A DNA stretch of 57,181 bases, filler included, from Basidiobolus ranarum (Eukaryota), in NCBI GenBank assembly GCA_040143965.1. It is 6 parts of 6 records of this genome, joined end to end, with 100 filler letters (N's around TTAATTAATTAA, not from the genome) between each part and the next. Parts side by side here need not be neighbours in the genome. Positions count along the whole stretch, not along the records: positions 9,567 to 19,029 come from JASJQH010007699.1; 5 more parts are not named here. One strand, written 5' to 3'. Position 1 is the first letter of the stretch; each line of letters opens with the position of its first letter. The notes beneath the pieces are model-generated. The model was not told the DNA's origin, did no database searches, and was given only the letters and a program-made list of their open reading frames with translations. Positions 1-57,181 of this stretch are shown in pieces. A program made the position numbers and the translations under genes.

Positions 1-1033
1 TGTACAGTCTCAGCGGCACTGGTCGAAAACTTGCTTAATAGCAGTAGTCATATTCAATATGTATGTTAGGGCTGACTTGTGTGGTAGAAACAGTCAGAGC
101 AATATATAGATGGAGTGGAATTACACTACTTTATATATATTACAAAATTACCCGTGATGAGCAATCATAGATTACCATTAATCTCAATTAAGCCAACAAA
201 CCAATTAGAAAGAGCGAGAGGGTTGTAGTTTACAAACCACTAAGAATCATCTATCAGGTATGATAAGGATTTCTGAAATGACGAGTCATCTTCTCATCAC
301 TAGTTCGATAAGTGAGATGGCAAGTGGACGTACATATTTACGGCTATCAAGTGGATAGGTATATTTCTCGACAGAGTGAGCTTCAGCTTGATGCTTTTGC
401 TTATGCTTATGCATCTGCCACGACTCGAGCTCAAGCGAGAGTGTAATCCATACATCCTCGACTACAGCTCTACTCATCGATGATCCAGAATGACTCATAA
501 CTGAATCAGCTTTAATCATCCTCAAAATTGTGCCATAATGAGTACAGTTTTTGCCTGGCTTTGAAGGCATCCATTGGACTGTGCTTCGTGGTACAGGAAC
601 TCATTTTGTAACCCAAACGAAAACTAAACTATAACTACTTGAAAATAGTGTCAATGGATCCTTCTTTTGGACCTTACGACGGTCATCAGAAATCCATAGC
701 TCTAGATATCGCTACTGCCGAGAGTCCCAAGCTGCGTCGAAACCTGGAAATGGGTAAATGCTGATCTCGAATGCTATTTCGATGGAGAAATTTGTACTCG
801 GTTGGTGTGCAATTCTATTGGCTGGGCTTCGCAGCTTAGTTATGATGCTGCTCAGTAGAAACCTGCTTAGCATTGACAACGGGTTTATTAGAAACATTTA
901 TTTCAAAGTAGATTCCATAGTGAAAGAATATGAGTAATTTTAAAGGCAGTCTATTAATGATGATATAAACAACAATAGAAGATGAGTCAAAAGGCGATCA
1001 AGATATTTAAGGAAGTTAATATGCAAGCACGGC

Positions 1034-3073
1034 TTATTGTCTCCAGCTAAAAATAGTGACGAATATCATAAATAAATGTACGACTTCATAAAGAATACGA
1101 ACTGATTACTTACATTTTTAACGTACGATCCTTGCCACCACTAGCGGCGCGATCACCTCCTGGACTCCAATCGACTGTATAGACTTCATCCAAGTGACCG
1201 GGAAGATCAAGCTTCAACTTCTTGGTCTTCATGTCCCAGATCTTTAAGGTGCTGTCTTTACTACCGCTCATAACCATACGGCTATCACTTGAAAAAACAA
1301 CTTGGTACACAGGACCAACATGGCCACGAAGAGAGGCGATGAATCTGTAGATAAACCCTTGTTAGCAATCATATGGGCATTATTGAAGAGGTGAAAATTT
1401 AACTTACTTTCCGGTAAAACCGTCCCATAATTTAACTGAATTATCAAAAGATGCACTAGCAATAATACGTCCATCAGGTGAGAAGCATACTTGGTTGACA
1501 AGCTTTTGATGACCAGTCAATCGAGCAATAGGCTTTTTGCTGGTCAAAGGTTCCCACAAGTACATTGTGAAGTCATCAGATCCGGAGACTAAACGCTCGG
1601 GTCTTTTGCCTTTGGCCTCTTCCCAACGTTTCAAGGCAACTTGTCTGGCTAATAGATGGGGTGAAGATGTCAACATCTGTATATTCACATGTATATATAA
1701 TCAAGAAGTATAACATACCCTCTTCTTCGTCGGTATAACGCTTTCCGGTATGATCAAACGCGCCAGTTCTCAGCACTGAGTCGGTACTCAACGCCATGGT
1801 ATTGACCCAATGGCCGTGACCTTCTAAGGTCTTGACAAGTTTACCCTAGAAGAGCAAATAGTGTTACTAACATGGTGGGTTGAGTCTGCTAAAGGATGTA
1901 TATAGGTAATTACTTCAGAATCCCAAACTTTAATGGTCTTATCTTGGGAGCTGGTGTATATAAGACCATCACCACCCCATTTGACGCAAGTAACAGCGGC
2001 GGTGTGCTGAGATAGAGTTATCACAGCACGACGATACCTAGTATCCCAGATACGAACAGTACCGTCTTTAGAGGAAGTAGCGAAACGTGTGCACTTAGGG
2101 TTACTGCATTAATGAATAAATTGGTTAAGAAAACAGAACATTTTCTCGAAGCTTAAATATATTCTTACAGATGCAATGGCTCCCATGCAATACAAGTGAT
2201 CCACTTTGTATGACCATGAAGCGCGTCACCAAGGGCCTTTCCTGTCTTAGGATCCCACAAACGAACCTATAACGAAAAGTCAGAATTTCAAAAATCCATA
2301 CTTTGATGATGTTCGTAATAGACTCTGTACCATATTGTCCATGCTACCAGATGCAAGGAACTTGCCATCAGGAGACCAAGAGATGTATAAAACCCAGTTT
2401 TTGTGTCCAGACAGGGTATGACGTGGTGTTTCTGTGTTGAGATCCCAAATACGAACAGATGTATCACCTTTAGGGAAAGGAACGTATTAGCTATGAACGA
2501 ATATTATTTTGTCGAAGTTCAAACATACCAGAGCCAGTAGCAAGTTGACTGCCATCGGGACTAAAGCTGCAAGATAGAATAGCTTCGGAGTGTCCTAGTA
2601 AGAGTAAACATAACGGTTAAGCAACAGTATAATAAAAGTTTGATGGGAAATGTATTTTTTACCAGCCAAAGTGGAAGAACAACGAGTAACTGCTCTTACA
2701 CGGAAAACAGCTTGGGGGTGATAGGTAATGGTGAGAGAATCTTCGGTAGAGCGCTTTTGGCCGATGATAATATCTTTATGTAAATTGGTAGTTATATCGG
2801 CTCCGTCAACCATAAACGAATAAGGCATAGTATCTTCCTGAATATCAAAGGGATTTTAAGATTAGACGACAAACACATGATCAAAAGTTGAAAAAATAAC
2901 TTTACATTGTTGAGAAGTTGATTCAATAAAACGGAAAGCTGCTCTGGGGTCACATCGGCAGGAAGATTCAATGGTGGTCCAGTTGATTCACCTTCAGCGC
3001 TATTGAATTGAGCGATGACATGGCCTACAGGCTCCTGTGGAATATCGTCTTGCTTCACTTTTGAATTACTCAT
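1034..3073 (-). CDS. RSA4: Ribosome assembly protein Rsa4 / Notchless (NLE domain + WD40 repeats), ~9 introns
   Basis: NLE motifs (GESTGPPLNLPADVTPEQLSVLLNQLL; TYHPQAVFRVRAVTRCSSTLAG) and WD40 repeats (LVSGSDDFTMYLW, SASFDNSVKLWDG, DLPGHLDEVYTVDWSP). GT-AG introns of ~60-70 nt splice into one frame ending IWRQ-TAA at 1034-1036. Confidence 0.95.
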
Positions 3074-3830
3074 AATATGCTAAGTTGTCAGTCAAGTCTC
3101 TCTACACTTGTTTTTCTAGATATGAACATCAAAATGATAGTACCTTGATGCAGTATTTTTTTTTTTTTTGAAAAGTTTCAATAATTAATTTCGTTCACCG
3201 AAATTTTTTTGCAGCCAATTAAAAAGATATATAAAAAAATCCCTAAATCGATTTATTTATTAAAATTTAAACCATTTTAAGGCTATATTTAAGATCGCTT
3301 ATTCTCACATATATCAGGCGTAGTTCTGGTGTATGTAAATTCAGTCTCCAATTGACAAAGGTAATCGAGAGGCTACCGTTGGTCGAAATCATTCCACTGC
3401 CAATCAAAGGTATTTACCAGTGGTTAATTTGGATGTCTGATGAATAGATGCTATCATTTGTCATTCGTTGCTAGTGCTTGCACCATAGATACCAAGTCAC
3501 TTGCACTAATGCCAATACTGTTCTTCAGTAAGAGTGGGTCATCCTTCAATGCTCAATACATCGACGATTTAATAAATACGATAGTATTCATTCATCAGGT
3601 GACCTGCAAGATTCTTGTATGGTCACACTTCAATGAGTTGGATTGAGTTACGTTTGCATAGTCATCTTGTACTCTCTAGTCACTGTTTTCGTTGTTTTTA
3701 TTATTTTTGCCATCTTCCCACACATTTATCCTTATCACTGCGAGGAAGTTACAACCTTTCTCGAGAAGTTGTTTCAAAACCCTAGCAGACTTTTCCTCGA
3801 AATCTTTAAATACTGTAAGGTACACTGGAG

Positions 3831-5271
3831 ATGCGTAGATCAACTTTAACGCCACCTGAAGAAAATGTGGTTCGGTGTAGAACACCTAGCCCAAAACCCT
3901 CGCGTTTATTTATCAACGATGATTCAGATGAAGCCTCTCCTCTTAAATTTGATACCCACAATACCATAAGCGTTAATTATACTGACTCTGTCCAACCTGC
4001 TCAATTACACGCCCAAAACATACCCGGTGCTTTTAGAGTGGGGATTTCCCATGACCGTAACAAACGTTTTCGTAGAACTATGGAGGTATGGCCTTGCATT
4101 GTTTGGAGTATCTTACACCATCAATTAAATAATTCTATAGGACGCCCACGCCTGGATATCTGATTTTGGAGATGTTAAGGATCAAGGATACTTTGCGATT
4201 TTTGATGGTCATGCTGGTAAAAAAGCTGCAGAATGGTGCGGAATACACCTCCATAAAGTAGGTTTCGATAACATAGGTGGCGTGTTAAATATTGTCAGAA
4301 TGTGTGCTAGTTACATGTGAATAGTATTAATACCAAGTCAGTGTATCTATTACCCTTAATAATGTCTATTATCATTTAGATCTTTTTGGATACTATGAAA
4401 GCCAACCCATCCACTCCCGCCCCAGAGATATTCCATCAAACATTTTTGGAAGCCGATAGACAACTTGAGATCAATGAAAACCACTCAGGGTGCACTGCAG
4501 TTACCACATTCCTACGTGTAGAGCAACAATCGCCTAGCATCAATGGCAAACTCCCAAGCATAACCGTAAGTATTGTTTAAGCGTGATCATTGTAAGTAAT
4601 AATTACTCGAGCTTACCCAGTCATTTCATACAAGCGTACCTTATACACCGCAAACGTTGGAGACGCTAGAGCAGTGTTATGGTAATTTTGTATTAGTGAA
4701 CTTCAAACATAGCAGGAGGTAATGCTAAATTTTATCACATATAGTCGCAATGGAAAGGCCGTTCGTCTTACATATGACCATAAAAGTTCGGATCCTCAAG
4801 AAATCAAGCGCATCGTAAGCGCTGGTGGATTTATTATAAACAATCGTGTAAACGGTATTGCAGTATTCGAACACAACGTTTTAGGTAGAATTCCATACTT
4901 AATATCGAACTTTAAATTTTATTGTAGGGGTTCTTGCTGTTACTCGATCTCTTGGTGATGGATCCATGAAGGATTTTGTTGTTGGTAGTCCATACACAAC
5001 AGAGATCACTCTTAGTAGTCAAGATCCCTTCTTGATTTTGGCGTGTGATGGGGTAACATACTTTATCGTATAACTTGATCTCTCGTTGCCACATCTCTAA
5101 TAAGAACGGATATTTGTTTAGTTGTGGGACGTTTGCTCAGATCAAGAAGCTATCGATTTGATCGCAGATATTGAGGATCCTCAGGAGGCTAGCGATAAAT
5201 TACTCGACTATGCACTTCGTAACTTTAGTACTGATAATCTCAGTGTCATGGTTGTTCGTCTTTACTACTAA
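3831..5271 (+). CDS. Protein phosphatase 2C (PTC1-like), 6 introns
   Basis: Spliced product has the PP2C motifs [59 protein letters not shown] and [10 protein letters not shown]; stop TAA at 5269-5271. Confidence 0.93.
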
Positions 5272-6010
5272 GCTCATTACACATTGTATTTGCCCCATCT
5301 TGTTTTTCCTTCTTTTCTTTAAAATCCTGGTTAGTTCCGCATGCTTCTTTCAATCAATTATTGACTGTACAGTTCATAGAAACTGACACTAGTTTAACTG
5401 AAACATCAGCACCACATACAACGAAGTTGCATACACTTTGATTCTGAATCGAACTTTCTGAAGTCACCAAACAAAATCGCACAACATTCAAAGCATACTG
5501 TTTGTAGAGCTTTTGTACATAATTAATAGATTCAAAAATGTATATATTTATATACGTGATAGCTATGTGGAAGTATATTCTTGAGGAAGGGATACATAGC
5601 ATTTGCTCTACACACTCTTAGTCTACAATTGTAAAATGAAATGGGGCACGCAAGAATGATATGCACAAACCAGACGCTCTTGTATGTAGCATCTTACCTC
5701 TGTTGGCAACTTCTTCCTGCTCAGTTAGCTGGAGCATTTTAGTTCCGTAGAACATGAGTTTACTGGCTGTAAGAAATTGAAACATACCTTGAATATAGCA
5801 CTGCTTTTAACGCATGTTGAACCCGGAAAAATAAGAGATAGATGAATAAAATAATAATTAAATCAGATGAATTAGTTGGCTAAAAAATCCGATCCTTTGA
5901 AGAAAAAAATAATTTTACTTCGACATGGGGAGTGTTAAGAAAGAATTAAAACCTAACGTGATTCTTGAGCTGTCAGTCCTTTTTGCTTTCTTACGAACTA
6001 ATCATTCAAA

Positions 6011-6541
6011 ATGGGTCGCATGCACACTCCTGGGTATGTATCTATTCTCCAGATGAATTCATCCATTGATTTACATTACTGACAACCGTTTATTTCCATT
6101 TTATGAAGTAAGGGCATTGCCTCTTCTGCTCTCCCCTATCGTCGTACTCCTCCTTCTTGGGTCAAGTCTACTCCCGAAGAAGTGTGCGAACACATCTGCA
6201 AACTTGCCAAGAAGGGTTTGACTCCTTCCCAAATTGGTGTTCTTCTCAGAGATTCCCATGGTATCCCTCAAGTCAGAAGCGTTACCGGTAACAAGGTTCT
6301 CCGTATCTTGAAGGGTAACGGTTTGGCCCCTGAAATTCCTGAGGATCTTTACCATCTCATCAAGAAGGCTGTTGCCGTTCGTAAGCATTTGGAACGTAAC
6401 AGAAAGGACTGTGACTCCAAGTACCGTTTGATTCTTATCGAGTCTAGAATCCATAGATTAGCTCGTTACTACAAGACTGCCGGTCAATTGGCCCCCAACT
6501 GGAAGTATGAGTCCTCCACTGCCTCTGCTTTGGTCGCTTAG
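6011..6541 (+). CDS. RPS13: 40S ribosomal protein S13 (uS15); intron 6034-6108
   Basis: [18 protein letters not shown]...[30 protein letters not shown]...[15 protein letters not shown]. Confidence 0.98.
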
Positions 6542-6721
6542 ATCATAGTTCTAGTTCAAAAATCCAAGCAATAAAATAGAAATTCATTATATTCTAATGT
6601 ATTTTTATCAATCATTGTTGTCAATGGTGTAATAACTGTAACATGCAAATCGACCTATAGTCAGACATTCAGTAGTGGTATGGCTTGTTCTCAAATTGAT
6701 TTTATTTAGCATATACTTGAA

Positions 6722-7838
6722 TTATTTAACATCTCGAAATTCTCCCTCGAAAATTCGGGGACCGCCTCTTGGTTCAGTTGGCTTTTGAAAATTAGAATGG
6801 ACATGATTTCCAAGAGGAATGGTCACCGAGCGTCCCATCATTGGAAACTCGACAATGATCTTTTTAATATCCACATCAGCATCGCCAGTTAACACTCCAA
6901 CAGCTGTGATGTTGGCGCTGTCTCCTTTTGAGTTCAAGGCTTGAAATTGAATTTTCATCTGAGAGTCGGAAGAGCTACTTTGAGACCCTGCATATGTCGA
7001 TTGACTTGAAGCCACGGTATAGGGTGGTTGAAACTGGATAGAGTTGAAAGTATTACTTTGAAATAAATACTTTAAATCTCCCGACTCTTGAAAAGCTCTT
7101 TCAATATATTCGATAGACGTTTGTTGCAGATTTCCACTCGCAGCTGCGGCATTTTTAATGGATGAGAAAGCTGGACTGGCTGCCGTCTTCAGGACGTCAT
7201 TCATAAGGTTGGAGAAAATTCCATTACCAAAGGGCGAGGTGGAGAACGGGTTTTCGGTATCGTTGATTTTGATCCGTTTATTGTTTTGACTTCGGAAAAT
7301 GTCCAAAGGTCTACCTGATTCTTGGCTAGGAAAACGGGTCTCAAGCACCCCTTTAATTAACCTATACGCTCCGTAACCAACAGCTCCACCTAAAAGTGCG
7401 AAGAAAATAGGTTGAATCAAAAACAGAGAGGCGATTCCCACTGAAACTGCAATTCCAGTCTTGACCAACGGATTACTGAGAAGGGAGGGTCGACGATAAG
7501 GATCGTAGTCATGATAAAGCCTGGTGGCAGTAGTATTATGTGAAAATAAAAAAGGCAGCACTAATTGTTGGTTACGATAAATTGATTGACTAAGCAATGA
7601 ATTGGCTCTGATAACCGGTGCTTTGTGAAGTAAAGAGGACCGATGAAGGACTTGTTTGAGATTGAGAGCAGGCTTGGAGAAGCTTCTGACTAACAACGGA
7701 TTAGGTAAACTTGCAGTACGAAAACCTAGGTGAAGGGAGTCAATGACATAAATGGAGGAGCTTGAGAGTGTATAAAAATGTACCTGTAGTAAGTAAACTA
7801 CGTCCAGACCGTAACTTTAAAATATTTAGTGAATTCAT
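6722..7838 (-). CDS. Probable mitochondrial membrane protein of unknown function (intron 7726-7783)
   Basis: A small upstream exon (MNSLNILKLRSGRSLLTT) splices in frame via a 58-nt GT-AG intron onto the 324-aa ORF. The N-terminus is R/S/L-rich and lacks acidic residues (presequence-like), followed by a hydrophobic segment (GIAVSVGIASLFLIQPIFFALLGGAVGYGAY). Confidence 0.7.
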
Positions 7839-7940
7839 TCTCCAGTGTCGTTTCTCCTTTAGCTCCAACTCTCCTAAATTTTGAGGAAAGTTAAAATTGT
7901 GCCGATAGCCAACAAATACGATTTGTAAAAAAAATCATTT

Positions 7941-7950
7941 GTGACGTCAC
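7941..7950. promoter_or_regulatory. CRE/ATF-type palindrome GTGACGTCAC ~100 bp upstream of the mitochondrial-protein ATG
   Basis: Perfect palindrome containing TGACGTCA; function inferred from position only. Confidence 0.3.
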
Positions 7951-9310
7951 AGCCATGGCTCAGCTGTCATTAAATGGCATAGTGAGCTATTATATCTATT
8001 CGTGAGATTAATTGCTTATGAATTTTAGTCAAGTGAGGACTGGTTTTGTATGACCATGGAAGGTCTGGTCAATATAAAGCGGTATTTCGCAATCTGAATC
8101 TAAGTCATTTGAGCCGCCACTATATGCTTTAAAGAAGGAATGGAAAATATCTCTGATCAGCTCGACCATATTAATCCTTTTTAGAACTATAATGCATTGT
8201 TTTTGTCCTAGTTGGATGTTTCTTGTATAGCTTTCAGTAAATCAAGAGGAATATTAGTTACAAAGATAATTGTTTATTATGATGCAGCATTTCAATTCTT
8301 CAGTCAATTTTCTGGAGATAAGGCCGCAGGTACTCCAATATAACGTTTTATTTTTCTACAGATGCGTAAATTCCTGAAACTGTTAATTAAGGAATTACCA
8401 ACATATGTATATATATTTGAACTTGGAAACCCCCTGAGCTCTCACAGTTTTGGTGTGATAAAAACAATAACATTAAAATGATTAGTGACAACTAACGAAG
8501 CTTCAAAGTTAAATCAGCTTCATGCTGATCCAACCTAGTGTCTCTGCTTTATGTTGGCAAACCAATAAGACAGTCTTTCTGACAAACAACCCTGCGTGGG
8601 ATTTCATAAGCATAGCTTTGCTCGAATCATTTTCAAAAGCTATGTCATCTCAAATATGTTACCGAAACTCTCTAGAACATCTAAATCATAATCAATGTGT
8701 TGAATTCACCTTTAATAAAGTAATACGACAGAAAAACAAGAATGAAATGCTGATAGATAGAGTTAGACCATTTCAAATTATTTACTACTTTGAAGGAAGT
8801 GTAGTTGAAAGAATCAGGATATCTCATAGAACTAATACACCAGTTCGCACGCTATTGTAAAGTACTTACTGAGCTACCCGGTATTTATGCAACTTGCATG
8901 AAGTTAAGATGAGTATATTTGAGCATTTTTGGCTCTACGGTAGACCAACTAATCCAGTACTTCCCAGTTTTCTCCACGGAATGTCTAAACCCTTCCTCTC
9001 TAACCATTAATAAAAATTTTCAGTTTACCTGATCCTAAGCAATATATCATAGATGTCGAGGAGAATACGATAGAATATTTACCTCTTTCAATTAGATCAT
9101 TGTTGGCAATAATAATCCTATATAGCCGCAATATCGATTAGTAATCTCGTAAAAATTTTGCCTCGGATCGTAGAGTAGAGGATTGTAATGCTGCGGGGAA
9201 ATCCAATAAAATCCAATCGAAAAAATTTCGCTTAAAATAAATTTAGTCCATTTCGGAAACGCGCTGAACTTTGCAATCCACCTTGAACTACTCTTGTTCC
9301 TTAGTCTAAT

Positions 9311-9466
9311 ATGTCGAACTCTCCAAAGGAAGAAAAGGAAATCACCTCAGTTGAAGAGGTTGAAACAGAAACCGACGCTTCTAAAACTTCTACTCCCGAG
9401 GAAGGGGAGGAGCAAGATCAATCCGCCGCTTTTGATCCGGTAACTGGTGAAATCAACTGGGACTGC
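9311..9466 (+). CDS. MIA40: Mitochondrial intermembrane-space oxidoreductase Mia40/CHCHD4, 5' part (truncated by contig end)
   Basis: Acidic N-terminus followed by AAFDPVTGEINWDC, the signature leading into the CPC motif. Confidence 0.88.
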
Positions 9467-9566
9467 NNNNNNNNNNNNNNNNNNNNNNNNNNNNNNNNNN
9501 NNNNNNNNNNTTAATTAATTAANNNNNNNNNNNNNNNNNNNNNNNNNNNNNNNNNNNNNNNNNNNN
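9467..9566. other. Artificial contig-joining linker (N44-TTAATTAATTAA-N44)
   Basis: 44 N, a 12-mer with stops in all six frames, then 44 N. The identical structure occurs five times, and genes are cut abruptly at it. Confidence 0.98.
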
Positions 9567-12500
9567 GGTCAATTTGATATCACGAAAGGATGGAGAGCCA
9601 ATGTACTAGACTTTAGGGAAATAGACCAAGAGGTAAGCCTTAGCTTTACGTGATCCATGTGATGTGGTAATGTACTTAGATTTTGCTTTATATTCAGTTT
9701 ATTCAGCCGATGGTTGGTGCACCCGAATACGACCCTAGTAAGCTTTACATAACCTATTATAACAGTACTCTAGCACAGAGCTGCTCACGCTTTCCCAAGC
9801 CCATGCCATCCATTATCGGAGCAACTGATGCAGCCATCGATCTTATCACTATGATTTTCCCATATCTCAGCTCTAGTGTTCAGGAATTTACTCTGGAGCA
9901 ACTTTGGAAATCTCTTAAGAACTTGAAACTTGAAAAAAATCCTAACCGAAAGGTTGCTGTTCAAGTAAATATTATTGTGGCATTATTGAGATGCATGGAA
10001 AACCTTGAGAAATTAACCTCCAAAAGAACTGACGGAATCACCATACCAACGGCACAGGGGAGAACCATCGCTCTCACCAAAGAAATCCTGCAGGTAACTT
10101 AGGTCATCAGAGTTTTGAATGCTGCCGATTGATAGCTAATTCGAATCTAGTCCTTTTTATCTAATAGTGATCCATATATCAGATGTGCCAGTGGCCAAAC
10201 TCTTGGATTTCTTGCACAAATTGTTGGTAACCCATTCATTACCAGCGAGATACAATATTTGGTCGATGTAATTGTTAACGATCGAGATCCTAATGTAAGA
10301 AGTGGGTGCGTCATTGCTCTAAGTTGTATTTACAATCGAGTTGGTGGCATCGCCGCAAATGTCCATTTAAAGATGGTGGTTGGAATCTTACACTCGTTAA
10401 GTAACGATTCTCACCCGGCTGTACATTCTTGGGCTCTCAAAGCTTTATCATTGACCATCAATTCTGCTGGATCCATGTTTGCACCATATGTAAATGGTAC
10501 CATCGGAGTTGTTGCTAAAGTGTTTATGTCAGAAGGACATGAGCACGGATATCATCCACATATCAATCTTCCCTTTGGTATGGCTCAAGAGGTTGTATAT
10601 CAAACTTTAGGCCATCTTTTGTATGCGTTGGTTGGTACACTAGGACCTGAACTTCAATCAACTACCAAAGTCAGAGAGATCTGTCTCTGTTTAATCGAGG
10701 AGCTCAAGAATAATGACGAACCTTTGGTTGTAGTAGAGTATATCAAATGTGTTCACCATTTGCTGATGTTTGCTCCGAAATCTGTTGATATATCCTCCTT
10801 GGTACCTTTCCTTCAAAAGCAACTATATAGTCTCAATTTTTGTTTGAAATCAGCGGCTGTGACATGCTTGTACCAGCTTGTACAACGCAACGTTAAGGAT
10901 GTACTCAAGAATTCTAAACCAGGTCTTCGAGAACAGCTTTTCTTTTTACTTGATGATGGATTAGATATGGAAGATGCTAAAAGAGTAATCAAGAGCCACT
11001 TATCGCAAACAGTTTCTGAGGAGCCATTGGAGTGGTTGGATATATGTAAGAGGATTCTATCAAAGAGCTCATCAGATTCAAACATGGCGGAAACTAAAGG
11101 TGCTGATATGGAAGAGTATGGCGATGACTCGGCTGCTTTCACAGCAGCTAGCGTGCCTGCAACATCATCAGGACCAGAGCCAGCCGAGGATTTTTTGAAA
11201 TTGCCCTCTAGATGGCGTGCTCAATTGTTTGCACTGGACTGTTTGAGAGAAATTGTAAATTCTTTAGCCAGCAGCGATGAAAATGCACATTTCGAGATGA
11301 TACATGCGAAAGAGAATTTCCCTTTAAATACTGGTTACCTGGTATTTAGATTATCAGAACTTATCAAAATATCCTTTGTTGCAGCCACTTCGTCGATTAT
11401 TGAAATTCGACTGGGTGGTTTATCCTTACTGCGTGATATCATAAAACATTTTGCTACTTCTTCTGATCCTGATTTCGAAGAAGCTATGATTTTGGAACAA
11501 TACCAAGCTCAGATTACCTCGGCACTAACGCCTGCATTCTCATCCAAATCAGCTCCTGAAGTCTTGGCTTCTGCGATTCAAGTATGCGGTGATTTCATTG
11601 CAGGCCATATTGTAAGAGAAATCAGTACTTTGGGAAGAATGGTTAAACTCCTGACAACAACTCTTGAGGAAAGCTCCAAGGAAGCCTTTAATAACGAAAG
11701 CCCTGACGGTAAAATCCTAGTGAATATAACTACTCTTAAAGTATGGGCCGAGTTGTTTGTTCTGTCTCAAACAGAGGAATATCTTTTGGAGATTATTGAA
11801 CCTAGATTGGAAGTTTTATGTGAACTATGGCTTACTTTCATACAGGACTATGCTAAAGTACGGCTCGGATCAACCGGAGTTACTAGCTCAAATGGATTAG
11901 GCGTTGGTGTTCTAACTTCTGGACTAGAGTCGATATATGGATCTTCCGTTATAGAGATTATTTTACCTTATTACGAAAAAGCATGGATTCCTATTATGAA
12001 TGCAGTGTCAGTGCTAATTGATTCTGATAATCCTTGCATGCACAACTTGCTAAGAGAGAGTACCACAAACGAGAAAATTTACGAAACGCCCTCCAGGTTC
12101 TTCTTCATTTTATTAGGTTTATGTGTTGAGGCCCTTGCAGAGCCGGTTAAAACCCACAGATACTCTAAAGGTCTCAACTCTATTCTCGTGCTTGTTAGAG
12201 CTTTACGGTCCATTTTAAGCCCTCTGGTAGCTGGGAGACAATGCCTCGAGCAATCGTTATATATGGAGATCATGAGTGTATTAGAGAAGTTAATGATTCG
12301 CGAATCGACAATGGTTCAAGTGGTCATAGCAGATGTTTGCAAGACTTTGGCCATTGAATACTCGACTGATTATTTGTTTGCCGGAATGTCTACAGTCAGG
12401 TTTGTATATTACTAGCATGTGCGCTGATTTTAGCTATATCTAAGTCATTCCGAATTGTTCATCAGCGAAGATAATTATTCAGATCTTTTCATGACCACCA

Positions 12501-13894
12501 AAGCATATCGATGCACCAAAATCCTTATGCTCGGGCTTTCAAGAAATATCCCCGAACTTTCTTCTGAGCCTTCCACACCTGGTAAAGCCATTCACCATTT
12601 ACAGCATTTGCTAATCCACTAATTCTACTGCAAAAAATAGCTTTGCCAACAAATTCGCAAGGAACGTTGCTGGTTTTGGCCGCTTTAGATGCTCTATCAA
12701 ATATTATCATGATTTCTCCTGATCCTATCGGTCTGGATTTGCTTGCTACATTCCTCCATGCTTCTACCAGTAAGTATTTATTTTCCTACTCGTACTCGCG
12801 GCATATTTTAACGATTTTGGATGATTAGATGCCCTTCGTTCACTTAAATTATCAAAGGAAGAAGTAACCAAGTTTATGCTTATTCATAAGAACATTCTCA
12901 TCGCGATCGAATCTGGAAGAATTTCTCAAAACCGAGAAACCTTATCCAGGACTATATCACAGGCATTGAACACCATAATGTCATCTATTGATGTTGAAAG
13001 GTAACGCTTTCTAATCACCAAACTTGATAACTATTCATATTGATCGTTCTCTCTTAGACTTGACTCACAAAATCTCAACGAAATTCAAATAGACACCATC
13101 AATAATATGATGATGTTTGTAGTGCTATTCCTCACAACGTGCCCCACTTATTGTGATGTTGGCTTGTCTCAGAGACTCACAGACATATTTATAGCTTATC
13201 TCTTTGCACCACATATTCAAGTCAGTGATTTGATGTGCTACAGTTGTTGGAAGACTGTACTAATCCTAAAATCTTTACTTTTATCTTCAGATAACACGTT
13301 CAGCACTGCAGTATGCCAAGGCCTTTTTGTATCAAAACAACAAACCCAGCTCTGCTTCTAAACAGATATCCTCTAGTGTTTTACAAAATTTCATTCCAGA
13401 AATCATCAAGTTTCTATATCAAGCGAAATCAAATAACTCTAGACTCTCTAACGATGCAATCAGCCACGAATCTGTGAAAGATGCTGCTGGATTTTTGGTC
13501 GCCTTTGGAGCGTCCACTAAGCATGAAAAAAGTATGACTTTATTCAAAAGCAATCCATCTGTTTGAGAGCTTTATGCTAATTGCCTTATTCACTAGGATC
13601 TACGATTTTTACTCTTGTTATATGTACTTTGGTTAGCTTGTTAGACGGTGTTGATGAGCTTCTTGATCCGTCAAAGCTCCATCAAATTATTATCGCAAAG
13701 ATGGTTACTCTAGCAACCGAATGTTCACAAGATTTCAAAACTGTTCTTAACAGTTTAGAGCCTGATATGCGTGCCAAACTGGAGCATGCTATCAGACAAA
13801 GTATTCAAACATCTAATGAAGCCTCACATACAGATAGTAGTCAAGAAAAAGCACCCCTATAATTCAGCTTAAAGACAACTTCGTCTATTTTTAA
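9567..13894 (+). CDS. LAA1: HEAT-repeat protein HEATR5/Laa1/Sip1 (AP-1 accessory), 5'-truncated, ~8 introns; apparent frameshift in the last codons
   Basis: Conserved segments (VNDRDPNVRSGC, LHSLSNDSHPAVHSWAL, LVGTLGPELQ, RWRAQLFALDCL, DPDFEEAMILEQYQAQITSALTPAF). The reading frame stops at 13860-13862, but a family-like end PIIQLKDNFVYF* lies in the -1 frame to 13894. Confidence 0.9.
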
Positions 13895-14499
13895 AGTCAA
13901 TATTTCAATTTATAGTTGGCACTTTGATTTGTAACAATAACGTTGGTGACCACTTATATAAACCTTTCAACTACATATTTGATCTATTTAACTTCATCGC
14001 CCCGGTGTTCCCAAGGATGCAACGTCATAGGACGCACAAATATCTTACAAATCAACTATTTATGCATCATCTACTCGCATATTTCAAATGGAACACTGCT
14101 GAACATTTCGGGTAGTTTGATAGAAGGTGAGGTAACAGTCAGGAACCACACAAGTGGAATTTGTTATCAGATCTTTCAGTTTAGGAAACCCTATGAGTTG
14201 ATCTGATAAAATCTATGCCTTAGGCTCTAGGCCTTATATATGACACATTACAGGGTTGCATAAGAATGGAATACTTGTCCTTTATGGGCTGATCCTTTTT
14301 GCTGGCATTATTGGTGCAATAGGAAGCAGGATTATTGAGACCATTGATAATACAAATCTATACTTCCAAATAAGATTGCACAGTTCTCAAATTGGTCGAT
14401 TGGATGCTTTTAAATCACAACGCTAGAGGCATGTGTAACTGTAAATTCTATTCAAAAAGCTTGCTCTCTCCGAAGACTAGTCTTCTATAGTAGGTCAAT

Positions 14500-15571
14500 A
14501 TGGACTACATTCTATTGATTACCGATGAATACGCTTTCGACAAAGTTTACCAAACCCTTAGCTATGTGGGTCTTCCTATCCTTGGTCGTCATGAACTACT
14601 TCGTCAGTTCTGTAGCTTAATGTTCATTTCCTGCTTTGGAGCTTATGCAATCTACATGATATTTTCCACCCTTTCTTTCTATTTGCTATTTGACAAAAGA
14701 CAAATGAATCACCCGCGTTTTCTCAAAAATCAAATACAACTAGAGATCAAAATGGCCACTGATTCTATCCCAACCATGGCGCTTTTAACTGTACCGTTCT
14801 TTATTTTCGAAGTTCGTGGATACTCTCTACTTTACGAGGATGTGGAAGAATACGGCTGGGCCTATTTGATTTTTAGCATATTCTTATTCCTTTTCCTCAC
14901 AGACTTTGGCATATATTGGATTCATCGTGCATTGCATCATAAATCTGTTTACGCAACTATTCACAAGGTATGTTAACGATAGATGCAAATCTGCAAGCAA
15001 CAGAGTTCACTCACCATGTTTCTCTAAACTCTAGCCTCACCATAAATGGATTGGTATGTACAGTGTTGATGCTATTATGCTTTATAGTCTAGTACTTATC
15101 TATTTACTTAGTTCCTACGCCGTTTGCTTCCATCGCTTTTCATCCTATCGACGGCTGGGCGCAATCTCTTCCATATCATATTTGCGTGTTCTTGTTTCCG
15201 ATGCACAAGTTCCTTTATCTTGTATTATTCATGCTTGTTCAGATCTGGTCGGTTTTGATTCATGATGGTAAGTGGTTCATTATTTGTCGAAGGTTTTCAA
15301 GCAGTCCAACTCACTTGTAATCCTAGGAGAATATTTTACACATGATCCATTGATCAACAGTGCCGCTCACCATACAATACATCATCTGTATTTCAACTAC
15401 AATTATGGGCAGTACCTCACCTTGTGGGATCGAATTGGTGGTTCTTATCGTAAACCGAATGAAGAAATCTATAACATAGAACTCCGAGGTACCAAGAAAG
15501 TTTACTCCAAACAAGCGGAAGAAGTGGACACCATGGTAACTGCTTTGGATAACAAGTCGAAATCTTGTTGA
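14500..15571 (+). CDS. ERG3: C-5 sterol desaturase (Erg3/SC5D), 3 introns
   Basis: HPRFLKNQI, His boxes [17 protein letters not shown] and [31 protein letters not shown]. Confidence 0.95.
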
Positions 15572-15621
15572 ATACAATGAGTACATACGATTTCCCGACT
15601 TTTATTGCTGCTTGAAATTGA

Positions 15622-16096
15622 TCACTTCAGTCGTTTCTCATGGGCCCTCTTTCTCTTTACACTTGTATTCTTACCGGATGGGTATTTCAGAATTTTGCAT
15701 GCTAATATTGAAATATTTACCACACTTCTTTTCTTATCATTTAAGTAATCATTCGAATAAAGAATCCAGGAAAGATTCAGAAGTTTTATCAACCAAGACC
15801 CATAAAACCTTAGAGTTATGGTTTATGAATTAACCATAATAAAAGAAAGCTTTATTTACATTTCCATCTAATAATCAAGATTCACAAATGTCACGGTGAA
15901 AGTACTGAATATGAACTTAAGAAATTGGATGCCCATTCCACTTGAATATTCTCCCTAATCATACTGTAGGTGGCTCCAATGGCTCCGATTGATCAGTATT
16001 TATCGCTCGAAGCGAGAGTTGGTACATGATTATAAGGATTAATACCATTGCCAATATTATATAACACATGTGTCGTTTGTGTGGTACTGAAACCAT
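15622..16096 (-). pseudogene. Candidate small spliced gene or pseudogene with an N-terminal signal anchor
   Basis: ATG at 16096 begins MVSVPHKRHMCYIILAMVLILIIMYQLSL. Three possible ~50-nt GT-AG introns (15916-15964, 15809-15859, 15670-15720) keep one frame to TGA at 15622, with one internal TAG (15868-15870). AATAAA lies just downstream. Confidence 0.3.
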
Positions 16097-17027
16097 ACGA
16101 GTTAAACGATGAGTAGTTCCTCGAAAGCGTGTTCCAAACGAACTAAAAGAGTTTCCCTTGTTATAGAAAGAAATTAGTGAGATGCGTATATAAACACTTG
16201 ATGTATGAACGGGGAAATGGCGGCCAGCTATCGTCATTATCACTCTATTTTATAACGTACCGTTTCATCAACCAGGAGATTTTGTCCCTCTACTTCATCA
16301 TAAATGTTCGTAGTGATCTAAAATATGCAAAGAAAGAAAAGAAATATAGGTTAGCTCTTGTTGAATACTGGTTATTTGAAAAAGAAAAGGGTATATCTAC
16401 TCGATGCAAAGCTGATACTTTAGAGGAAAGTTCTTGAAGTCTTATGTCATTTTGTTGCTCAACAAGATGAGCATCCGCTTGCTTTCTAGCATCATCCGTG
16501 TTACCGAATGGACTTTTTCTCGAATTTTCCCCCCTATTGACATGTATATACTAAGTAACACAGAATAGAATATAAAAATAATAGCAAGTTCGTTTCTTAC
16601 CAGTTGGACATAGAGAAGCTATAAAACTTGGTAGTAAGTTATGGTATGTAACTGGGTCTACGTAGCTGAATTCTTATTAGAGTCTGGAAACATGTCAATT
16701 TTAGTAGATATTTCCTAAATTCAATCAACAATAAATGCTTCTGATATCGGATCCAATCACTCGATAAAATCCAACATAATGTGCGAGAAAGTTTGAAGTT
16801 TTAATATCTCTTGAAATCACTTGATCAAGAATATAAATTGTCAATATAATTATTCACTACAGGAAATTAAAAATAAAATAAAGAAATCTCATGGAATCGT
16901 ATGACATGAAACTAATAGAATGATTAGCATTAGTAGTATGCTTTCGATATAATATTTTCTTAAACAAGATAAACCTTGAAGAGTGAGAGGCTTGAATGGA
17001 GCAATAGCAAAAGTCCTCCGTCACAAG

Positions 17028-17942
17028 TTAATATCTTCTTAGAGGCTTAGCTATGGAACAACCAGAAGGTAACTGAAGAAGTGGGCGAGGCTGTAGCAGT
17101 CTATTAGTCGTGTCAGCCTCGATGTGATTGTTACCATAAGATATGTCAACCCCTTACTTCGTCTCAATTCTGGTTGAAGGCTTCCGTAGTGCTTGAGCCT
17201 CTTCTGTTTCCATTACTTTGCCCATTTTTTCGATCTGAGATTTTTGTGTATCAGATGTGGAATACAATTCAAGAGTTTTTTCTTCCTTTGGACTTGATAT
17301 GACAGGTTCTTCCACTGACACCTCGATTAATCTTGCATGGCCAAATTGAACCTCCTTGTTCTCATTCATTGGAAGGCTGTGCAATTCCTGAATCTCCTCA
17401 CGCTTCATACATTTACTCTTTTCTTTGATTCTAGAATTTGGCATGGCACTGTTGGCATTCCCATTTTGCTTTTGGCCTACGCTCCAAGCTGTAACACCTT
17501 GTTCACTAATCTCAATTAGACCATCATCAGATATCTCAGTGACATTTTCATCCTCAAATTGGCCTTTTTTGTTGATCATTCGGTTGCCTATCCACTAGTG
17601 AGGTTCCACATTGTTTATAGGCTGATTTTGAATGGTGCCTATTTTCTCATCTTGAGAAATTGATGTCTCATCAACTTTAATCCCTCTCTCCAAATCATTG
17701 GGTCGAGTTGGCATTTGAATCTCCTCATTCTCCATCTGAGGTACTTTAGGTTGAATCTCCGATTACGTCTTGGTTACTAGCATGTTTGTGGATGCCGTTT
17801 CTTCTGAGTTCAAGGGTCGAGAGGATTGTTGTAATGGAGAAACGACAGCTGCATTAGCACCAGAAATATCAACTGATGGTCCAGAAATAACACTAGTTTG
17901 TGGATTTTTATCACTCAAAGTAATACCTGGCTTTTGGGGCAT
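17028..17942 (-). pseudogene. Acidic low-complexity coding-like frame with three in-frame stops, fused to the Fanzor C-terminus
   Basis: ORFs 17763-18338 and 17154-17579 are in the same frame. Reading through the stops at 17763, 17595 and 17154 gives continuous E/Q/S/N-rich sequence to 17028. Confidence 0.55.
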
Positions 17943-19029
17943 AAATCGGTCAGGACGGGTACCTTTTTCTCTAAGCGAAGTTAAGATGTGACGGAAATTA
18001 AGTACTGCAGCAAGGTCTCGGTTCCAAAGTCGTCTAATGCTACTGGCTGGCGCGGTCTTCAAACAATTTTGGTTTGTGTACCTATTTGACGAAACAGCAT
18101 CTTCTCCGAATTTCCTCTTCAAACTGTTTGCTAATTCTTGGTCAAAATGTAGTCTATTAATTTTGTTAGAGAACTTTATTTTTCTGAAAGGTAATGCCAG
18201 CTTGTGCTTGATAGTGTCTGCCAATTCATCTACCATTTTACGGCGATATTCGTACTCTTTCTTGAAAGTTTCTTCAGAGCTGTTTAAACAATTGGCAGCT
18301 TCCTTTACCAAGGCATCCAATCTTTGCTTCTCGTTCATATTAAGTTCTGAAAAAGTATGTTTATCTTGAAGGACAGCATGAATGCGATTAACAGATAGTT
18401 TGTAATTGCTTAGCTTGGCGACTGCTTAAAGTGCCTCTTCTGGCAGTACTAAAGCTCTGTTTGAGTATAGACATACCGACTCCGTCTGTTTCAATGGTCC
18501 TTTCAAACTTCATTGTCTTTGCATTTTGACTTTTAATATCTTTACAGTTTAGATTAACGACACTACCCCAAATATCGACCTTGTTTCCAGTGAAATTCTA
18601 GTTTTTCAATATATGATAGTTCAAGATCTTAGTATCTGTTCGCAGTGGGAAGCAGTTAAACGATTTCATATTAATATCTTCACATATAAAATGCGCGTAA
18701 ATGCTGCTGCGGGTTTGCTTTGGCGTCGTAGTAAACAGAGTTCTTTGCAAACTTTTAAATGTCTGGGTAAACATCCAAAAAGTTTTGAATTTGATGCACA
18801 GCCCTGTCATCCAAGAAATTTGCTGGAGATATTTCCGCTTTAATCTTATCGCAAACATCAAGTATATTGGCTTTGATTGAAGTTTTTATTTCCTCTTTTG
18901 AGTAGCGGTTGTTTTTCATATCTTGAGTCAGCTTCTTGATCTCTTTTTTTCGTAAAACCTTGTTTAGAAACATTCTGAGACGATTTCGAAAGTGAAGAGC
19001 TACATTATTAATGTAGGTGGTATGAATCT
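17943..19029 (-). mobile_element. Degenerate Fanzor (eukaryotic TnpB-like RNA-guided endonuclease) pseudogene, 5'-truncated by contig end
   Basis: Motifs in the order typical of fungal Fanzor/TnpB-like proteins: TYINNVALHF, YYDAKANPQQHLRAFY, KSFNCFPLRT-DTKILNYHIL, IWGSVVNL, FERTIETDGVGMSILKQ, LPFRKIKFSNKIN...LKRKFGEDAV, TNQNCL...RLWNRDLAAVLNFRHIL...RPDRF. Stops at 18755 and 18598, frameshifts and internal deletions. Confidence 0.85.
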
Positions 19030-19129
19030 NNNNNNNNNNNNNNNNNNNNNNNNNNNNNNNNNNNNNNNNNNNNTTAATTAATTAANNNNNNNNNNNNNNN
19101 NNNNNNNNNNNNNNNNNNNNNNNNNNNNN
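19030..19129. other. Artificial contig-joining linker
   Basis: Same N44-TTAATTAATTAA-N44 structure. Confidence 0.98.
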
Positions 19130-21316
19130 AACTTAGACCATCTCAAAAACCTTTGAAGTCCCCCAGAGACCACTTTACTCTCTTGATTCGGCCCATGTAA
19201 GAGTAAACAATGAAGCAATTTAGGTTATTAAATCTCCCAAGTTTCATGCGATGAAAATGAGACTGCAATCAATGCTGTGAATTCCATCGTTAAATTAATT
19301 TGTAAATTCAATCTAAGCTCTGCTGATTTTCTCATTTCTATCTTATGCACCATCAAACCATTAGTGGCTGTTACGATGGCACCAACTGGCATTCTCATAC
19401 TTTGATTTGTGTGACAAAATTAATTCACCCTGCAGCGTCGAATCCCATGCAAGAGTTGTCGAGTAGAGCAAACCCTGTAGAATTCTGTTAACTTCAACCC
19501 ACCCTAGAGGAGGAAAGATGATTGGTTGTGAAACGTGGGTATCTTGAGTGTGTCCGATTTCTGTCATGGATGGGGCTCTACTATATTGACCGTCACCAGT
19601 GCACCTACCATCATCAAAACTACTGGACTTAGTTATTTGACATCTTCAGTGTGATAATTTCCAATTGTGCTTAAGAAGGTAGTTTCAGATATACCAGCCA
19701 AGTAGCGTCAAGTATGTTAATCTGATGTAAAGGTTCAATCCCTCACTGAAGAATGATCGTGTGATGCACAAAAGCAATCTAGTATCTATCACTCATCAAA
19801 ATCATCAGGTTCAAGAGAAATTACCTAGTCGAAGCATCGTAATGATTCTAAACTTAATCAAGGAAATTCACAGTCCCTGGAAACTGATCATCTCCCAAGC
19901 TATTGTTTAATGGATATTAGCTCCTCTTATATGATGAATCATTTACAAGCAGCTGTACACGCACCAGAGTAATTGGAAATTACCTACAATCATGATATAG
20001 CCTCAGTTGCATTTGGAGAGTGCAATTGATGCGGAAGGTAATTTAGAAATGCTTGTTGACATTACTCCAAATTAGTTGGCTTTGAATCAGCTTAGCAAAG
20101 AAACATGCAAGATAGTTTAATTTGAGAAGCTACAGAGCGCATATTGAAAGTCTCTAATAGCAGTATTTATGAGCCAAACTTGAGATAATTAGATGAGGTG
20201 GTAGCTTGCCCTTTAGCATATTCACCTTGGTTAGCAATATCACATAGAATTGAGTTAATATTAGGCTGTGTGAATTGACGAAGGTTCAAATGCCGTATCA
20301 GATGTATTCGGAATCTTTTCAATAAAGTGTAAATTAATATGAGTCACTTCATCACACAGAAAAACAGCTCTTTATGGTTATCCCTAATAAACCGATACCT
20401 ACTTTATGAACGGGAACCGGTAGAACAAGCCAAGGGAGAAGGCGACTTGAATCATCAGATATAGGCCTTGGCGTGTAACAATAGGAACAATAGACGATAA
20501 GATATAACCGGTCCTGACGCCAAGTTGATTAGTACCATGCTCTAAATGCTAGAAAAGGAATGTTTGCTGTTAAAACCAAGCCACAACATATTGCTACGAT
20601 AAGAGCGCATGCATACGATTTACCAACTCTTCATTCGTATTGCAAGGGTCATGTGAAATAGCAAGTGTACACAATGGTAACATTAGACCTCCCCTATTCA
20701 GATTTCTGGATTCACAAACACATGGCAAGTTCACATCGGAATCATAGCGCTGTGTTCCATTGACATATATTATGGACATTGAAATTTAGTGTATAAAAGT
20801 AGAAGTGCCAAACACCTTACTTAGAATAATCCTCTGCATTGGAGACTATGAGTACAAGTGTATGTTCCATCCACATCTACATCATATGATATCACTCGAA
20901 GCGCTATCGCCTACTCGCCTGCATAACATTGGTAATTTATCTTAAACTGTACTCATTGAAATCGTGGCAATCGCTGGCAAATAGTTTATGCTAAGTAAAA
21001 TAGCTGAAGATCAAGGTTATCTTTGGGGGTACATGAATTTTGGCCTGCCCAATACTATTCAGCCAGAGATTTTCACAGCATCCATGTTTGTAATTTTTAC
21101 ATTTCATTTATTTATCTTACACGGGCCTCAGAAGTGAAATCACCTTGGGATGATTTGGAATTATGCAGAGGTTTTCAAAACTTGATATTATGTTATGGGA
21201 GGATGAGTTTGTATGTAACATGGTCGTTTCTACAAGCGACTATTTACAGAAGATGCTGTGCTGTGTACTACTGATCTTCACCAATGCAGTTCCTTTGCGT
21301 GTCCTCAAAGGAAGTA

Positions 21317-21520
21317 TTATATCAGCCATTGACTTTGACCCATTCGTTTAGACTCTAGAATATGGCTAGGTGAGCTTGGGAAATGATATTTGTCCATTAT
21401 ATGACAGACTCGCTTCGTTGGCAAGATGGGAGTACGATCATAGGCTTCTCGACCGTGAGTTTCGCATATTTTGACGAATCGAGAGAATTTCACAGTTTTT
21501 GTGCTGTTATCATCGTTCAT
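21317..21520 (-). CDS. Candidate 67-aa protein phosphatase 1 (PP1)-binding microprotein
   Basis: KTVKFSRFVKICETHGREAYDR matches the RVxF-hydrophobic pair-YDR docking string; an upstream TATA box is on the same strand. Confidence 0.55.
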   Translation of the reverse strand: MNDDNSTKTVKFSRFVKICETHGREAYDRTPILPTKRVCHIMDKYHFPSSPSHILESKRMGQSQWLI

Positions 21521-21625
21521 TATAGATACTATGTAATGGAGAATGCTACTTGAATGGATTATTCTTAGTGAGAAGGATGGATGAAGTCGTCTATTTTCTG
21601 AATCTACCTGAGTGACTACGTCGCC

Positions 21626-21635
21626 TATTTATATA
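21626..21635 (-). promoter_or_regulatory. TATA box (TATATAAATA) upstream of the microprotein ORF
   Basis: Consensus TATA ~105 nt upstream of the ATG at 21520, on the minus strand. Confidence 0.45.
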
Positions 21636-24600
21636 TTCCAGGCTGGGTTGAACTTTCTCACTATTGCTTGGCCAACGATAATGCTCAAGTGTAGCCCATC
21701 AATATAACCAGGATTTCTCAGCGATGTTAGATACCATATTCAGCAATCTACTTCTCGATATTTGATGGATTGAATTGGATGTAAACGATACCGTACGCAG
21801 CCATATCCACCAATATTATTATGCGCCTTGATATGGATTCCAGAACCTAAGCGGTATTTTCAAGAAGAGGCAGCAAGGCCAAGAATTGTGGCACATCAGA
21901 TATTTGGTGTGTATCCCAAATTAGAATTCACAGACACAATTAGTATCATGGCCAATTTAAAGAGACAATCATCAAAGTTTGCTAAATAGAAGATTCTTTT
22001 GATTGATGTGATTCCATTGGAACCGAATGTGAGGGTAGGTTGCAAATGATTGGACCAGCACTCAGCCATTCCGTCATGATGATAAGATCAATTAAAGAAG
22101 CTTATTGAATATATTGAACTCCATGTCTTATGTCCAGCAAATATTCGGCCGTGTAACTTGGCATTTAAACTCCAATCTACGTACCAATGATTGCGGCTGG
22201 CTAGCTAATTAGTCTACGGGATATAGGCGAGGCTGTGGATGAATTCGCATTCAACAATGACATTGTTACTGGCATATCACATCAATTTCCAATTTCGATG
22301 GTTTTAAGGTTTATGGCGATCAAACCGTTAATTGGGGCAATGATAGATCAAAGAGATGTCAACTGATTTGAGTGGTCATCATTACAGAGTAGATCATCGC
22401 CCTTCTCCAACTTTACTAAATGATCTGCGCTTGACTGTGGTTGTTTTTAACTCTCGACTGATTGATAGATACTACCGAGTATATCAGCATCATTTGGCAA
22501 CCCCTTGATTTTCTGACAACGTTGTATCCACGCCAGAATGGCGTATGTGCGATCTCTATCGGTCCTTACAATAAACCTTGCTTAGACTTACGCCCAAGTA
22601 ACATGACCAACAGAATACTTGGAGCTCATTTGGTTTACTCGAAAGCACTGCCAACTGCCAGACTTCGACAAATACCAGGCCCAAGTGGCATTGAAACCTC
22701 GATACGCCCATATAGAGTATCGACTACTCTCAACCTAGTTAACCACTACTCCGGATAACGATGCAGAATAACGTCAGCACTACATATTTAGACAGCTGCT
22801 GCCCACAAGATTATAGATTCTGATTGTCAATTTCAGCTAGGGCTCGTCCACTGGCAAGACCTTCATGCTATAGAGATTGCGTATGGTTATGGCATTAATT
22901 ACACCACTTTGTGCAGATCATATTTTCAAGTCATGTGAACTATGTGTGTGTCAGCCATAATCTTCCATACACAACCTATATTTCATGTCTAAACGAACAT
23001 CCGTACACGCTGAGCAAACAGCTGACTGCGAATCTAGGAGATGCCGCTGATTATAAAAATAAAAAATCAATTTATTCCTTGCATTTTCATTGGCTTAATG
23101 GTGGTGATGGATTGGCAAACGGCAAATGGCAAATGGTACTTACACACTTAAGAATATCTTCGAAAGTTTACCAAAATCTGAAGTTTCCCCAATTCATAGA
23201 AAATCCCGGGACAACCAATTCGGTCGATTCCAATTAATGCTAATGATCGACGACTTTGATCCGGTAGATAGTGTCGGTATGGTATCGGTAGTCTTCATAA
23301 AGGTAAGAATATAGATTCCATCTGGCTGGGATTATAAACTATTTTCAAATCTTGTCCTAATAAATGAGTTCTGAATTATCGAACCATTCTCATAAACTTG
23401 CCAGTTATGTATGGCGACTGTATACTGGACTATTTGATAGACTTCATGCCCTCAAAGGTACTTTTGTAGAAGGAAATTAGTTAATGACTTGAAAGACAGA
23501 ATCAGTAAATCACTCTGAGATGAAAGAAATCCTAAGCTATACTTTTCCTAGGCTTGATTGATATATGTAGCCATGAAGTGTCTCTTGGCTTATCCCTTCT
23601 GTTGGCAACTGTATGGATACATTTTGATCTTCAATCAAGTGGCAAACCCCATCTTGAAAGTGGCATAAAGCCTGAGGATCCATAGAAGGCTCTGTGAGAT
23701 GGAATACAGGCGGTTCACTGCAATAGAGTAAACATAGCAAAAAAAGCTCATGCATTCCTGTAGCAAATACCTGATTTATCGAGTGGGCTGAGTATTCCAA
23801 TGGTACAAGTGAAAAAAGCTCTAAATCTGAGCACCATTTACTTGGCTACTGCAAGTAATTTGACCTTTCTGGTGTTACGCCAGATAGGTGTTTGCCTTTA
23901 TTCTGACATCGCCAGCGATCTGCCAAATGCTGACAGATTAGCTAAAGTAAACGACTTTGGCCACTATGCACTATGTACTGACCGACTCACAAATAGTCTT
24001 ATGAAATGGCCTAAATAAATTACAATCTACATACATGAGCCTTCGATGCAATTTTGTCATTGTCAATGATGACAGCATCTTGGCTGCACGAGCGATCTTA
24101 AAACAGTAACGATCGCGGCATCGGTACATTGTTGACACTATACACATGCTTAAGGGAAGCTCGGAGTTGGGCATGTATCAAGCAATCCAACAGACCATAA
24201 TAGATCGAAAGCTATTTACCATCACCAACCTCCGGCACATGTCCGTATAATGCAGTGTTTAGAATAGAAACCAATTAAGAGCAACTAATAAATAGCCGTA
24301 TCCCAACGCCGTCGATTTCATGGAGAATTGAAACACCAAATATGAAGACGTAATTCAAATCCGAGGCGTTTATATTGGAAATGACTTGAAACTGAGTGTC
24401 TCTCCATGGCTTCGTGACCTGTATTCGTGAGCAATTAAAGCTCCTGTCTAGATAGGCTGATGAAATCAACTGGCTTTAATCTCTTGTTATCTTGAGCTGA
24501 TTGGACGTAATACTTCGGTCATAGACTCATTACATGCGTCAGATATGTAAAACTTGCATATTTCTTATCAAATCGCTCTCCATTTAGGGATTTGAATGAA

Positions 24601-26634
24601 CGTGCATTTATTGGCTATGAGTGACTTGAGCAGAGAATTGGCACAAGCCCAAATGAATGGGAAGGTGCCATGGATAGCATATTCCAAGAGTCACCGCAAA
24701 CTTGCGTCTATTTCTTGGTACCTCTGCTTCTGACTGTATCTGCTTCCCCAGGGGTTCGTCAATGCAAAGGCCATATATGCCATCTAAGAGTCAGGATACG
24801 CACAGTGGCTGGAGCCAATCCTACACTATGCCAGGTATAACGGCAACCTTCAGGTCGTCAAGATTGACACTTATTTAACTTTCTTCACATCACTGACTAC
24901 CGATTCCCACATACGTTCTTGCCCCAACTCCAAAATCATTAGTTTACTTCAATATTAAAGTAGCCTTTTTAAAGAACTATGTAATCGATTCTATTGTAAA
25001 CCTCATATTCTCTCGGGGAACACACCTGTCCAGTAAACCACTGTCACCCATTTGATTAGGGCAATCCCTGGCGCTGTACCTCGTTTCGTTTACAGAGTAT
25101 AATTGAATCCTATATATCCCCTGTTGCTGAAATAGACACCCATTATATTATAAAACCACATACTGCGGGCCCTAATTGTATGGATTTCCCGTTGATGATG
25201 AGGTGATGCTAGGTAGCAGATCCCCTTACCTGTCTCATAACGACTAGCTCTGCTGATTCAGAATCACTCCCGTGATATACTGTGCTGATGGAAAACGGGG
25301 CTATCTGACCAGTATGTCTATTCAAAAGACCCCAAGCTCCGTAAATCGGTCAATTGCCCAAGAACCAGCTTATTCGTAGAAATCTGAGCGGAATTCCAAG
25401 GTAAATAGATTGTATGATAGAGAATCATCAATAAATGCGTTGTGTGCTTGATTTGGTATCATCACCGGGGTCTCGTTCACATCATCAGCCTATGAATTAC
25501 CTTATTGTTCAGTCCCCTTTTTTTCTACCCATCACCTATCTATATTAGGTGGAATAGTATGTAAATGCCAACCTGCTCGACGCAATACCTGTGTTTCGTG
25601 GCGAATCCCGAAAGTATGTGTGTTTCTCTACGGATTAAGATTGTTCGCGCTGCATTGCAATGAGGAAGGCAGCTTGTATTGTTTACTGGCCTGGTCGGTT
25701 TACCTGAACAAATCAGAATATGGTGCATGTCTATATATTCTATTGCTTCCTATATCAAAGGGCTTTCCTTTTTCAACTTTTTCTTCAACTCACGCACATA
25801 TACTTATTTGCGAAACATGGTACATATCCAATTGCTATTGGTTTTATTCTAAAATAACTTCCAGTGATTTTCCATTTATCTTATCGTTCAAATTGGTATC
25901 CAGCATATTTGTATTGATTTATAATGTTGGCCCGTATTTATATGGTGCAGTTACTTTATCTGTTGATATCTTCAAATACAAAGATCCAGCTATTATTATA
26001 TATTAGGTTAAATCTCGTCATTCTGTTATTTTTCAAGTATATGTATATTTCAATTGAATGGCTAATAGATATTCTTTTCGAGCGCTCAAAAGACAAACAT
26101 TGTAAAATATATATTGACCTGCGTCTGCTGAATCTTTCACGAAATCTGGAGCAGAAAAAAGATATCGTTAAGGAAAATACCAGTAACTACTATAATCGAT
26201 TTACTGGACGCAAAGAAGTCAATTTTATAGGCTGATAGGTATTCAGTTTTAGCCTTTATTCTTTGGGGTTTGCGCTTTTTTTTCTAACGAACTGTATGCT
26301 TTGATTAGAACACTTAGATTTACCTCCAAACGGTTTTCTATTATTTTCTCAGCTTTCACATATTTCATTGTACAGAAAGTGACTTGTGAATTTTAATTGT
26401 CCTTCGAAGTTGCCGTTCCTTGTTTCTATACTTGTATATATACAACTTTTCCTTTATATTATCACCGGTTTTCTCATATAGGCCGCTAGATATTCTCGTT
26501 CGCACTTCAGTTTGCATACGTACTCTCGAAATCTCACGACTTTTAGAAAATTTTGAGTGGTCACGAAGCTGACCCTACTCTCGAAATACTTCCACGAACA
26601 ACGCGACTTTTCCCGTTCATATTTTTAGCCCAAT

Positions 26635-28578
26635 ATGCTAATTCAACAAAACAACTTTGCAGACTTTCTAACCAACGATAGATACCAATCCCATAGCTCA
26701 AATCAAAAGAATTCTCTAAACCATACTGGGAATGGGGGTTTTGCTTCTGTGAATGGAGTCAACCAAAGAAAATCCGCGGTTCCACGCAACTCTGTCGATC
26801 AAAACAACCTAATTTTTCCATTCAGTGGCTCTACAAGTACTGCCGACGTGCCCAAATTTGGTCAAGGGTCGCATGGTCAACTATTTCACCGTACGGGTTC
26901 CGACGCAAATCTTACACAAAATCATTTCTTTCCTCAACCAAGTAATAATATGTACATGGACACTAATTCTGATAGGAATCTTGTCAACACCAGTGGCTCT
27001 CATCTAAATCCCTCGTCTAACAGTGGAAACTCTGCAGGTACAAGTTTAACCACGGACAATCAATCTGCTTGGTCATATTCCATGAAAAATCAACAACAAT
27101 ATCGTAATGGTTTCAATGTTTCTCAACAAACTTGGAAAGATCGAAAAGACCCCTATTCTTCGAAACCCACCAGTACGCTTGTAGACTTTGAGTGTATCTC
27201 ACCACCTCCGCCTCCCAAAAAACTCTTTTTTGGTTCCGATCCAGAAGGGTATTATTCAACTCAGTCGCGTTACGTCGAAAATTCGAATACATTTTCCAAA
27301 AATCCTCCCGATCACCAATTATTTCGAAGAAATTTAAATATACGCGATTTTTCAACTAGAGAAAATGAGCAAGCGCCGAATACTGGATTGTCTTACGAGA
27401 AGTACACTCCTGGCCCATCTTTCGCCAATCAATTTCAGACACAAATGTTACCTTCATATAGTTCCAGTCATAGACAAGATGATTATGGTCATTTTATGGC
27501 CACCGCTGCTAATCTCATTGATCCTTGGGTTAACACTAGCATGTTATTCACCGCCCCTCACGCGAATCTTCTAAACGACACTCAATCTCGACAATCAGGG
27601 GTGCTTAGAGGTGGTCATCAGCCATCATTTCAGCATATGATGCTTCCACCGCCTTCTCCGACCATTCTTCTGTACTATCAGCAAGATCCGGCTCATTTCA
27701 ATTTCAATGGTAACCATCAACTAGCATATCAACCAAACTCCAATTTCTATCATCCTCATGAGCAAATTACCGGTCGACCATACAATTCGAACTATGCAGC
27801 CGAAGATCCTCGATTCGGATATCCACGTCAAATTAGTATTCAGTCACATCAACATCATTCGTCTAACGGCTTGCATGGCACTGAGTATTCGAACTCTCGA
27901 AATCAGTTTAACAGCAATCATTTAAACGAAAAAGCGCAAAGCGAAAATCACAATGGTGTGCAGCTTAATTCAAATGGGCTCAACGAACCAAATCAAATCC
28001 TGTATCTTCGATCTAATCATCCACAGTTAGTGAGTTCGTACGATATGACTAATGCTCCCGTCAACGGAAATCACTTCACACCAAACCACTACAACAGGAG
28101 TCACTACGAACAGCCTTCCAATTCTTTGTCCTGCACTCGATCCCACTTCTCCGGAACTTTAAATACACAACACTCGTATCATCATGGCCTGACAAACAAT
28201 CATGTTCAGCAATTAGTTCCGGGCACCTCTATTACCCTTACTGATGCTAGATCGGATAAAGTACGAGATCAAATTCTGACGCATGCTCACAGTCTCTACT
28301 CATCAACACCACAAGATAGTAACTTGCTTCCAATACTTCATTGTCTTCATGAGTTGCATCCAAAACATCTTCCAACTCTTTTGCTATTGGCATGTGTATA
28401 TTTCTCTCGTGAAGATACTGCAAAATCGCTTTATTATAATTCAAAAATCCTTGAGATTGATCCTAATTATGTGGAGGCCATGAGTAATATCGGAACTACT
28501 CTTAGAAGTACAGGTCGATGTTCTGAAGCGGAGAATTGGTGGTGGCGAGCTATCAGTCTTCGTCCTGGATACTGGCTT
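26635..28578 (+). CDS. TPR protein, probably a GT41 O-GlcNAc transferase (OGT-like), with a long N/Q/S/H-rich N-terminus; 3'-truncated
   Basis: HPKHLPTLLLLACVYFS...ILEIDPNYVEAMSNIGTTLRSTGRCSEAENWWWRAISLRPGYW resembles the TPR start of fungal GT41 proteins; the catalytic domain is not in the window. Confidence 0.75.
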
Positions 28579-28678
28579 NNNNNNNNNNNNNNNNNNNNNN
28601 NNNNNNNNNNNNNNNNNNNNNNTTAATTAATTAANNNNNNNNNNNNNNNNNNNNNNNNNNNNNNNNNNNNNNNNNNNN
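28579..28678. other. Artificial contig-joining linker
   Basis: Same structure; truncates the OGT-like ORF on the left and actin on the right. Confidence 0.98.
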
Positions 28679-28764
28679 CCCTCTCCACCTTCCAACAAAT
28701 GTGGATCTCCAAGCAAGAATATGATGAATCTGGTCCATCAATTGTTCACCGCAAGTGTTTCTAA
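28679..28764 (+). CDS. ACT1: Actin, 3' end only
   Basis: [30 protein letters not shown]. Confidence 0.97.
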
Positions 28765-28975
28765 TTTTAGCATACTGAGTCTACAAACATGTTCAATTCT
28801 CGGTCAGTTTACAGCAACACCTTTTGTATGGATAGCTCGATCTTTGGTTATAACGTAAACTAACTTTAATCAGGAGAAATGTTATCTCAAAGTTGTTGTA
28901 AAAAGATTTTGTGAAATCATTTTTCCAATAAAAAATAATAATAATTACATGACGTAACTGTTCAAAGGTACTAGA

Positions 28976-30525
28976 CTAAAGATTACTACTAAGTTTATCT
29001 GATTGAATCACCTGACTCTGCTCCAGTTCATCAATTTCCCCAGAATGGTAGCCAATTTCTTTCAATATTTCCATCGAGTGTTTGCCAGGAGGGAGGAAAG
29101 AGGGACTGTTTTCATTGCGATGCACTGGTGTTCTAGAAAGAACCGGTGCGGGAGCTGGATTTAACGAATGTTCCATCGATAAGACGGGAGTAACACATGC
29201 ATCACTATTTTTAAATATAGCGGTCCATTCATCTTGAGATTTCTGTCGAAACCTCTGTTGAAAAATCCCTCGAATCCTGGGCCAACTAGGAGTATCATAC
29301 TGGTCTGGAAGTGAATCGGGATCCAGTTCAAGTCCGGTAATCAACTCACGATAAAACTGTGTCTCTATTGCACCGCTTTATAGAGGTAAGTGAGTTGCTC
29401 AAGTCAGGGTGGAAGAATATGATTTCCTTACACTGCCATATGTTTTCCATCCAATGTCTCGTATACTTCGTAGAAAGGTGCTCCACCGTCTAGTAAGTTG
29501 TTTCCACGCCCATTACCATGAGCCCCATGTTTGATCAACTCAGATAGAAAGGTGGAGAGGTACCCAACTCCGTCGACCTTCACACAATTATTTAATTAAG
29601 TATCATTTGTATAGAAACAATAATGCGTACTTTACCATGGCTGCGTCTATCACTTGGCCCAGGCCGGATCTTCCCCGTTCATACAACGCCATCAGTATCC
29701 CAATCACACATATTAAACTACCACCGGCAAAGTCCGCTATCCGATGAAACTGGTTATCGATGACGTCAGTGGAATGAGATGATGTGTAACTATGGCTAAC
29801 CCAAATAGTTGATTGGAAACATCGGCTTTTCTCCTGACCTTCCCATAGCCTAAATGATTAAGATTATTATGGAGAAGCAAGGGTTACGAAGCATTTTAAA
29901 CCATATTTACCGATAAAACTCCAGAAATAGCCAAGTAATTAATGTCATGGCCAGCCTCGCGAGAATAGTCCCCTACGAAAGCCAATTAGTTGACCGATAT
30001 TTATGGGAATTGGATGGAGATTGAGCGGATTCTTTCGTTTACCAGTTTGTCCGTAACCAGTTAATCTAGCATAAATTAAACGAGGATTATTCTTGCATAT
30101 TACCTCGGGACCAAATCCAAGCTTTTCCATGATTCCTGGTCTATATGGCTCGATCAAAATATCCGCTTGTTTGGTTAAGCGATGTAGAATCTCTTTGCCT
30201 TTCTCCGATTTTACATCCAGGGCTATAGAGCGTTTGCCTCTATGAAGTATTTGGTTATTAACTTTCCACCGAGAACCCACTAAAGAGTTCCAGTGTACTT
30301 ATGGGGTTTATTTCATTACCTTGCCAAGAAATCGGTAGAGTTACTCTTCACCCGGTCGATTCGAATAACGTCGGCGCCAAAGTCTGCAAGTATCAGCCCT
30401 AAAGAAGGATAGTAGGCTTTAGACCTCCTCTTATACGACTGGTACGATAACTACCAACCTGCAAAAGGACCAGGTGCTAAACCTGCAAATTCAATCACTC
30501 GGATACCTTTCAAGGGAAGATCCAT
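28976..30525 (-). CDS. AMACR: Alpha-methylacyl-CoA racemase (CoA-transferase family III), multiple short introns, PTS1-like C-terminus SNL
   Basis: [96 protein letters not shown]. Confidence 0.92.
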
Positions 30526-31459
30526 TTCTTTGAGGAGGAGTGGATTGGGTTTGGATTTACGTCTACACTAGATGATGTATATATATGCATTGATGTGAAT
30601 CCGCATATATATATTAATGGATGATGGGAAGAGACGACAACTGAACACCTGCTCAAGTGTCTACCATCAATTCTTAATATGTATTAACATTACTAAGGTG
30701 AAACTGTGAAAATCATGAAAACCAATCATTGTGTGACTGGAACTATGTATGTGACAATATGATCCATCACTTGTCTTGCTTGCTTTAAATCAACATTGCC
30801 ATTACAAATCATGGTAAAATGAGCGAGTATCTTTGTGAGGAGAGGGAATTGTGTAAGCTAATTATAAGGGGTGCTATACTCAGCCGTTTCTTGTAAATAT
30901 GTGTATCCAAGGGTTAGAGTAATATAAACTGCTCGCTATCCCATCTCTGTTGCAAGTTCTATTCTATATAATCAGTATGATCAATCCAGAAAATTATGGA
31001 GATATACTTTAGGGCTTCGAAATGTCACGAAAATTAGTCAAAGTGGTGGATACTTTATATATTTCTTGTACAATGTTATAGAAACCATAGAAATACCGCA
31101 TTAGCGGGTAGAAGAAGTTCTTGGAATACGATATAAAATTACACGAGAGGAAAAGTCTATATTCTACAAAAACAGATACAGGAGAAAGAAGAAAGCAAAA
31201 AATTCTGACACAGATTCATACGCTTGCAAATGACAAAATATTTTTGAGGATGTGACTTTCAAACAACTTGTTTAACGCTACTGAAAGAGTAAAACAAGGT
31301 TATTAGCGTTCTTCATTCAGAAGTGGAAAAACATGTCTCGAAAATATTCTGTCAAGGTTCGGGAAATGACGTAGGTGTCAATGTATATATATGTTAAACC
31401 TTTGGTGTTAGCTAATAGAGCATCGAAAGATCGATTTCAATGTACTATTTACCAAGGGT

Positions 31460-34416
31460 TCAACGCCATTGAGGCTTAGCACTTTTTCTAACGGTACTAT
31501 TAGTGCCAGCCGAAGTTGATCCAAATAACTTTCGCGTTGGTCCACTGGACGCCTTCTGATATCCACTTTCTGGAGCGTCACCGGAGTCCACTCTAGTGCG
31601 TACTCTGGGCCCCCCAATTTCATTTAACGGATGATACCCTCCAAGACGAGTGCGCCTACGTGAGCTATTGCTTCTAATAGCACCGCTCTCATGGGATTTA
31701 CTTTTGGGTGTGCTAGGCGAAGACTGCACAGTATCATCGAGAGTTTTAGTCTTCAAGCTGGACTTCAAAATACTGGAGCTCTTCTTGAAGATTGAGGGAA
31801 GGGTCGGGGGTTTGGTAGCGGGTGAGGATGTACCAAAGGTGTTTCCGGATAGTGGAAAGTTGATAACTTTGGGGCTGTTTTTAAAGGGAGAAGAAATCTC
31901 ATCATCACTAAATGTCACCGTACGTTTTCTTTTGTTGGAGTTAGTGAGTGTGGCACTATTTAATGTGGAATTGACACGTGGGCGCTTCACACTCGATACC
32001 TTGGGAGAGATTAGCATTGGCTCTAGAGGTAGTTTAGCCGCTTTTACTCTTGATTTTGGTGACGGAGCCTTCTCTGGTGTAGAGCGCGTTAGTGCAGAAC
32101 GAAGTGGCGATCTTCTAGGTTTCAGATTGGCTGGAGATCTATTCAATCTAATTGGTCGTGTAGATCTAATAGTCAATTCATTAAGGTCGGAAGATAGATA
32201 TTCAGAGTCAAGTTTCGAAGCTTCCGGGATACTCAACATGTCTTTAAGCTCCTCTTCAACCTCACCATAAGAAGTGGCAATGTCTTGCTTCTTGACTAAA
32301 TCAGCGAAGATGGTAATTTGGGCCATATAGATGTCATTCAGGTACGTGGTATCCAGTCCTTGGGATTTAACTAACTCTATACAATCACGTAATCCAGCCA
32401 GGCATGTGGCGTTGGTTTTCATAAAAGCATTGGCAATTTGAGACTGGTTACGACTAGTACATTGATTTAAAATGACAATCTTCTCTAGTCGAGTTCTCAA
32501 TGAATCGAGATTTCGCGCGCTAACATTCTGAACGTCACCAACTAACTTGACTTCTTTCAGTACGTCTGAGGGTATTTTATGAGCATTTGCTTGAATAAGC
32601 CTTTCTATGAGATGCCGGTGTCGTTTGTTGGTATTCCATGCATAGTCTAGACGGCGGGCAATAGCATTTTTGTTTTCTTCCAGACTCAGAAGGGTTTCCT
32701 GAACCATATCGAGATAGGAATGCATCTTAGAATCCTCTTCATTAGAGGCCGTAATGGTTAGGTATGTATCACGCCAGGTCTTTAATCCCTCGAAACGTTG
32801 ATGAATATCCATGAAGTGAGCCCAGAGATTGCCAATATCACTCTCACACTCACTAACCTTCTCGTAGTGAATATCTAGTTTCTTTTGACTTTCCTCAAGT
32901 TGCTTACGCAAGGACGAGTCGAGTGCAAACCCATTGGATATGTTGTGATTAAATGGTTTGATTTCCTTATCTTTCACTAGAAGTCTTTTCTTGAGCTCCT
33001 CAACTTCGGAACGTAAGTCCTTAATAATCTTAACATATTGGGAAACATGCATGTTGACACTCAGCGTGTTCTTCTCTACTCTATTCTTAATATTCTTCGC
33101 ACGACTAGCGTACTTCAATGTGTTATGTGTCTCATCGTAGTAAAGGCTGGATGGACTGACGCATACAATCATGACAGTCTTGCAATTGCCACCAAGTGAG
33201 AATTTCAACAGTCGAGTCAATTTACTGTCACGATATGGAATATGCGCCTTTCGAGTTTCATCACAAAGTGCATTGATACAATTTCCCAGAGCTAATAAAG
33301 CAGCGTACATGTTAATAATCTGTAAGGTATTCTTACCGATTTAAAATGAGAAAGGTTACCTAATAAAGACCTGTTGATATTGGCGCCTTCTAGAAGACGC
33401 TCCCCCTTGTTCGCGGTAACTGAGGCTCTCTCACTACCAGCCAAATCGATTAAACTCAAAGTTGCCATCACGTAATCGGTGGTGATATTGGCAGTTCGAG
33501 GTCTTTGTTTAATATGAATTTGTAAAACTGCATGAGAACGCGACGAAGTCGCATTAGCCTCAGTCGAAGAGACGGTACGATTTCGATTACCGCGAAGAAT
33601 CATATCCATCACGTGGTTTACCTGATATATGTTCATTTAAATTAGAAAAACGACACGGATTATAGGCAGGGATCAACTATGACTTACATCTTGCGGGAAA
33701 TGCTCACTTAGACCAGATACTACCACTTTTTTATTGGAATCTTCACGTAGTGCAAGAGATGATGAGACTTCTCCCTCGGGTACAAGTAGGTCTCGAATGG
33801 TTTCATTGTATACTTCTAGGTATGACAGGGATATTTCGGTAGTTTTCTCATTCTCCACAGCATCAATTCTGCGGAAGAGTTCTTGCATAGTTAAGAAGAT
33901 GATTCCTGGATTCTCTGGAGTACCACTAATAGTGTGTGTTTTGCCGCAACCAGTAGCCTAAGAAGAGAAAAACTTCAATTAGTTGAATTATCCAATACAT
34001 GTCACAAGTTAATGAAAGCCACATACACCATAAGCAAATACAGTTGAATTAAAACCGCTTAAAATGTTATCAATTAAAGATTTACTAGTTCCTTCGAATA
34101 CATCCTCTTGGGTTGAATCTTCGTCAAAAACGCGATCAAATACGAATCTTGCATCTTTGTGGCGCTTATTACTAGCACCTATTTTGTGCGAAGAGTGCAT
34201 TTCTTCCGGAGGATCAAACACGATCACATGGTCATCAATGACGTGAACTACTTTACGAACATATTTGGAAAGTGCTTTCTCGTGAGAAGCTTGGAAAGAA
34301 GTAGCAAAAGGGAACCGGTGATTATTAGTTGGAGGAAGTAGTGCGATCTCCCGTTCGTTAAAAGGACGAACTCTAACGGCTACTAAGATAGCGGACTCAT
34401 TCGAATTTGAAGACAT
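31460..34416 (-). CDS. KIP3: Kinesin-8 family motor (Kip3/Klp5-like), 3 introns
   Basis: [50 protein letters not shown]...[41 protein letters not shown]; coiled coil and basic tail. Confidence 0.93.
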
Positions 34417-37400
34417 ACCTCAAATAAATATGAAAAGTGATATATCCCTTTAGTGCAGGCCAAGGTCAACAAAGATTTAACTTTCCTTCACCTTCGTTCG
34501 GTTGTAGAAGTACTTAATAACCTAGGTAGGAATAAAAGAAGGCCAGCTCTCGAACGATTCCCAGAAAGCATATAAATGCCTCTGGTAGATTAAGAGTGTG
34601 AAATTTGGAAAAAAGACTAGACAAAACAAAAGGAAAGCCAATCAAATAGCATTAGTGATGAATAACAATATTGATCGAAAGGTAAATAAATATTACTCGA
34701 GCGGATGAAAAAATCCTTCTGCCAGCAGCTTTAGATGCGCCATATTATAGGCTAGGTTTTTAGCAACATGTCTGTAGACCAACACAGACTGTTCACCTTC
34801 TACAACATTACTCGTATCAGTACCTTCAATGCAAAGCAAAAGCAATGGCTCAATAATGAATCATCAAACTGGTTTGAGATACAAGTTTTGGCTCATTTTG
34901 AGGATTTTTCATTACACAATGCGCTGTTAAAGTGGGGTAGTACACAGCTGTAGATTCGATTTGTATTCAAACAGTTTGGCTGATGAATGTTACTATATTT
35001 ATTTTGTTTGCTATATATTGGAAGGCCAGCTCGATGTTGTAACACCTGAGTTGCTCATAGAACAAGCGCGCTAGTAAGTGATGTTAAATACTCCATATTA
35101 TAAGCTGGACACAAATACTAGCAGTTACTGTCTCTGAATATTTATATCATGACATCATTTAGGCAAAATCATAATATGTTGGCATTTTCTATTGTGAGAA
35201 GATAGAACCCTTTTTTCACCAGTGACTTCGCAGCTGACTGGAATGAGCTTTACAGGGATTTGGTCTTAATTTGAATTCCAAGGGTGTTCTAGAAGCTGAA
35301 ATATAAAAACCATTTTTCTTCTACCAGTTTATGTGCCTCATTTTTATACTGCAAGTCGATGTAAGTAAATCACATACAATTTCCAATTTATTTTGAATAG
35401 TATGATATCATTGGGTTTCATTGTATTGCAAAGAACAGTTATGGTACGCTTCAGGTAGTGGCTTGGGAATTTTGATAAGTCGAGGTTGTAGAATATATTT
35501 CAGTATGTCTTAGCAATTTTGAGCAACAATAAGACTTTCATTTTGGTTCTAAACTCCTCAAAAATGCTCTCTATCTCTCTCCAATCAGGGAAATTTACAC
35601 TGATATGTTTCCTTTCAAAGTCGGAATTCATCTTATCACATATTTCCTTTATCGTTTCTAATATCTCTTACTTGTCCCAAATGCTCACAACCAAAGATAT
35701 GTGCATGCAGCTCACGTTAGCATTTTATCCCCATCATGTGACACTGCTTGTTGGAAATGATAGTTACTCTGAGTCTCCAGGATATATCTTATTGGGAAAA
35801 TATGGGCTATTTGGAGGAACTTTAGAAAAATGGAGTTGTGATTAACTTGTGAGATGAATATAAATTGACCAGAAATAAAGCATTTATACTTTTTGGTGGA
35901 GATACAGAAGACTAACACTAGGGTTGTGTTCAGAACATCTGTGGGAGTAAAAGGAGCTACTTTTGGGGCAATTTGGACGAGTTTGAAATCTCCAGTATAA
36001 AATTGCTAATTCAGATAATTCACATATATATAAAATATATGTTCCAATTTTCAGCTAAGTGATATTTGACTAAATAATGTTAACTAACCTAAGAGTGATA
36101 TATGAAATAGTTAGGTGTATAAACATAGAGATAACAAATATGATGAAGATAATAAACTCCAACATATCTGACAGTGTAGTTTCAATGTTCAAATATGATC
36201 TCATCTGACCACCTAATTCTTATTTTATTAACATATGCATTCTATATGTGTATAAACTTGGACCGTTGGCTTAAATTTCAACACTAACACATACATGAAT
36301 CAAGTTCACTTTGAGTAGTTGTCTTTAAAGCCATAAAAATGAAGAACAGCACAAGGTCTCTACTCCATTGGTTAAAGATTTCCCAACAATACGTTTGTCA
36401 GAATATATGCCTGAATCGAAACAAAGCATAGAGTGGAACTATAAGCATTCCCACCATTGGCCATCGAAGTATTCTGTTTCATTGTGTAACATGTATTCTG
36501 GAATATATAGCATACTGCAATTACAGGTCCATCTTCTGCTCAAAATAACTTCGATAATACCAACTGTCAAATATTATTTATATATCTCATAATCACACCA
36601 CGAAGACGTTCTTAGTAACAATAAGTAGTATATAAAGATCTCAAGCATTTGACGAACAATGTTATAAAATTTATTGGGATTGTGGTTACTTGATAACACT
36701 ACTGGATTATATGGAGCCAGATGGCGCAAAGAAATATTCAACCAAGAAATAAATGTTTGTGGTAGCAAATCTTATATTGGTTAGGCAATTCAATGTGAGG
36801 TAAGCTTAAACTGAAGGAAAGAGTTTTCTTGGGGAATTACTTTGAATACACTATGCACACTATATTAGTGTTTATTTGCTGAAAAATAGCTCTATCGTCA
36901 ACATATATAACGCCACTGTATGTTTCCCAGGTTAGAAGAATGGTTGTATGAAAGGTATTCAATTGCAGTATATTCAGACAACACGAGATCCACTGACTCA
37001 TGGTATTCAGTCCTTAATAGTAAATCCATCCAGTTTCTAATTACTCGCCTATTCAATGACCGTGAGATTACTATTACAAATCTAATGATTTTGTTTACAT
37101 CCTGGGCAGCTACTTATTGGAATATTTCATCACACTTACCATTGGTAACACACACTCAGTAAGTGGGGACTGATATTGAAAAAGATCCAAGGATGCTTCA
37201 TACCACACATATGATGTGAAGAAGTATTTTAGTGCCAAACTATTCGCTCAAAATCATCGATTTTCAAACCCCATTGAGGATTGTTGTTGGCCAAACGTTG
37301 TGATGTGCTTTGTATTACAAATCGCACTTTAGCCACGACGAAGGGCAACAGTTAGTAGGGTAGCACGATATACTTTAGTGCTGGAGTCACTTGAGCTCCC

Positions 37401-38123
37401 ACAGGAAAAGTAATCATTTACAAATCGAATCGAATCCAATTCAAAACCATTAAATAATGGAATCCAATAGCACTTATTGCTCACAGAATCAACATCGAAT
37501 TGGGAGTGCAGCGATGGGAGGAATGTCATGGGTACGACTATTCCTGTTCTTCTTGTTATTGATTCATTTACTTTAGAATCTGTGAGGATCCGGCGAAAAC
37601 AATAAATTCCAGGCAGCTATGGAGGTTTTCGAAGGACTCATTTCAAATCCAAAACTCACCTGAAATATACAAGTGGCGCCCGGGGCTATGTAAAGTCACT
37701 CGTCTGACTGATATGGAGATCTGTACATTTTAGTGAAATGCTTATCTGGCTATATTTGACGTACAAATGGTTCGGAAATTCTGTTTAGCAGCTACAGGTG
37801 CGTATAAGTAAATTTGGGTATAGAGTTAGATTGAACCACCGTTCGTGGCAGTGGCTTCATTTGTTGGTGCCTGGCAATTTATGAAACTGGTTATATTGTA
37901 TGTGGACTCTGGCCATATTAATCATATCAACGATGAGATTTTTTAGGTCCAAGCTGTTCCAATGACCCTGCCTGTTGTTATTTCTCCCCTACTGTTAAAC
38001 ATAATCCCTAAGTTGCTGTAATTCAATCTAGCTCCAACAAGTCATATGATGTCAACCTAGATGTATCTTAAAGTAGTGACAAATTAAGAAACCCAGTTGA
38101 ATAGAGTTAAGATTATGCCTGAT

Positions 38124-38223
38124 NNNNNNNNNNNNNNNNNNNNNNNNNNNNNNNNNNNNNNNNNNNNTTAATTAATTAANNNNNNNNNNNNNNNNNNNNN
38201 NNNNNNNNNNNNNNNNNNNNNNN
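38124..38223. other. Artificial contig-joining linker
   Basis: Same structure. Confidence 0.98.
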
Positions 38224-38558
38224 TACGATCAGTAACAATCAAAACGATGATGCTTTAACATCAAAGCTATTTGTACTAGTACATGTTTGCGAATTAATGG
38301 TTTTTTATGCTTTTAGTGTTGTTAGAAAACAATAGTTTCGAGTTTTTCTTGAAATATAAAGATCACGACTCCAACAGCAGAATGGGAACTATACCATAAC
38401 TGCTACATTAATTTTATCTGGAACTAAAACTTCAGTTTATGAGGGCAAATAGTACTAGTGGGTTTATTGAAAACTTTATACAGTGACTGACAAACAGTAG
38501 GATTGTGTAACGGGTATAGTATATAATACAGCATAGAATAAGATATGACAACAAATGT

Positions 38559-40136
38559 TTAACATTCGATAGTGTCATATTTCCTGAACAAGAAGTAAAA
38601 TATCCCCGTCATAACTCCCATTAGTCCGGTTTGAATACCAAATACATATACAAAGTTTGGATCATTACTCCAGATTGCCAAGATCAATCCGATCAAACTG
38701 CCACCACAATTTGTGAACAAGAATAGAGCTGTAACAACGGACTTGAGTTCGGGTGCTGCTTGTCGGAATGCAAATTCAAGTCCAGTAACTGAAGCGAAAA
38801 TCTCCGAAATGGAGATACCAATAAATGGAATGATCTGCCACCAGATGGAAATATCGTTGACTGGATCTTGTCCAGCAGGTAAGTTGCTCAAGTCCGTGAA
38901 GTTGTAGTATGGCCCAGTCTTATATACTTGTGACTGAAGAACAGTGACGAAAACAAAGGCTAGAGTAGCAATGGTGAAACCGATAGTAATGCGTGTGATA
39001 GGCCCAAGACGGCATCCCATTCTTCTCAAGATTGGGAAGATAACGGTGTCAAATATGGGAATGGCAATCACAAGGACGAGACTATTGACAAGATTGAGCT
39101 GTTCAGGTCCGCTAATGAAGGAGGGACGTTGCATCGTAAGACCCATGTTGATAAAGTTGTCCGACATGTTGTAGTACAAGGCCCAGTAAAATGGATAGAA
39201 CAAGAATACTAAGGATGCACGTAGAGTCTTCTTTAGGTCTTCCACAAAGGCGTCATTCCATTCGAATCCATCAACCTTAGCATAATCCAGCCAATGCTCA
39301 ATAGGGCCGTTGGTTTTGGCATTGTCTAATGGTGCCTTACGATGGGAGAGGGCATACCTGATACAAGTATAGGTCTTGGAGAGTACGGTACCAGATGGAG
39401 GCTTGACATAATAGAATCTCTTGGCTGAAATGAAGATAACTAGTCCCAACACAAACATGATGGCGGGGAGAGAGAAAGCAAGAGGGTAAGATCCATAGTT
39501 GTTGGCCACAATTGGGCAGATGAACTGGCCTAACAAGGCACCGAGATTGATGGCCCAGTAGAAGAATCGGAAGATCCGCTCAACAGTTAATTGCGAGTCA
39601 ATGTACACTCCTGGGGTCTTGGTTGCAAAGAGTCCCTCCTTGATTTGCTCAGCAGCAAATGACGAAACGTTGGATTTGATACCACCAGTACCAAAGGAAA
39701 TGAATACATATAAAGCAATGATGTAGCCGATCACTCCAAAACTTCCATCAAGAGAGGTTGGAAGGGCACTGAGGGCCAAGATGATCAAACCGACCATGTA
39801 AAAGAGTGAGAATATGACGATGGTTTTGAATTTTCCTAGATATCTATCAGCAATGATAGCACCGAGAATGGTGGTAAAATATGCCATGAACTGAAATCCT
39901 CTGTTTACAGCAGTAGCAGTGCCTTTACTAAATCCCAGCATTTTGAGCATATAAGGTTGGAATAGGAGAGACGCTCCGTAAAATGCGAAACGCTCACATA
40001 ACTCAGTGATAATGATGAACCAAGCAGCGATAGGAACTTTACCGGCAACGCGTAACTTAATGTCTTCAGGGGCAGGTTGACCTGGCACTTCATAGTCAAC
40101 CTCTGTGTCTTGAGCGATCTTTTTTTCTTCACTCAT
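38559..40136 (-). CDS. PTR2: POT/PTR family proton-dependent oligopeptide transporter, copy 1 (intronless)
   Basis: ELCERFAFYG (ExxERF), GAIIADRYLGKFKTI, GTGGIKSNVSSF, FYWAINLGA, GLEFAFRQAA. Confidence 0.95.
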   Translation of the reverse strand: MSEEKKIAQDTEVDYEVPGQPAPEDIKLRVAGKVPIAAWFIIITELCERFAFYGASLLFQPYMLKMLGFSKGTATAVNRGFQFMAYFTTILGAIIADRYLGKFKTIVIFSLFYMVGLIILALSALPTSLDGSFGVIGYIIALYVFISFGTGGIKSNVSSFAAEQIKEGLFATKTPGVYIDSQLTVERIFRFFYWAINLGALLGQFICPIVANNYGSYPLAFSLPAIMFVLGLVIFISAKRFYYVKPPSGTVLSKTYTCIRYALSHRKAPLDNAKTNGPIEHWLDYAKVDGFEWNDAFVEDLKKTLRASLVFLFYPFYWALYYNMSDNFINMGLTMQRPSFISGPEQLNLVNSLVLVIAIPIFDTVIFPILRRMGCRLGPITRITIGFTIATLAFVFVTVLQSQVYKTGPYYNFTDLSNLPAGQDPVNDISIWWQIIPFIGISISEIFASVTGLEFAFRQAAPELKSVVTALFLFTNCGGSLIGLILAIWSNDPNFVYVFGIQTGLMGVMTGIFYFLFRKYDTIEC

Positions 40137-41499
40137 AGTATTAGCAACAAGGGGTATTAAGCACTTGAAGAATATAAAAAAGCTGTTCTAATTTTTATTT
40201 ACGACTCTGCAGGTTCTTTTATAGGAAGTTGTAGTTGCGATAAGATATTCTCTCTGCTATAAAGGAACTAATTAAGAAGAAAGAAGACTAATGTGGAATA
40301 CTCAAGTAGATTGTAAGGATAACTTGATAAGCTTTTCTATTTGCTCCATTTAAGCAAAATATCTCCCATATACTATCAATATTACCTTAAAATATATACT
40401 CAGATGAAACATTGATCTACCACTTGAGGTCACATACAGATTCTGTCGGAGCCTGGCCAATCAAAGTTGTTTAAAGAAGCACAGATCTACAAAAAATGAT
40501 TTTAGGTTAAATTAAATTGATGTAGACAGATCTATATATATTTAAGATCAGTTCCGTCAATATAACCAAAAGCGGCAAACTTGTTCGGCTGCACTTGACC
40601 ATTCTACTTAATTAGTAAAGTTCATATCTTAGATGGTTGCTTCGACCATTAGATTCTGAGACTATTTGTTTGTGTGGTTTTTCTTTGAAGTATTTGGTTA
40701 GATATGATAGTCGTTTAATCCGCTGTATGTGGTCAAGGGGTGAAATCGAAGTGAAGTGATTGACTTCTATCCATATCGTGTATTGGTAACTAGGGTGATA
40801 ACAACGACCGCAGTCTCTACTATAACGTCATTACACTAATAAATATAGTGATATAAGCTGCTAACTCAGCCAGGTTGTTGTCACCTGTTTATCTCGATCT
40901 ATACCTAAGTCGCGTGCTCAGCTATACTAAGTAAATATTCAAGTATTATCCTTCTCAAATGATATCTGATAAAGATGAGCTCTGAACAGGTGTCCAGTCA
41001 GGGTTCACATATCCTCTATGTACTGGAGCCATGCCAATCTTATCTGAGCGAATTAAATATCATTTAATAGTGCATCCTTCGATAGCTTATAGAATTGTCA
41101 AAACATACTTGGCTAATTGCAAGTTTTATATTAATAGTAATAAGTGAATTGGGGTTTATATATATTTAATTACATCGCATTAGTCGTTATTTTATTGTAG
41201 GTTTAGAACTGTGATAACAGTCAGTGTGCACTTACAAAAATGTCAGTAAACAATATTGCTATAGGAAAGTCAAGTATCGATCATGCAATGTAATCATCAA
41301 GTTTGAGTAATTTTTTATATCGAAGTATGGCCAAGAATATATATTTGTCTATTTTCTACTAGGATCATAGCTTTTAAGAACATTACACAAAAAGCCTTCA
41401 GTTCAATCTAGAGATAGTGATAGTTAATGTAGAAGTGTTTATTGAGCATTTATACAGTGAATGAATAGGATATGTATAGTAAAATATAAGCGGAGGTAG

Positions 41500-43077
41500 T
41501 TAACATTCGATATTATCATATTTTCTGAACAAGAAGTAAAATATCCCCGTCATAACTCCCATTAGTCCGGTTTGAATACCAAATACATATACAAAGTTTG
41601 GATCATTACTCCAGATTGCCAAGATCAATCCGATCAAACTGCCACCACAATTTGTGAACAAGAACAGAGCTGTAACAACGGACTTGAGCTCGGGTGCTGC
41701 TTGTCGGAATGCAAATTCAAGTCCAGTAACTGAAGCGAAAATCTCCGAAATGGAGATACCAATAAATGGAATGATCTGCCACCAGATGGAAATGTCGTTG
41801 ACTGGATCTTGTCCAGCAGGTAAGTTGCTCAAGTCCGTGAAGTTGTAGTATGGCCCAGTCTTATATACCTGTGACTGAAGAACAGTGACGAAAACAAAGG
41901 CTAGAGTAGCAATGGTGAAACCGATAGTAATGCGTGTGATAGGCCCAAGACGGCATCCCATTCTTCTCAAGATTGGGAAGATAACGGTGTCAAATATGGG
42001 AATGGCAATCACAAGGACGAGACTATTGACAAGATTGAGCTGTTCAGGTCCGCTAATGAAGGAGGGACGTTGCATCGTAAGACCCATGTTGATAAAGTTA
42101 TCCGACATGTTGTAGTACAAGGCCCAGTAAAATGGATAGAACAAGAATACTAAGGATGCACGTAGAGTCTTCTTTAGGTCTTCCACAAAGGCGTCATTCC
42201 ATTCGAATCCATCAACCTTAGCATAATCCAGCCAATGCTCAATAGGGCCGTTGGTTTTGGCATTGTCTAATGGTGCCTTACGATGGGAGAGGGCATACCT
42301 GATACAAGTATAGGTCTTGGAGAGCACGGTACCAGATGGAGGCTTGACATAATAGAATCTCTTGGCTGAAATGAAGATAACTAGTCCCAACACAAACATG
42401 ATGGCGGGGAGAGAGAAAGCAAGAGGGTAAGATCCATAGTTGTTGGCCACAATTGGGCAGATGAACTGGCCTAACAAGGCACCGAGATTGATGGCCCAGT
42501 AGAAGAATCGGAAGATCCGCTCAACAGTTAATTGCGAGTCAATGTACACTCCTGGGGTCTTGGTTGCAAAGAGTCCCTCCTTGATTTGCTCAGCAGCAAA
42601 TGACGAAACGTTGGATTTGATACCACCAGTACCAAAAGAAATGAATACATATAAAGCAATGATGTAGCCGATCACTCCAAAACTTCCATCAAGAGAGGTT
42701 GGAAGGGCACTGAGGGCCAAGATGATCAAACCGACCATGTAAAAGAGTGAGAATATGACGATGGTTTTGAATTTTCCTAGATATCTATCAGCAATGATAG
42801 CACCGAGAATGGTGGTAAAATATGCCATGAACTGAAATCCTCTGTTTACAGCAGTAGCAGTGCCTTTGCTAAATCCCAGCATTTTGAGCATATAAGGTTG
42901 GAATAGGAGAGACGCTCCGTAAAATGCGAAACGCTCACATAACTCAGTGATAATGATGAACCAAGCAGCGATAGGAACTTTACCGGCAACGCGTAACTTA
43001 ATGTCTTCAGGGGCAGGTTGACCTGGCACTTCATAGTCAACCTCTGTGTCTTGAGCGATCTTTTTTTCTTCACTCAT
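41500..43077 (-). CDS. PTR2: POT/PTR family oligopeptide transporter, copy 2 (intronless)
   Basis: Same protein as copy 1 except T to N near the C-terminus (YDTIEC vs YDNIEC). Confidence 0.95.
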   Translation of the reverse strand: MSEEKKIAQDTEVDYEVPGQPAPEDIKLRVAGKVPIAAWFIIITELCERFAFYGASLLFQPYMLKMLGFSKGTATAVNRGFQFMAYFTTILGAIIADRYLGKFKTIVIFSLFYMVGLIILALSALPTSLDGSFGVIGYIIALYVFISFGTGGIKSNVSSFAAEQIKEGLFATKTPGVYIDSQLTVERIFRFFYWAINLGALLGQFICPIVANNYGSYPLAFSLPAIMFVLGLVIFISAKRFYYVKPPSGTVLSKTYTCIRYALSHRKAPLDNAKTNGPIEHWLDYAKVDGFEWNDAFVEDLKKTLRASLVFLFYPFYWALYYNMSDNFINMGLTMQRPSFISGPEQLNLVNSLVLVIAIPIFDTVIFPILRRMGCRLGPITRITIGFTIATLAFVFVTVLQSQVYKTGPYYNFTDLSNLPAGQDPVNDISIWWQIIPFIGISISEIFASVTGLEFAFRQAAPELKSVVTALFLFTNCGGSLIGLILAIWSNDPNFVYVFGIQTGLMGVMTGIFYFLFRKYDNIEC

Positions 43078-43970
43078 AGTATTAGCAACAAGGGGTATTA
43101 AGCACTTGAAGAATATAAAAAAGCTGTTCTAATTTTTATTTACGACTCTGCAGGTTCTTTTATAGGAAGTTGTAGTTGCGATAAAAAACAACCCCTATAC
43201 CAAAAGGGGGTTAATTAAGAAGAAAAATCAGTGAAGCTGAAGTAGTGCAAAAATAGATTAATTGGAAAACTCGAAGATAAGCTATTCTTTCCAATTTGAG
43301 CGACTTGTTCGCAATATCTTTAAACTAACTAGCCTTAATAATCTTTATTGTTGGTAATTCGGCGCCTATTTCTTGGCTCAAATTAACTCTTAGGAACAAT
43401 CAGATCACGTTCACCGCAATGCCATAAAGTTAGTAGTTACTTAGCTCTTTTTTAGATTAACAACATATGGAAGCACTTCAATCTCTAACAATAGTACCAA
43501 TGGAGTCGTTCCTCTCAAAGAGGAAATCTTATTCTACTGCACTTGACTACTTTGCTTAATTGGACAACTTCATGTTTAAAATTTTTACTTCTAATTGTTT
43601 GTTAGTATTGACCGAGATAGTTAATATACCTACGAATATTCCACTAATAGATCACAAGAGAGATGGTCAAATGGAATTAGAATTGATCGATCAATCAATC
43701 AACCCGAAATGAAATTTAACTACGACTCTAGCACAATTGAGTAATTATGGATTAAGTTTCACTCTCATTAATCTGATGCAAACGCAGCCACATTCAGATC
43801 TATCAAAATAGTGACTGCAGGAAGTGGTAAGGAAATATAATCCTATGTGAGATGGGGTAACATCAAGTACTTGTCACCTTCCTGATATATAGAAGTTGAA
43901 AGATAAAACACGAAATCTCTTCAATTTGTAATTTATCAAGTTGTTCATATTTCAGGAATTACAAACCAAA

Positions 43971-44423
43971 ATGAGAATCACACTTTTTACCTCTTTATTC
44001 CATATTGCTACAGTAGTTGCTCTACCCACATACGACGTAATAGGTCAATCTGGAAGTACGGCCAATGGCGACAATTTCAGAGAGTACTCTAGTTCACAGA
44101 ACAATGAGCACTTTAGTGTCCAGGATGTCAATTATAAACACCATGGAACTAGTGCGGGAAAGTTCGATAACTATGACAAAGATAGACATCAGGTTAGTGG
44201 TGTTAATTCCGATCATGGTAAGTATCAAGGATCAAAAGACCGTTATCGAGATAGAAGTGAGCAAAAATATAGCTTTAGAGGATACAGTATCATTCAAGAC
44301 GGTTGTAGTGACCACAATGGTCATAAATCGAGTGGGCATAAGGAAAGTATAAATAGTGGCAATGAAAATAGGCACGGTCTTGACACGAATAATGAAGATA
44401 AAGAAGACTACGATAATATGTGA
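43971..44423 (+). CDS. Small secreted hydrophilic G/S/D/N/H-rich protein
   Basis: Signal peptide MRITLFTSLFHIATVVA-LP followed by low-complexity hydrophilic sequence. Confidence 0.6.
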   Translation: MRITLFTSLFHIATVVALPTYDVIGQSGSTANGDNFREYSSSQNNEHFSVQDVNYKHHGTSAGKFDNYDKDRHQVSGVNSDHGKYQGSKDRYRDRSEQKYSFRGYSIIQDGCSDHNGHKSSGHKESINSGNENRHGLDTNNEDKEDYDNM

Positions 44424-45470
44424 TTAAATAGTATGACTCAAATAACCGCTAGGGAGTAGACAGCAGTATTGGTCATCAGTATGGATATGCAGGAAGTATT
44501 AAGAAATACTATTATCGTAGCAATGGTCAATCTGACGCCAGAAATAGCTACAAATCAAAGTAGTAGTAAAGAAGGTAACACCTTTGGTGTTAAAAGTGAA
44601 CAAAGTTATAACACTTGTAAGCATAGACGAAGCTTTCGTAGTTGTCAACTAAAGAACACAAATGATTGAATGATCTAGCGAACAAGAATGGAGTTAACCC
44701 TAAGTAATGTTGATGATATGTGTGGGCATAAACCATGAGCGCAAACTGGCTCTAGAAGGTTGTGTAACCGAGTGTTTATGTTTGTTTTCCAAAGAACAAT
44801 AATATTACTCCCATTGGTTCCCACTGTAGACGTTTTTTTCCATATCAAGAAAATAGACAGTAATCACTCATTCAGCCTTCCATAATGAAATTTCATTTTA
44901 AGCCCAGTTTATATCAGCGCTTTTATGTCTTCTACAACTATCACATGAAATTCGTTTAGAACCCACATTCCTTCCGCCGTACCACTGTAAAATAGTATTT
45001 ATACAAAAAGGGAATTTTTTATCACATGAAATTAGAGTTTCGCCACCTAAAAAGCAAGAACTCTAGTATTTCATGTCATGAGTCGGAGCATTTCCATTTT
45101 TTGCTCTCTAAAACTACAAACATATTCATTGACAACTAGATAAGCCAAGTAATCCTTAAGGAAAAAGGACCAAGCTATAGACGACTCGGGCGGCATTTGT
45201 GGCACGGTTCTTTTATAGAAAAGGCTCTGATGAAGTCATTTGTGGGATCAAAACTTTGGGTCCGCAGCATTCTTGTTCTAATATTTCCAGATCTACTTTG
45301 GGTTAACACATCCGCCTTTAGGTAGTTTGAGTCATAGTGATTCTTCTAAGAATTATTGACTTTACACAAGGAAGTTCGTTTGTAGAGTCAACGTAGCGTA
45401 GACCTACACCAAATCTAGTCTTTCATCGTTGAAAGCCCATATGCAGACCAATTGGTTAAGGAGCTACAGG

Positions 45471-45502
45471 AATTTAGTAATTTAGCAATTTAGCAATTTA
45501 GC
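45471..45502 (+). repeat. 8-bp tandem repeat (AATTTAGY)x4
   Basis: aatttagt aatttagc aatttagc aatttagc. Confidence 0.85.
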
Positions 45503-45933
45503 ATTTGTAGACGAATAAGGAGCTTGGTAATAAGAAACATCAATTCTCACGGCCTAGAATCCCTCGTCTTTACTTAGGGCCCTTGCCACTGGTATCTGAT
45601 ATGGACCAAGGTAAAACTTACAAGTACTCTGACTAATAATTATTTACTGGCGAAAAAATTCAATCCCAGAGTCACACAGACTATTGATGTTAAAAATATA
45701 TTTGGCCAGCTGAATGAATGATGAACAGATTAGGCTTATTGGTAAGAATGACAACCAGCTCTCAGGTATAAAAGCGACCAAAAAGAATAACATTTCCTCA
45801 GACTAATGGAAAAATCCTACACTTCCAGCGTAAAATCTGCCCTCCCAAGCGACAACTCCTCCAGTGAAGATACCCCTGGCTAAATAAAATCTCAACCGAA
45901 CCCATTGAATAAGTCAGGTCCCCTTTGTCTAGT

Positions 45934-47664
45934 ATGTCAGCAAATCGCAAAAACAATGAAAAATTGCTTATCCCGGAAGTATGCTCGGTCATGAATCCAA
46001 CGATCGGCGTAATGGATGGGTATCCTATCTACCCATTGTCCTGGAATGATATCGAAGACCTCCAGAAACTCCACGGAAGGAATGCTGTTACTGAAAGCAA
46101 GCCAGTTCAGTGGTACACTATCGTATTCCACGCTACGATTCACCCTTTTAACATTCTCTTGCTTGCTCTCTCCATCTTTTCCGGTGCCACTGGGGAAATT
46201 GATACCACCGTCATCATGATTGTCATGGTTGTGCTAAGTGTTGTTCTCCGCTCCGTTCAAGAATTCCGTTCTGAAGTTGCCGCTCAAGGATTGAAAAATA
46301 TGGTCAACAATGGTTGCTTGGTGGTGCGTCAATATTCTTCGCCTGACACGCGTGATCCTCTTCCTGAAGATATATTAAAGATGGAGCGTGGGGATATTGG
46401 AGAGTATGATATTTCATTTGAAGATATTGTGCCTGGTGATTGGATCAAGCTACGCGCAGGTGATTTGATCCCGGCGGATTTGCAATTGATCGTATCAAAA
46501 GATTTATTCATTTCACAAGCATCTCTGACTGGAGAAGCCATGCCTGTAGAGAAATCAGCCTCTGGGATGGTCATGGAGGCTTCTAGTGCGAACATCCCTG
46601 TTACTGGGAGTGTACCTATTTCGATGCAAGAGGAATATGGTCTTAATAGGCCTGATATGTGCTTTATGGGAACTAGTGTGGTGAGTGGCACCGCCACTGG
46701 TGTAGTTAAAACCATTGGTACCAGCACTGTGTTTGGTGCTATGGCAAAGCAATTGTCGGCACAGCGCCCAATCAACGCCTTTCAAAAAGGTATCCGAAGA
46801 ATTAGTTACCTTTTTATCGGTATTATGCTTTTGATGGTACCATTGGTTTTTGTCATCTCTGGCTTTACCAATCATGATTGGCTACAGGCTGCATTGTTCG
46901 CCGCTTCAGTAGCTGTAGGGCTAACACCGGAGATGTTACCCATGATAGTCAACGCCAATTTAGCTCGCGGAGCTTTGATTCTCTCTAAGAAAAAGTGTAT
47001 TGTAAAGAAACTAGATTCTATCATCAATTTAGGTGGAATCGACATTCTTTGTACCGACAAAACTGGCACATTGACAGAAGACAAAGTTTCTCTGGTACGG
47101 CATTTGGATTTTGGAGGAGGAGCATCCTTCCTACCATTGGAACTAGCCTTTTTAAATTCACATTTCCAAACTGGACTAAAGAATTTATTGGATGTTGCAG
47201 TAATGAATTTCTTCCATGAAAACCATCATCTCTCGTTAGACCAATATTCCAAAGTGGATGAAATCCCCTTTGATTTTGTCAGGAGAAAGATGTCAGTGGT
47301 AATTCGAGATCAATCCCAATTAAACCATCTACTGATTACGAAAGGAGCTGTGGATGAAATGCTAGCATCGTGCTCTAAAATATTTATTGGTAACGCTGCA
47401 GATTTGAATTCCTGTGGAGCCGGTATAGCTTTACCCATGAAAGAAATTGTCGACCTTACCGGAGAATATAGAGAGAAGTTACAAAACCTGAACCGCGAGT
47501 TAAACGAAGATGGCCTTCGTGTAATTGCAGTTGCTTATCGTCAAATGGATAGCGACCATAAAGATCTTACGGTTGCCCATGAATCTAATATGATTTTTGC
47601 TGGGTATATCGCCTTCCTGGACCCGCCTAAGCAGAGTACTACCCAAGCTATACGTGAACTTCGT
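45934..47664 (+). CDS. mgtA: Magnesium-translocating P-type ATPase (type P3B, MgtA/MgtB-like); intronless in the visible part, 3'-truncated
   Basis: SQASLTGEAMPVEK, AVGLTPEMLPMIV, DILCTDKTGTLT, LNSHFQTGLKNLLDVAV, KVDEIPFDFVRRKMSVV, FLDPPK; the TPEMLP and QTGLKNLLD motifs are characteristic of P3B ATPases. Confidence 0.92.
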
Positions 47665-47764
47665 NNNNNNNNNNNNNNNNNNNNNNNNNNNNNNNNNNNN
47701 NNNNNNNNTTAATTAATTAANNNNNNNNNNNNNNNNNNNNNNNNNNNNNNNNNNNNNNNNNNNN
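47665..47764. other. Artificial contig-joining linker
   Basis: Same structure; truncates the MgtA-like ORF. Confidence 0.98.
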
Positions 47765-47829
47765 AGTCAATATTATTCATTTTTTGTAATCCTTGCTCCC
47801 ACAACCTCTATTTTGCTCGACTTTTCATC

Positions 47830-49568
47830 ATGGCAGTTACTACTGGGCCTATTCCTTGCTTGGAAGAATATGGAATCTCAGAAGAGTGTGGTTTTCTTCC
47901 TGCCTCTCCACCCCTAGAACGCTTGCCCAACCCTTACTTTCAGTGCTGGGAAAATGCGATACATAATTTCAACCATTTATTGCTAGCTGGGAAATTACGT
48001 GAGATAATTCGCAAGGTCAGTTCATTTAATTCTCCATTAGCAATATGGCCCGTAATGATAAGAAGCATCACTACCAAAACAGAAATACTTACTTCTTTGC
48101 TATAAAATATAGTTCCCAGTGTTAGATACCTCAGTATTATCTACTGAGGCAGAGTTACAAAGAGCTTTCGTTGTTCTATCAATTTTGACACACGGTTATG
48201 TATGGGGAAAGCAGGAGCCTATTTCCGAGGTAATTCTATCTATTATGTCTCACTCCGAGTTCATTTTATCTATAGTTATACTCTTCTAAACGCAAAACTA
48301 TATCGTAAAGATGTTACCTCCCATGTTGGCAATTCCATTCTGTGCAGTTGCAGAGCGCTTGGAGATGAGCCCTGTGGTATGCAACGCCGCAGTGGTTACA
48401 TGGAATTGGAAAATTTTGGATCCTGAGGGACCCCTTGATTTAAGGTGATTTGAATATTGGCCTAAAATCCCCTTGTGAAATTAAATATTTAATTTACATA
48501 TATAGTAATCTCGCAACTTTACATACATTTACTGGGTCTATTGATGAATCGTGGTTTTATCTAATAACCACTGCAATTGAGGGAAAATCTGGGCGTTGCT
48601 TGACAGCGATATTAAATGCAATGCATGCGATTGAGGAGTCCTCAGATGAACAGTTTATCTATTGGATGAGGGAATTGGCGTCGGCTATGGAAGAGATTCG
48701 TGGGATCCTAATTCGTATGTACGATAAATGCGATCCGTATATCTTTTATTGGAAAGTTCGGGCTTATCTAGCTGGTTGGAAAAATATGGCAGATGCTGGT
48801 CTACCACACGGAGTGTTGTACCAAGGAGTGGATGATTTGGACCTGCCAAAGAATTTCGACCCCTCTCAATTGACTCAGAGATATAGAAAGTATGCCGGTG
48901 GTAGTGCCGGACAGAGTGGATTAGTTCATGCTCTAGACGTAGCATTGGGTGTACATCATGATATCACTGTTGAGAGCACAAATTCTGCCGATGAAGAAGA
49001 GAAAGAGTTAGCTAGGGAGGGGCAGCATACTAATTTCTTCAATGAAATGCGACAATATATGCCAGGGAAGCATCGAAAATTCTTGGAAGCCTTGGAGCGT
49101 GCTCCTAGCATACATAAGTATGTTATGTCTCGGTCCAAATCAATCTTGGATTCTTCCAAAACAGAAGCTGCAACGGTAGTGGAAGCGTTCAATGAATGCC
49201 TGGATCAGCTCAAACTATTCCGCAACTCGCATATTCAGATGGTAACTAGATATATCGTACTACCTGCTAAAAAAGGGCCTGCTGGAACACCTATTGGAGT
49301 TGGAATGGTCGATCCTGCAAACCCAACTACACAACCTCATAGTCAACAGCAAAAACATCATGGTATGGGTATATTGTATCCTCAAACCTCTCCCATTGTT
49401 AGTGGTAACGCTCCACCTCCGCATGGATTAGCCCGTTTGGTAGGAGATGAAAAGATTGTGCGTGGCACTGGTGGAACAGATGTTATTCCTTTCTTGAAAC
49501 AAGCCAGAGATGATGTTGTTGATACAAAAATTGTAACCGTTGAGAATCGAAAAATCAACAATTGTTGA
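47830..49568 (+). CDS. BNA2: Indoleamine 2,3-dioxygenase, 3 introns
   Basis: EEYGISEECGFLP, THGYVWG, TFTGSIDESWFYL, CDPYIFYWKVRAYLAGWKNM, YAGGSAGQS, MRQYMPGKHR, FRNSHIQMVTRYI, RGTGGT. Confidence 0.95.
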
Positions 49569-51062
49569 AGTTGAACATATGCTATTATACATATATTTAT
49601 AAACATACCTGTTAGTCTGTAGTACTCTTCTTGAAGATGGTCTATTTTTCCCGAGCGTACTCTGTTGATATGTAGGTATTTGCATTCCAAAGACGATGTA
49701 TCAATAGCAAGTCTGTACAATGCTATGGAATACACATTCTACCAAATGTATATGATGAATGTAACCGGATTTTCTTTAGATTATAGAAACAACCTTGTTG
49801 ATGCTTTGCTATCACTGACCAAAGTCTATTTACCCCATTGGTTTTAAATTAATAAATTAGTCTTCAGAGTTTGATACGGACAAATGTTCAGACAATTCGT
49901 GCAACGTTCCTCGTTGAATAAATGATGTGACAATGATAAGGCACATGCTCGTACCACCAATTTATTCCTATTTATTCATATTCCTGTATATTTCGTGATG
50001 TTCCTTGTAAAAATGACACCATTAAATTCCAACATTTCAGAGTTTTCACATCTCTCTACTATTTCCCGCCTTTCCAAGTTTTTTCTTACTTCAAATGGGA
50101 GTATCCAGAATTGAGGAGTGTGGTCATTCCTCACTAGATAACACTTGGCTTGAACCAGAAATATAGCCAACATGCATGACAACATTGCTCGTTCTCAAGA
50201 TAGGCCAGCAATTTAGACTGAAAGCCATGCACAGGTTTGCCGATTTTTTGGCTGATGTATTAGACTCGAATATATAATGTTTCAAATGCTGAGCTTCCAA
50301 ACTCTTGTTCATTTCAAATAGCTTAAACACAAGCAGATTAGAAGACGTCATCTGCCTATGAAGAGTTCATCGGCTGACCATAATATGCCAAGAAATTGGC
50401 CACGTCATACTTGTAGAGAATCCCCTCAAGACTATAAAGAACTCTACCATTCAGAAGCCCAATGGGGATCCATGTATAATTGAATATAAGCGTCCATGAA
50501 ACCTTTGCTTTTGTTAAATGTTTGAGCAATCAACAGATATGACAATAACGCTCTTGGCAAAAGTTCATCGTGTTTATCTTCATACAGCATTAATGAGACT
50601 GGCGACTGAATATCCTTTCAATAACTCTGCATAAATACATGAGCCTGCAATCAATGCGTCAAAGCTCACTAACTAACAATTGACACTCCAGCTAATACAA
50701 TATGTGCGTAGGCTTAAGGTGCGTTTCGTCGGATTGAATATCCGGCGCCTGCGGAAAAATATTTTCTAGATTCCAAAATCACCACTGTCTGCCGAGAAAA
50801 ATATATCATTTGTAATGTAATCTAATAAAAGAGAATTGGCGTTGAAAGATATCATCCATTGAACTGTTTCGAAATGTATGTGTATACTTTAGAGAATGAT
50901 AGAATTGGATTCATGCCTATAACTGTTGAATCAGTGTGTGGCGCTATATATAAGCATCGGTTCTGTTATCTAATAGTTCGGCACATTTCACAAATTGATT
51001 TCATATTTCTTTCTAACCTCAGCTTACACAAGATCGTAAATTTTCTAAAATAATAAACTAGT

Positions 51063-52125
51063 ATGGAAAATACTCTACCCCCTGGCTGGTAAGTTTTCGC
51101 ACCATTTGTAAACTGACCAAATCATCGCTGAATTCCTTTTTTCTCTTCCAGGATTGCTCAATTCGATGGTCTCTCTGGGAAATATTATTTCGTTGGTATG
51201 TAGGTAATACCGAATCTATTTTATTTTTTTATTGCTAACATATTACACAGAAACTACCACCGGACGGACCACTTGGAATGATCCTCGCTTGAACTACCAA
51301 GGTCTTGGTGAGAATCAAGAAAGGGTCAACTCAATGCCCATGCCTTTACCTGATTACTCTTTACCAACTGATCCTCAAAATACTGGCATCGGAATGCCTA
51401 CACCAAACAACTACAACATGCCCAATTACGAAACAACTCGAGTATCAGAAAAGCCACATACTCAAGATGGACTGATGAAAATACCTAGCGAGCCAGGCTA
51501 TAACCCTAATTCATCGAACTTCAAATCGAATAATCCTTTCGCAAAAATTACCACGGATCAAAATCCAGGCTATTCTACTTCTACGCAGCCATCCAATACA
51601 TTGATACAACAAACACCTCAATCTAGTTCGAGTAACAATCCGAATAGCTCCAAAGTGGCCATGTCCGAAAAAGATACCAGAAATCAGGGCACTGCGGCCT
51701 CGTATTTAGATTTGTTCGATAATAATGGTGCACAGGCAAGCACCTTGAATTCTACCGAAAATAATAGATTCTTGGGCTTGGGAAGTAGTTCCACGCCGTC
51801 GGGAACTACTTATGGAGGCCCACCTGGCTACTCCGGATATTATACTGCACCACCCCCTATGGCATCTACTACTACCAAACCGTCCAAAAATAATATGACA
51901 TCCATGGTAGGCGGAGGCTTAGGTGGGTTTGCTCTAGGCCTTGCAACAGGCGGATTATTAAACAGATTGGGTGGTCAAAACCATCATCATTCTGGTTCTT
52001 TCGGAAACTCAGGTTTTTATGGACCTTTTGGATCACCTGGTTTTGGGAATGGACACCATGGACGTTACGGACACCACGGACATCATGGGCACCATGGACA
52101 CCATCACAGAGGTGGATTCTTCTAA
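51063..52125 (+). CDS. WW-domain protein (Wwm1-like) with a Gly/His-rich tail, 2 introns
   Basis: Spliced N-terminus MENTLPPGW|IAQFDGLSGKYYFV|ETTTGRTTWNDPR is a WW domain; a GGGLGGFALGLATGGLL segment and (HHG)n repeats lie near the C-terminus. Confidence 0.85.
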
Positions 52126-53820
52126 TCATGTCTTTTCTTTTACCTGTATATTTCTATTGTAATTATATCGTTTATAGTATCTTCGGTTGTATTCACCGAA
52201 TAAACAAACAACACATGTTGTAATATACATATATGAAATATCATGAGATGTTACTCGTATTTTATTTTGGAGTAAAAAAATGCTCTGTACACTGATATAA
52301 AAATAAAAATATATGAATGCAGAACGGACGAATCAAGTTGATTCTCAGCTATTGAAGCAGAGAAATAGCCTTTCATTAGTCTTCACAGCCTATTCTTTTG
52401 CAGTGATGAAATCAGGCTAAATCCAGATCCACTAAACCAATTGCCTGCAACTAGTTATCGAGAATATTACTATTGATAATCACCTCTCGGACTATTCTAT
52501 AGCATTGACCTTTGTTAGGCCAAATCTAAAAAACACATGATCTAGAACGTATCATGATAATAGATAAATAACAGAGCGCCAGTTTTAGGACATTGTGGTC
52601 GATATTTTTGGAAATATTCAAGTTTCCGGAAAGGTGACTGTAAACATCCCTTCAATAAGAAATCGTTGATGTACATCATCGTTGTAGGGGTATCCAAAAA
52701 GGTTCTCATCGATCGGTATATCTGAGCAAGACTGGCTCATAGAGTGTCTACAGCTGATTCTCGGAAAGGGATGTTTCGTAATGCAGAGAATTCCTGGTGC
52801 TGATTACATGAACTAAACTAAATGAAAGGCTAAACTGTGATGTTTCTCTGATCGGAGTTCGGCAATCTTGTGTTCGACTTTTCACAGATATAATTGGTCC
52901 ACTCTCAGGAAGGATGTCATCACTCTGAGCTAATATGACTGTCAATCAATGGTAATCAACGGTTAGCAATTTCCTATTATTAGGTCATACATGTCTATAT
53001 TCGGCAATGCATGGATGGCCACCCTTCACCAGTGACGACCCGATTCAACTGACCAATATTAGATGGGTTCTGTTGCAAAATCTACTTGATTAATAAACTC
53101 TGCTTTAATTTGCTGCGGCATTAGACAAATGCAGCATTCATATTTACTACCTACTGCTAATGTTTTGTTAACGTGTTTCAGCATCCTACCTAAATGCTTT
53201 GATGCTATTCTTATCAACTACAGCTTGTTTCGCTTAGTTGATGACTTCAGGCTTCCCTCAGAGCAAAAAATCGGCCATTATTTATACTATCCACTTGAGG
53301 CACAAAGTGACTTGAAGTTGGGGTAACAGTACGTTCGAAGTTTTGTAATCGATCGTATATTTAAATCTATATTAGCCGATTGTTGGACCATATCCTCAAA
53401 TAGGAATTCAACCGCACATATATAAATAAGAGAGTTAGGCAATCATCCTCTATCAACAAATAATTATTACATCTATTACCAAACAAACTTCCTCTACAAA
53501 GATTATTACCATTCTTCCTCACGCTATATTCAATAGGCATACTGCCCACTAACTTTACCAGCGTAACATGCCAGAGGCCCATTATCAGCCCCAACATTCA
53601 GTTGTTCAACCTTCATCTGCTTACCTCCTCTCTCCATTCGCCGCAGGCGTTCGTCCTTGCGTTACCTTCTGCATTGCTCAATATTCGCCAACTGTTGGTG
53701 ACGGTTAATTTTCTCCCAGACATTATCTCTCTTTACTAGAAACTTCACACTTTCCAATTCAAACGTGAAAGACTGCTATAACACACTACTTCAATAACTC
53801 CTCAACGAATTTACTTCACC

Positions 53821-54402
53821 ATGCCAGCTGAAATCCGTACTCGTCCACAACAACACAAAACATCTGTTCTTGATGGGCTAGTTTCCTTCATCGAATACAA
53901 AGACCTACGTTTTCTAATCTTGGATTGCCCAACAAATTCGAATATCCAGGTATATCTTCGTGAATTTCGACATTACTTTGTGACTGATGTCGTGCGTGTA
54001 TGTGAGCCCACTTACTCCACTGAGCCATTAACTAACGCAGGCATAAGTGTACAAGATTGGCCTTTCCCCGACGGTAGTATCCCGCCGATGAATATCGTCA
54101 AACAGTGGCTCAACTTGGTGGACTCTTGCGCAAAGCGCAATAAGCGAGGTGAAACCACTACCATTGCTATACACTGTGTTGCAGGATTAGGTCGAGCCCC
54201 GGTATTAGTTGCGTTAGCATTGATTGAAACAGGTATGGAGTCTTTGAATGCTATTGAATTCATTCGTGCCAAACGAAGAGGAGCATTCAATAATCGACAA
54301 ATCGAGTACCTTGATTCCTATAAACGTACCAAACCCGCAGTATCATTCAAAAAATCACTGAACAGGATGTTTAGATTCACTCGAAAAGTAGAAGCAGTAT
54401 GA
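53821..54402 (+). CDS. PRL/PTP4A-family protein tyrosine phosphatase (intronless)
   Basis: RFLILDCPT, VVRVCEPTY, DWPFPDG, HCVAGLGRAPVLVALALIE, IRAKRRGAFN. Confidence 0.93.
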   Translation: MPAEIRTRPQQHKTSVLDGLVSFIEYKDLRFLILDCPTNSNIQVYLREFRHYFVTDVVRVCEPTYSTEPLTNAGISVQDWPFPDGSIPPMNIVKQWLNLVDSCAKRNKRGETTTIAIHCVAGLGRAPVLVALALIETGMESLNAIEFIRAKRRGAFNNRQIEYLDSYKRTKPAVSFKKSLNRMFRFTRKVEAV

Positions 54403-54962
54403 ATGCTCTCTATGTATCTATATATTATATTTACCAAATTTGGTGTTCTTTTATCAAACCAATTACTACATTCAATTCTTTTTACTATACATACTCTACA
54501 TACTTATAACAGAAATAAAATTTCAATCGTTGTCTGTTTGTAATCAACTATCAACTTGAATGCTAAACTGTCATCCTGTGTCATTCATGTTTCACGTAAC
54601 CTAAACCCGTCGCACATCATTTGGAATAGGCAACTCACTTGATACTTCTGTGCATATAGAGATATCTCCAGTATACAATAGAATACACCGGAGATGAGGG
54701 TGTTGACTGTACCAACATTGATTTGTTGTGGTTTCAATCTCAATATACCAGGTTTGTTTTCATCCTACTCTCCTAAGTTTCTTGATCTTAATGCTTCAGA
54801 TTATACTAAATGCAGTATAGAAGATAAAATGTCATCGTGTGGTGTACAAAAGATAATTTTATATAGTAAATAAGAAAGTACAAATTTAAAGGAAACAAAC
54901 AAAAGAACAAATGAAAGAATAAACTGAAAATTTGTGGCACATCAAGTTGGAGCTTTGAACTT

Positions 54963-57092
54963 CTATACATTAATACTACGAGCGACAGAATCAAATAAGC
55001 TTTCAATATCAGGTGCACAACGTGTGAACGAATGGCCCCAGAAATTATACCGCGGGTTCTTGATCAATTCAATGAAAGTGATCAATAATCCCCATGGATG
55101 CGGACGATTAACGATCAAACGTTCTAAAAGAACTCTAGTAACCTGTTCCTTGATCGACTCCTGGGTGCCTTCAGAGAATAGGTAAAGCAAAACACAGCTG
55201 AAATAATGAGTGTGATTGTTGGGATAGCGAAGTTGATTGGCGATCGCACTTAAAAACAAGTAGCGTCCTTCGGAGTCGAGGTCCATCAAAAGCTGCTGGA
55301 AAATGTCCATGGGAGCACTGTGGGCAATAGGTGAAGTGCTTTGGTGCGCTTTGTTTTGAAGTTGGGCAATCGCCTGAGTGCCAACATACAAAACCAGCGA
55401 ATTGATTGTTGACACGTTATATTTGACGCGAGTAAGCTCGCTACCTTCAGTGACCTCCGATGTCAATCTGTTTCGTAGATCGAGCAGGAAAGAGACGGGT
55501 TCGCGAGTATTCAAATAGGCATCAATGTCTTGTTTGAAATCTCCATTCAAAAGAGGAGTGGAGAAATCGGATAAAACGCGTGGAGATTGACTGATTTCAG
55601 GCAAGAGGTCAACCTTAAGATTAGGAGTGAAGGGATCCGGCAACCGCATATTACGAGGGAAAGCACTCAAAATGATGTTACGCGCTTGAATGCAGGTGGG
55701 AGGAACTACATCACAGAAACTGAAATGATAATCACACAAAAACTCTGGGAAGTCATGAAGCAATACAAGTAAAACACGCATAGACCCCTGATAGAGAATG
55801 CGGGTACTTGCGCGATCCAAGTCCTTAAGTAGCGGCCCAATGAATTTAAATAAGCATATCATGAGACGTTGAACAGCCGGCCAGCCCTTTTTGTTCTCTG
55901 CAAGCAATAACTTGGGCATAAATAAACGGTGAGAAATGAGAGTGATCCAGGCGAAAGAAAACCCAGGAAGGAATGAAGGTTGTAAGCTGTGGAAAGTGTT
56001 CGCAAGAGTCGTCAGAATATTATAATAGATTGGTTGCAGCTGCTGTTCATACGAGTTGAAATCGCTCAAAAGATTAGTGAAAAGTCTAAGGTATGGTTTT
56101 TGATTGAATTGACTCTTGTGCTGTTGATGATCATGGACCAAAACCAGAAGGATAATGGACAAAATCTTAGAGAGAAAAGTGATCTTGGCAAGGCTTGGGT
56201 TGGCAGATGCAGGTTCATCATAATGATTAACTAAAACTGCAATCAACTTCGAAAATGCGTCAACGCCTTGATAGGCAGTGGCGGGAGTATGTCCACTGCC
56301 ATCAATGGAATTGCTGTACTTGAGGAATCCTTCGACACTAATTTCAGTGCAAACACGGAAGAAAAGGGAAGTAATATCTTCGCCTTGCAAGACCCCGCGC
56401 TGTTGAAGCTGAAGAGCAAAAGCTGTAAAGGCTTTTTCATTTGAAGAGGTATGGTGGAAGAGTTTGACCCATTCAATAAACATAAAAGTTAATTGTTCAC
56501 GTAGTTGGGCAATCTCAGAATCTTGAGGTGAAGTAGCTCCATGCTTACGGATTTCCTCAAGAAGTTCTACTACTGAACTAGGCCCCTTTCCTCTCTGAGC
56601 CAGGCGTGTGAGGGCGTCTAATGAAGCATTGAAATCAACATGGGTAGCACATGGTGGATCGTCTAGGACACATTTAGCAATCAGTTTGACTGAGAACTCA
56701 ATAACCGATGATCGACCAACTTCGATAAGTTTCGCAAGCTGAGCATCTTGCTCAAGTAGATTAATTAGTCCTACTTTGATTAAACCAACAGTGACGGGGA
56801 TGTTGTATTTTCTCTCATCGTCTGCATAAATCAACCAAGTGGTAACTTCTTTAGCAACTGACGAAGATAGTTCGCACAATCTTTCAAGGACATGAATATA
56901 AACTTCACGAGCAAGATTGGTACCAGCCTTGTAAAGCGATTGGACTATCTTCTGAGAGAATGCCAAAGCAGTTTCATCACGACTACTAGAGTGGGAGGCA
57001 AGAGCTTGAATTTGATGCATTATCACTAGGATGCTGTGTTGTTTGGGGATTGCGGTTAATCCATTAACAGACCCATTATGGAAGGAATCCAA
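54963..57092 (-). CDS. NOT1: CCR4-NOT scaffold Not1, C-terminal region (5' part absent or outside the contig)
   Basis: FNQKPYLRLF, PGFSFAWITLISHRLFMPKLL, LLVLLHDFPEFL, RNIILSAFPRNMRLPDPFTPNLKVDLLPEI, NQLRYPNNHTHYFS, RLIVNRPHPWGLLITFIEL. Confidence 0.95.
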   Translation of the reverse strand: MDSFHNGSVNGLTAIPKQHSILVIMHQIQALASHSSSRDETALAFSQKIVQSLYKAGTNLAREVYIHVLERLCELSSSVAKEVTTWLIYADDERKYNIPVTVGLIKVGLINLLEQDAQLAKLIEVGRSSVIEFSVKLIAKCVLDDPPCATHVDFNASLDALTRLAQRGKGPSSVVELLEEIRKHGATSPQDSEIAQLREQLTFMFIEWVKLFHHTSSNEKAFTAFALQLQQRGVLQGEDITSLFFRVCTEISVEGFLKYSNSIDGSGHTPATAYQGVDAFSKLIAVLVNHYDEPASANPSLAKITFLSKILSIILLVLVHDHQQHKSQFNQKPYLRLFTNLLSDFNSYEQQLQPIYYNILTTLANTFHSLQPSFLPGFSFAWITLISHRLFMPKLLLAENKKGWPAVQRLMICLFKFIGPLLKDLDRASTRILYQGSMRVLLVLLHDFPEFLCDYHFSFCDVVPPTCIQARNIILSAFPRNMRLPDPFTPNLKVDLLPEISQSPRVLSDFSTPLLNGDFKQDIDAYLNTREPVSFLLDLRNRLTSEVTEGSELTRVKYNVSTINSLVLYVGTQAIAQLQNKAHQSTSPIAHSAPMDIFQQLLMDLDSEGRYLFLSAIANQLRYPNNHTHYFSCVLLYLFSEGTQESIKEQVTRVLLERLIVNRPHPWGLLITFIELIKNPRYNFWGHSFTRCAPDIESLFDSVARSINV

Positions 57093-57181
57093 GAATTACA
57101 TGATCAAATTTTCTTTTACTTAATAGTAGTATTAGTATTAGTAAGCTGGATGTTAGGTTCAATCTTATACAAATTCCATTC

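What the first reader, a model, noticed from the sequence alone, without database searches (positions are those of the whole stretch)
17943..19029. Fossil Fanzor (eukaryotic TnpB/Cas12-related RNA-guided nuclease) spread across three short ORFs
Seen: stitching the minus-strand frames gives TYINNVALHFRNRLRMFLN...YPDI*KFAKNSVYYDAKANPQQHLRAFY / KSFNCFPLRTDTKILNYHILKN*...IWGSVVNLN...KFERTIETDGVGMSILKQ (TDG at 18481-18489) ... LPFRKIKFSNKINRLHFDQELANSLKRKFGEDAV | TNQNCLK...RLWNRDLAAVLNFRHIL (WNRD at 18015-18026). Known: the TDG motif, the FRK..F helix and the terminal WNRD..A..N RuvC-III motif characterise Fanzor/TnpB-like proteins, which are transposon-borne and guided by an omega-RNA encoded at the element's 3' end. 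I cannot see the RuvC-I DPG motif or the RuvC-II glutamate/CxxC segment; both look deleted (junctions near 18420 and 18090), so this copy is dead. Inference: it marks a Fanzor-carrying transposon family in this fungus, and intact copies elsewhere could be an undescribed programmable nuclease system.
Basis: partly seen in the sequence, partly recalled or inferred. Interest (0 to 1): 0.8.

Follow-up and report, generated by a model that had tools for sequence, protein, structure and literature searches.

The report
Dead Fanzor1 nuclease gene fragment

Summary
The minus strand of 17763-19027 carries four open pieces in three frames. In order, they match the solved Parasitella parasitica Fanzor1 (PDB 9cf0) with E 1e-14, 0.49, 2.5e-10 and 5.5e-12.

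The copy is dead. It has two in-frame stops, two frameshifts and two large deletions. The deletions remove the RuvC-I Asp ("IDPG") and the RuvC-II Glu plus zinc finger, so only the third catalytic residue remains.

One correction is needed. The window is six contigs joined by N/TTAATTAATTAA linkers, so the N-terminus is cut by a contig end and cannot be called deleted.

The nearest relatives are fragmentary gene models at seven Basidiobolus ranarum loci, 64-88% identical. They do not share the two big deletions where they cover the junctions. No intact close copy was seen. P0023 (591 aa, 39-56% identical, cut at contig ends) keeps the first two catalytic motifs.

No omega-RNA, transposon ends or transposase could be shown. 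Neither the whole genome nor sequencing runs were available.

Verdict: a decayed member of a known kind, of low interest.

The parts
18755..19027 (-). Piece 1 (frame a), part of the REC region of Fanzor1. It starts at the contig end and ends at the in-frame TAA at 18757-18755. It also has a 7-codon gap at about 18827/18826 relative to P0120 and P0023.
   Evidence: E 1e-14 to 9cf0_P residues 639-731; 76% identity to B. ranarum P0120, which has Tyr where the relic has the stop.
18686..18754 (-). Continuation of frame a after the stop ('KFAKNSVYYDAKANPQQHLRAFY'). It ends in a deletion of about 14 nt with a frameshift at about 18690-18686.
   Evidence: P0120 and P0023 read 'RAFYMLVKVCEEN' / 'QAYYMLAKICEEN' across the point where the relic changes frame. 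Sequence.
18601..18687 (-). Piece 2 (frame b), 'ICEDINMKSFNCFPLRTDTKILNYHILKN'. It has a 9-codon in-frame deletion at about 18640-18637 and ends at the in-frame TAG at 18600-18598.
   Evidence: the sisters have 'PLRKGFIPSYMTIDTKIL', and Lys where the relic has TAG.
18421..18597 (-). Piece 3 (frame b), the segment with the conserved 'ETDGVG' strand (TDG at 18489-18481). This motif is conserved in Fanzor1 but is not the catalytic Asp.
   Evidence: E 2.5e-10 to chain 809-864; the same motif is in PpFz1, P0046 and SpuFz1 ('ITTDGASVSV'), upstream of the RuvC-I 'DPG/DPN'.
18408..18421 (-). Junction of deletion 1, with a frameshift. About 185 residues of P0046 (302-486) are missing, or about 220 residues of P0023. 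The lost part includes the RuvC-I Asp motif 'IDPG' and the front of the RuvC insertion.
   Evidence: One search places RuvC-I at 'LMDPGRRD' in PpFz1, aligned to 'IDPN' in SpuFz1 (D383; PMC11423790).
18093..18407 (-). Piece 4a (frame c): the C-terminal helices of the insertion at the FRI site, then the 'LPFRKIKFSNK...KRKFGEDAV' RuvC segment.
   Evidence: domain 2 (chain 1040-1128, i-E 6e-4); 71-83% identity to B. ranarum P0017, P0114 and P0036.
18084..18092 (-). Junction of deletion 2, which is in frame. About 77 residues are missing (PpFz1 chain 1129-1205). They include the RuvC-II Glu ('DEFRTSS') and the CPxC zinc finger / TNB domain.
   Evidence: sister P0127 reads on into 'DAVLVLGD', so it does not share this deletion.
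17928..18083 (-). Piece 4b (frame c): the RuvC-III helix 'RRLWNRDLAAVLNFRHIL...RPDRF', with WNRD at 18026-18015.
   Evidence: domain 3 (chain 1206-1253, i-E 2e-6); 88% identity to B. ranarum P0018. The catalytic D606 of SpuFz1 aligns here.
17763..17927 (-). Ser/Pro-rich C-terminal tail up to the TAA at 17765-17763. It is the end of the 220-codon open frame that a public annotation calls as a 191-aa protein (P0016, from Met at 18338).
   Evidence: P0016 is 100% identical over residues 30-220; the tails of P0038, P0058 and P0019 align down to about 17811-17856.
19030..19129 (.). N44-TTAATTAATTAA-N44 linker between two contigs. It is not part of the element.
   Evidence: five identical linkers in the window; the contig of P0016 is 9463 bases, which equals 9567-19029.

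Best explanation
The region is the 3' two-thirds of a decayed Fanzor1 gene. In its intact form, Fanzor1 is a transposon-borne, omega-RNA-guided RuvC endonuclease of eukaryotes, here of the Mucorales-like type whose solved representative is PpFz1.

Shown:
- The remains are colinear with Fanzor1 from the REC region to the C-terminus.
- They are interrupted by two stop codons, two frameshifts, two small in-frame deletions and two large deletions.
- The large deletions took out the first Asp and the Glu of the D-E-D catalytic triad together with the zinc-finger/TNB domain.

Inferred:
- This copy can neither cut DNA nor fold as a RuvC domain.
- It is a neutral relic of one insertion from an old multi-copy family.
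- The assembler broke the contig inside it because the family is repeated.
- The 191-aa 'protein' annotated on it is a chance-surviving open frame.
For: - Colinear, significant matches to 9cf0_P.
- A full-length relative, P0046, matches PpFz1 at E 5.6e-197. It shows where 'DPG', 'DEFxTSSxCPxC' and 'WNRD' lie. The catalytic residues D383/E541/D606 of SpuFz1 come from PMC11423790 (passages).
- On P0046 the relic covers residues 84-301, 487-589 and 676-703/718 only (blastp, tblastn).
- The stops fall inside well-aligned sequence, where the sisters have Tyr and Lys. The frame changes involve too few bases to be introns.
- Sister fragments at 64-88% identity come from seven B. ranarum loci, all as gene models of 57-177 aa.
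- 104 relatives at E <= 0.001 among 1.84 billion representatives. The long, named ones come from Mucorales and Coemansia.
- No Fanzor remnant elsewhere in the window: 0 of 172 tblastn matches, from the 115 relatives then held, fall outside 17700-19029.
Against: - The 220-codon frame 17763-18425 is unbroken even though it spans deletion 2, while the upstream 210 codons carry four disabling lesions. That is slightly more intact than uniform decay would predict.
- The lesions were read from a single assembly, at a contig end, inside a repeat family. Some could be assembly errors.
- Pfam and NCBIfam give no hit on any piece.
- Expression could not be examined.
Confidence: 0.88

Rival explanations
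1. Assembly artefact. The true locus holds a less damaged or intact Fanzor1 gene, and the deletions or frameshifts arose when short reads from several diverged copies were collapsed at a contig end.
For: The feature abuts the contig end. The family has at least seven other loci in B. ranarum, on short contigs of 3.7-23 kb. Both facts are typical of repeat-induced assembly breaks.
Against: There are eight separate lesions of different kinds. The stops lie within otherwise cleanly aligned sequence. The sister loci are also called only as short fragments, with their own frameshifts: P0017 and P0036 continue in the relic's other frame. Decay is therefore the rule in this family.
Confidence: 0.06
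2. Exapted fragment. The 191-aa open frame (P0016: insertion helices, LPFRK segment and RuvC-III helix) is expressed as a host protein with a new, non-nuclease role.
For: The frame is open for 220 codons across an in-frame deletion. It has been called as a gene.
Against: It keeps no complete domain. It has no Pfam match. The paralogous stretches in B. ranarum are frameshifted or truncated at different points. No orthologue of the same architecture was found among 104 relatives.
Confidence: 0.03
3. 'Ghost'-type locus. The protein gene is dead, but the 3' end still yields an omega-RNA that an intact Fanzor elsewhere in the genome uses in trans, as proposed for the ghost loci of Spizellomyces.
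For: Ghost loci with an omega-RNA but no protein are described (PMC10432273, passages). The gene's 3' end is retained here. One 100-nt window, 17680-17581, folds with z -3.17, the lowest of 58 windows.
Against: No Rfam match. The 176-nt fold of 17570-17745 has z -2.17, and 4 of 200 shuffles fold as well. No sister DNA was available to test conservation. No intact close Fanzor was found that could use such an RNA.
Confidence: 0.03

Closest known systems
Parasitella parasitica Fanzor1 (PpFz1; PDB 9cf0-9cf3; Cell 2024, PMC11423790)
   Same: It is the best solved match for every piece. The order of the REC, WED ('ETDGVG'), 'LPFRKxKF' and 'WNRD..AAVLNFR' segments is the same. Both have an insertion at the same place in RuvC, and the last helices before 'LPFRK' are weakly alike (domain 2, P0046 row).
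   Different: PpFz1 is intact and active. The relic lacks RuvC-I, RuvC-II and the zinc finger. Its N-terminal part lies beyond the contig end and cannot be assessed. The middle of the insertion in the relic's lineage (P0023 residues 314-445; the acidic, Ser/Asn-rich stretch in P0127-P0129) does not align with PpFz1's FRI domain.
Fanzor1 families of Mucorales described by Bao and Jurka 2013 (ROr, MCi and PBl elements; PMC3627910)
   Same: Same protein clade and the same kind of host (early-diverging fungi). Multi-copy families with degenerate members. In the quick tree, the relic's clade sits with Mucorales proteins from Pilaira, Helicostylum, Cokeromyces, Mucor and Rhizopus.
   Different: Those elements were defined with TIRs and TSDs (some are MuDr-like with 9-bp TSDs), and here no ends could be defined. 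Basidiobolus is not in that paper's species table, and the word does not occur in its main text.
Spizellomyces punctatus SpuFz1 / Spu-1 elements (Nature 2023, PMC10432273)
   Same: Same family and mechanism in the intact state. That genome also holds full-length and partial copies: 42 loci, 19 of them full-length (passage).
   Different: Only distant sequence likeness (E 0.021 and 1.8). SpuFz1 has no RuvC insertion. The omega-RNA and IRs are defined there and not here.
Bacterial TnpB (IS200/IS605, IS607) and Cas12
   Same: The ancestral RuvC fold and D-E-D chemistry of the intact family. The intact relative P0046 touches Pfam PF07282 (Cas12f1-like TNB) at E 8.7e-4, below the curated cut-off.
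   Different: The relic itself matches no TnpB or Cas12 profile, and the host is a eukaryote.

Membership tests
Fanzor1 (by descent) | Significant, colinear sequence similarity to experimentally characterised Fanzor1 proteins | tested here: met
   E 1e-14, 0.49, 2.5e-10 and 5.5e-12 to PpFz1, with the pieces in order along the chain; the relic clusters with Fanzor1 relatives.
Fanzor1 / TnpB (as a working nuclease; motif D-X(125,275)-[TS][TS]-X-X-[C4 zinc finger]-X(5,50)-RD of Bao and Jurka 2013, PMC3627910) | First catalytic Asp (RuvC-I; 'DPG/DPN' in Fanzor1) | tested here: not met
   The motif lies in P0046 residues 302-486, which have no counterpart in the relic. The sisters P0114 and P0023 do have 'IDPG'.
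Fanzor1 / TnpB (as a working nuclease) | RuvC-II Glu followed by [TS][TS]xx and the C4 zinc finger (TNB domain) | tested here: not met
   PpFz1 chain 1129-1205 is absent. The relic reads 'GEDAVSSNRYTNQNCL' across the junction.
Fanzor1 / TnpB (as a working nuclease) | Terminal 'RD' with the third catalytic Asp (RuvC-III) | tested here: met
   WNRD at 18026-18015 aligns with 'WNRD' of PpFz1 and SpuFz1 (D606).
Fanzor1 / TnpB (as a working nuclease) | Uninterrupted reading frame | tested here: not met
   Two in-frame stops and two frameshifts.
OMEGA-type system (Fanzor plus omega-RNA) | Conserved structured non-coding RNA at or after the 3' end of the gene, running into the transposon's right end | tested here: inconclusive
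   No Rfam match at E <= 1. Fold scan: lowest z -3.17 of 58 windows. The 176-nt fold has z -2.17. There was no sister DNA for covariation. The PpFz1 omega-RNA sequence is in a supplement that could not be opened.
Fanzor-carrying DNA transposon | Terminal inverted repeats, target-site duplication, associated transposase | not testable with these tools
   The 5' side is beyond the contig end. No convincing repeats in 15500-19029. No other copy in the window. No genome is held.
FRI-domain-bearing Fanzor1 (PpFz1 type) | An insertion of about 100 residues in RuvC between the 'EYYGNE' segment and 'LPFRK', with a cyclophilin-binding Pro loop | tested here: inconclusive
   The relic's lineage does have an insertion at this site (P0023, P0127-P0129). 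The relic keeps its last helices, which align weakly with PpFz1 and P0046. The central part does not align, and the front half is deleted in the relic.
Pfam TnpB/Cas12f families (OrfB_IS605, OrfB_Zn_ribbon / Cas12f1-like_TNB) | Profile match above the gathering score | tested here: not met
   No such family at E <= 10 for any of the four pieces. Nothing relevant in NCBIfam either.

The most novel reading that the evidence does not exclude
The relic marks a Fanzor1 lineage specific to Basidiobolus. This lineage is nested among Mucorales Fanzor1s, not among those of Coemansia, which would fit horizontal transposon transfer between these fungal groups. It carries its own long, acidic version of the RuvC insertion at the FRI site, a domain so far reported only from Parasitella and Rhizopus. 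A still-intact member, of the kind P0023 hints at, would then be an RNA-guided nuclease with an undescribed accessory domain.
Probability: 0.2. Interest if true: 0.4.

Novelty: new member of a known kind. Interest (0 to 1): 0.2.

Why it matters
It matters little in itself. Dead and partial Fanzor copies are expected wherever the family occurs; for example, only 19 of 42 Fz-gene loci in Spizellomyces are full-length (PMC10432273). There are three practical points:
1. A public gene model of 191 aa, and several similar short models in Basidiobolus ranarum, are pseudogene fragments and should not be treated as proteins.
2. Fanzor1 of the PpFz1 type reaches beyond Mucorales into a Basidiobolus-like genome. 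No paper in the searched library holds both 'Fanzor' and 'Basidiobolus'.
3. These copies carry an insertion at the FRI site. That slightly widens the known spread of this accessory region, if the homology holds.

Tried and rejected
- Whole-genome search for intact copies: no genome is held for this window.
- Pfam and NCBIfam on the four pieces: only chance-level hits.
- The local Pfam copy gives no hit for PF26935, which the database pre-computed on several relatives. I could not learn that family's name.
- Rfam on the whole contig: nothing.
- Repeats and tandem repeats around the relic: only short two-copy matches of chance quality.
- DNA self-comparison of 16000-19029 against the window: only the self-match.
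- I first thought P0026 bridged deletion 1. Against P0046 it proved to be a Fanzor without the insertion, and the apparent bridge was a weak alignment of different regions. Rejected.
- Introns as the cause of the frame changes: rejected. The breaks are stops inside aligned residues, or losses of sequence, not extra sequence.
- The downstream same-frame ORFs (17154-17762) as a decayed Fanzor tail: no relative's tail matches them. The only hit in 16500-17960 at E < 0.01 is the known RPDRF segment.
- Word-index searches for longer close relatives found only Coemansia proteins and one B. ranarum fragment. The tool itself warns that finding none is weak evidence.
- Earlier notes of this scan: none for this genome or sequence. 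One note concerns a dead Fanzor1 in a red alga and has no bearing here.

Full report
**What is in the sequence**

Read on the minus strand, 19027 down to 17763 gives four open pieces in three frames:
- 18755-19027, frame a.
- 18598-18885 and 18388-18597, both frame b, separated by a TAG.
- 17763-18425, frame c, 220 codons.

TDG occupies 18489-18481 and WNRD occupies 18026-18015, exactly as stated.

Directly upstream of 19029 lies N44-TTAATTAATTAA-N44. The same linker occurs five times in the window, at intervals of about 9.5 kb. The window is therefore six contigs strung together, and the finding sits at the very end of contig 2 (9567-19029, 9463 bases). The database lists the same length for the contig of the gene model on this ORF. 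The rest of that contig carries ordinary eukaryotic genes on the plus strand: a Laa1/Sip1/HEATR5 HEAT-repeat protein (10151-12415, Pfam E 2.8e-59) and a fatty-acid hydroxylase / sterol desaturase-like gene (14494-15571).

**Is it more than chance**

Yes. Each piece was searched against all PDB chain sequences, and the top hit every time is MBP-tagged Parasitella parasitica Fanzor1 (9cf0_P). The hits are in colinear order:
- Chain 639-731, E 1e-14.
- Chain 762-800, E 0.49, weak alone but in the right place.
- Chain 809-864, E 2.5e-10.
- Chain 1040-1128 plus 1206-1253, E 5.5e-12.

SpuFz1 (8gkh_P) is a distant second, at E 0.021 and 1.8. Pfam and NCBIfam give nothing meaningful on the pieces. An exhaustive HMMER pass over 1.84 billion representatives with the 220-residue frame found 104 proteins at E <= 0.001, 7 at <= 1e-10 and 1 at <= 1e-30. 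The single strongest hit (P0016, 191 aa) is identical to residues 30-220 of the frame, so this ORF has been called as a gene in a public annotation.

**Where the catalytic residues are, and what is missing**

A full-length relative, P0046 (732 aa), aligns with PpFz1 at E 5.6e-197 and with SpuFz1 at E 1.7e-36. Passages of the structural paper name the SpuFz1 catalytic residues D383, E541 and D606 (PMC11423790). In the alignments these correspond to three motifs:
- 'IDPN' in SpuFz1, 'LMDPGRRD' in PpFz1 (RuvC-I).
- 'DEY/FxTSSxCPxC' (RuvC-II, leading into the zinc finger).
- 'WNRD' (RuvC-III).

On P0046 the relic covers residues 84-301, 487-589 and 676-703 by blastp. By tblastn the last block runs to 718. 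Two stretches have no counterpart:
- Residues 302-486, which hold RuvC-I.
- Residues 590 to about 672, which hold the Glu, the [TS][TS] pair and the zinc finger.

These holes cannot be introns, because sequence is missing and not added. The first junction (about 18421-18408) also shifts the frame. The second (18092-18084, 'GEDAV-SSN-RYTNQNCL') is in frame. It lies upstream of RuvC-I, though, and is not the catalytic Asp.

**Smaller lesions**

Alignment to the closest relatives shows the following:
- A 7-codon gap at about 18827/18826.
- TAA at 18757-18755, where P0120 and P0023 have Tyr.
- A loss of about 14 bases with a frameshift at about 18690-18686. The sisters read 'YMLVKVCEE' / 'YMLAKICEE' here.
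- A 9-codon in-frame deletion at about 18640-18637. The sisters read 'PLRKGFIPSYMTIDTKIL'.
- TAG at 18600-18598, where the sisters have Lys.

Together with the two large deletions, that makes eight lesions in about 1.27 kb. The N-terminal part of the protein, everything before PpFz1 chain residue 639, lies beyond the contig end. The data do not say whether it exists.

**Relatives and the family**

The closest proteins are all short gene models of Basidiobolus ranarum:
- P0120 (K7432_005479, 166 aa): 74% identity by blastp, 76% and 67% in the two tblastn blocks.
- P0017 (K7432_005478, the adjacent gene model, 137 aa): 64-71%.
- P0114 (K7432_004811).
- P0018 (K7432_012806, partial): 88%.
- P0036 (K7432_015831).
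- P0127 (K7432_015434): 75%.
- P0128 (K7432_008237): 79%.
- P0129 (K7432_013285): 81%.

That is seven loci, with models of 57-177 aa. Several have their own frameshifts: P0017 and P0036 run on in the relic's alternative frame.

P0017, P0127, P0128 and P0129 contain the stretch just upstream of the relic's 'NYKLSV', which the relic lacks. P0127 reads on into 'DAVLVLGD' beyond 'FG.DAV'. The two big deletions are therefore private to this copy, at least relative to the copies that cover the junctions.

I am not told what organism the window comes from. The pattern fits the same species or a near relative.

The nearest long relative is P0023 (591 aa, from an unnamed assembly, on a 2226-base contig, so cut at both ends). 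It is 39-56% identical to the relic and keeps 'IDPG' and 'NEYKTSSFCPEC'. Neither 'longer' search returned a full-length close relative, which the tool itself rates as weak evidence.

No other Fanzor trace is present in the other five contigs of the window: 0 of 172 tblastn matches, from the 115 relatives then held, fall outside 17700-19029.

**Placement**

I built a quick maximum-likelihood tree of 32 rows. The rows were the relic read through with X at its breaks, plus 31 of the roughly 165 proteins held, picked for length or for carrying a name. The careful search did not finish, the support values are SH-aLRT, and the root is at the midpoint for drawing only.
- The relic groups with two B. 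ranarum fragments and P0023 (support 99).
- That group is sister (87) to a clade of P0046 (PpFz1-like), Cokeromyces, Mucor flavus and Rhizopus arrhizus (99).
- Both lie with Pilaira and Helicostylum (99), apart from the Coemansia clade (99).

Two fragment rows fill under 25% of the columns, so the fine branching is unsure. The result is compatible with transfer of the element between Mucorales and the Basidiobolus lineage, but it does not establish this.

**The RuvC insertion**

The structural paper describes an insertion of about 100 residues in PpFz1's RuvC domain, the FRI domain, which binds cyclophilin. The paper says it was found only in Parasitella and Rhizopus (PMC11423790).

Many long relatives jump from about residue 433-436 of P0046 to about 556-559, for example P0019, P0038, P0043 and P0071. 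The relic's residues 19-111 align to P0046 487-589, so the relic reaches into that insertion. P0023 and P0127-P0129 have a long insertion at the same site, rich in Asp, Ser and Asn. In P0023 only the last helices before 'LPFRK' align with PpFz1, and residues 314-445 do not. The Mucor flavus protein P0047 aligns contiguously with P0046 across the insertion.

So an insertion at this site is wider spread than the paper states. Whether the Basidiobolus version is a true FRI domain remains open.

**Omega-RNA and transposon ends**

In intact Fanzor loci the guide RNA is encoded at or just after the 3' end of the gene and runs into the right inverted repeat (PMC10432273). Here:
- Rfam finds nothing on the contig at E <= 1.
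- A scan of 58 overlapping 100-nt windows on the coding strand gave a lowest z of -3.17, at 17680-17581.
- A 176-nt fold of 17570-17745 gave z -2.17, with 4 of 200 shuffles as stable. It contains a 7-bp hairpin. Taken alone, this is not evidence.

Without DNA of sister copies, neither conservation nor element ends can be judged. Repeat searches found only chance-level matches. The PpFz1 omega-RNA sequence is in a supplement that I could not open.

**How it works**

In the intact state, by established knowledge of the family, the omega-RNA-guided RuvC nuclease cuts DNA next to a TAM, presumably helping its transposon to persist or spread (PMC10432273, PMC11423790). For this copy, inferred from the shown lesions, there is no nuclease and no foldable RuvC domain, only a neutral relic.

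The unbroken 220-codon frame is a little longer than the lesion density upstream would predict. I therefore keep exaptation (0.03) and a ghost-type RNA donor (0.03) as minor rivals, and assembly error (0.06) as a technical one.

**Verdict**

The 'fossil' is real. It is a decayed member of a known, structurally solved family, in a host group where Fanzor1 is reported as widespread (PMC10432273; PMC3627910). The hoped-for undescribed nuclease system is not supported by anything I could test. No paper in the searched library holds both 'Fanzor' and 'Basidiobolus'. The family as such is therefore unreported there, although supplementary tables that I could not see may list it.

Noticed in passing
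window 9467-9566, 19030-19129, 28579-28678, 38124-38223, 47665-47764: The window is not one stretch of genome. It is six contigs of about 9.5 kb joined by N44-TTAATTAATTAA-N44 linkers, so nothing may be inferred across these points.
   Followed up: yes
window 17154-17762, minus strand: Two more open frames (55 and 146 codons; acidic, Ser/Lys-rich) lie in the same frame as the relic's last ORF, separated from it and from each other only by TAA 17765-17763 and TAG 17597-17595. The 146-codon frame exceeds the 95th percentile (115) but not the maximum (175) of 500 mononucleotide shuffles of 15600-17762. It has no Pfam hit and no match to any relative's tail. It could be a decayed coding remnant of unknown origin, or chance.
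   Followed up: partly
window 17570-17745, minus strand: A moderately stable predicted RNA fold (-41.4 kcal/mol, z -2.17), including a 7-bp hairpin, lies 20-190 nt after the relic's stop codon. This is where an omega-RNA scaffold would be expected, but it is not significant taken alone.
   Followed up: partly
window 17763-18338, minus strand (P0016): A public annotation calls a 191-aa protein on the last open piece of the pseudogene. Seven B. ranarum loci carry similar short models (57-177 aa) that are fragments of decayed Fanzor1 copies.
   Followed up: yes
proteins P0023, P0127-P0129, P0047 (relatives, not in the window): These relatives have an insertion at the FRI site of the RuvC domain: unnamed P0023, B. 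ranarum P0127-P0129 (long, acidic, Ser/Asn-rich) and Mucor flavus P0047 (contiguous with the PpFz1-like P0046). The structural paper reports FRI only from Parasitella and Rhizopus.
   Followed up: partly
window 10151-12415 (+) and 14494-15571 (+): Host genes on the same contig: a Laa1/Sip1/HEATR5 HEAT-repeat protein (Pfam E 2.8e-59) and a fatty-acid hydroxylase / sterol desaturase-like gene split by at least one intron.
   Followed up: partly
relatives P0005, P0007, P0009-P0015, P0120: The database's pre-computed Pfam label PF26935 on many Fanzor1 relatives is not reproduced by the local Pfam copy: no hit for P0015, P0007 or P0010 at E <= 0.01. I could not learn that family's name.
   Followed up: partly
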